Source: Dendrobates tinctorius (Eukaryota). Taken from it: DNA of 64,000 nucleotides. The DNA is taken from positions 14,880,001 to 14,944,000 of the forward strand of contig NW_027361825.1 in NCBI RefSeq assembly GCF_039654945.1. Reading direction: 5' to 3'. The notes under the pieces are model-generated. The model was not told the DNA's origin. It saw only the letters and a program-made list of their open reading frames with translations, and did not search any database. The translations under genes were made by a program, and so were the position numbers. Shown one piece after another: positions 1 through 64,000 of this stretch (its first letter is position 1; each line of letters starts with the position of its first letter).

Positions 1-292
1 CACCAGTCCAAGCATCCATCACCAAACACACAGCAGCAAGTATAGAAAAGACTAGCGCATGGCAGAATAGCCATGCGCACTTTTTATAGCATGCGGGACC
101 TTCCGGAAATCTCCAGAGCCCCGAGCATAACCAATGAAATCAGGAGCAGGACCTGAGCACCTGACTCCTAAACTCCAATGAGAGCTCGTCCCGTGAGCAT
201 GCTCAGAAGCAGGGAAAAAGGACTTAGCCTCTGGAGACAAATGTGAGAATCTGGGTTGCTGCATAAGCATAGAATGACCCAGATTCCTAACA
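1..292 (-). mobile_element. 5' part of an LTR (same family as the solo LTR at 8188-9233), truncated by the window edge
   Basis: The reverse complement starts TGTTAGG at 292, as does the 8188 LTR. It also shares the GCTATAAAA..GCATGGC..GCCATGCGCTAG motif seen at about 8533-8572. Confidence 0.6.
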
Positions 293-599
293 AATGTAAT
301 GGCTATATACTGTATCTTATTAATATATATCCCTTGACAGCAGAGTTTAGGGGAGAGAATGATCGGGAATGTTGAGTTGCACAATTCCTTTTGGAAGTAA
401 CATATTTTCCTCTCGCCATTGAAACAAACATGTGGGAGAATTAACAAAAAAAAGAAAGAGAATAAGGAACATATTTGAGATGATTGAACCTTTTCAAATT
501 CATATTCGCCATATTGGCAGAATTAATACCTCAGGACGATATGTGGTACTCTTGATGCTTTTCATGGACATGTGAATCCTGTGTCTGCTCTCCATAGAT

Positions 600-752
600 A
601 TGAGAAAGGGGATAGAGAGAAAGATAGAGAAAGAGAGAGATAAAAAAAGAGAGGGGGGAGAGAAAAAGAGAGAGTGGAAGAGAAAAAGATCAAACGATAG
701 GAAGCAAGAGAGAAGGCAAGAAATAAAGAGAAAAAAGAGAGAGGGGAGACGA

Positions 753-792
<40 letters not shown>

Positions 793-795
793 AAC
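600..795. repeat. GA-rich / (GAAA)n simple repeat
   Basis: Directly visible; it explains the low-complexity ORFs 562-825 and 600-857. Confidence 0.9.
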
Positions 796-1770
796 ATGCA
801 AATGTGTTATCTTTTTTTGAAACATTTATGAAAATGGTCTTTACAAGGAGACATTGAGGTTGAGTTAAGATACCTATTAATTTTTCAGAAAATTTTGGGT
901 GATGCCATGTCCCAAAGACCCATAATTAATCTTGCTTAGGCTGAAAGACCCATCAAACCGCTCAGTGTGCACCTGTGGAAAATTATTGTGAGAATGGGGG
1001 GGAGTTATACATTTTTAGAAAACAGAAAATCCACAAGGAATTGATCTCCTATTAAAAGCTAACAAATGGCAACAAAAAATTGTGCTTTGTTTTCTTTTTC
1101 CCAAAACTAAATTTTGCTTTGCTTTTTCTCAAAACTATAGTGATACAAGTTGATAAAAACAAAAATCTTGGAAGGAAAATGTAAAGCCATACCTTAGGTT
1201 CTGTAGACATCTGTGCCAAAGCTTGTATTTAAAGTTAAGCAAAGCCAGATGATTCATTGTAGAACGGAGCTTAGTGCTGTCTGAGCTACTTCATTGGCTT
1301 ACAATTAAGTCTCTTGGGGTTCTCTTATATTAAAAAATGATGGAGATGCCAATGTTCATTCTAAATATTTATCATCTGAAAACTCGCTAATTCCTAAAAT
1401 TGGCTAATTTGAGGACTTGTTACATTTTTGCAGCATTTTATCATCCATATTATGACTGCAGGTCATGGACCACCCATAGTTCATGTAAACTCAACTTTGA
1501 AGACTATCGGATTCTACTATGACCGAAATTCAGTTCCGCTTCAAATCCTGTTGTAAAGACTCTAAGACTAGGTTCACATGACAGATTAAAATCTCCCATA
1601 GATTGGCCATTTGCATTGCTGCTGATCCTTACATCCATTATAATCCTTCAGTTTTTCTAAACAGAATCAGTTGGAAATACATAACAAGTGATATTATAGT
1701 AAATCTTTCCCCGGCTATGCCGAAAACTTGCATGAAAAGTGTTTAGCAAAACCTCAGAAAACACCATATA

Positions 1771-3376
1771 CAGTGGGGCAAAAAAGTATTTAGTCAGTCA
1801 GCAATAGTGCAAGTTCCACCACTTAAAAAGATGAGAGGCATCTGTAATTTACATCATAGGTAGACCTCAACTATGGGAGACAAACTGAGAAAAAAAAATC
1901 CAGAAAATCACATTGTCTGTTTTTTTTTCATTTTATTTGCATATTATGGTGGAAAATAAGTATTTGGTCAGAAACAAAATTTCATCTCAATACTTTGTGA
2001 TATATCCTTTGTTGGCAATGACAGAGGTCAAACGTTTTCTGTAAGTCTTCACAAGGTTGCCACACACTGTTGTTGGTATGTTGGCCCATTCCTCCATGCA
2101 GATCTCCTCTAGAGCAGTGATGTTTTTGGCTTTTTGCTTGGCAACACGGACTTTCAACTCCCTCCAAAGGTTTTCTATAGGGTTGAGATCTGGAGACTGG
2201 CTAGGCCACTCCAGGACCTTGAAATGCTTCTTACGAAGCCACTCCTTCGTTGCCCTGGCGGTGTGCTTTGGATCATTGTCATGTTGAAAGACCCAGCCAC
2301 GTTTCATCTTCAATGCCCTTGCTGATGGAAGGAGGTTTGCACTCAAAATCTCACGATACATGGCCCCATTCATTCTTTCATGTACCCGGATCAGTCGTCC
2401 TGGCCCCTTTGCAGAGAAACAGCTCCAAAGCATGATGTTTCCACCACCATGCTTTACAGTAGGTATGGTGTTTGATGGATGCAACTCAGTATTCTTTTTC
2501 CTCCAAACACGACAAGTTGTGTTTCTACCAAACAGTTCCAGTTTGGTTTCATCAGACCATAGGACATTCTCCCAAAACTCCTCTGGATCATCCAAATGCT
2601 CTCTAGCAAACTTCAGATGGGCCCGGACATGTACAGGCTTAAGCAGTGGGACACGTCTGGCACTGCAGGATCTGAGTCCATGGTGGCGTAGTGTGTTACT
2701 TATGGTAGGCCTTGTTACATTGGTCCCAGCTCTCTGCAGTTCATTCACTAGGTCCCCCCGCATGGTTCTGGGATTTTTGCTCACCGTTCTTGTGATCATT
2801 CTGACCCCACGGGGTGGGATTTTGCGTGGAGCACCAGATCGAGGGAGATTATCAGTGGTCTTGTATGTCTTCCATTTTCTAATTATTGCTCCCACAGTTG
2901 ATTTCTTCACTCCAAGCTGGTTGGCTATTGCAGATTCAGTCTTCCCAGCCTGGTGCAGGGCTACAATTTTGTTTCTGGTGTCCTTTGACAGCTCTTTGGT
3001 CTTCACCATAGTGGAGTTTGGAGTCAGACTGTTTGAGGTTGTGCACAGGTGTCTTTTTATACTGATAACAAGTTTAAACAGGTGCCATTACTACAGGTAA
3101 TGAGTGGAGGAAAGAGGAGACTCTTAAAGAAGAAGTTACAGGTCTGTGAGAGCCAGAAATCTTGATTGCTTGTTTCTGACCAAATACTTATTTTCCACCA
3201 TAATATGCAAATAAAATGAAAAAAAAACAGACAATGTGATTTTCTGGATTTTTTTTTCTCAGTTTGTCTCCCATAGTTGAGGTCTACCTATGATGTAAAT
3301 TACAGACGCCTCTCATCTTTTTAAGTGGTGGAACTTGCACTATTGCTGACTGACTAAATACTTTTTTGCCCCACTG
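1771..3376 (-). mobile_element. Full-length Tc1-family DNA transposon with long (about 200 bp) TIRs and TA target duplication
   Basis: Ends are TA|CAGTGGGGCAAAAAAGTATT ... AATACTTTTTTGCCCCACTG|TA. The TIRs are nearly identical and enclose a transposase ORF. Confidence 0.95.
1987..3009 (-). CDS. Intact Tc1 transposase, DD34E, 340 aa
   Basis: Paired-like HTH N-terminus, GAPRK linker, [15 protein letters not shown] and [11 protein letters not shown] motifs; 34 residues between the second D and E; no stops. Confidence 0.95.
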
Positions 3377-3552
3377 TATATAATGAGCTTTGACATACTC
3401 CATGCTGACACTTGCAAAGAACCGCACTATTTTTGCAGTTCCAAAATGCTTCTCATCAGATTTAATGCTCAGGGCTCAGTAAAAAATTAAAAATAAATAT
3501 TAGATTTTTCATTTTAATGCAATAATTGTTTTCTGTGAATTTTGTGTTATAG

Positions 3553-3677
3553 ATTTCCTTTACTGTTGGAAACACTTCGTTGACACGACCGAATCATTTA
3601 TTCCATGGCGACATTTGGCCAAAACCTATCACAATACTTTTCAGTGGTTGTCGGACGCTTTACAGTCCGATTCATAG
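3553..3677 (+). CDS. Terminal coding exon of an AID/APOBEC-like deaminase (paralogue 1): (D)FLYCWKHFVDTTESFIPWRHLAKTYHNTFQWLSDALQSDS*
   Basis: Pyrimidine-rich acceptor ttgtgttatAG and phase-1 start. It carries the D-F-x-Y-C-W-x-x-F-V and F-x-P-W motifs of APOBEC helices 5-6 and is clearly paralogous to exon 18051-18157 (CWKHFVDT-ESFIP shared). Not in the ORF track. Confidence 0.8.
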
Positions 3678-4314
3678 ACAATACATTATACAATGGATGT
3701 AAATATTGAAAGAAATAGGAAATAACTTTTTTTTAATAACCTGTAGCACTTTCTGGGATTGTTAACCGCTCATGTGCTCCATCTTCAGAAAGGGGAAAAG
3801 TCTGAGAGGTTGGGAATATTCGTTTTCTGTCCTCCTTTATGGAGTGTTGCTCCAGGAAAAGGTTTCTGCATCAGCAAGCTGCTTCCCAACCAAAGTCCTA
3901 CCCTTTTCTTATATGTATATAAGAAACCGAGAGATCAAACTATCAGCTACATAAAATGGACTTACTCTTCTTTTCGACTATGAAGGATACAGGATACTTG
4001 CATTTATGCTATATATGTACTTTAATTTCTACTTTTATGATTTTTTTGCTAATGATTTTGGAAATATTTTATCACGACCAATATGAGTTATTCTTATCAT
4101 GATGTTAGTATTATTTGATTATGTATTATTTTATTTAAGAAACTTGTATAAACTAATTGGAAAAAAATCAACCAATTAAAAGTTTTAATAGCTCTTCAAA
4201 TTAATGTCACATGTTAATTAATTGGGGCACCGGTGTAACGATTATAGTTGGCATTATTGAGCCGCTAAATAGAGGGGGACACACTGTGGTTGTTCCCATC
4301 AACAGTACTACTAT

Positions 4315-5730
4315 AGATGGCCAATTTCGAACAGTAATGTTCGGCGTCTGTACCAAATACCTACTGTTCAGGCATGGACACTGAACATGGACTTCACCAG
4401 GAAGTCCGTGTTACTGTTCGGGTTCGGCTGCCCTCACCTGTCCATCGTTCTGTCCCACGCTGTAATCCATGTCTGGGGGAAAAAGTTTTCAACCTGGACG
4501 GTGCTAAGATGCGATCTCACCGAAGTCACGGCAGTTCAGCCCTGCAGGGAATGCAGCCTCAGTGACCGGAAGTAACCTCGATGACGTCACCTTCGGTCAC
4601 TGAGGCTCTGCTTGCAGCAGTTCAGTCACCAGTGGTTGTCAGCCTGGATGGTCGCATCTTGGCACCATCCAGGTTGAAAACTATTTATCTCCCAGACATG
4701 GATTACAGCGTGGGACAGACAGGTGAGGGATATTGTTGTTTTTTTTATTTCAGTATTGTTACAAGAGAACAAGGGCTTTGGTGGAAAAGGTGTTAGGGGA
4801 GTATAACTTTGTTTGTTATTTTTAAATAAAAAATAAAAAATTGTGTTTTGTTTTATTTCTAATAAAGGACTTTATTCTGGCTGTGTATTTACAATATAAC
4901 TATACGATTAGTAATGGATAGGTGTCTTATAGACATTACTAAGCCATGAGCTTGATGTCACCTGACAATACAAAGGTGACATCAGCCCCACAATATGAAC
5001 CCACTTGCCACAGTTACAGGGCAAGTGGGAAGAGCCGAGCAAAGCACCAGAATTAGCACATCTATTAGATGTGCCTTTCCTGGGTAGCTGCGGGCTGCTA
5101 TTTTTAGGATGGGGGGCCAATATCCATGGCTCCTTACCAGCCTGAGAATACCAGCCTCTAGCTGTCTGCCTTAGCAAGGCTGGATGTCAAAAATGGGGGA
5201 CGCCACACCATTTTTTAAAATTATTTAAATAATTTTAAAAAAACAGCGTGGGGACCCCTCTATTCTTGATAACCAGCCTTGTTGACACCTAAGGGTTGCA
5301 GCCCCCAACTGTGAGTTTTGCCTGGCTGGTTATCAAAAATACAGGAGATGGCTAATGAATATACCCATCAGCTGTACCTGCTACTAATTAGTGGACCAGG
5401 TGTCAGATAATGGGAGTAGTAGTCCCATCCACTTGACACCAGTGACCGGAGGTAAACTTTACACCTCTGATCACAGCTGAGTGCTCACGCTGTCTTTTGA
5501 CAGCGTGGGAACCACGGCTCTCTAACTGGCGGGAATGATTTTACCGCACATCAGAAGCGGTGTTTGCCGCGCTGTCATGAACATGACAGCATGAAAAACA
5601 CTGGAAGTCCAACCCCCCATTCACAGTCCGGGTTCGGGTCCAGGTACTGTTTTGGTACCCGAACACGAACTTCTTGTAACTGTTCGGCCGAACCCTCCGG
5701 ACCCGAACGTTCAGGTGTCCGCCCATCTCT
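4315..5730. mobile_element. Non-autonomous DNA element (hAT-like TAGAGATG terminus), boundaries approximate
   Basis: The right end is GTCCGCCCATCTCTA with subterminal inverted GTTCGG/CCGAAC repeats. The internal block is shared with 14050-14520/16150-16600 and 52350-52680. Confidence 0.5.
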
Positions 5731-6887
5731 AGTTACTACTAACTGGCCAGAACTTTTGCAGTATTCCTTGCTTCATTGTTAGAAAATGAATGGTCATAAA
5801 AAGGATACAGAGGTGAAAACAAACTCTTTCTACCCTGGGTGGTACAATCTAGAACTTTTTTGGAGGGATAATTTTGATGTTTACTATAGGTTTCCTCTCT
5901 TCTATATTTCTATAAGCAAACTGGAATATAAGTTGTGAATCCAGAGCCATAAGGCCTCTAGGAGCAATGTAGTGAACAACCATCCATCTGACAGCATTTG
6001 CATGCACACACAGTGAGATACTGCAGCTGCATCTCACTCCTCCCCATACCATAATTTAATGCAATACTTTAGATGGAAATTTTAAGGACCTTAATTTTAA
6101 GAACTGTCTGGCCACAGTCTATACAATCTGCAGATTGAGTATCCCACATTACCAATCCCATAGTCACTGGAAGGAAATCATTAACTGAAAAAGACATTAA
6201 AGTTTTGGAATATAGTTTGCAAATGTTTGAAGTATTAGGCACAGAAGACGATATTAAAAGTAACGGTGTAGGGTTTTGTGCACAGAAGTTTTCTAGGATT
6301 TAAAAATTTCTGTAGTGGGGTTGAATTTTGCTCTCACCTTAAAGCTGTGGTTTCTTAACGACATCCGTTGTCCTCATGCCTTTTATTACAGAGCATGATC
6401 CCTCCTATGCAAGTATTGTTTACCCCCTACTATTTCTTTATGCACGCTGGTGTATCATCCATAGAGATGACATGACAGGTGACCATGATGGGCATTCACC
6501 GGCTGCAGCAGTGACGTCACATAACGACAGGCATCATGTTAGGAACAGCAAGGGGCACACAACACATTGGAGTGAAAATGCTAAATATATTAATTTGCTA
6601 ATTTTTCCATTTTCCAAAGGGTTTCTTTTTAAATCATGGAAAGGGAAATAACAGCTAGAATATCTGACTGGGTTCACATGCAGTTGAGGCAGTGAGACAG
6701 CAGGTATGATTTTGATGCAATTGTGTCGCTATACTTTGACTTCAATAGTGTCAAAAGAGGATTTAATAAATGCATATTAATGCACATGGTGTCCCAGTGG
6801 ATGGATGTCATTCACAGCAGGGGATACCAAGTGCAGGAGAGCACCACTGTGAACAAGCAGGTTTCTGGTCAAATCTGGACACCAATA

Positions 6888-8040
6888 TATTTTATTATTA
6901 ATTATTATTATTATTTATTATTATAGCGCCATTTAATTCATGGCGCTTTACATGTGAGGAGGGGTATACATAATAAAAACAAGTACAGTAATCTTCAACA
7001 AAACAGTCACGACTGGTACAGGATGAGAGAGGACCCTGCCCGCGAGGGCTCACAATCTACAAAGAATGGGTGAGGGTACAGTAGGCGAGTGTAGAGCTGG
7101 TTGTGCAGTGGCTTGGTCGATCGGTGATTACTGCAGGTTGTAGACCTGTCAGAAGAGGTAGGCCTTCAGGCTCTTTTTGAAGGTTTCCATGGTAGGCGAG
7201 AGTCTGTTGTGGTAGAGAGTTTGAGAGTAGGGGGGATGCGTGAGAGAAATCCTATATGCGATTGTGGGAAGAGGAGATAAGAGGGGAGTAGAGAAGGAGA
7301 CCTTGTGAGGATCAGAGGTTGCGTGCAGGTAAGTACCGGGAGACGAGGTCACAGATGTATGGAGGACATGTTGTGGATAACTTTGTATGCCATGGTTAGG
7401 GTTTTGAACTGGAGTCTTTGGGTAATGGGGAGCCAGTGCAGAGATTGACAGAGGGGAGAGGCCAGGGAATAGCCAGGGGACAGGTGGATTAGTCGGGCAG
7501 CAGAGTTTAGAATAGATTGGAGGTGTGCAAGAGTGTTAGAGGGGAGGCCACAGAGCAGGAAGTTGCAGTCAGTAGTCAAGGCAGGAGATGATGAGGCAAG
7601 GAATAGGGTTTTTGCAGAATCTTGGTTGAGGAATGTATGGATCCGGGAAATATTTTTGAGTTGAAGTCGGCAGGAAGTGGAAAGGGCTTGGATATGTAGT
7701 TTGAAGGAGAGATCAGTGTCAAAGATTACCCCGAGGCAGCGAGCTTGTGCGACTGGGAGAGTAAGCAGCCATTTATTTTAATGGATAGGTCTGCTGGGGG
7801 GGGGGTCAAGTGAGAAGGGGGAAAGATGATGAATTCTGTTTTGTCCATATTAAGTTTTAGAAATCTAGCGGAGAAAGATGAAATAGCAGAGAGACATTGT
7901 GGGATTCTGGTTAGTAGGGATGTGATATCTGGTCCAGAGAGGTAGATCTGTGTGTCATCAGCATAGAGGTGATACTGAAAGCTGTGAGATTCTATGAGCT
8001 GTCCGAGGCCGAAGGTGTAAATGGAGAAGAGCAGGGGTCC
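6888..8040 (-). mobile_element. L2-clade LINE 3' fragment, degenerate
   Basis: Minus-strand RT C-terminal remnants (LQSILNSAARLIH, LHWLPI, FKKSLKAYLF) and an (AAT)n-type tail at about 6890-6925. Confidence 0.85.
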
Positions 8041-8187
8041 TTTTATGGAGGGCTAAATGGTCTTAGGAGGACATTTCACTATTTTTGGCCTGTTAGATTG
8101 GGTACCTTATAATAAAGGCCCTGACGAGCTAAATAAATCTAATTTTTTTTTTTGCTGCAGAGATATTGGCTTGTAAACATTATAGTG

Positions 8188-9233
8188 TGTTAGGCGTCGG
8201 GTTCCTGTCGCTGCACAGCGGGAATCCCGAGCCTTGCATTCGGCGGTCTCCCATTCCCCTCCGGCCGCACAGGAGGCTGCTCAGCCGACTCGTCGATCCA
8301 GACGCTCCGCTCAGACCAGCTCTGTAGGTTTGGTTGCTGCTGCCACCTCTGGTCCAGCTATAGCAACGCATGCTGGTCAGCAGCGAGCTACTCCAGGGAC
8401 TACGTCCTCCATTCTGTCCACTGAGCAGGCTCGTGGGACGATCTCTCATTGGAGATCGGAGGTCACATCCTCAGGTCCTTCTCCAGCTCAGATTGGACCA
8501 TCAGGAAGGTCAGGAAGGTCCCGGAAGGACGCCGCTATAAAAGAGTCGCATGGCCGCGCGGCCATGCGCTAGTATAGACTCTGATGGCTACTTGTGTGTG
8601 TAATGACGGATGTATGAGACTGGTGACTGACTCATTATGAAACCCCTTCTCTCGGTTGTGTAGGAGTTATGGTTTAGGGAGATAAAGTCAGCGCCAGTAG
8701 TGGCATAGTCTATGGGCTACTGAGCATCCCGCTCCCCACACGAGCGTTAGCGCCAGATAGCGCCAGTCAGCGCATGGCACCACTGGGCCGCATATGCAGC
8801 AGGGTTCCTCGCAGCGGTGCACGTCAAGCGCTTACCTCCCTGCTCATGGTAGTTATTGGTGTCCGCTGAACCGATGCAGTGCACACGGGGTGCAACTATA
8901 TTAATTAGTTCGGGCATCGCAGTGGCGGTGTCGAACGCTAGTGGGACTAGAGGGACTCTAACCCCGTGTCCTTGAGGCAGAGTCCTGTGTCTCTGAACTA
9001 GTGTTCACCTTGCCGAGCCCTGTGAGGTTAACAGGCTCCGGCACTTGTGTTCTGCGGCTCTGTGCAGTAACAGAGTTTGCTCCTGTACACACTGGGTCAG
9101 CGTTTACCCTGCCGGTGTTCAGTCAGTGTCCGCCATTACCGAGCAGCAGTATGACATCTCTGCACGGTGGACCCTGGGTTGCGAACGCACCTTATTATTA
9201 TATTTTATTTGGTGCGTTCCGCCAACCCTAACA
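8188..9233 (+). mobile_element. Solo LTR (about 1046 bp)
   Basis: TGTTAGG...CCTAACA termini, flanks TAGTG/CAGTG (5-bp TSD with one mismatch), and an internal TATA-like CTATAAAA at about 8535. Confidence 0.75.
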
Positions 9234-10845
9234 CAGTGCCTAATAATCTAAATGTTCCCTTCAACCAAGAGTGCATTAGAAGAGATTCTTCTCTGTAGGC
9301 ATTTACTTTTTCCTCTGAACTACACTACCGAATCATAAAAAGGCAGAATCGTACAGGGGGGGAAAAAACACCATTTTTTTCAGTGTGATGTGGTAATACT
9401 TATGTGGCTAACCATCTCACACTGAGATCTCTTTACATCCGATGCTTGATAACATTACAAGTGCCAAGAGGAGAGCTGTATGCCATTACACACAATGCTA
9501 TGGATATATCCCAGACATTGAGGAATAATGTGCTGATACCAGGAATAGATTTATGCTACATGCTGCTCGCACACTACAGCACTCCTCTGCCGACACTGTC
9601 ATGTCATTCATAATCTAATGACTTGACAGTGATGTGAGAGGAGAGCTGCAGTGGTGATCAGTTTGCCACAAACAACATTCTGGATATATTTAAGTTATCA
9701 GGACATTATTCCCCGATATCTGGGATAGAGTCACAGTGTAGTTTGCAGCAGAGCTCTCCTCTTTTTCTGGTGCTTGTAATGTCAGTACATGTTCCAGGAG
9801 TGAGGAGATCCCAGTGTGATAACGTTAGACACATCATTCTCATCACATGACACTGAAAAAGCCAGTTCTGACATTCTCTGGGGGTGTTTTATTTTCCATC
9901 TGTATGATGCTGCCTTTTTATGATTAGGCAATGAAATACAGTGGAGAAAGTAAATTTTACTAGCCAATATCTGTACAAAAGAGAAAAGATATATAAAAAA
10001 TAAAATCTATGCTTTATTCAGTTCTTCAATCACTTTATCATAAGGTACAATCCTACACCACAAGTAAATTCTACTAATAAAAATACCCCCTTTTTCTTAG
10101 TTAAAAATAAAGAAAGGAAAAAAAAACATATTTGGTATTCAGATCTACAAAATATCAAACTAATTTTTATGGTAACCACTGTAAAGAGCAGTTGAATTGC
10201 ATTTGACCTATATATAAAAAGACAATAAAATGTCAAAATCTTGAATGTCCCTCAATTTAATATCAATAAAAAGAAGCGCTAACACAGTTCCACCAACAGA
10301 AAAATAAAAATGTTACAACTTACGAATTTTGTAAAATGAATAAAAAAATGTTATTTTTACAAAATCTGATTTTCTTCATCACTTAAAAAGAAAAAAATCA
10401 ACATAAATTTGGTATCCCCATAACCACACTGACCTAAAAAAAATAAATCATGTTTTAAGATCATTCTTACAGCACAATAAATGTAAAAACAAAGCAAAAA
10501 ATTGCTTTAATTCATCCCACTTGGAATTTTTTTTTCCATTTTCATAGTACATTATAGGGCAAAATGAATGGTGTCATTCAAAACTACAGCTTGTCCCACA
10601 ATAAAACAAGCCCTAAAATGTTTAAGTCGAAGTAAAAATAGAAAAGTTATTGCTCCTGGAAGAAAAAGAGGGAAAAAAACAAAAGTGCAAATATGAAAAA
10701 AAAATCATTAACATTAAAGGGTTAATAACACCTTACAAGGGGATTTCTGTTGTTTATTAAGAATATCCTTACATCTGAATATTTACTCATCTTTAAAAAA
10801 AATGTATGGACAGAGATTAGTTGCAACATCTAGCACAGACAAGCT

Positions 10846-10985
10846 CTTTCAGTTTCTTTTCCTGAGAGTCGTTAGGATCCATCAGCTGCTTTTATGTTCT
10901 TGGGTGAACAATAATTGACTTGTAAACCATAAACTGGGAGTGATCAGAATTCAGGAAATAGAAACTTAATGAAGTTGACTATAAA
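10846..10985 (+). promoter_or_regulatory. Candidate interferon-responsive promoter of APOBEC paralogue 2: two ISRE/IRF elements plus TATA box
   Basis: CTTTCAGTTTCTTTTCC at 10846-10862 (reverse GGAAAAGAAACTGAAAG), GGAAATAGAAACT at 10954-10966 and TATAAA at 10980-10985, followed by a CAG|GTCAGT donor at 11129. Confidence 0.6.
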
Positions 10986-11009
10986 CCTGACCCAAAGACT
11001 GGAATGTAC

Positions 11010-11129
11010 TCACCCAACAAAGGATGTTCTGCATCGTTACTAGACAAACCCGTCTCTAACTATCAAAGCGTGGATGATTTCCATCCAAGAAGTCAGACCA
11101 GAAGAACACTGGAAAGTTGAACACATCAG
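11010..11129 (+). other. Putative non-coding first exon of APOBEC paralogue 2
   Basis: Starts about 25-30 bp after the TATA box and ends at donor CAG|GTCAGT. The matching acceptor tttttaAG at 12915 precedes the catalytic exon. Transcription start is inferred. Confidence 0.45.
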
Positions 11130-11679
11130 GTCAGTACGTCCCCAGTCAGCATATGGATATGTCTAACCTAACATCATTATGCCTAAATTACAAACATGTA
11201 CCTAAATTTACATAAGATAATGCGATCTACATTTTTTAGACATGTCACAGATGAAAAGTAAAACTTGGTATGATTCATGATTCTTCCTACTGTCTGCACG
11301 TAGATGTGGGAAAACTTTGAGTGACTCTGCCAAAATGAAAACCATACAGTAACATTGTTGCATAGCTGGAAAAAAAAAAAGCAAAAAAGAAATAAAAAGA
11401 TGTTCCTAATTTCAGCCCCAAATCACACAAAGTTGATCCAGAGGAAGGCAACCCTTCCCATGAGGATAAAGACAATTTTCCACATCTTAGGAAAAAATTG
11501 ATCTCCGAGTCCAAAAAGTGCAATCAAAATAAACCCCTGATTCAACAGCTCATCTCCAGACATTTCATAACCATAAGTTGTAATATTATAATTTGCCACA
11601 ATCCTATCTACACCATGATGTCACAGATGGAAAAAAAAAGTCTAGGATAAATTCTAACAAATTTAGATTTTTGATGTGC

Positions 11680-12790
11680 GTTAATTTGTGAAAAAAACAG
11701 AAATTTGGCAAAAATTTTGAAACTTTTATTTTTTACCACATACCACATGTCTACTTTACATCAGCACATCTTTTGAAATATAATAATTTTTTTTTGCTAG
11801 GACGTTATAAGGGTTAAAATTTGACCAGCGATTTCTCATTTTTACAGCTAAATTTGAAAAACCATCTTTTTAGGGACCACCTCACCTTTGAAGTAACTCT
11901 GAGTGGCCTATATGACAGAATATACCCAAAAATGACACCATTCTAAAAACTGCACCCCTCAAGCTACTCAATACCACATTCAAGAAGTTTATTAACCTTT
12001 CAGGTGCTTCACAGGAATTCTTGGAATGTGGAAGGAAAAAATAAACATTTCTTTCACAAAAATTATATTTTAGACATATTTTTTTTTAATTTTGCAAGGG
12101 AAACAGGAGAAAATGGACCACACCATTTGTTGTGCAATTTCTCCTAAGCATGGGGATACCCCATATTTGGGGGAAATCTACTATTTGGGCACACAGCAGG
12201 GCTTGGAAGGGAAGGAGCGCCATTTGACGTTTTGAATGTAAAATTTGCTGGAATAATTAGCGGACGTCATGCCATATTTGGAGAGCCCCTGATGTACCTA
12301 AACAGTGATAACCCCCAATAGGTGCCACCATTTTGGAAACTACACCCCTTAGGGAACTTATCTTGATGTGTATTGAGCATCTTGAACCCACAGATGCTTA
12401 ACAGAAGTTTATAACCTTAAGCCTTGAAAATAAAAAAAAATCAAATATTTTCCACCAAAATCTTTTTTAACTCCAAATTTTGTATTTTCACAAGGGTAAC
12501 AGGAGAAAATAGACCCCAAAATTTGTTGTGAAGTTTCTCCTGAGTGCACCGATAGCCCATATGTCATCGAAAACTGCTTTCGAGGCACAGTGCAAAGCTC
12601 ATAAGGGAAGTAGCGCCATATTACAGTGCAGATTTTGCTGCACTTGTTTGAGGGTGCCATGTTACATTTGCAGAGCCCCTGAGGTGCCAACACAACAGAA
12701 TCCCTCAAATGTGACCCCATTTTACAAACTAAACCTCTCATCTAGGAGTGCAGTGGTACCACAAGTGTGTCACATACTTTTATACCATAC
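11680..12790. mobile_element. Degenerate fragment of the TTAA/CCCTT-ended satellite-bearing non-autonomous element
   Basis: Homologous to 24150-24950 (CATTCTAAAAACTGCACCCCT, GGAGCGCCATTTGAC, GATGTACCTAAACAGTG). Confidence 0.65.
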
Positions 12791-12942
12791 AGAGATGGGA
12801 TATGCTTGTAGCAAATTTTCAGTTATGAGAAGCATTTGTCACGTTTGTGTTATCAGTCTCTTTCTGGATCTGTAAAATTTTCCAATGCGATGTTTAATTT
12901 ATTTATGTTTTTAAGCCTTTGAATTGCGCTCTTTCCACCAAT

Positions 12943-18157
<5,215 letters not shown>

Positions 18158-19083
18158 TTAGTACAGAACTTACACAACATAGGTGTTTTTTTATTTTGTT
18201 CTTTATTCTCCATCTCCGTAAAATTACAATCAGTAAAAAATTTGTAGCATTTTATTATTATATATGGTGAAAGAAAAAAAAATGGTTTATGTCTTTATTC
18301 TCCGAGACCTCCAGCCTTTTTTTCATGGAGTTGTGTGAAGGTTTGTTGTATTGTGCAGTGATGACATTTTTTTAATTCCATTTTGTGGCTTCTTAATTAC
18401 TTTTTAATGTGTTTTTGAGAGGAATTTCAGAGACTCAAGGACAGCAACTCTGGAACTTACATTTCATCAAAAAGAAAAAAAATTAACTTAATTTTATATT
18501 TTGACAGATCGGACTTTTATGGACACGATACCAAATCTTTTTTTTTTCCTTCATTTTTTTTATTTTTGATTTGGAAAAAGGGAAAGTAACTAACTTTTAT
18601 TCATATTTGTAAAACTTGTTTTTCTTTGCATATTTTTGGCGCAAAATTGACAATCTACTTTGAAGCCCAGAAAATGGATGGGCTTTAGAGGAGTACAAAG
18701 ATGGCAGAGACAGGGCCTTCAGTAGGTCCTCAGCTGCAATGGCATACCATTGACATCTCGTGATTTTAGCTCAAGGGGTGAGCGATGGGTGCCGATGTAT
18801 TTGCATCATAGCGACCAGTCCATTTAAATGCTGGTCAGTTGATTGACAGCAAAGTTTAAATAGCAGAAATCGGAGCTTGTTCTGGTTGCTGCTATTATCC
18901 ACAGGTGCTGGCTGTATACACCACATGCCAGGTATGGCACTGAGATCCTAAGTCCACTCTATATACCCGCACCAGATTAAGTAGTACATATCAATACACC
19001 CCAAGTCAGAAAGGGGTGAAGAACATTTTTCCCCCCTCTTCTTTTTAATTATGATATGGCGCACAGCAGGATACGAGTATTAA

Positions 19084-20021
19084 CCCCTTTACCCCAAGGG
19101 TGGTTTGCATGTTAATGACCGGGCCAATTTTTACAATTTTGACCACTGTCCCTTTATGAGGTAATAATTCTGGAACGCTTCAACGGATCTTGGCGATCCT
19201 GAGAATGTTTTTTTGTGATATATTGTATTTCATGATAGTGGTAAAATTTCTTTGATATGACTTGTGTTTATTTGTGAAAAAAATGGAAATTTGGTGAAAA
19301 TTTCACAATTTTCCAACTTTGAATTTTTATGCCCTTAAATCAGAGATATGAGACACAAAATAGTTAATAATTAACATTTCCCACATGTTTACTTTATATC
19401 AGCACAATTTTGGAACCAAAATGTTTTTTGTTACGAAGTTATAAGGGTTAAAAGTTGATGTATTGTAGCGATTGGATAAGGATTAAAATATATATTTTAT
19501 CTTATATTGTGGAATAAAAGTTATATTTTAATCCTTATCCAATCGCTACAATTCATCTATAAATAGGAGTGGATCTACCAGAGCTACAAGGGTTAAAAGT
19601 TGACCAGCGATTTCTCATTTTTACAACACCATTTTATTTTTAAGGACCACATCACATTTGAACTCACTTTGAGGGGTCTATATGATAGAAAATACCCAAA
19701 AGTGACACCATTCAAAACCCACATTCAAGGAGATTATTAACCCTTCAGGTGCTTCACAGGAATTTTTGGAATGTTTAAAAAAAAAAAAAAAAAATGAACA
19801 TTTCTTTTTTTCACAAAAAAAACTTCAGATCCAATTTTTTTTGTTTTCCCAAGGGTAACAGGAGAAATTGGACTGCAAAAGTTATTGTGCAATTTGTCCT
19901 GAGTACACTGATACCCCATATGTGGGGGGGAACCACTGTTTGAGCGCATGGCAGAGATCGGAAGTGAAGGAGCGCCGTTTGATTTTTCAACGCAAAATTG
20001 GCTGGAATTGAGATTGGACGC
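19084..20021 (+). mobile_element. 5' part of the TTAA|CCCCTT element family (copy of 23958 onward), cut by an LTR end at 20022
   Basis: TTAACCCCTTTACCCCAAGGGTGGTTTGCA matches 23954 onward. From 20022 the sequence is the reverse complement of the 3' end of the 8188-9233 LTR family. Confidence 0.7.
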
Positions 20022-22704
20022 TGTTAGGGCCTGCGGAACGCACCTAAAGCAGAGGCTAGATGCGTTCGCAGCCCGGGGTCCACCGTGCAGAGATGGTAAA
20101 CTGCTGTTAGTAATGGAGGACGTGATATGGCGATATAATAAAGGAACATGGGGCCACTGGAGTATGAGAGCCACATAGTGGCGGCTATCATTCTTATGGA
20201 AATACTTCAAAGGTGGGACGGGAGTCTGTTTCCCAGGGTCCTGTTCACAATAGCCTCATGTTATAGCTGCACTATGTGCTCCGAGTCAGAGCAATTCTTC
20301 TGCTCTTTCTCCCCTCTCACGGCATGCAGTCTCACTTACACATGATGAGAGAGGCTGCAACTCCATATTCCTCCTCCCCCCAGCTAATATTTACACCACT
20401 AATCTGAAAGGAAGTTTTTAGGACTGAAGCTTCTGAATATTTACAGACGGGAAGAATATGTCACTTTTATAAAAAAAATATATATATATGTCCCAAAGTC
20501 TGATACTCATGTGTAGCTCATATTTATTAAAAGGCATATTTATAGGAGCAGTAATATAACAAGACGGGAGCCAGAAACAAGATTTATTGTCCACGGTATT
20601 TGGACATGGTACAGAAATAATTGAAGGAAATAGACAATAAATATATTTAGCAACTTAATGTTAAGTTCTGGGAACAAGACATAAAATGAAAAAGGAATGG
20701 TGTAAATATGTGGTGTACATACATGGGGAGAACGCCAGAAAATGAGGATTTTATAGGTTGTCTATAATGATGAAGGTCAGCTGATCGTGGACCTAGAAGA
20801 CACAGCTATTAAAGATAATGATGCAAGTAACACTTTAATTTGGTCTGTCTGCAGCCACCACCAGGGGGAGCTAGTTGAATGATTATTATCGAGTTCAATG
20901 AACTCTTTGCAGTTGGCTCTTGAGCTCCCCCAAGTGGTGGCTTCAGACAAACAGGATTATAGCATTTAATCCTTTGTCACGCCGCCGATAAAGAAATGCT
21001 CATAATTAAGATGCTACGGCCAGAACGGAGTAAGAGTTCTAGTGAGAAGGGATATTTGCAGGGTACCCATTGAGATCATAAGTCTAGACAGATGAAAGTG
21101 AAGATATATCCTAGTGGTAGGAAACACACCTTGTCCAGTCTCCTATTTCTTGCACCCATCAGGTCAACAAAGACAGAATATTTGGGTGTAATTCTTCATT
21201 TGGCAGTGTCAAGATTGCTCTACAGCCCTTTTATCCATCAATTCATCATTTTGTCAGTTTATAATATATTATCAGGTCTGAGCTCCTGCTCTCTTCCCCT
21301 TAATACATAACTAGCACCTTCACTGCCGCACACAAACACCGATCCATAATCAGACCCCGAAAACAAACAGACGCTCAATACAAACTTCCCATAGAGGTCA
21401 ATGGGCTGATCATAAAACACCAGCCGTGTGTCCTTCCTACAGAGTGGCCATTGATTTTTTTTTCTTCATAAATAATACATGCAAATATAAGAAACTTTGT
21501 AATAAATCTTACATTAAAAATCAGCTTCTTTCTCCTCCCGGACTGATCTTTCATTAGCAAAATACCCAGTTCATGAGAAAGGACTGTCCTTAAGGTGGAT
21601 TTTTCCCATTACTGAGATTGGTGATGACAGTTGGTGCTCATAAAGTTCTATGGAACTAGCAGTGGAATGTGTGTGTCGGCCTCAGGCTCCTCTCTCCTCC
21701 ATAGAACCTTATGAGCACCGTCATCTCCAATCTCAGTAATGGGAAAATCTGTCTTCACTGAACATAGATTTTACCAATGAATCGAGAGTGAAAGAGCCAT
21801 TCAGGAGGAGAAAGAAGCAGATTTATCTGACAAAATACATTAAAAAGTTGCTTAATAAAATATAGCATGGATTTATGACATAAAAATGTAAACGACTATT
21901 ACTCTGGTTCTGATCAGCCATTTCTTGGTTACATCCATTACTGGGGAAGCTGGGTTAGAAACGGCATACATATACCGGACATTACAGCTCCCGTAGGGAC
22001 TTTTTTGGGAAGTATCACCATACAACTACTATTCAGAAGTCAGGGAATGACGGCGCTGACAACCATGACGGAGCTCCCTGGACTGTTAATATCGGTTGTC
22101 ACAATAAAACTAAGAACCTTCTGAACAGAAGCTAAAAGAGTCAAAGGTTTTTTTTTTTTTTTTTGCATATTTGATAAAACAAACTTTTTTTTAATCAATG
22201 TGTTTCATTGGATTTCCACTTATTTTTGGTCTTTGTGTCATTTTGTTTTTTACCTTCCACAAGTCACCTATTCTCATTTGCAAAAAAAAAGCAACAACGA
22301 TAGAAAGAAAGAAAAGAGTTGTTGTCCAGAGCTTCTCCTATAAACAGTGAAAAATGGACGGAAAGAATCATGGATGTCATTTGTGTGACATCCCTTATTT
22401 CTCATGGAACCATTGGCTGCAATGAGCAATTGTGATCCTCAAATTGGATAAGTCTCCATTTAGAAAAAAAAAAGTGCACTAGAGAAGGCTCATAAATATG
22501 TCAAAAATATATAACAAAAAATGGATGTCTACATGCAGCCTTAGAGGGGTAATCCCATCTCAAAGATCTTATCCCAATAGGTAGTAGGTGTAATAATAAT
22601 AGCAAATACCTCCAATTAGAAATTTAGTATAGTTCTTCTGATTAGCTATGTCTCTTATCCCATGTGCAGGGCATTGCAGTAGCTTAGGTATCCATGGTTA
22701 TTAA

Positions 22705-23146
22705 AGGGAATCTGTCACCCCTTTTTTGAGATATCATATAATGATATCATTCAATTGTGTGTCACATAAGGATTCTCTTAGTACTTTTGCTTCCCTCTGA
22801 CCCCGCACCTTTCATGCATACCTTTTTTATATCGGTTCAGATGTATGTAAACTGCCACGGTCCAGTCTGCTGGGCGGGGCTTATTCACCTGCTCCCCCCC
22901 CTCCATGCCTTGCTCTGCACAAGAAGAAATGCGTAGAGCAAGACAGGGAGGGGGAGCAGGTAAATAAGCCCCGCCCATCGGACCGGACAGCGGCAGTTTA
23001 CATACATCTGAACCGATATAAAAAGGTATTTATGCATGAAAGGTGCGGGGTCAGGGGGAAGCAAAAGTACTAAGAGAATCCTTATGTGACACACAATTGA
23101 ATGATATCATTATAGGATATCTCAAAAAAGGGGTGACAGATTCCCT
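22705..23146. mobile_element. Near-perfect palindromic Kolobok/T2-type MITE nested in an older palindromic MITE (about 22545-23290)
   Basis: TTAA|AGGGAATCTGTCACC...GGTGACAGATTCCCT|TTAA. The two halves are reverse complements over about 210 bp. Confidence 0.85.
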
Positions 23147-23831
23147 TTAACACTCATATAGTGACAGTTTGTTATTAGTAGTCATAACCATGGATACCCA
23201 AGCTATTGCAATGCCCTGCACATGGGGTAATTACATGGGGTAATCAGAAGAACTATACTAAATTTCCATTTGAAGGTATTTGCTAATATAATGAGGCACG
23301 GACGTTACTAAGAGAAAGATACTTTGCCTATGAAACCATAAAGCTGTTTGGGGTGCCCCCTTTGGCTTATTCTTTTTTTGACCGCTTTCATAAAGGGTGG
23401 CAATATTCATTTATTAGCCTGAGTAGAAAGTGGCTACAAACAGCATCACTCAGGCGGACCTGGCACATTGATGCATTATAAAGATACCCCATTAATTTCA
23501 ATGTAATACTTCATTTCTCAAGTGGAGGTGCTGCAGGGAAACTAGTAGACTATACCTGATCACTGGGGGTTCCTAACAGTATGAGACTGTGCATAAAAAG
23601 CGAGGACTTTAAGGGCTTCTTTAAACTTGGGGGCTGGATCATGTACATAATACGTGGCGCCCACAATTGGAAAGAGCAATGTTCCTTATATTATGGATAT
23701 CTGATGTGACGTGAGAAAACACGCGTGGACATGAATCCGCGTGGGCTTTGTCGTCATACGTTGTATAAACTGGGTGCAGGACATTTCTGGTTTGCATCGA
23801 TTGGTCAGCAAATCATTGAACAGGTCCATCG

Positions 23832-23876
23832 TCATCTGGCACAAGCCGAGCGCTCCACCACAAATCCATAGTCGTA
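23832..23876 (-). CDS. MVB12A: MVB12A last coding exon (YDYGFVVERSACAR*)
   Basis: ttttttcAG acceptor; end of UMA domain; TGA stop. Confidence 0.9.
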   Translation of the reverse strand, partial: YDYGFVVERSACAR

Positions 23877-26800
23877 CTGAAAAAAAATCAAGAGGAAAAA
23901 AGTCACAGTGACGAGATTGGAACCAAAAACAGATGACAAATAATGGGCATTCTTTAACCCCTTCACCCCCAAGGGTGGTTTGCACGTTCATGACCGGGCC
24001 AATTTTTACAATTCTGACCACTGTACCTTTATGAGGTCATAACTCTCGAACGCTTCCATGGATCCCGGTGATTCTGACATTGTTTTCTCGTGACATATTG
24101 TACTTCATGTTAGTGGTAAAATTTCATTCAAATAACTTGCGTTTATTTGTGAGAAAAACGGAAATTTGGCGAAAATTTTGAAAATTTCGCAATTTTCCAA
24201 CTTTGAATTTTTATGCCCTTAAATCACAGAGATAAGGCACACAAAAAACTTGATAACTAACATTTCCCACATGTTTACTTTACATCAGCACAATTTTGGA
24301 ACCAAAATTTTTTTTTGTTAGGAAGTTATAAGGGTTAAAAGTTGACCAGCGATTTCTCATTTTTACAACACCATTTTATTTTTAGGACCACATCACATTT
24401 GAAGCCACTTTGAGGGGTCTATATGATAGAAAATACCCAAAAGTGACACCATTCTAAAAACTGCACCCCTTAAGGTGCTCAAAACCACATTCAAGAAGTT
24501 TATTAACCCTTTAGGTGCGTCACAGGAATTTTTTTGAATATTTAAAAAAAAATGAACATCTAACTTTTTTTCATAAAAAAAATACTTCAGGTTCAATTTT
24601 TTTTATTTTACCAAGGGTAACAGGAGAAATTGAACTGCAAAAGTTATTGTGCAATTTGTCCTGAGTACGCAGATACCTGATATGTGGGGGGGAACGACTG
24701 TTTCGGCGCATGGCAGAGCTCAGAATGGAAGGAGCGCCGTTTGACTTTTTCAATGCAAAATTGGCTGGAATTCAGATTGGACGCCATGTCACGTTTGGAG
24801 AGTCCCTGATGTACCTAAACAGTGGAAACCCCCTACAAGTGACCCCATTTTGGAAACTAGACCCCCCAAGGAACTTATCTAGATATGTGGTGAGAACTTT
24901 GAACCCACAAGGGCTTTACAGAAGTTTATAACGTACAGCGGTACAATTAAAAAATCATATTTTTTCCACAAAAATGATCTTTTCACCCCAATTTTTATTT
25001 TCCCAAGGGTAACAGGACCCTAAAAGTTATTGTGCAATTTGTCCTGAGTACGCTGATACCCCACATGTGGGGGTAAACCACTATTTGGGCGCATGGCAGA
25101 GCTCGGAAGGGAAGCAGCGCCATTTGACGTTTTTGGCTGGAATTGAGATCGGACACCATGTCGCGTTTGGAAAACCCCTGATGTACCAAAACAGTGGAAA
25201 CCCCCCACAAATGACACCATTTTGGAAACTAGACACCCTAAGGAACTTATCTAGATGTGTGGTGAGAACTTTGAACCCCCATGGGCTTCACAGAAGTTTA
25301 TAACATAAAGCCATACAATTAAAAAATCATATTTTTTCCACAAAAATGATCTTTTCACCCTCAATTCTTATTTTTCCAAGGGTAACAGGACCCTAAAAGT
25401 TATTGTGCAATTTGTCCTGAGTACGCTGATACCCCACATGTGGGGGTAAACCACTATTTGGGGGCATGGCAGAGCTCGGAAGGGAAGCAGCGCCATTTGA
25501 CGTTTTTGGCTGGAATTGAGATCGGACACCATGTCGCGTTTGGAAAACTCCTGATGTACCAAAACAGTGGAACCCCCCACAAATGACACCATTTTGGAAA
25601 CTAGACCCCCTAAGGAACTTATCTAGATGTGTGGTGAGCACTTTGACCCCCCCAGTGCTTCACAGAAGTTTACAACGCCCGGGCGTGAAAATAAAAAATT
25701 CGTATTTTTTCCACAAACATGATCTTTTAGTCACCATTTTTTTATTTTCCCAAGGGTACCAGGAGAAATTGGACCCCAAAAGTTGTTGTCCAATTTGTCC
25801 TGAGTATGCTGATACCCCATATGTGGGAGAAAACTACTGTATGGGCACACGTCGGGGCTCGGAAGGGAAGTAGTGACGTTTTGGAATGCAGACTTTGATG
25901 GAATGGTCTGCGGGTGTGATATTGCCTTTGGAGAGCCCCTAATGTACCTAAACAGTGGAAACCCCCCACAAATGACACCATTTTGTAAACTAGACCCCCC
26001 AAGGAACTTATCTAGATGTGTGGTGAGCACTTTGACCCCCCCAGTGCTTCACAGAAGTTTACAACGCCCGGGCGTGAAAATAAAAAATTCGTATTTTTTC
26101 CACAAACATGATCTTTTAGTCACCATTTTTTTATTTTCCCAAGGGTACCAGGAGAAATTGGACCCCAAAAGTTGTTTTCCAATTTGTCCTGAGTACGCTG
26201 CTACCCCATATGTGGGAGAAAACTACTGTATGGGCACACGTCAGGGCTCGGAAGGGAAGTAGTGACGTTTTGGAATGCAGACTTTGATGGAATGGTCTGC
26301 GGGTGTCATGTTGCCTTTGGAGAGCCCCTAATGTACCTAAACAGTGGAAACCCCCCACAAATGACACCATTTTGTAAACTAGACCCCCCAAGGAACTTAT
26401 CTAGATGTGTGGTGAGCACTTTGACCCCCCCAGTGCTTCACAGAAGTTTACAACGCCCGGGCGTGAAAATAAAAAATTCGTATTTTTTCCACAAACATGA
26501 TCTTTTAGTCACCATTTTTTTTATTTTCCCAAGGGTACCAGGAGAAATTGGACCCCAAAAGTTGTTTTCCAATTTGTCCTGAGTACGCTGCTACCCCATA
26601 TGTGGGAGAAAACTACTGTATGGGCACACGTCAGGGCTCGGAAGGGAAGTAGTGACGTTTTGGAATGCAGACTTTGATGGAATGGTCTGCGGGTGTCATG
26701 TTGCCTTTGGAGAGCCCCTAATGTACCTAAACAGTGGAAACCCCCCACAAATGACACCATTTTGTAAACTAGACCCCCCAAGGAACTTATCTAGATGTGT

Positions 26801-29800
26801 GGTGAGCACTTTGACCCCCCCAGTGCTTCACAGAAGTTTACAACGCCCGGGCGTGAAAATAAAAAATTCGTATTTTTTCCACAAACATGATCTTTTAGTC
26901 ACCATTTTTTTTATTTTCCCAAGGGTACCAGGAGAAATTGGACCCCAAAAGTTGTTGTCCAATTTGTCCTGAGTACGCTGACACCCCATATGTGGGAGAA
27001 AACTACTGTATGGACACACGTCGGGGCTCGGAAGGGAAGCAGTGACGTTTTGGAACGCAGACTTTGATGGAATGGTCTGCGGGTGTCATGTGCGTTTGGA
27101 GAGCCCCTGATGTACCTAAACTATTGAAACTCCACACAAGTGACCCCATTTTGGACACTAGACCCCCCACGGAACTTATCTAGATGTGTGGTGAGCACTT
27201 TGAACCCCCAAGTGCTTCACAGAAGTTTATAACACTCGGACGTGAAAATAAAAAAATCATTTTTTTCCACAAAAATGATATTTTTGCCCCCAATTTTTTA
27301 TTTTCCTAAGGGTAACAGGAGAAATTGGACCCCAAAAATTGTTTTGCAATTTGTCCTGAGTAGGCTGATACCCTACATGTGGGGGTAAAACACTGTTTGG
27401 GCGCATAGCAGAGCTTGGAAGGGAAGGAGCACCATTTGACTTTTTCAACTCAGAATTGGCTGGAATTGAGATCAGACGCCATGTTGCATTTGGAGAGCCC
27501 CTGATGTGCCCAAACAGTGGAAACCCCCAATTCTAACTCCAACCCGAACCCNNNNNNNNNNNNNNNNNNNNNNNNNNNNNNNNNNNNNNNNNNNNNNNNN
27601 NNNNNNNNNNNNNNNNNNNNNNNNNNNNNNNNNNNNNNNNNNNNNNNNNNNNNNNNNNNNNNNNNNNNNNNNNNNNNNNNNNNNNNGAAATAAATACATT
27701 TTTTTTATTTTATTATTTTTCCCTAACTAAAGGGGTGATAACGGGGGGTTTGATTTACTATTTATGGCGGTTTTTATGTTTGGCGGCTGTCGCACGCTAA
27801 AAGATGCTTTTTATTGTAAAAATAGTTTTTGCATCACCACATATTGAGAGCTATAATTTTTCCGTATTTTGAACCATCGAGTCATGTGAGGTCTTATTTT
27901 TTGCGGGACGAGTTGACGTTTTTATTGGTACCATTTTCGGGCACGTGAAATTTTTTGATCGCTTTTTATTCCGATTTTTGGGACGCAGAATGAACAAAAA
28001 CCAGCGTTTCATGAATTTCTTTTGGGGGGGGGTGCGTTTACACCGTTCCGCGTGCGGTAAAATTGATAAAGCGCTTTTATTCTTCGGGTCAGTACGGTTA
28101 CAGCGATACCTCATTTAGGTCGTTTTTTTATGTTTTTGTCGGTTTTATGCAATGAAAACTATTTTATATAAAAAATAATTATTTTTGCATCGCTTTATTC
28201 TGCGAGTTATAACTTTTTTATTTTTTTGCTGATGATGCTGTGTGGCGGCTTGTTTTTTGCGGGACAAGATGACGTTTTCAGCGGTACCATGGATATTTAT
28301 ATGCGTCTTTTTGATCTCGCGTTATTGCACTTTTTGTTTGGCGGTATGATAATAAATCATTATTTTTTGCTTCGTTTTTTATTTTTATTTTTTAAGGGGT
28401 TCGCTAAAGGGGTTAACTAATGGGACAGTTTTATAGGGCAGGTCGTTACGGACGCGGCGATACCTAATATGTGTACATTTATTGTTTTTTTTTTTTATTA
28501 TTTTAAAAAAATGAATTTATTGGGGAATATTTTTTTTTTTTTTTTACTAATTTATTTGGCGATTTTTTTTAATTTATTTTTACACTTTTTTTTTAATTTT
28601 TTTTTACTTTATTACATAGTCCCAGGTGGGACATCACTGTCCTGTGACAGATCGCTGATCTGTCACATCACAGATCACTGTGACAGATCAGCAATCTGTC
28701 ACAGGCAGTGCACAAGGCTTCCTCATGCCTGCGCTTTGCAGGCACTGAGGAAGCCAGCTTCCCCAGGCCCCCGAAGGCCCCCGTCGCCATCTTGGATTCG
28801 GGGGCCTGGAGGATAGGAGCCCCCCGCAGCAGCGCTGCACATTGCGCTGCCGTGGGGGGCTCAGGGAAGCACGGAGGGAGCCCCCTCCCTGCCGATGCTT
28901 CCCTTTAACTCCCGGTACACCGCGATCGCGTTTGATCGCGGTGTGCAAGGGGTTAATGTGTCGGGGGCGGTCCGTGACCGCCCCTGACACATTGTGCCGG
29001 GTGTCAGCTGTGATAATCAGCTGACACCCGGCCGCGATCAGCGGCGCTCACCACGTGGGCGCCGCTGATCGCGGTAGACGTACTATCCCGTCCCCGGTCA
29101 TACGGGCCCGGGTACCGTGGACGGGATAGTACGTCTCATGTCAGGAAGGGGTTAAAGGGGTTGTCTCATCCTATTAAATGGGTAAAGTTGCAAAGCGCTT
29201 TAACAAGCAAGATAAGCAAGCAACTTTGCTCTCCAGTAAGAAACTGTTTACTGCTCGTTGTCATGGTTGCCAACCACAGCTGGAGTCTATCAGAGGCCGG
29301 GTTCCTAGGCAAGGAGAGCAGAACTTACAAGCTATTTGCTACTAAGCCTGGATTGTGGATTCCTAGGCAAGGAGAGCAGCACTTACAAGCTCTTTGCTAC
29401 TGAGCCTGGATCGCTGGTTCAGGCCAGCTTCAATGATCCTTCGATAAATTCTGTGTCTACTTGTATTGTGGAAAAGTGCAGTTAGGAGTCAGTGGCTCAG
29501 CCATGACGCTGATACAAGACGTCAATCAAGAAGCAGAGGAGCGGTACGTTCCTGAAGATGGAACAACCTTTTCAACTCTGACGCCCTCTTCAAAATAAAT
29601 AGCTTAAATGATGCAGCATGTCCGTGGTTGACCCCTTCTCGTATCAGGTCTGTGTACGGCAGGCAATATGGCTCAAGTGGTTGTCCCTTTATAGCGGGAT
29701 GCCACTTTTCAGAAACTACAAGCTTCACTATTTATTAGCAAAATGAGCACAAGCTACAGCCGTGACATCACCCACTACTGGTGTCTTTAAGATTTACCTC

Positions 29801-32800
29801 ATTTTCAATCTCTGCCAAAGTTTTAATTCTCAAATCTTTGAAGTTAGAAAAGTTTATCTGAAAAGGAATAAGAAACAATAGATGCATGAGTAGACGCCGG
29901 ACACAACACATCCGACAACGGCTTCTATCGATGCTGCAAAACTACATCTGTGCCATTTACAGACTGTTGGAGCATGCTGTGAGTTGTAGTTTTGCAGTAT
30001 GCAGTGGGAAATAACTGGGGTACACAATCCGGATACTTACGGCAGGTTCTGATATTTTGCTTCCAAACATCGGATGGATAGTAAATGGGATCCCATCAAT
30101 GGCTAAAACACAAGAAGGTAAATGTGCGACTCTGGGAAAGACTTTACCATTCATTACATACAGACCGAAGTCTTACCAGATGCGCCGTAGACGTTGGCCT
30201 CGTATAGCGGGTGTTCAGACTGAGGCGATCTGGCATAGGGTTTAGGAGAAACTACCGGAGCCGGAAGGTGGACTGTGCTACAAAAAGGAACAGAAGAGAC
30301 GTTAGCGGTATGTAGGAGACCCGACCATACAGCTCATATTCCTGTGCCAAGCCACAAAGGGTCTACTGGTAGCCCATGAATGACCTTCCCGAGACCCTTC
30401 CAATTTACAAAACCCAATTTCAAACAAACCATTAGGCAAGTTGCAAAAAGTCAGTTGTTTTTTTTTTTACAACTTGTTTGTCTCTAGGGGGTCCCAATAT
30501 GACTCCATTCACTTGCATTTTGCTGTGATGATTTCAGTAGACGCTGTGTAATGCTTCATTTTCCCCAAAGTGTTGTTCTGAGGAACCGGAACACTTTCTG
30601 TCAGGGTTCCCGTAGATTACAGCTGATAACATAGGGGGTTGCAAGATGGAGGACATTTTGTGACCAGTTTATCAACAGAGCCTTCTAATAACAGGAGATG
30701 CTAGGGCACCCAAAGTTTATAGTAAAAATGCAAAGTGGTTAAATAAAAGCCCCAAATTGTATCATCATTATTTTTTATTTGGACAAACCCCTCCCCACAT
30801 CAACCCATAAAGGGTTATTCTCAAAAATCACAAGTTATCCTCTAAGCAAGGGAATACAATATAACTTGCTGAACTCTAGGAATCCAACTGCTTGGACACC
30901 AAGCAATCCTGAAATCAGGGTTCTCGATTTTAGGAAGAGGACTCTGCGGCAAGGCCAACATCGGGCTTAGGGTGATTGGAATTGGACGTCCTGAATAGAA
31001 GCAGAGGTGCTCATGCTCTGTCTCCACTCAATTCATGGTCTACGGAAGAAAAGGAAATATCGGAGTAACCTACTGAGCTACCTCTGGTAATTCAACTGAC
31101 AAAAGCAGTGGAGGTCGAGCACGCGCACCTCTCCTTCCAGTCAGGGTTCAAATCCTTGATCTCAGGACTGCTTAGGATCCCCGTGGTTGGACCCCGAGAA
31201 ATCAGGAAATTATCTCTTAAGAGTAGGACTTGTAATTTTGGGAATAACTTTTTAATAATTGGCAGATATGGTTGGGGTTAGTAGCTGGCACATTAATGGG
31301 CCTTCCGCATAAACATGTCACACTCTCTGTAGAAGCAGATATTTAGTGGGGACCCACCGTCAGTCTTCATGTGTGGTGTAAGGGAATATGGATGAAGGTT
31401 GACTACAGTAGATCACTTTTTTAATCTGTAATAACATCATATTCCTCTATATTGACCAGAAAATATCACTCAACCCAATTTTAATATTAAATTACCCAAA
31501 TTTCTAGAATTTCACAAGAGTTGGGAGAGAGCGGGTAGTGTAATGAACTTTGCTCATGATATTGCCATATTTTCTTGTTGCCTGGCAGTGTGCGGGCTGT
31601 ACTTACGTAGTCGTGGCTGGGATGCCGTTATCTAAAGAAAGTCCTCGGACGCCGGATGTGATGTTGCGTGGTTTAGGAGTGGGTTTCGGGATGGAAACAG
31701 GAACCTTCTTGCACCATAAAGCCAGGCCACTCATATCACTGGAGTGACAACAAGAACAGAGCCGTAAGGCGAGATGCACGGATAATACGACAATAACACT
31801 ACAAGTGACAATGTACAAACACTTATAGATTATGTATCTCTGCTAGACCCAAGAAAATGTCATGTCTTCTTTCTTTTCATGCATTTACTCCATGCAGTCA
31901 TTGCATTTCGTCCTGTGCCTCTGCTCCAGCAATATTGATTTTACTTCCCTGCAGGGAGCTGGACCAAAACCACAGAAGAGCTCCGGTTTCCGCTACTTTA
32001 CGTTGGTAGTTAAAACAAGTAAATAAAAGCTCTGAACAGGTGTCAGATTGCTGGTTGGCGCATACGCAGAAGAGAGCAGCCAGGCTGGACAAGAGGATCC
32101 ACTTCTCGATGACATATGTGATATCATGACCATTTAATACAGAATGAAAAATAAAAGGATAGAAGAGGTGTCGATACGTGACCAGAATGACTAGAATCAA
32201 GAGGATGGTCACATGCCAAAAATTTCTATCTCCCGAATGGAGCTGAATCAGAACAGTGAGCGTAAGACACAGTATAATTCTGCAAGTCAGGGCAGACGTC
32301 AGTGCTGTGAATAGTCCCAGGAAAAGCCATTTAATCCACACAACCCTCAAAGGTTTCTGATCTTATGGCAAAAATATAGATTACTTTCAAACTCTTCAGA
32401 CAGATCCGACCGCATAGTAGGATATTCCTTTCTAAAAATTTGGTGCCAGGAACAGTTCAAGGAGGGAGTGAAATAAATCTTGACAGAAAATGAACTCTGA
32501 AAGAAATAATATGGCTGACAAGGAGATGCTCAATAGTTACTTCCTGGCCTAAAAATGTCTGCACGCTTGAGAGAAAACATTTACATAGCTAGCACACATT
32601 GGGATTTGGGGAGATTTCTATAAAAACTTTGGTACTTACCCGATGCGAATATATGGCGGGCCGAGATTTTTGCTCTTCACCGTCACTTTAATGTCAGAGA
32701 CAGCAGAGTCCGCCGTGGTCACAGGACTCAGTTTAACACAAAGACGCTTCTTCTTTGGCACGGTTACCTCTGTGCAGACAAGGAGCCTTAGTCAGAATAA

Positions 32801-35800
32801 GCTGCATTGGCCAATTGCCGCCCACTGCCCTAGAGGTCAACTACCGACTAACAAACCTTGACACATTACCTAAAGGAGTATTCTGAAGTTGTCTCCTGAG
32901 CAGCTCAGAGCTCTGCAGTCTCCTTACAGTGTCCTTAAAGTCTCCTCACTTCCTAGACTCTGGCAGAGTGAGCACTCATCCTCCGTGATCACTCAGTTAT
33001 GGTAAACGACAGCTGTAGTATTAGTAGAACCACAAAGCTCAGCACAAGTTTTGCTGGAACACATTTAGCTATCAGGACTGTGAAAGCTGTGATTAAAACT
33101 GCTCTGAAAGCTGACATTGGTGGAGGCTGGTGATTTTGAAGATCGTCATGAGCTGAAAGAGAGTTAAGCAGCTAACTGCTGTATAGAAATGAATGTGATG
33201 GAGACAGCTGTCTGGAATGTTAAGCGTTAACCTCTCTCCTGGAGTATACAGTAACTACTGCACGCTGGTGGCCAGATCTGGGCAGGCAGTAGAGGCCGAG
33301 CTCCATAGAAACCAGCTGTACACTATGAAAGATAAAAGATCTCAGAATGATAGCAAACAGAAAAAGCAAGTCAATTGTAAACTTGCTTATTTCCATTTTA
33401 ACTATAGCAATTTAATAACTTCATAATACCCTTTAAGACAACCGAGAGTCTTCAAAAGGAAAAGACTTCCATCTACTGTATTTTCCTTTGAAAGAAAACT
33501 CTGATTTTGTTAAATATCTAAAGTCATATGGGAAGATTCGATAAAAGGTCAAACAATGATAGGGCAGCTACTTCTAACAGGAGGCACTAGAGCTGTCTGT
33601 CTTTCGCCTGGCAGAGCATTTATGTATATACTTTTTTTCTTCAGTAAGCATTTCCTGATGTACAAGTCTGCTAATGCCATCTATGTTGCTACTGCGCTGC
33701 ACCCACACCAGAGTCCTGCAAACTTTCTTGGTTGTCACAATGCCGGCATCCTGCTCATCAGGGCTGTGGAGTCGGAGTTATGGAAATGGAGGAGTCGGAG
33801 GTTTGGCTTACCGACTCCACACCCCTGGAAGGGCTGTGGAGTCAGAGTCGTGGAGTCGGAGCCCATTTTGGTGGAGTCGGTGTCATGGAAATTGAGGAGT
33901 CAGAGGTTTGGCTCACCGAGTCCACACCCCGGCTGCTCATCTTTGGTTATTATAAGGTGCCTCTGATATAAAAATGTTGCATAACACCTAGGTACCAGGT
34001 CTCACCAGGCGTGTCCTGGAGGAGGGCCTTTTAAAACCCCAGAGGTGACGCAGGACCCTGGTGTCCAATGTGGACACTGGACTAGAGTCCTACAAATCTT
34101 TTTGCCAAATAGCACCTGATGTAACGTAAAACATGGATTTTTGTGATAACTCTCCGTGAAATCCTTTTCTCTGAGACGCTCATTGGAGGACACAGGTACT
34201 GTGGGTGTATGCTACTGCCGCCTGGAGGCTGACACTAAGTGGGAAAAAAAAAAAAAAAAAAAAAAAGGAGGTTAGCTCCTCCTCCGCCGTATACACTCTC
34301 GCCCCGATTGCGGGCAGAAACCAGTTTGGTGCAAAAGCGGTAGGAGATCAAATCAAAATCAGACAACATCAACCTTAATGCAGGTAACAACATGTCTAGA
34401 AAATAACCACCCTAATCTCATACAGAGAGCATATTAATTAAATAAACAGAAGCCAACTTGGCTAACAGGGTGGGTGCTGTGTCCCCCAATGAGCGTCTCG
34501 GAGAAAAGGATTTTACGGTGAGTTATCACAAAAATCCATGTTTCTCCTTCGCCTCATTGGGGGGACACAGGTACTGTGGGACATTCTAAAGCAGTCCCTG
34601 GGTCGGAAGTTGACTCACCAATCCAAGCTACATGCACCTCCTGTCTAAAGGTGCGCCACCGCTGCTTGGAGAATTCTTCTACCCAGGCTCGCATCCGCTG
34701 AAGCGCGAGTATGGATATTGTAATGTTTAGTAAACGTGTGCAGGCTGGACCAGGTTGCTGCCTTGCAAACCTGTTCCGTCGAAGCCTGGTGCCGAAGCGC
34801 CCAAGAGGCGCCCACTGCCCGAATAGAGTGTGCTCTGATCCCTGCTGGAATCGGCGCACCTCTGATGCGGTAGAACTCCTGAATAGCCAAACGAATCCAT
34901 CTGGCTATAGTTGAATTTGAAGCAGCGAGTCCCTTCCTACGACCTTCAGGGTGCACGAACAGCACGTCTGACTGACGAAAGGGTGCCGTCCGCGACACGT
35001 ACCTCATGAGTGCTCTCACCAGGTCTAACGTATGCAGGGCCTTCTCCACACGGTGTACCGGTGCTGGACAGAAAGAGGGCAAGACAATATCCTCATTAAT
35101 GTGCAACGAGGACACGACTTTTGGCAAAAAAGGAGGAGCTGGTCTAAGAACCACCTCGTCTTTGTGAAAGGTCAGAAATGGGGCTCGGCATGATAACGCT
35201 GCCAGCTCAGACACCTGCCTGATTGATGTTATAGCTACCAGGAACACCACCTTCCAGGAAAGGTATAACAAAGAGACATCCTGTAGCGGCTCAAATGGAG
35301 CTTCCTGCAGAACACTTAGGACCAGGTTAAGGTCCCAGGCGTCCATAGGTGCCTTATAGGGAGGTACCAAGTGGGAGACCCCCCTGGATGAAAAAGTCTT
35401 TACCAGCAAGTTGGTTGCAATCCTGCGCTGAAAAAAAGGACGGGTAAAGCCGATATCTGTCTCCTGAGAGAACTGGGGGCCAAGCCTGAGTCTAGGCCAG
35501 ACTGGCAAAAAGCCAAGATATTAGGGATGGAGAATCTCAGTGGAGAACTACCGTGGTCCCGACACCATGAGAAGAAAACCTTCCAGGTGTGGTGGTAAAT
35601 TCGTGCTGAGGCAGGCTTCCGGGCGCTAACAATCGTAGCAACCACTTTGCGCCCAAACCCCGCCTGCGTCAGAATCCAAGATTCAACAGCCAAGCTGTCA
35701 AACACAGGGCCCCCGAGTTCAGGTGGCAGATCAGCCCTTGAGAAAGTAGATCTGGGCGCTCTGGCAGTCGCCATAGCACGGCGACGAGTAGCTGCACTAG

Positions 35801-37893
35801 CTCTGCGTACCATGCTCGACGAGGCCAGCAGAATCACTGGCACCCCTTCTGCCTTGATCTTCTTGATGACCCTCGGAAGTAGTGGCAGCGGGGGAAATAG
35901 GTATGGGAGGCGAAACTGATTCCATGGCAGAACCAGCGCATCCACGGCGATTGCCTGCGGGTCCCGGGACCGAGCGACAAATACGGACACCTTGGCGTTC
36001 ACCCTGGAGGCCATCAGATCCACATCCAGTGTTCCCCACCGTTGGCAAATCTGCTGAAAGACCTCTGGGTGTAGTGACCATTCTCCGGACGCAAGCCCCT
36101 GCCGGCTGAAGAAGTCTGGCGCCCAGTTCTCTACCCCCGGGATGTGGTTGCCCCCTTGGTGATTTATGTAAGCCACCGCCGTGGCGTTGTCCGACTGAAT
36201 CCGGACGGGGCGGCCTGCTAGAAGGTGATGAAACCATTGCAGAGTCAGCCGGATTGCTCGTATCTCCAACAAGTTGATTGGGAAGCGTGCCTCCTGCAGG
36301 GACCACCGTCCTTGGGTCATGTGGTGGCGAAAAATCACTCCCCAGCCGAGGAGGCTGGCATCTGTTGTGACCACCAGCCACTGATCTGGGGGAAAGGGTT
36401 TCTCCTGAAGAAGGGAGGAACTGATCGTCCACCACTCTAGTGACTGTCTGACCTGAGAGGCCAACCGGCACCGATGATCGAGCGTGAACGGGTTCTTGTC
36501 CTCGGATGACAAGAGGGTGTGCTGCAGGGGGCGAAGATGGAACTGGGCGAACGGGATCGCTTCCATCACCGCCAACATTTTTCCTAGTATTCTCATGCAG
36601 AAACGGATGGTGTGGGGGACTGGTTGGCGCAGTACCCGCACTCCCTGCCGGAGGGCTAGGGCCTTGTCTCGAGGGAGAATTACCAACCCTCGGCAAGTGT
36701 CGAAGGTCATCCCTAAAAAGGAAATTCTCTGAGCTGGAACAAGGGATGACTTCTTTACACTGACCAACCACCCTAAGCGGGCAAGAGTATCTAGTGTGAT
36801 GCAGACACTTTTCTCGCATGCCCGCCCTGAAGGGCCCTTGACCAAGTGGTCGTCTAAGTTGGGGAGCACGACTATGCCCCGGGAATGCAGGATGGCCATG
36901 GGGACTGCCATGACCTTTGTGAACACTCTGGGGGCAGTGGCTTGCCCGAAGGGCAGCGCTGCAAACTGAAAATGTAAACCGTTGATGGCGAAGCGTAGAA
37001 ACCTTTCATGAGGAGCGAAAATGGGGATATGTAGAAAGGCGTCCTGAATTTCTCCCTGCCCCATTGCCGATATGACTGAACGGAGAGACTCCATCCGGAA
37101 ATGTCTGATCCTGATAAATTTGTTCGGGAGCTTTAGATCCAAAACGGGCCTGACAGTCCCGTCCTTTTTGGGGACTGCAAACAGATTGGAATAGAAGCCC
37201 TGAGTCTTCTCGTTTTCCGGCACTGGAATGATGACTCCGTTGTGGCCGAGCGAATCGATGGCTCCTAGTAGAGCCTTTGCCCGGGTATCCATTTTGGGAA
37301 GACGGGAAAGAAAAAAATTGTCTTGGGGGGTGGGGGATACCTGAAAAATTCCAACTTGTACTTTGTGGACACCAGCTCTCTCACCCATGTGTCGTGTGCG
37401 ACATTGAGCCAGGCGTGGTGAAACCGGAGTAGGAGGCCGCCTACCTTGCTGGTGCCGCCTGACAAATGCCCAGAGTCATTTGGCTGAAGATCTTTGGGAC
37501 CTGGATCCCCTCGACCTGGACTGGTTAGTACACATCCTCCCCAATGGGTTGGCTCTATATGAGACCTGTCGGTCCCCATTCTGGCTGGGGCACCCTGACA
37601 CGGCGGAATTAGCCGCCGTAGTCCACCCAGGGTTGTGAAAGGCTTGAAAACGCGCCAGAAACTGGTGACGAAATGGCGGTTTGACCTTTTGTTGAGGAAG
37701 AAAACCGCTCTTCCTGTGGAGTCGGAGATGAGCTGATCTAACTTCTCTCCGAACAGGCGGCCAGACTGGTATGGTTAGGGCAGCACGGTGGCTCAGTGGT
37801 TAGCGCTGCAGCCTTGCAGCGCTGGGGTCCTGGGTTCGAATCCCACCAAGGACAACATCTGCAAGGAGTTTGTATGTTCTCCCCGTGTTGCGT

Positions 37894-37924
<31 letters not shown>

Positions 37925-40900
37925 ACACTCCAAAGACATACTGATAGGGAATTTAGATTGTGAGCCCCATCGGGGACAGTGATGAAAATGTGTGCAAACT
38001 GTAAAGCGCTGCGGAATATGTTAGCGCTATATAAAAAATAAAGATTATTATATAAAGATTATGGTAGCGATGTCAAGGACTTTTTTTAAGCTGAATCGGC
38101 CCGCCATGTCCTCAACCATAGAGCTCTCCTAATGGATATTGCATTTGCAGCAGCAAATGCCGCGCAGTTGGCCGCATCTAAAGACGCATTGATCAAGTAG
38201 TCCCCCGCCATGGCTATCTGATTTGTGATTTCTGAGTCTATGTCTTGCAAGGCTCTAGTCAATGATTCTGACCAAGAGACCATGGCCTTGGCTACCCATG
38301 CTGCTGCGAACGAGGGAGAGAGTGCTGATCCTGATGCCTCAAACACTGAGTGAGCCAATTTCTCTATGAGACGATCAGTGGGATCCTTAATAGAAGAACC
38401 ACTAGGTACGGATACTAGACTTTTTGTAGCCAAGCGCGACACAGGTGGATCTGCCGTTGCGGATTCCGTCCACTTTTTACGGAGATCCAGGGCAAAAGGA
38501 TACTTCGCCTCGAGCGTCTTCTGGCCCGAGAAACGCCTGTCCGGCCGTTCTCTGTGTCATTGCACTATGTCCTCAAATTCAGGGTGAGTGCAAAAATACT
38601 CTATGGGGACGCTTGACTCGCTTAAATGACACCTTATGGCCCCAAGCCAGAATGGAATCATCCTCAATCCCCACAGTCTGATTGACGGTCTCTACGAGAC
38701 TGTCAACTGTTTCCTGACCACCCGACGTAACTAGGTCAAGGGGCACGTCCGAGTTGTAGTCCAAGCCTTGCTCGCTATCACTGCTGGTGACGGAGAGCGA
38801 GAAGCAGAGCTCACGGATGCGGAGGCACCGGGAGACGCCTTGTGGGTTTGTTTCCCCCGGGTCTGCCTGGAGTGAGAGCGGCCACTGCAGGCCGGAGGCT
38901 CCTGTGAGGTAGAGAACCCCTCTAAGACAGGAGAGCCACTTTCCCTGCCCCTAACTGGGACCCAAAGGGACTCAATTGCTCTCGTAAGTGACGCCATACA
39001 TTGTGACAGTGATAACGCCAATTACGGGGGACTTGGTATCCTGGGCTCGGTCGCAGGGGAGGGCTCCTGAGCGCGTTCTGACTCGCAGGCTTTGCATACT
39101 CGCTTTGTCTGCGCCCGTGGAAAAATGGACCGACAGGAGATGCATGCAGCGTATAAGAACGCATGCGTCTTAGGTTTTCCTGACACGCTGTACCTGTCAG
39201 GCATTCGCGCTGAAAAAAACGCCAGGGGAGGGCGCTCTTTGCTTCTGTTAGCGTGGCCTCTCTGTGGGGCTAGGGGGGCAGCACTTACCCCAGTCCTGTT
39301 CCCTCAGCGTGCGAGGCTTCGCTTCAATCTGTGCGTCAGCACTGCGGGCAGGCCCCCGGACGGTACTTCCTTTTGCAGCCTAAGTTTCTTTGGCGTCCGC
39401 CCAGGCCACAGGGGGCGGGGCCGCAGTGACACCGGGGACTCGATTTTTAATATATGGGGGGGCTGGAGTTCGGGCGGAACCGCCGGACTCCAGAATCAAG
39501 GCCGGGACCGGATCCACCGCTGCTGGACACCCGTCTCTGCTGCTGCCCGGGAGAAGCTAAGGGCTCCAGCCCTGCGCTGCTACAGGAGCCCTCCCTGGCC
39601 ATCCACCTCCGTCCAGCTCAGGTAGAGGGGAGGGGGGCCATATGAAACAAGGACGATGCAGGCACCCTAGCACCATCTAACCCCTTCAAGGGGTGAGGAG
39701 AGGGACCGTCCGCCACCTTGCCCCACCGCAGTCTTAGCATTGGTGGGGCAGTGGGGGCCGCACGGACTACGCTTGTGCCTCTGTGCAGCCTCGAGTTTCA
39801 ATACCCTGGGGTGAACAGGGCTAAGTCCGGCATCATGTCCCACAGTGCTGGAGAGGATACGTGGAGGGACACTTGCACGTGCTCGCCCGTTGTTGGTTTG
39901 GGGAGATCGGACCCCTTTAATAGGATCCATCGCCCCTGTCTTATCTTCATGGGGGAAAAAAGAGGAAAAAAAAAAGATCAGTCTTGAGACAGACCGACGT
40001 GTGCCTCCAACAGACACTAAGCAAAAAACTGGTTTCCGCCTGCAATCGGGGTGAGGGTGTATACGGTGGAGGAGTAGCTAACCCGTTTTTTTTTTTTCAC
40101 TTAGTGTCAGCCTCCAGGCGGCAGTAGCATACACCCCACAGTACCTGTGCCCCCAATGAGGCGAAGTGGAAAAGGATACACGTCACTCCGTAACTGTGGG
40201 TGCATGGTAACGGAACCACCCTGTATTGGTCAAGAGAAAAAGATCCAGCACTCCTTATGTTCCAGAAGTGACAAATCTGTAATGTTGAATTCCAGAAAAG
40301 TAACGTTTCAGTCTACGTTAGACCTTAATGAGATGGAAGCTTCTCTGTGGGGTGTCCGTGCATGCCTGTTCGACATTGCCATGTAGATATGAACATTTGG
40401 ATTGTGCGCTATGCGAAACAGGTGTGCACAGACACCCCAGGGAGAAGCTCCTATCTGATGAAGAAGATCTACTGTAGACTGAAAGTTATTCTTCTGGATT
40501 GCACTATTAAAAATTTGTCTCTTCTACACCATAAGGCGTACAGGATATTTTTCTCTTGTCTGCCACGTGATGGAACTTATACCCAAATTCACTGGTTTAT
40601 GGTTTATTATAGTGAGGACACACAATAGATGCATTTACTAATATGCAATTGTCATACAATTCTACATTTCTCACCGACATGACTTGGTTAAGACTTCACA
40701 TACTGGCTCCAGGAAGGATAGAGAAGACTAAAGATCCATTTACACTGCACAATTATCATAGACAAGAGCTCCCAGGATTGCTTAATAATGGTTTACTAGT
40801 GATGAGCGAACATGCTCGGATAAGTTGTTATATGAGCATGCTCTGGTGCTAACAGAGTGTCTTCGGCGTGTATGAAAAATATTCGAGTCATCGTGGCTGT

Positions 40901-42122
40901 TAGGCAATCCCTGCATGTGTTGAACAGCCGCGAGACATGCAGCCACGGGGACTGGATCCTATTTTTTGAGCACGCCGAAGACATTTGGTTAGCACATGAG
41001 CATGCTCAGATAACACCTAATCAGAGCATGTTCGCTAATCACTATTGTTTGTACTAACCAGTTCATGATCACAAGAGAAACTAGCAAAAACAAAAAAAAT
41101 GCTCAGTTGTGGAATTAAATGATATTTTAGTTTGCACAAAAGATCAATGTTCTCGGCAGCACATGATCTTGTGTAAACAGGACCTGCGCTGCCAAGACCA
41201 ACTGCAGCCTTTGTGCACTGAGCTATCTATTACAGTTTGTTCAGTGCAAATCTGAAGCACGGTCTATCTGTACAGCAAGCTGTCAAACAACCGCCGATAA
41301 GGGGTTATTAAATGCAGAGCGGCCAATGTAGATGAACCATCAGGTTGAAGTCACAGCATTGTGTTATACACTTACTAGGCTCCACATATTCCCCAAGATA
41401 AGCAAACCCGACCGGCAGCGCGCTCTTTTCTCCCAGTAGCAGGACCTCGGTGATCACTTGATCTACAGTCTGTGGATGCTAGAAGACATAAGAAAAGTGG
41501 ACACATTGAGGCAACTGTAGGAGCCACCGACCCGAAACCCGGATGTCAGCTGGGGAGCGTAGTCCCTCTCTGCTCTAGATAATAGATGAAGACCGCGAGT
41601 AAACCAAGTTTTCAAAACCAGACATCTATTAAGGAAACACTGGTTTGAAACCGTACTCCTTTAATTATGGCAAGGGAACGTACATAGAGATAAGTGGCTA
41701 CCATTATACAAGGAGCTGCTGATTTACAAGAGTCACGACCATCTCTTATATGGGGTATGAATATATTTACATCACCTGGGAATGTCTAGCTGTCGTGATG
41801 TCCTCCATTACCTGCCAACTACGCAAGCACTGACTTGTTAACATGTATACGTCTAAATAACAGACATCTCTTACTTCAGGGGAGGAGCAGTAACATAGGT
41901 AAAGAGCAGACTTCTGAGCAAAGCCCTTCAGAAAGCTAGCCGAGGTCCCTTCGATGGTGGATGTGATCTACAATAAAAGGCACAAAAACAAAATGGTAAC
42001 TTCAGATTATAAAACATTAAGATCAATCAATCCCAACAACTTACTATGAAGTGGCCTTTAGGGCACGTTGACTGACCAGAAGTCCATGCTAAACTGGTCA
42101 GAGGTTTGAAGTTTTCCTCCAT
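23832..42122 (-). CDS. MVB12A: Multivesicular body subunit 12A (ESCRT-I; MABP and UMA domains), 267 aa, 9 coding exons: 42122-42045, 41967-41875, 41478-41376, 32769-32640, 31738-31607, 30277-30177, 30102-30041, 29857-29798, 23876-23832
   Basis: All introns are GT-AG with matching phases. The peptides PLTSLAW, FAQKSALYLC, KKKRLCVKL, YIRIGDMSGLALWCKK, AIDGIPFTIHPMF and LRIKTLAEIENEYDYGFVVER are collinear with mammalian MVB12A as I recall it. Confidence 0.93.
23958..29151. mobile_element. Large non-autonomous TTAA-targeting element (piggyBac-like CCCCTT...AAGGGG ends) carrying tandem repeats of about 370-390 bp; spans an assembly gap
   Basis: TTAA|CCCCTT at 23954-23963 and AAGGGG|TTAA at 29146-29155; no transposase ORF. 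Continuity across the N gap (27552-27686) is assumed. Confidence 0.65.
24480..27551. repeat. Tandem array of about 370-390 bp units; the 25600-27100 copies are nearly identical
   Basis: Recurring GGAACTTATCTAGATGTGTGGTGAG at about 25240, 25613, 26002, 26392, 26782 and 27171. Confidence 0.9.
29798..29857 (-). CDS. MVB12A: MVB12A coding exon 8 (INFSNFKDLRIKTLAEIENE)
   Basis: AG/GT boundaries, phase 0-0, UMA domain motif. Confidence 0.9.
30041..30102 (-). CDS. MVB12A: MVB12A coding exon 7 (AIDGIPFTIHPMFGSKISEPA)
   Basis: AG/GTAAGT boundaries; DGIPF motif. Confidence 0.9.
30177..30277 (-). CDS. MVB12A: MVB12A coding exon 6 (TVHLPAPVVSPKPYARSPQSEHPLYEANVYGAS)
   Basis: AG/GTAAGA boundaries; phases fit neighbouring exons. 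Confidence 0.88.
31607..31738 (-). CDS. MVB12A: MVB12A coding exon 5 (DMSGLALWCKKVPVSIPKPTPKPR...GLSLD)
   Basis: AG/GTAAGT boundaries; PxPxPR motif. Confidence 0.9.
32640..32769 (-). CDS. MVB12A: MVB12A coding exon 4 (VTVPKKKRLCVKL...PPYIRIG)
   Basis: AG/GTAAGT boundaries; MABP motif. Confidence 0.9.
33759..33932. mobile_element. Short hAT-type MITE pieces
   Basis: CAGGGCTGTGGAGTCGG...CCGACTCCACACCCCTG termini with repeated GGAGTCGG subterminal motifs; duplicated unit. Confidence 0.55.
34645..35508 (-). pseudogene. DIRS tyrosine recombinase, C-terminal part (frameshifted from its N-terminus)
   Basis: WDLNLVL, AITSIRQVSEL, RAHSIRAVGASWA and ATWSSLHTFTKHY motifs. Confidence 0.85.
35400..37388 (-). 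pseudogene. DIRS reverse transcriptase / RNase H / adenine-MTase-like ORF, defective
   Basis: FYSNLFAVPKKDG, LPFGQATAPRVF, NLDD (YLDD altered), TTDASLLGWG, SDNATAVAYIN, DLMAS and PYLFPP motifs. The segment holding the first RT Asp appears deleted (GQGE-IQDAFLH). Confidence 0.85.
37778..38059 (+). mobile_element. tRNA-derived V-SINE with L2-type tail, inserted in the DIRS gag region
   Basis: A box TGGCTCAGTGG, B box GGTTCGAATCC, V-domain GGAGTTTGTATGTTCTCCCCGTG...CTCCGGTTTCCTCCCACA, GTAAAGCGCTGCGGAATATG tail, and TATGGT flanking repeat. Confidence 0.85.
40797..41044. mobile_element. Palindromic hAT-like MITE
   Basis: TAGTGATGAGCGAACATGCTC...GAGCATGTTCGCTAATCACTA ends. Confidence 0.7.
41376..41478 (-). 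CDS. MVB12A: MVB12A coding exon 3 (HPQTVDQVITEVLLLGEKSALPVGFAYLGEYVEP)
   Basis: AG/GTAAGT boundaries; LPxGF MABP motif. Confidence 0.9.
41875..41967 (-). CDS. MVB12A: MVB12A coding exon 2 (ITSTIEGTSASFLKGFAQKSALYLCYCSSPE)
   Basis: AG/GTAAGA boundaries, phase 0-0. Confidence 0.9.
42045..42122 (-). CDS. MVB12A: MVB12A first coding exon (MEENFKPLTSLAWTSGQSTCPKGHFI)
   Basis: ATG in ACTATGG context; the exon starts at 42146 after a ttttAG acceptor; GTAAGT donor. Confidence 0.88.
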
Positions 42123-43039
42123 AGTTTTGGTTCTTTGATAGAATCCCTAAAATGGAAGCAAAAAAAGAAATTTCAGAGGCCTATTGTACATCATACACAT
42201 TCAACCGTGATGCGTCAACTAGTATATGTGCAAAGCTCAGATGCTCAGTCCTGTGCTGCCCAGGGACGCCTCATATATGGACAGTTAGAGAAGCTCCAGT
42301 GATGGACATGTCACCAACCATTTCTCCAGGTGACGAAAAGGCAGCTGAAGTCCCCAAACCGAGCAACAGAGAGGTGCTCTCTGAATCCGGATTATCTGAC
42401 CTGAGACTTAGGGTCCCGTTTCACTTAGCGACGCACCAGCGATCCCGATAACGATACGACCTGGTAGGGATCGCTGGTGCTAAATGATTGCTAGTAAGCT
42501 GCCAAACAGGCAGATCTCTTCAGCGACGCAGCAACGATCCAGCGATCAAACACAGCGATGCGCGCTGGCCAGCGGGACGCCGACGACGAAAAAATGGCCC
42601 AGGACATTCCTGCACGATCAGCGATATCCAGCAGGGGGACTGGACGCTGCTGCGTGTCACATGTAGCGAGATCGCTGTTGCGTCACAAATGGTAGACCTG
42701 GGGGCCATTATTGAGGCCCTGGCTGCCATGAGTACCGATTGGCACCCTATAATCGAGTTGTGAGCCTACAGATGGGTTGAAAGAGATCCTCCTACTCCCA
42801 TAGACAACTTAGGTGCCCTGTGCTATACTGAACTGACCCTGGCTCCTGGGAGGGTAAATGCCCGAGATCATAGTTCCCTTGGATCCCAGTCATTAGAGAA
42901 CAGTCGAAAAGCCGTTACCTTTGGAACAGAAAAGCCACACAGTGAAATGGACCAGAGCGTTATAAAGGGCGCATTGCGAAACCAAGAATGGGTCATAAAT
43001 ATGGAATGCTTAAGGATCTCAACTATTGCTGGAGGGGGA

Positions 43040-43260
43040 ACAAAGGATTCTTCAGGGAGGTGAAGGGGGGGGGCACAGTGGATCCTTCAGGGTGGAGGGG
43101 AACAGGGGATCGCTTAGAGAGAAGGGGGGACACAGTGGATCCTCCAGGGAGGAGGTGGACAGGGGATCCCTTAGAGATAAGGGGGGACACAGTGTATCCT
43201 TTGGGAAGGAGGTGAAACAGGGGATCCTTCGAAAAGGGTGAAGGGGGACGAGATCCGTTG
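43040..43260. repeat. Short tandem repeat, unit about 56 bp
   Basis: Three copies of GGGGGACACAGTGGATCCT...AACAGGGGATCC. Confidence 0.75.
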
Positions 43261-43613
43261 GCCAACAGATCATTCAGCCGTCAACACAAAGTATATATGT
43301 GACCGTAACAACCAGGGAAAATTCACTCCTGTGAAAAAGTAACAGCCGCATCGGCTCAATTTAAAAAAAAAAAAAAAAAACTAAAAAACCCTCAAAAACG
43401 TCAGTCCCAACAGACACTGTCGGAAATAATGTATGGCTGACCCCTCACCCCACAACAAAGCTCAGCACTGGTTTCCCACACTCAGTAACCACTAGTCCAT
43501 TCCAGTCAGTGACACCCAGGAGCTTTCCTGCTCCATAAAGTTCTGTAGAAGTCGTTTTACGCGTATTTTTTATCTCTTTCCGGTCTCTCTCCAAGGAAAA
43601 CAAGGCCACTCAC

Positions 43614-43900
43614 CTCCCAGCACAACACCCGTCCACATCCACAAACACCGGGAACTTCCTGGTTGGGAGTCACCTACAAAGCAGGTAGAGTGATTAACTG
43701 AGAAAAACTACATTTCCCGGCACACCTCTTCCATATGACGTAGGTAATTTGCCTTGCGCCTGCGTGTAGAAGCCGGCTACCTCAGCGCATGCGCGACAAT
43801 TCCCCCTCCTTTTACCCAGGACTTGCACAGGAAGATGCGCTCGGTCCGCTCTGGGTAGTGGGTACTGGCAGAGTTGTTTGCAGGCGGGTGCGGCACGCGG
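43614..43900 (-). promoter_or_regulatory. MVB12A: MVB12A housekeeping-type promoter and non-coding first exon
   Basis: Minus-strand donor GAG|GTGAGT at 43614, ZNF143-type ACTACATTTCCC (43707-43718), NRF1 palindrome GCGCATGCGC (43785-43794), TGACGT, ETS cores and local CpG enrichment. Confidence 0.65.
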
Positions 43901-44158
43901 CAGTTCTCAGCAGCTTTCTATACATAAGGAGAGCGCGTCTGCTGCTTCTCCAGCTATCACCATTGAATTTCCTGTACATTTATCCTTTATTGCTTTCTGT
44001 TATATCCTCATAGATTATTATACGGTATCCCCAATCCGCTTATTGAAGACACTCACAAATTCTAGTCAGAGTTCCCTCACAAGCGGGTCAGCCTCAGTGC
44101 CCCTTTAAGATGCACACTCGTGCTCCTGAACACTGTCCTCCATGGTGGAAAGGTTTAA

Positions 44159-44478
44159 GGCTACGTGCACACGCTGCGTAATGGGGTGCGGATTTGGCTG
44201 CGCGGATTTTGTAAAATCTGCAGGTCAAAAGATCTGCGGTTTTACCTGCGGATTGCTCTGCGGTTTTGTCCTGCGGTTTTTCATCTCCACAATGGAGGAG
44301 ATGGCAAACCGCAGGAGAATCCGCAGAAAGAATTGACATGTCAACTCTTTCTGCGGTTTCAAAACCGCGCGGAAAAATCCGCACCGTCTGCACTGCGGTT
44401 TTTTATTCCCATAGGGAATCATGGTACTGTACACCGCAGCAAAAACTGCTGCAGAATCCGCAGCGTGTGCACACACCC
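44159..44478. mobile_element. Harbinger-type MITE
   Basis: TAA|GGCTACGTGCACACG...CGTGTGCACACACCC|TAA. Confidence 0.75.
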
Positions 44479-45545
44479 TAATACTTGACCCCTTAAGGGT
44501 GTACACACACATGGCAACTTTTAAGTTTTTTTTTTCTGAAGTAATAATAATAAATGTTATTTCTATAGCGCCGACATATTCTGCAACACTTTACATTTCA
44601 GAGGGGATTTGTACAGACAATAGACATTACAGCATAACAATAATCACATAGATTATAACAAATACCAAGAGGAGTGAGGGCCCTGCTCGCAAGCTTGCAG
44701 TCTATGAGGAAAGAGGTAGACACGAAAGGTAGGTGATAACAATTGCCCTGATTGTATGGACCAGCCATAATGTTAAGTGTGTAACAGTACAGACACAGAG
44801 GGCTAATGGATGCATAAAGCATGTGGGAACATGATGCAGGGAACCTGGTTATGGTAAAACTTTTGGCTTTGCCACACAGGGATAGATTAGGTTAATGTGT
44901 TGAAGCGATAGGCCAGTCTGAATAAATGCGTTTTCAGGGCACGCTTAAAATTGTAGGGATTGGGGACTAATCGTATTGACCTGGGAAGTGCATTCCAAAG
45001 AATTTGCGCAGCACGTGTATAGTCTTGGAGACGGGAGTGGGAGGTTCTGATTATTGAGGATGCTAATCTCAGGTCATCAGCAGAACGGAGGGCGCGGGTA
45101 GGGTGGTATACTGAAACAAGGGAGAAGATGTAGGGTGGTGCTGAGCCATGGAGGGCTTTGTGGGTGAGGGTAAGGCCGGAGTCACACTGGCGAGGAATAC
45201 GGGTGCGTGCGAGGCGCAAAAAGCACGCATTAGACACGGACCAATGATTATGGGGTCACTCGCACCAGGCGTATATTTCTCCTCCGTATCCTACGCTCCG
45301 TGCCACTCGCAGCATGCTGCGATTGTCAGCGTACTACGCCCGTAGCACGCCAATGCAAGTCAATGGGTGCGCAAAAAATACGGATTACACACTGACCACA
45401 CGTGTGACCTGCGAGCAATACGCAGGTCTTTTGGCTGGTGACAGGAAATGGGCCAATCCATCATCAGGAAGCGTAGACATGCAAATGAGCTCAAAAAGCG
45501 CTCCAGACATCCAGGAAGTACGCCTCCACGGAGTACAGCAACAGC

Positions 45546-47317
45546 ATGGCGTCCACTTACATAAATGTGGAGATGCTAATTGTGCTGGTGCAGGAGCGTC
45601 CAGAAATATGGGACCCACGCGACGCAAACTATGCCAACCGCACACGAAAGGAGGCGTCATGGAGGCGCATCTGTCGCCAGATGTACCATGACTTCGGTGA
45701 CAGACCACGTGAGGAGCAGCAGAAAATTCGTAAGTGCAACCATGAAAATATAATTAACGTTAGCGCGCGCTATAAAATGACTCTACAATCAGCCCCCCCC
45801 CCCCTTCCTGGGCATGTAATTTTAGCCTCATGAGGCCGTTACATTAGGATGTGACACGTGGCTTCACACAGCCATAATTAGGGGTTAGGCCACAAGCTCC
45901 TCATCCTCCTAGCCACAAAAATTATTTTCAGGGGAGCTAATGAGACCCTGGGTATCGGCCCAATTACATATGCCACCATGGGTAGAACGCACACCCCATA
46001 AGGCCCCATGCCTAGACTACTGTTTGAAAATGTGACCACTCAAATATGTGATTTTGACAATCTTTCCTGTCACATTGCAGTTGAAGATGTGATGAAACGG
46101 TGGAGAAGCATCCGGGACCAATACCGCCGGGAACGCCAGCAGCGGTCCAGGAGTGGGGATGCTGGCCATGTAAAGCGGAAATATATATATATTATGACCG
46201 GCTGAACTTCCTCGCCCCAATTCTGGCTCTGAGACCGTAAGTACATACCTCACACCACATGACACAAAAACATTACACAAATACTTTACAGGGACAAAAA
46301 TATTGATGTATTTTTGCCTCTGTTCTATTTCATAACAGAACTCAATCCAACCTTACGGATCGAGGAACGGCCTCAGAGGCAGAGCCCGTTATTGATCCTG
46401 TAGGGGATGAGGTGGCTGGCCCATCTTCTCCCCCTACAAGAAGGATGTCTGAAGAGGAGGCATCACAAGAGCACACAATGGCTGCCCGACAAAACACACC
46501 ACCAGGACGGTCTGCAGCTGCAACCTCACCCATCCTGGAAGAGATGGGCAACTTGAGCAGCAGCCCAACTGCCCAGATCAGGCCCTCCCCACAGGCTGCT
46601 CTAGCAACACGGCGAATAAGAAGAAGGCGCCAGGTCGCCATTCAAGAGAGCAGGACCAATGTGGACACTGGGGTGCTGAATTACCTGTCCAGAGTCACTA
46701 CAGATGATGGTGAGGAGGCCTATGCACGTAGCCTCACCCTTTATCTCCGTGCCCTTACCCGTGAGGTCAGGCTCCGTATTAGGGTGTGTATTCAGATCCT
46801 GCTTGATGCAAGCACCCCCCCCAATACCCCATATGAGGTGTTTGAATTTCTGGAGAGGTGGCAGCTCTCACCAAGAAATTTAATGCGCATGAGACCATCC
46901 ACACAGATGCTTGCTCAAGCAGGGTCTGAACAGCCCCTAATACGTGGGCCAACACCTCAACCCCTTCCTCCCCCTACCCATCCTTCTATTCCGCAGCCCC
47001 AAATGTCTTCAGCAAGCCAACCCCACCAATATGGCCACTTGTACCCACCCAGTGTTGGAGGCTGGTCCCAACCTGGTTGGGGACGATCTGGCTATCTTGG
47101 TGGGTATGATCCACGGGCCTACCATAGCCAACAAGAAGCCCCTCACCATCATCATTATTACTCTGGGCAGTATCACCAACAGGCCCAGGAGGCTGGACAA
47201 CAACAGCATCATGGGCAACAGTATGGCCCCACACAGGGCGATGTTGGCCACAATGTCCAGCAGCACCCCCAGGCTGTTCCTCCCCGTTCCCCTTCCCCTA
47301 CATATGAGGATTTATGA
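45546..47317 (+). pseudogene. Harbinger MADF/SANT DNA-binding protein with BESS-like motif; exons 45546-45729, 46081-46236, 46339-47317; 2-bp frameshift in the (AT)n run at about 46190
   Basis: LIVLVQERPEIWD...W...KRWRSIRDQYRRE MADF signature and GT-AG introns. Removing one AT restores YIYYDRLNFL. Confidence 0.85.
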
Positions 47318-48216
47318 ATCCAAACTTTGGAGATGTCCAGTGACATGTAACTGGTGCTTCTAATCTAGAGAAAAAAACAGGTGTTCTCCATCACCAACAT
47401 TTAGAACATAATTTAACACTCACATTTGTAAACAATGTTTTCCAAACATATGAAACAATCCATCATGACAGGCAACGCTACCTCACGCCTTTCACACAGA
47501 TATTACATGTGTGTATAAAAGAGAATATTTAAATGCGCTATACTGTTACCTGAAAGGATGAAAATACACTAATCACTTGTTAATGCATAGGAAAGGTGTG
47601 CTTGCCTTTAGTTAAGTAGTCAACTTTGTTATTAGCATTCTCTAGTAAACCAATTTGAGGCGAACAGCATTCACAATATCACGCTCTCTCTATGTCTTAA
47701 CAAGTGAGTTTTGTATTTTCATCCTTTCCAGTATAGCATGCTTAAATATTGTCTGTTCTACAGACAGGTAATATCTGTGTGAAAGATGTGAGGTAGCCTT
47801 GCCTGTCATGGTGGAATCTTTCTATGTTTGGAAAACATTATGAGGAAATGTGAGTGTTATCTTATTGACTTTATTTTGGTGATGGAGCTCACCCTTTGTT
47901 GCCTAATCCAGATTAATGTAGGCATGCAGCAATGTTGTTATTGCATAATGTTTGTTGCAGTTATTTTCTGTTATGTTAATGTTACATCAAGTTAACGAAG
48001 GCCCAAAGGGTCATTTTGGCCATTGCCAAATTTGTGTGATGGCAAAATTATGTTTGCCTTTAAGCAAAAAACAAAAAACAAAAAGGCAAAACTAAAAATT
48101 TGTCTACTCTAGTTAACGTCTCTGTGTGATTTCTCACTATCCCTCACAACATACTAACAGACACCAACCAATGCAAAGAAACACTCATAGAATCATAACA
48201 AGGCTTGAGTAATATA

Positions 48217-49437
48217 CACTCACTGGCCACTTTATTAGGTACACCTGTCCAACTGTGTGTTAAGACTTAATTTCCAATCAGCCAATCACATGGCGGCAAC
48301 TCAGTGCATTTAGGCATGTAGACATGGTCAAGATAATCTCCTGCAGTTCAAACCGAGCATCAGTATGGGGAAGAAAGGTGATTTGAGTGCCTTTGAACGT
48401 AGCATGATTGTTGGTGCCAGAAGGGCTGGTCTGAGTATTACAGAAACTGCTGATCTACTGGGATTTTCACGCACAACCATCTCTAGGGTTTACAGAGAAT
48501 GGTCCGAAAAAGAAAAAAAATCCAGTGAGCGGCAGTTCTGTGGCCGGAAATGCCTTGTTGATGCCAGAGGTCAGAGGAGAATGGGCAGACTGGTTCGAGC
48601 TGATAGAAAGGCAACAGTGACTCAAATTGCCACCCGTTACAACCAAGGTAGGCAGAAGAGCATCTCTGAACGCACAGTGCGTCGAACTTTGAGGCAGATG
48701 GGCTACAGCAGCAGAAGACCACACTGGGTACCACTCCTCTCAGCTAAGAACAGGAAACTGAGGCTACAATTTGCACAAGCTCATCGAAATTGGACAGTAG
48801 AAGATTGGAAAAACGTTGCCTGGTCTGATGAGTCTCGATTTCTGCTGCGACATTCGGATGGTAGGGTCAGAATTTGGCGTAAACAACATGAAAGCATGGA
48901 TCCATCCTGCCTTGTATCAACGGTTCAGGCTGGTGGTGGTGGTGTCATGGTGTGGGGAATTTTTTCTTGGCACTCTTTGGGCCCCTTGGTACCAATTGAG
49001 CATCGTTGCAACGCCACAGCCTACCTGAGTATTGTTGCTGACCATGTCCATCCCTTTATGACCACAATGTACCCAACATCTGATGGCTACTTTCAGCAGG
49101 ATAATGCGCCATGTCATAAAGCTCGAATCATCTCAGATTGGTTTCTTGAACATGACAATGAGTTCACTGTACTCAAATGGCCTCCTCAGTCACCAGATCT
49201 CAATCCAATAGAGCATCTTTGGGATGTGGTGGAACGGGAGATTCGCATCAGGGATGTGCAGCCGACAAATCTGCGCCAACTGTGTGATGCCATCATGTCA
49301 ATATGGTCCAAAATCTCTGAGGAATGCTTCCAGCACCTTGTTGAATCTCTGCCACGAAGAATTGAGGCAGTTCTGAAGGCAAAAGGGGGTCCAACCCCTT
49401 ACCAGCATGGTGTACCTAATAAAGTGGCCAGTGAGTG
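48217..49437 (+). mobile_element. Short-TIR Tc1-like element (1221 bp, DD36E type) inserted in the Harbinger
   Basis: TA|CACTCACTGGCCACTTTATTAGGTACACC ... GGTGTACCTAATAAAGTGGCCAGTGAGTG|TA, a perfect 29-bp TIR. Confidence 0.95.
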
Positions 49438-49468
49438 TATATTTAGACACACTTTGAACCAAAAATAA
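48365..49468 (+). CDS. Tc1-like transposase, DD36E; the ORF reads through the right TIR
   Basis: [16 protein letters not shown] and [11 protein letters not shown] motifs with 36 residues between D and E. The expected stop after KGGPTPY is CAG. Confidence 0.88.
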
Positions 49469-50985
49469 TTAGAACATAGACACAGCATTCTCTTGCCAAG
49501 AAGTAGCCCCCTCAGGTGAGATAAAGTAATTAGTGAATATATCACGCACTTTGAGGCCAGAGAGCGGTCTACGTTGAGGGATGATAGGTGGTCTCACCCT
49601 GCGCACATTGTCCGGCCTACGCACAACACCATCAGAGGAGGAGCAATCATGTATCCTGGTGAAGTTATGCAGAACAACACAGGCTTTCACAACTTCATTC
49701 ACATTTTGCTCACTCAACTGAATGGCAGACTGGAGTACCCGCCATTTGGCACAAAGAATCCCAAAGGAACACTCCACCAGTCGCCTAGCACGTGATAGGC
49801 GCAAGTTCAAAATTCTGCGCCTGTGGTCAAGGTTGCGCCGGGGATATGGCCTCATGATATTACGTGATAACTGAAAGGCCTAATCTGCCACAAGGACATA
49901 AGGGACTGATTGTTCGGGGGAGCCTGGTAGCTGGCGTGGTGGTGGTAGTTCAAACTGGTTGGTGCGTAGCCGCCGACCCATTATGGAAGTATTGAAGACT
50001 CTAGAGTCTCCCGTCCTTCCATAGGCCCCAATGTCCACAATTATAAACTTGTATTGAGGGTCTACCAGAGCCAACAATACAACAGAAAAGTATTGCTTAT
50101 AATTGAAGAATTGGGACCCTGAGTTCGGCGGCTTACGCACCCTGATATGATTGCCATCCAGGGCCCCAATACAATTTGGAAACTGGCAGTCCTCCTCAAA
50201 GTCCCTTGAAATCCTTAACCAGTCTTCCATCCTGGGCTCGGGTAGGACCACCTGATGGAGTCTTGTCCAGATTTGTGCACATGTAGACCTCACTATGCCT
50301 GAATTGGTGGACTTTCCAATGAGAAACTCATGGTGGAGGGCGGCATAAGACAGGCCAGTGGACAGGAAGCTGTAGAACAACAGAAATAGTCCAGGTTAGA
50401 ATGGCTAAAGTAAAAAAAAATCAGTTACATGCCGACCAAACTTGGTAGGAAATGAGAGAGAACAACACACACATATTTGGTGGCACAATGACTAAGTGAT
50501 ATGCAGTACATATTAGATGTAACATTCTGCTGTGTCAGGTGAAACATATTTTGAGTAAGATGAGGGTATTAAACATTGTCCAAGAAGGCCAAAAAACATA
50601 AATTAACACACACATTATGAACATAGAGAATGTGGTTGTGGAGTACACACCGTATTGTGAGTAGAAGTCGCTCCTCTGCAGATATGGCTTGGCGCATCCT
50701 AGTGTCCTGAAATGTGATCCCAGGGCGCACTGTCTCCAAGAGGCGAGCAAATGTGGAAATGCTCATTCGACAGTACTGGTAAAATTTTTCAGGATGCTCC
50801 CGCAGAGACGAATAGAGGCGGTGAAAATGCCCTCTTGTGAGTCGTTGCCTCAAAAGTGGATGTACCCACATGCGTCTCCTCCTCCGCGGATCCACTTTCA
50901 CAGGATATGGTTGGCCAAAGCGCCGTGACAAAAGCCAGGTAAAGAGAACCTGCTCGGTTTTATTGAATGTCAGACCCTCTGCCAT
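49469..50985 (-). pseudogene. Harbinger DDE nuclease (HARBI1-like); exons 50985-50651 and 50369-49469; nonsense codon at 49880-49882
   Basis: AISAEERLLLTIR|FLSTG, FPNCIGALDG, FFNYKQYFS, VAD*AF and RRLVECSFGIL motifs. Confidence 0.9.
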
Positions 50986-53392
50986 GCTGCACAAAGAACA
51001 CCAACACACCTCGTGAAAGCAAGGTGAGAAATGTACAGAATGTAGGCAGCCACCTATTTCTGAGTGTCTAAATAGGGTGCAGGCTAATGATTTAAATAGT
51101 TTGCAGGCCTCAAAACCGTTAAATGTCCATTTTGCAAGGCTGCGAGAAAATCTCGCCATACGGATTGCATACGGAGACACACATGCGCAAAATACGCGAC
51201 CTCACCTTGCTTACGGATGACCTACGGACCACTATTTTGTGGTCATTGATCCGTATTACGCATGTAAAATACGGAGCGTATTTTGCGCAGGTTAGTGTGA
51301 CTCCAGCCTAATAAGTTTATACTGAATTCAGGAGTGGATGGGTAGCCAGTTTAATGACTGGCACAAGGTAGAGTCATCGGTGTAACGATTGGCGAGGAAT
51401 ATGATCCTGGCTGCAGCATTCAAGACAGATTGGAGGGGGGAGAGTTTGGTAAGGCCTGGATCACACTTCCGTTTTTGTAAATCCGTCAAAATCCGTTGGT
51501 TTCCGTTAAAAAACGGATCCGCCATTTTTTTGGCAGATCTGTTTTTTAGTCCCATAGACTTCCATTAGCGGCTACCGCGGATCCGTAAAAAAAAAACGGA
51601 TCGGTTTGCGGCAAAACGGAAACGGATCCGTTTTTTCACACTCTGACAGATGCAAACGGATGCAAAAAAACGGATGTGTAAAACAGGCCTAACAGGGAGA
51701 CAGATTAGAAGAGAGTTACAATGGTCCAGATGAGAATGAATAAGAGAAACAGTGAGGCTGTGTTCACACGTTGCGTTTTTTTTCGTATTTTTACCAAATA
51801 AAACACTTAAAAGAAGCTTCCCATTCATTTTAATGAATTCCGCACTTTCTGTGCATATGGAAAAAACGCAGCATGCTCATTAATTTCACGGAAAATTCCG
51901 CATTTCTAGCTATTTTCTATGTGACTGGGCATTAAAACCGTGCGTTTTTTGCGCAAAAAAGTGTATAAAACTTACAGAAACACGCGTTTTCTGGGATGGA
52001 GTCAGGTTTTCATGCAGAATTTTTCTGCATATGTGTGCACATAGCCTAAGAGTTTTTGCGGAGTCAAAGGTAAGAAAAGGTCGAATTCTAGAAATGTTTT
52101 TGAGAGGCAGATAACAAGAGCGAGCCAGTGATTGGATGTGGGGGGCAAAGGAAAACGCGGAGTCAAATATGACCTCGAGACAGCGGGCATGTTGCTGGGG
52201 AGTAATAGTGATTAGTAATTTTTTTCATTTTTTATTTATTACCTGAGGATCATTTTGGAAACCTAAATGACGCTGAAAAAACTGAACATGTGCACAGCAA
52301 CTCATAACATAGAAATGAATGTGTTCAGCATTTAGGTAGCGCTGCCTAAAAGAGCCATTGTGTGCACAGACCCCAACTGGTGGCTGGTATTCTCAGGCTG
52401 GTAAGGGGCCTTGGATATTGGCCCCCAGCCTAAAGATAGCAGCCCGCAGCTGCCCAGAAAAGGCGCATCTATGAGATGCACCAATTCTGGGGCCTTGCCC
52501 GGCTCTTCCCACTTGCCCTGTAGCGGTAGCAAGTAGGGTTCATATTTGTGGGGTTGATGTCAAAGACACAGCAAGAGTAAAGTCTTATTAGAAGTAAAAC
52601 ACTTTTACTTTATCATTTAAAAATAAACACAGTTATACTCCCCTAGCGTCTAATTCCACAGAATCTCTCGTCTGACAGCCGTTTTGAAGTATTTGAGAGG
52701 TGCTGTTTTTAAAATGATATCACTTTTGGGGAGATTTCAATATTTAGTCCCCTCAAGGTCCATTTAAATGTAACTTTCTTGAAAAAATGAGAAATTCTAC
52801 TAAACCTATAACCCCTTTTAGCACCCTAACAAAATTAAATGATGTTTGAAAAATGATACAGAAGTAAAGTAGACACATGAGAAATGTTATTTATTATTTT
52901 GTACATCATGACTAACTGATTTAAGGATATGAAGATTGAAAGTTCAAAAATTATGAATTTTTTGAAATTTTTGCTGATATTTTCACAAATAAACACAAAA
53001 CTTATGAACCTAAATTTACCACTAACAAAGTTCAATGTGTCACACAAAACTGTCTCAGAATCACTGGGATACGTTGGAGCGTTCCAGAGTTATTACCGCA
53101 TGAAGTGACACTGGTCAGATTTTAAAAATTTAGCTTGGTTATGAAGGTTAGAATTGGTTCATTCAAGGGTATTTTTATGATCCTATACAGTAGAGCCTCA
53201 GCAATGACATTATGTTCCTAGCAATAAAGGTTAAGACTACAGAGGACAGGAAATTATTATGATATTTGTAAGTGACCCTTGGAATGGTTTCTGTCTATTC
53301 CTTGCCTCTTTTATGAAAGGAAAAAAACAGAGTGACTAATTTAGAATTAATCTTGTACATCAGAGTGAGAAGGGGGTGTATATCCATATATA

Positions 53393-55802
53393 CCGTATAT
53401 ACTCGAGTATAAGCCGACCCGAGTATAAGCCGACCCCCCTAATTTTGCCACAAAAAACTGGGAAAACGTATTGACTCGAGTATAAGTCTAGGGTGGAAAA
53501 TGCAGCAGCTACTGGTAAATTTAAAAAATAAAAATGGATACCAATAAAAGTAAAATTAATTGAGACATCAGTAGGTTAAATGTTTTTGAATATCCATATT
53601 GAATCAGGAGCCCCACCTAATGCTCCATACAGTTCATGATAGCCCCATAAGATGCTCCATAGAATAATATGCCCCATATGCTGCTCCATAAAGGTTATGG
53701 CCCCATAAGATGTTCCATAGATTATGCCCCATATGCTGCCCCATAAAATGTTCCATAGAATAGGCCCCATATGCTGCCCCATAAGATGCTCCATAGATTA
53801 TGCCCCTATATGCTGCCCCCATAAGATGCTCCATAGATTATGCCCCTATATGCTGTCCCTATAAGGCTGTGTGCACACGTAGTTTTAGGTGCTGCGGATT
53901 TGTCCCCGTGGATTTTGGAAAATCCGCACGTAAATCCGCAGGTCAAAATACCTGCGGTTTACCTGCGGATTAGCCTGCGGTTTAGCCCTGCGGTTTCACA
54001 CCTTACAATGGTGAAGGTGTGAAACCGCAGCGGAATCCTCACAAAGAATTGACATGCTGCGGATTGTAACCCGCAGCAAATAATAATAATAATAATAATA
54101 ATAATAATCTTTATTTATATAGCGCCAACATATTCCGCAGCGCTTTACAGTTTAACAGTTTCAAAACACAAGTCATAAGTAACAACGCTAACAATACAAT
54201 AATTAAAGCAAAATAAGACGAAATAAGACGACCCTGCTCGTGAGAGCGTACAATCTACAATGAGGTGAGGGAGATACAGAGTACAGGTGTGTATTTACAA
54301 TGGTGTATTTACAATGAAGGTCCAGCCATCTTGCAGGAGTGAAGGATGGATGGAGATAGTGAATGGGCTACGCACGCACACTTACACAGAGAATGACTTT
54401 GATTAGTGAATGTGATAGGCCGCTCTGAACAGGTGTGTTTTGAGGGAGCGCCTAAAACTATGCAAATTGTGGATAGTCCTGATTTCTTGGGGTAGAGCAT
54501 TCCAGAGGATAGAAGCAGCACGGGAAAAGTCTTGGAGTCGGGAGTGGGAGGTACGGATTAGTGCAGAGGTTAGTCGAAAGTCGTTTGCAGAGCGCAGCGA
54601 TCGGCTAGGCCGATAGACAGAAATGAGAGAAGAGATGTAAGGGGGTGCCGCACTGTGGAGAGCTTTGTGGGTGAGAACAAGTACTTTGAATTGGATCCTA
54701 TAATGAATGGGCAGCCAATGTAAGGACTGGCGAAGAGCGGACGCGTCCGAGTACCGATTACCCAGATGGACGATCCTGGCTGCTGCATTGAGTATGGACT
54801 GGAGAGGGGATAGTCGAGTGACGGGGAGGCCAATTAATAGAGCGTTGCAGTAATCCAGGCGAGAGTGGATCAATGCAACAGTGAGGGTTTTTGTTGTTTC
54901 CATAGTGAGAAAAGGGCGGATTCTAGAGATGTTCCGCGCGGAAAAATCCGCAGCATGTGCACAGCGTTTTTGGTTTTACCATTGCAAAGAATGGTACTCT
55001 ACAACGCAGCAGAAACTGCTGCGGACCCACAGCAGAATCCGCACTGTGTGCACATAGCCTAAGATGCTCCATAGATTATACCCCTATATGCTGCCCCCAT
55101 AAGATGCGCCATAGATTATGCCCCCATGTACTGTCACTGCTGCATTTAAAAATAAAAAAAATGACATACTCACCTCTCCATCGCTGGAGCCAGGTGCCGG
55201 TGTCACTGCTGGCGCCTGAGATATTCACCTGTCCCCCGGTCCATCGCTGCTTGCTGCTGTCTGGCATGTCATCTGTCAGTGACGTTCAGACTGCAGGGGG
55301 CACGGCGCACACTAACCACGTCACCGTGCCCTCTGCTGTCTGAACATCACTGACAGATGACGTGCCAGACAGCAGTAAGCAGCGATGGACCCCGGACAGG
55401 TGAGTATCGCTATACTTACCCCTCCTGGCACGGTTTCTGCAGCCCCCAGCTTCTCCGCGATCTCCCTTCCTGCCTTCAGCGGTCACGTGGTATCACTCCC
55501 CCCAGCTTCTCCACGATCTCCCTTCCTACCTTCAGCGGTCACGTGGTACCGCTCATTACACTTGAATATGCGCATATTCATGAGTGTAATGAGTGGTACC
55601 ATGTGACCGCTGAAGGAAGGGAGATCGCAGAGAAGCTGGGGGCTGCAGAGACCGTGCCAGGACGGGTAAGTATAACCAGACACCCCCGCCCCCCCTCCCC
55701 CTCCGACCCCCTGGTGTATATAACTCGAATATAAGTCGAGAGAGGGACTTTCAGCCCAAAAAAATGGGCTGAAAATGTCGGCTTATATTCGAGTATATAT
55801 GG
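53393..55802. mobile_element. pogo/Tigger-like MITE containing a Harbinger MITE (53865-55059), which in turn contains an L2 3' fragment (about 54080-54933)
   Basis: Outer ends TA|CCGTATATACTCGAGTATAAG...CTTATATTCGAGTATATATGG|TA; inner ends TAA|GGCTGTGTGCACA...TGTGCACATAGCC|TAA; L2 peptide ORF 54403-54903 with (AAT)n tail. Confidence 0.8.
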
Positions 55803-56669
55803 TATTCTGTAATCATTCAGAAATATCTATTACAAAAAAATCTTGAAAATGATCTAAACAATTCCCCTGAGTCCACTGATTCCCCATATGAAGTGGAAAA
55901 CTACGGAATCGGCGCACGGCAGGGCTCGGAAAGAAAGGAGCGCCATTTGACTTTGTGCAGTGCAAAATTGGATGAAATAGGACGCCCTGGATGGGCCTAC
56001 ACAGTGGAAACCGCCCCAAAAGTGATCTTATTTTGGAAACTGCACTCCTCAATGAACTTATCTAGAGGCGTGGTGAGCACCTTGAACCCACAGCTGCTTC
56101 AAGGAATTTGATAACGTTTAGCCCTGAAAATGAAAAAATACATTTTTTTCCCACAATAATCTTGATTCAGCCCCAAATTTTTCATTTTCACAAGGGTAAC
56201 AGAAGAAAATAAATCATACAATTTGCTATACCATGTCTTATAGCCAATTTGTGGTGAAAAACTACTGTTTGGGCACACGACAGGGCTTAGAAGAAAAGGA
56301 GTGCCAATTGAATTCTGGATCCCAGTTTTGGCTGGAATAGATTGCGGATGCCATGTCACATTTGAAGAACCCCTGATGTGCCAAAACAACAGAAACCGCG
56401 ACAAGACAAGTGACCCTAATTTGGCTCATGATGAATTTATCTAGATGTGTAGCAAGAACTTTTAACCCTCAGGCGATTCACAGAATTGTATAACATTGGG
56501 TTAAGTCTTTGGAAAATTACCATTTTTTACACTAAAACGTTGCTATTGCACCAAGTTTTTAATTTTCAAAAAAAAATTACAGGAGAAAAAGAACTCTACA
56601 ACTTGTTAAGTAATTTGTCCTGAGTACGCAAATACCCCATATGAAAAATGTGATCAGTTCTGTACTAAT

Positions 56670-57955
56670 ATCCCCTATCCTGGTATACATGGTCCCCTGG
56701 TATATATGGCCCCCTCATCCCTATCCTGGAATACATGGTCCCCTCATCCCATCCTGGTATACGTGGTCCCCCTCATCCGCATCCTGGTATGCATGGACCC
56801 CTCATCTGCATCCTGGTATGCATGGACCCCTCATCCCTATCCTGGTATGCATGTCCCCCTCAATGCTATCCTGGTATACATGGTCCCCCTCATCCCATCC
56901 TGGTATACATGGCCCCCTCATCCCATCCTGGTATACATGGCCCCTCATCCCATCCTGGTATACATGGTCCCCCTCATCCGCATCCTAGTATGCATGGCCC
57001 CCTCATCCCCATCCTGGTATACATGGTCCCCCTCATCCCATCCTGGTATTCATGGTCCCCCTCATCCGCATCCTGGTATGCATGCACCCCTCATCCGTAT
57101 CCTGGTATGCATGGACCCCTCATCCCTATCCTGGTATGCATGTCCCCCTCAATGCTATCCTGGTATGCATAGCCCCTCATCCCTATCCTGGAATACATGG
57201 CCCCCCTCATCCGCATCCTGGTATGCATGGCCCCCTCATCCCCATCCTAGTATACATGGTCCCCCTCATCCCATCCTGGTATACATGGTCCCCCTCATCC
57301 GCATCCTGGTATGCATGCACCCCTCATCCGTATCCTGGTATGCATGGACCCCTCATCCCTATCCTGGTATGCATGTCCCCCTCAATGCTATCCTGCTATG
57401 CATACCCCCTCATCCCTATCCTGGAATACATGGTCCCCCTCATCTGCATCCTGGTATGCATGGCCCCCTCATCCCTCTCCTGGTATGCATGTCCCCCTCA
57501 TTGCTACCCTGGTATGCATGCCCCCTCATCCCTATACTTGTATACATGGCCCCCTCATCCCTATACTTGTATACATGGCCCCCTCATCCCTACCCTGGTA
57601 TGCATAGCATCTTCTTTCCTATCCTGGTATACATGGCCTCCTCATCCCTATCCTGGTATACATGGTCTCCTCATCTCTATCCTGGTATACATAGCCTCCT
57701 CATCCCTATCCTGGTATACATGGCCTCCTCATCCTTATCCTGGTATGCGCGGCCCCCTCATCCCTATCCTGGTATGCATGGCCACCTCATCCCTATCCTG
57801 GTATGCATGGCCCCTTCATTCCTAGCCTGGTAGACATGTCCCCCTTATCCCTATCCTAGTATGCAGGGCTCCCATTTCCGTCCTGGTATTCATGGCCCCA
57901 TCCTTATTCTAGTATGATTGGCCCCCATCCCCGTCCTGCTATGCATGGCCCCCAT
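56670..57955. repeat. Minisatellite of about 30 bp (CCCCTCATCCCTATCCTGGTATGCATGG)
   Basis: Directly visible; it produces the long spurious overlapping ORFs at 56641-57833. Confidence 0.92.
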
Positions 57956-59382
57956 CAGAAAAACATTAAAAGAAACATAAACTATTATACTTACCTTCCC
58001 GCACTCCCTCACAGTGTTTTGTTCCAATGCCATCAGCTGATTTATGCTTGTAAGCGGTGCATGGCAGGGACGTCATGTACTGCTTACAAGCTGAGGACAG
58101 CTTCCAGGACACTCACTGCTTTCCACGCCGGGACTATGTGTTTGGAAAGCAGTGAATATGCATTGCTCTTTCATAGCGGGCACAGTGTTATCCGCAGCTG
58201 CTGGGTTCCTGCAGCAGCTGGGCAGTTACGTGTGCCTGCTATTAAAGGGAATGAATATTCACTTCATTCAACTCCTATGGGACTTCAGGGCAGTGAATAC
58301 TTATTGCCATAAGTAGTGGCCAGGAAGCTGGTTGCTGCGGATAACAGCATTTCTGCTATTAAAGGGAAATTAATATTCACTGCCCACCACACCATTGGGT
58401 GTGGAATGCACTGAATATTCATTTCTCTTTCGTAGCAGGCACAGGAGTTAGCTGCAGCCGCCTGCTCCTGCCCCCTGTCACCCACTGCTCCGCCGCTGCC
58501 GCTCCCCACTACAGCCAGAGCAGGTACATCCAAAATATAAGGCACACCCCCATTTTTCTCCACATTTTTGGAGGAAAAATGTGCGTCTTATAGTCCAAAA
58601 AATGTGATAATTTTGAGGCACAGTGCAAGGCTGAAAAGGAAAGAAGTGCCATAATGGAGTTAAGATTTTGCTGGAATGGTTTGAGGATGCCATGCCACAT
58701 TGGTAGAGCTACGAGATGCCCGAATAGTGGAGTCCCCTGTAAATGACCCCATTTTGTAAACTACACCCCTAACAAATTCATTTAGGGGTGCTGTGAGCAT
58801 GTTGACACAACAGGTAATTCACAGAATTATATACCATTGGGCGGTGAAGAAAGAATAATTACATTTTTACCAGTAAACTGTTGTTTTAACCCTAAATTTT
58901 TCAATTTTCAAGTGCTAATAGGAAAAAAATGGACTTCACAGTTTGTTGTTCAATTTCTCCTGAGTGCACCAATACCCTACATGTAAATGTGAAATACTAT
59001 TCAGGCACAATACAAAGCTCAGAAGGAGCACCATATTATAGCTCATATTTTACTCTTATGGTTTGCGAGTACCAAGACCCACTGGAAGAGCCCATGAGGT
59101 GCCAAAACAGCAGAATCCCACCATAAGTGACCCAATTTTATAAACTACAACTCTCAATGAATTAATCTAGAGGTGCAGTGATCATATTGACACAACAGGT
59201 TTGTCACAGAAATTTATACAATTCGGCAATGAAGAAAACAAAATTAAATTAAAAACACAAAAATGTTGATTTAGCCCCAGATTTTACATTTTCCCACTGG
59301 AAAAAGGGTAGAATAGCACAAAAAATTTTGCTGATGTGCAGTTTTTTATTCTATTGTAGGAGATGTCATCAAAAACATCTTA

Positions 59383-60400
59383 AAGAGTGGTCGTAAATGG
59401 CTGCACATCCAGTTGGAAGAATGTCTCAAGTGGGGTACCACAGGGCTCTGTCCTGGGCCCTGTATTGTTCAACATCTTTATCAACGATTTAGATGAAGGA
59501 ATTGAGGGTAAACTGATTAAATTTGCTGATGACACAAAGCTAGGAGGGATAGCTAATACTAGAGAAGAGAGAGAGAGGATTCAAAAAGATTTAAATAAAC
59601 TGGAGAAGTGGGCAGCAACTAACAGAATGGTTTTTAACAGGGAGAAATGCAAAGTACTACATCTGGGCAATAAAAATGAAAAAAGCATATATAGAATGGG
59701 AGGAATAGGGCTAAGTGACAGCACATGTGAAAAAGACTTGGGTATACTAATAGATCACAGATTGAATATGAGTCAACAGTGTGATGCAGCAGCAAAAAAG
59801 GCAAATGCAATTCTAGGATGTATTAACAGAAGCATACAGTCTAGATCACGTGAAGTCATTATTTCCCTCTACTCCTCTTTGGTCAGACCTCATCTGGAAT
59901 ATTGTGTCCAGTTTTGGGCACCACATTTTAAAAAAGACATCAACAAACTGGAGCAAGTTCAGAGAAGAGCGACCAGAATGGTGACTGGTCTGCAAACCCT
60001 GTCTTATGAGGAAAGGTTGCAGGATTTGGGAATGTTTAGTTTGCAAAAGAGAAGACTGAGAGGAGACTTAATAGCTGTCTACAAATATCTAAAGGGCTGT
60101 CACATTGTAGAAGGATCAATTTTATTCTCATTTGCACAAGGAAAGACTAGAAGCAATGGGATGAAACTGAATGGGAGGAGACACAGATTAGATATTAGAA
60201 AAAACTTTTTGACAGAGTGATCAATGAGTGGAATAGGCTGCCACGAGAAGTGGTGAGTTCTCCTTCAATGGAAGTCTTCAAACAGAGGCTGGACAGACAT
60301 CTGACTGGGATGATTTAGCGAATCCTGCTTTGAGCAGGGGGTTGGACCAGATGGCCCAGGAGGTCCCTTCCAACTCTACGATTCTATGATTCTATGATTC
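59383..60400 (+). mobile_element. CR1 LINE, 5'-truncated; RT C-terminal ORF 59387-60220
   Basis: SGVPQGSVLGP, KFADDTKL and RPHLEYCVQFW motifs; (ATTCTATG)n 3' tail. Confidence 0.95.
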
Positions 60401-60799
60401 TTAAAGTGCGGTGTTCTGATAGGCAGGGGAGTTATGCAGGTGAAAGTGCTTCTACGGGTCTGTAGTAAAACTGCAAAGATTCTGGGTGAGTGCTCCAATC
60501 CTTGCAACTCATATTTTCTACTTAAATGCACCATTCTGAAGTGATCTTAAGGAGACATTCTGAGGTGTTGGCTTATTAACACTACCGAATCCCAGTAATT
60601 GGTGCCTATTTTTTATTTTCAGCACCAAAATTTGTCCCACAATTTCTGTTGAACGTGGGAATACCGCATATGTGTCTGTACCGTACTGCTTAGCCACACA
60701 GTGAGACTCAGGAGGGACGGAACATTATTTGACTATTAGAGAACAAATTATCCTAGAATAGTTTGCGGACCCAATATACAGAGCTCCTAAGTGCTAGAA

Positions 60800-63700
60800 T
60801 AGCTTAGTTACTCACCGATAACGGTGTTTCTCGGAACCCATGACAGCACCACAGAGAGAGGGGATCCGCCCATCCTGGACAGGAACCTACAGATAAAAAG
60901 GGCGGTACCTCCCCTCCGCCTTCAGTTGGTTACAGAGCATCAGAGGGTCTCCAGATTAGTTAAACAGAAGTATATACACAACATTATAATATTGCTTATT
61001 ATCAAGAAGCACCGTGCCTAAACGGAAACACTCCACAGACAGTAAAACGTGCTCACCACACTCATGAAGGGGGGGAATAAGCGGGTGCTGTCATGGGTTC
61101 TGAGAAACACCGTTATCGGTGAGTAACTAAGCTATTCTCTCTCACCCATGACAGCACCACGGAGAGAATTACAGAGATTGGTAGCTTAGGGAGGGACCAC
61201 TGACTGAAGGACCCTTCTCCCGAAGGTCAGGTCGGACATAGAGGCTAGCTCTAAATGATGGTGTCTGAAAAGAGGTAGAAGGTGTTGGCCGGGTGGCCAC
61301 CTTACAGATCTATTCTATCGATACCTCGGATCTTTCAGTCCCCGAGGTCGCTACTGCTCCTGTGGGATGAGCTCTCAACCCCTCCGGAATGATATTCCCA
61401 CTGGATGTATGTGCCAATCGCATCCCTTATCCATCTTGCCAGGGTACTCTTAGATGCTTTGAGTCCCCTCCTAGGTCCCTGGAAACACACAAAGAGAGAG
61501 AGAGAGCCTTCCTTCCTACATCCTTTTGTGGCCTCTAAATACTGAACTAGGCACCTCTTTACATGTAGGGTGTGAAATCTTGCTTCTCCCCTATTCCTGG
61601 GATTTGGGTAGAAGGAAGGAAGGAAGGACTACCTCTTGGGACCTATGAAAAATGTGATGCCACTATAGGTAGATATGCCGGGTCAGGCTTGAAGATGACT
61701 ATCTTCTAGAATTTTGGTCAACAGTGGCGCTGTTGATAGAGCCCGAATATCGCTTACCCTGTGAGATGATGCTAGCACTGCTAGCAGCACAGTTTTAATG
61801 ATAAGATATTAAGGGAAGCTGACTGGATAGGTTCAAATGGGGGACCTGTTAGTGCAGATAGTACGAGATTCGGGTCCCATGATGGTAATTTCAGGCTAAT
61901 TATTGGCCTAGACCTGGTTGCGGCCCTGATAAACCGTGCTACCCAGGGAATTGCCTGCCACATCCTGGTTATAAAAGGCACCTAAGGCCGCTCTCTGTAC
62001 TTTCAGTGTGTTAACCACCAGTCCCTGCTCTAAGCCCCTCTGCAGAAATTCAAGAATTTTGTCAATCTGGACTCCATCCTGGACCCTGGAGGTGGACAGA
62101 AACTTCCTTCAAGTTCTCCCATAGGCTCTTGTCGTGACCGGTTTCCTGCTCTTTTGTAGTGTAGAAACTAGGCTTTCAGAGAAAAACCCTTTCCCTCAGC
62201 AGTGCCCTTTCAAATTCCATGTCTTAATTGGAGGTTCACTGCTCGAGAGTGTAACACTGGTCTCTGAGACAGTAGGTCTGGGAGATCTTGTAGGACCCAA
62301 GGGTCGGTTATTGAGAGCATTCTCAGCCAGGAGAACCAAGTTCTTTTTGGCCAGAAGGGAGCCATTAGTATCATTCTCGCTCCGTCCTCTCTGACTTTCC
62401 TTATGACTGCCGGAATGAGAATGATCGGGGGAAAGGCATACATTAGGCTTTGTGTCCACAGGAGCATAAGAGCATCCAGGGCCCGAGGATTCCCCCTGGG
62501 GTCTAGGGAACGAAAAAAGGTTTCACTTTTTTGTTTTTGTAGTTGGCATACAGATCTATGTCTGGGGTTCCCCACATTTCTACAATCTGCAGAAAAAAGG
62601 ACTGTTTTAGGACCCATTCTCTCTGGCGTAATAATGGTGCGACTCAGAAGGTCTGCTCTCCAGTTCTCTGTTCCCCGTATGTGCAGTGCCGAGAGAGATA
62701 CTCGGATAGGGTGAGGATTTTGGAAGACGTGTTCATTAGGGCTCGGGACCTAGTTCCTCCCTGATGATTTATATAAGCCACCATCACTTGATTGTCCGAA
62801 AATATGCGGACATGATGACCTCACAGCACGGGTAGGAAGTGTGTTAAGGCGTAGCCTACTGCCCAAGTTCCTTTTGGTTCGAGGAGGCTTCTAATTCCTG
62901 GCCTCACCCTTCCCTCTGGGCCACCCTGCTGTTCATATATGCTTCCCATTCTGTGGGACTGGCATCCAGGGTAATTATATGTGTGATTTTTTTTTTTTTA
63001 TCCAAGATATCCCTTTGGATAGGTTGTCTTTGTTTCCACGCCAGGCTAGGAAATGAATAGTTTTAGAATCTAGGTTAATGCGGCCCCTTAAGTGACCTTG
63101 TAATGCTAACTGGCTGGCTAATACATCCCATTGGAGAGATCTCGTATGTAGCTGTGCCCATTGGACCGCCCGTAGGCAGGCAGAGAGAGACCCTAGTAAT
63201 GACATTGCTTTTCGTAGTGTCATGGAAGGGTTCTGAATCGCTCTTGCTACCATTTGAGCCGATGTTTTCTTTTTTGCGGTCCGGGAGGTATTGCTCTTGG
63301 ATGTTTGAGTCCAGTGTTAGTCCTAGGAACTCCCGAACGTGTTGGCTCCAACCTCAATTCTCTCAGGTTCAGAAGCTAGCCGAGGTTCTGTAGAGTGTTA
63401 ACTTTGTCCCTTGGTTCCTTGCATTTTAGGGGCGCGCCGCTATTAAAAGTCGTCCAATATGGGATTATTAATTTGTCCTGCTCCCTTAGGCGGGCCATCA
63501 TTTCTGCTACTAGTTTTGTGAATACTCGTGGGGCTATAGATATTCCGAACAGCAAGGTCCCGTATTGGACCCCTTTTATCTCACCCTCTATAGCGACCGC
63601 CAGTCTAAGGTATTTTCTGGAGTCTTCGTGGATGGAGACATGATAGTACGCATCGCTGAGATCGAATACTGTCCTGAAGCAGTGTGGGAACAGGATTTTG

Positions 63701-64000
63701 ATGGTTAATTAGATTGACTCCATTTTGAATTTTTGTTTTTTGACATAAACGTTTAGACTTTTCAAATTTATAATTATCTGGAAGGTGCCGTCCGGTTTGG
63801 TCACCAGAAAAAGAGGGGAATAGAAGAATCTGCCCCTCTCCTGCAGGGAAACCTCATGCAGGACTCCTTTCTTTACTAAGCTTAGGACCTCATTTTCGAG
63901 CGCTTTTATTCTCGTATAGAGGATCTTAGTGGAGTTACTACGTATTTTTTGAGGTGGGAGAGAGAGAGAAAGTCTATCCTTAGGCCCGAGGCGATCAGAA
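60800..64000 (-). mobile_element. Second, more degenerate DIRS1-like element running off the window
   Basis: Terminal/ICR repeats (GTTACTCACCGATAACGGTGTTTCTC at about 60807, inverted at about 61102-61127), and fragments WDPNLVLSAL, YAFPP and LLGSL on the minus strand with many stops. Confidence 0.85.

Follow-up and report, generated by a model that had tools for sequence, protein, structure and literature searches.

A deeply conserved IRF/ISRE-type element in the non-coding first exon may place a frog-specific AID/APOBEC-like deaminase gene under interferon control

The window (the whole 64,000-nt stretch of Dendrobates tinctorius DNA analyzed here) contains an AID/APOBEC-like deaminase gene, and a 17-bp block in its first exon resembles the elements through which IRF factors and interferon act. 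The non-coding exon 1 of this frog-specific gene, whose product is of the Pfam NAD1 type, begins upstream of ~10805 and carries within its first 30-185 nt, on the antisense strand, the 17-bp element GGAAA-N-GAAACT-GAAAG, a putative IRF/ISGF3-type response element in which an ISRE overlaps an IRF-E. All the frog lineages sampled, Ascaphus and the poison frogs among them, have kept this element in place and in orientation. IRF factors (ISGF3 after interferon; IRF1/3/7 after virus sensing) would bind it beside the start site and raise transcription, by which the deaminase would become interferon- or virus-responsive. In this lineage, an A-rich stretch 92 nt downstream has turned into a perfect ISRE by two substitutions and may add a second site. 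On balance, and with modest confidence, we believe that an IRF/ISGF3-type element near the start makes the deaminase responsive to interferon or virus, factor binding and inducibility being predictions. The function of the ISRE has been preserved between fish and mammals, and ISGs such as MX1 are induced by the interferons of frogs; as for the induction of frog APOBEC-like genes, our literature search found only the baseline expression of Xenopus apobec2.

All the motifs named in a previous reading made from the letters of the window (hereafter the sequence-only reading) were confirmed at their coordinates, both by direct reading and by regular-expression searches (Table 1). Over the distal block (10846-10862) the plus strand reads CTTTCAGTTTCTTTTCC, the reverse complement being GGAAAAGAAACTGAAAG, and the proximal site is GGAAATAGAAACT at 10954-10966 of the plus strand, or AGGAAATAGAAACT when counted from 10953. 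The pattern GAAAN(1-2)GAAAC[TC] is found twice in the window, both times inside one 120-bp interval, which also holds the only triple GAAA. The statement that these motifs lie in sequence with no recognisable repeat also holds, as 10800-11200 is unique in the window and in the loci compared, save for orthologous and paralogous positions. Contig depth over this segment is 0-5, compared with thousands for the intronic repeats. With no extra copies and such a low depth, an origin of the promoter from a transposable element or other repeat was ruled out.

Table 1. Features of the deaminase locus, in window coordinates.
Feature	Positions	Strand	Remarks
Non-coding exon 1	10785..11129	+	5' end at or upstream of ~10805-10785; from contigs
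A-rich TATA-like box TTTAAAAAAAA	10792..10802	+	candidate core-promoter element, ~50 nt upstream of the distal block
Distal block, ISRE/IRF-E-like, deeply conserved GGAAAAGAAACTGAAAG	10846..10862	-	invariant core AA-NN-GAAACT-GAAAG
Proximal site, consensus ISRE AGGAAATAGAAACT	10953..10966	+	lineage-specific, within exon 1
TATAAA	10980..10985	+	conserved only in dendrobatid paralogue 2; inside observed transcripts
Upstream ORF, 38 codons	11004..11120	+	probable; stop codon TGA at 11118-11120; the R. imitator and P. terribilis models continue into exon 2
Intron 1	11130..12915	+	GT..AG; 3' half is a dispersed/tandem repeat family
Exon 2	12916..13324	+	27 nt of leader, CDS from ATG 12943, catalytic HAE...SPCNNC
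Last coding exon segment, to stop	18051..18157	+	junction 13324/18051 placed by the GT-AG rule

The distal block was found upstream of the orthologous gene in R. imitator, P. terribilis, Rhinoderma, Bufo, Pyxicephalus, Rhinophrynus, and Ascaphus, at a distance of 5.8 kb in Rhinophrynus and 1.2 kb in Ascaphus, where the flanks are otherwise unalignable. The pattern AANNGAAACTGAAA occurs exactly once per locus in seven loci (183 kb in total), always in minus orientation and always upstream of the deaminase CDS, against 0.06 occurrences expected in shuffles. In Pyxicephalus the block is located 231 nt ahead of the exon-1 donor and is the sole match in 21.8 kb; furthermore, it is also present in ranoid mRNA contigs. 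In the six-sequence alignment it forms the best-conserved 17 columns, 14 of them invariant compared with 10 of 17 at the splice donor. The spacer position is free (A, G, C, or T) while the GAAACT, GAAAG, and GAAA cores are fixed, and in the mRNA of one species (L010) the third repeat is degraded. All these data support the presence at this promoter of an ISRE/IRF-type element under long-term constraint.

When compared to the ISRE sequence (A/G)NGAAANNGAAACT, the proximal site is an exact match, and so is the distal block of ranoids (GAAATGGAAACT), which reads GAAATGGAAACTGAAAG and carries one extra base that gives the canonical ISRE spacing. In the window and in the other frogs the distal block fits this sequence with a GGAA first half-site or with a 1-nt spacer and, because most frogs have one or the other, it is not a strict GAAANNGAAACT. 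The EMSA probe for the human ISG15 ISRE, employed in IRF and ISGF3 gel shifts, is GATCGGAAAGGGAAACCGAAACTGAAGCC (PMC2677155), and the frog distal block has the same ...GAAACTGAA... core after a GGAAA-type half-site as this human element (...GGGAAACCGAAACTGAAG...). In most frogs, however, the first two half-sites stand one base closer together, and the frog element is antisense in orientation and follows the transcription start. The conserved element fits what would be expected of an IRF- or interferon-controlled gene, and control of the deaminase gene by interferon seems likely from these comparisons, which make the gene a candidate for interferon or IRF regulation with unusually good phylogenetic footprint support.

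The distal block could alternatively be a constitutive, cell-type-specific IRF site, either an ETS-IRF composite bound by PU.1 and IRF4/IRF8 or a site for IRF1/IRF2/BLIMP-1, in which case the gene would be expressed in myeloid or B cells and would not be induced by interferon. In fact, the window has the ETS-IRF composite pattern GGAANNGAAA, as do P. terribilis, Rhinoderma, Rhinophrynus, and Ascaphus, and the kinship of the protein to AID makes a lymphoid setting conceivable. However, Bufo (GTAAACGAAA) and the ranoid form lack a GGAA at the required distance, GAAACT-GAAAG does not vary, and sites of the ISGF3/IRF9 type typically have a constant CT behind GAAA, for which reasons we consider this alternative unlikely, if worth keeping in mind. 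More improbable is that the block is a pyrimidine-rich motif of the 5'-UTR (CUUUCAGUUUCNUUUCC) acting at the mRNA level, where it would bind a protein and control translation or stability, its likeness to an ISRE being coincidental. This would agree with its presence in transcripts from three lineages and with its strand, which never changes, as well as with a long leader containing seven upstream ATGs, but it does not account for the pattern of fixed and free positions, which is that of GAAA repeats with free spacers, nor for the single-base insertion of ranoids, which falls exactly where the canonical ISRE spacing is restored. Moreover, prediction of a consensus RNA structure for the block and its surroundings gave 0 pairs and hence no conserved pairing. 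A function of the block as a splice acceptor (TTTCAG/) was also discarded, as mRNA contigs are collinear with the genome across it.

The transcribed region was examined in sequencing runs made up of contigs of unknown condition, whose label as RNA is a guess and which give no start sites, strand, or expression level; we take them as RNA because of the splice junctions within them. The splice from 11129 to 12916 anticipated by the sequence-only reading (donor CAG/GTCAGT at the exon end, acceptor AG/CC at the start of exon 2) is real, since the two exons are joined in a contig of a related frog and the R. imitator and P. terribilis models of NCBI have this junction as well. This 410-nt contig (run X21, record 17) covers 10876-11130 and continues unbroken into 12917-13075. 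A second contig of the same organism, from another study (run X25, record 24; 368 nt), covers 10805-11130 with ~20 extra letters at each end, which bin depth places at ~10785 and in exon 2. Exon 1 consequently measures 325 nt or more, its start being no further downstream than ~10805. Both contigs cover the TATAAA and the proximal ISRE, and that of run X25 covers the distal element too. In addition, transcript contigs of two other frogs have leaders of 398-495 nt that are collinear with this region and contain the distal block. In three lineages, then, the transcript contigs have their 5' ends 27-185 nt ahead of the block, and transcription must begin 30-185 nt or more upstream of it.

These contigs bear directly on the start near 11010 that had been proposed from the TATAAA at 10980. 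Such an inducible internal promoter, with both ISRE-like sites upstream of its start, would be in line with the presence of the TATAAA in three dendrobatids, and contigs are unable to reveal starts or proportions. Nevertheless, the spliced contigs of the relative, coming from two studies, extend back to 10876 in one case and to 10805 or beyond in the other, both running on into exon 2, and the mRNAs of other frogs include the distal block. Furthermore, translation in the NCBI CDS models starts at the counterpart of the ATG at 11004, so the model mRNAs must begin upstream of it. The TATAAA, moreover, is missing in paralogue 1, Rhinoderma, and Bufo. The start near 11010 is not that of the observed transcripts, although there may be a minor internal start, and we regard an alternative inducible promoter at this position as improbable.

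In several of the frogs aligned, an A-rich or TATA-like box precedes the distal block by ~40-75 nt. In one ranoid, three out of four contigs begin 32-45 nt after a TATAAAA, and Ascaphus has TATAAATA 38 nt before the distal block. This box is a candidate core-promoter element only, as other contigs (one from a relative, L006, and L010) extend past it. In R. imitator, the 48 bp equivalent to ~10753-10800, A-rich box included, are absent, and the equivalent of window positions 10200-10800 is present in two copies upstream of the gene (L001:869-1326 and L001:5330-5800). The contigs of run X1, which match the window at ~98.5% identity, are unspliced at 11109-11332 and 12711-13400, where they read straight through the donor of exon 1 and through both the acceptor and the donor of exon 2, and represent either pre-mRNA or DNA in a run that is only guessed to be RNA.

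The proximal site has a different history. In a three-dendrobatid alignment its equivalents are GGAAATAAAAAAT in R. imitator and GGAAAGAAAAAAT in P. terribilis, both of which have AAAAAT where the window has GAAACT, and the site was not found in paralogue 1, Rhinoderma, Bufo, or any other frog compared. It was created by two substitutions beside a 7-bp insertion, specific to this lineage, and from this distribution we interpret it as a recent gain or a product of chance. Thus, of the double ISRE put forward by the sequence-only reading, the distal IRF/ISRE-type element is conserved, being kept in eight frog loci, while the proximal consensus ISRE is lineage-specific, lies inside the transcript and is absent from the orthologous loci, an absence that this reading had named as evidence against itself. 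Its identification of the proximal sequence with the human IFITM1 (9-27) ISRE proved correct: AGGAAATAGAAACT is quoted for human IFITM1 (PMC3424830), and the frog site at 10953-10966 is the identical 14-mer. IFITM ISREs are located just 5' of the start codons, near or inside the leader (PMC3424830). The identity between both sites is a matter of convergence or chance and not of homology, because even the other two poison frogs compared lack the frog site.

Chance is a live option for this proximal site. The strict ISRE GAAANNGAAACT occurs once in the 64 kb, both strands considered, against an expected 0.25, and 23 of 100 shuffles contained at least one, so that a single occurrence per 64 kb is, taken alone, within chance; besides, the precursor seen in the relatives is an A-run two substitutions away. 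That all these motifs are functionless products of A-rich sequence is, on the other hand, very improbable, as the recurrence of the distal block in all eight frog loci examined, against 0.06 expected, excludes chance for it. The string GGAAACGAAACC, a putative human OAS1 ISRE, was looked for in one candidate paper and not found there, and none of the comparisons made here rests on it.

The sequence-only reading had also suggested looking for the same motifs upstream of paralogue 1, whose promoter is located beyond the window edge and was read in P. terribilis instead. In this species paralogue 1 has a homologous promoter and exon 1 (L003:7634-7930), which keeps GGAAAGGAAACT, with AAAAG as the third repeat and CTTTAAA in place of TATAAA. 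The paralogue 1 protein of P. terribilis shows FQAEE at its catalytic site, with Gln for the zinc-ligand His.

If its start is near 10785, the leader (10785-11129 plus 12916-12942) contains seven upstream ATGs with short ORFs, which hints at a translational control of the deaminase. Part of exon 1 has been modeled as coding in other species: the NCBI models of R. imitator and P. terribilis, each of 213 aa, take 51 N-terminal residues from the equivalent of 11004-11129, in frame to 12916, as both frogs have TCA at the position of the TGA found in the window and their models read into exon 2. Compared by eye, these 51-aa extensions differ between both species at one-quarter to one-third of their positions, for an exon 1 nucleotide identity of ~88%, and the proteins of the other frogs start at the MI(L/P)MPP methionine. 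This loose divergence at such a nucleotide identity, together with the TGA present here, led us to reject a protein-coding role of exon 1, and 11004-11120 is probably an upstream ORF and not real coding sequence.

With respect to the coding part, a contig of run X2 (record 16) matches 13079-13324 with zero differences, and joining 13324 to 18051 yields ...QIDFRW..., as in the homologues. The predicted protein is a compact single domain of 162 aa with the zinc motif H-x-E plus P-C-x2-C (HAE...SPCNNC). NAD1 (PF18778) is the top Pfam family for the window exon and for six frog homologues, by a margin of 3-18 bits over the next family, an assignment made by profile score. NAD1 scores were 86-123 bits versus 52-74 bits for APOBEC3, and the APOBEC3 profile fell below NAD1, APOBEC2, APOBEC_N, and SNAD4 for every protein scanned; by profile score, the protein is not an APOBEC3. 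Single-sequence and profile searches returned homologues from frogs only (Ranitomeya, Phyllobates, Rhinoderma, Bufo, Leptodactylus, and Pyxicephalus, and also Spea, Pelodytes, Leptobrachium, Rhinophrynus, and Ascaphus), the next match being mammalian APOBEC1 (E 7e-13), and a word-indexed profile search gave no relatives outside frogs.

NAD1 has been described from fish to marsupials and NAD2 in amphibians only (Krishnan et al. 2018, PMC5889660). Although NAD1 is the top match for the frog proteins, a set of matches restricted to frogs suits the phyletic pattern of NAD2 better than that of NAD1, as judged from profile searches. An antiviral role of NAD1 was inferred from its high sequence variability, interferon being unmentioned there, and APOBEC3 arose from AID in eutherians (PMC5889660). 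Both mammalian APOBEC3 and the frog protein are zinc-dependent cytidine deaminases of the AID/APOBEC superfamily with an IRF/ISRE-type promoter element (predicted in the frog), and both loci have tandem paralogues. The frog protein differs in that it scores best on NAD1 and is a single domain of 162 aa.

Interferon-induced DNA/RNA deaminases acting as antiviral effectors are known mainly through the APOBEC3 proteins of placental mammals. A conserved IRF/ISRE element on a frog-specific relative offers a concrete and cheap test for an analogous defence in amphibians, a declining animal group, and bears on the control of ranavirus and retroelements in them. In its working, the arrangement described here would resemble a classical ISG promoter, and interferon-induced APOBEC3 provides a fair analogy; that the frog gene is a functional APOBEC3 analogue, as the sequence-only reading had it, is something we only infer. 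In a broader sense, it is tempting to propose that, already before Ascaphus diverged from the other frogs, a frog-restricted deaminase was wired to IRF/interferon by a single fixed promoter-proximal element, giving an interferon-stimulated mutator arm independent of APOBEC3, and that the second ISRE is recent in one poison-frog lineage; we advance this tentatively, with rather less than even confidence. An ancient, fixed response element beside a newborn consensus copy would also be a small natural example of ISRE turnover.

Several observations concern the surroundings of the gene. Upstream of the promoter, 10501-10601 had contig depths of 85-458 in all four runs and is therefore a fragment of a dispersed, transcribed repeat. 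The family found in the 3' half of intron 1 has a period of ~390 bp and occurs at 11600-12800 and at 19.3-19.9, 24.1-27.5, 56.1, and 58.6-59.2 kb, with a long tandem array at 24-27.5 kb adjoining an N gap and contig depths in the thousands in all four runs. A search for genes between 3700 and 10800 gave two short ORFs only, and a second catalytic exon was looked for in the window and not found. In Phyllobates, Rhinoderma, Bufo, and Pyxicephalus (loci L002, L004, L005, and L014) a gene with an MABP domain lies tail-to-tail downstream of the deaminase, and in Rhinoderma and Pyxicephalus olfactory-receptor genes are located upstream of it.
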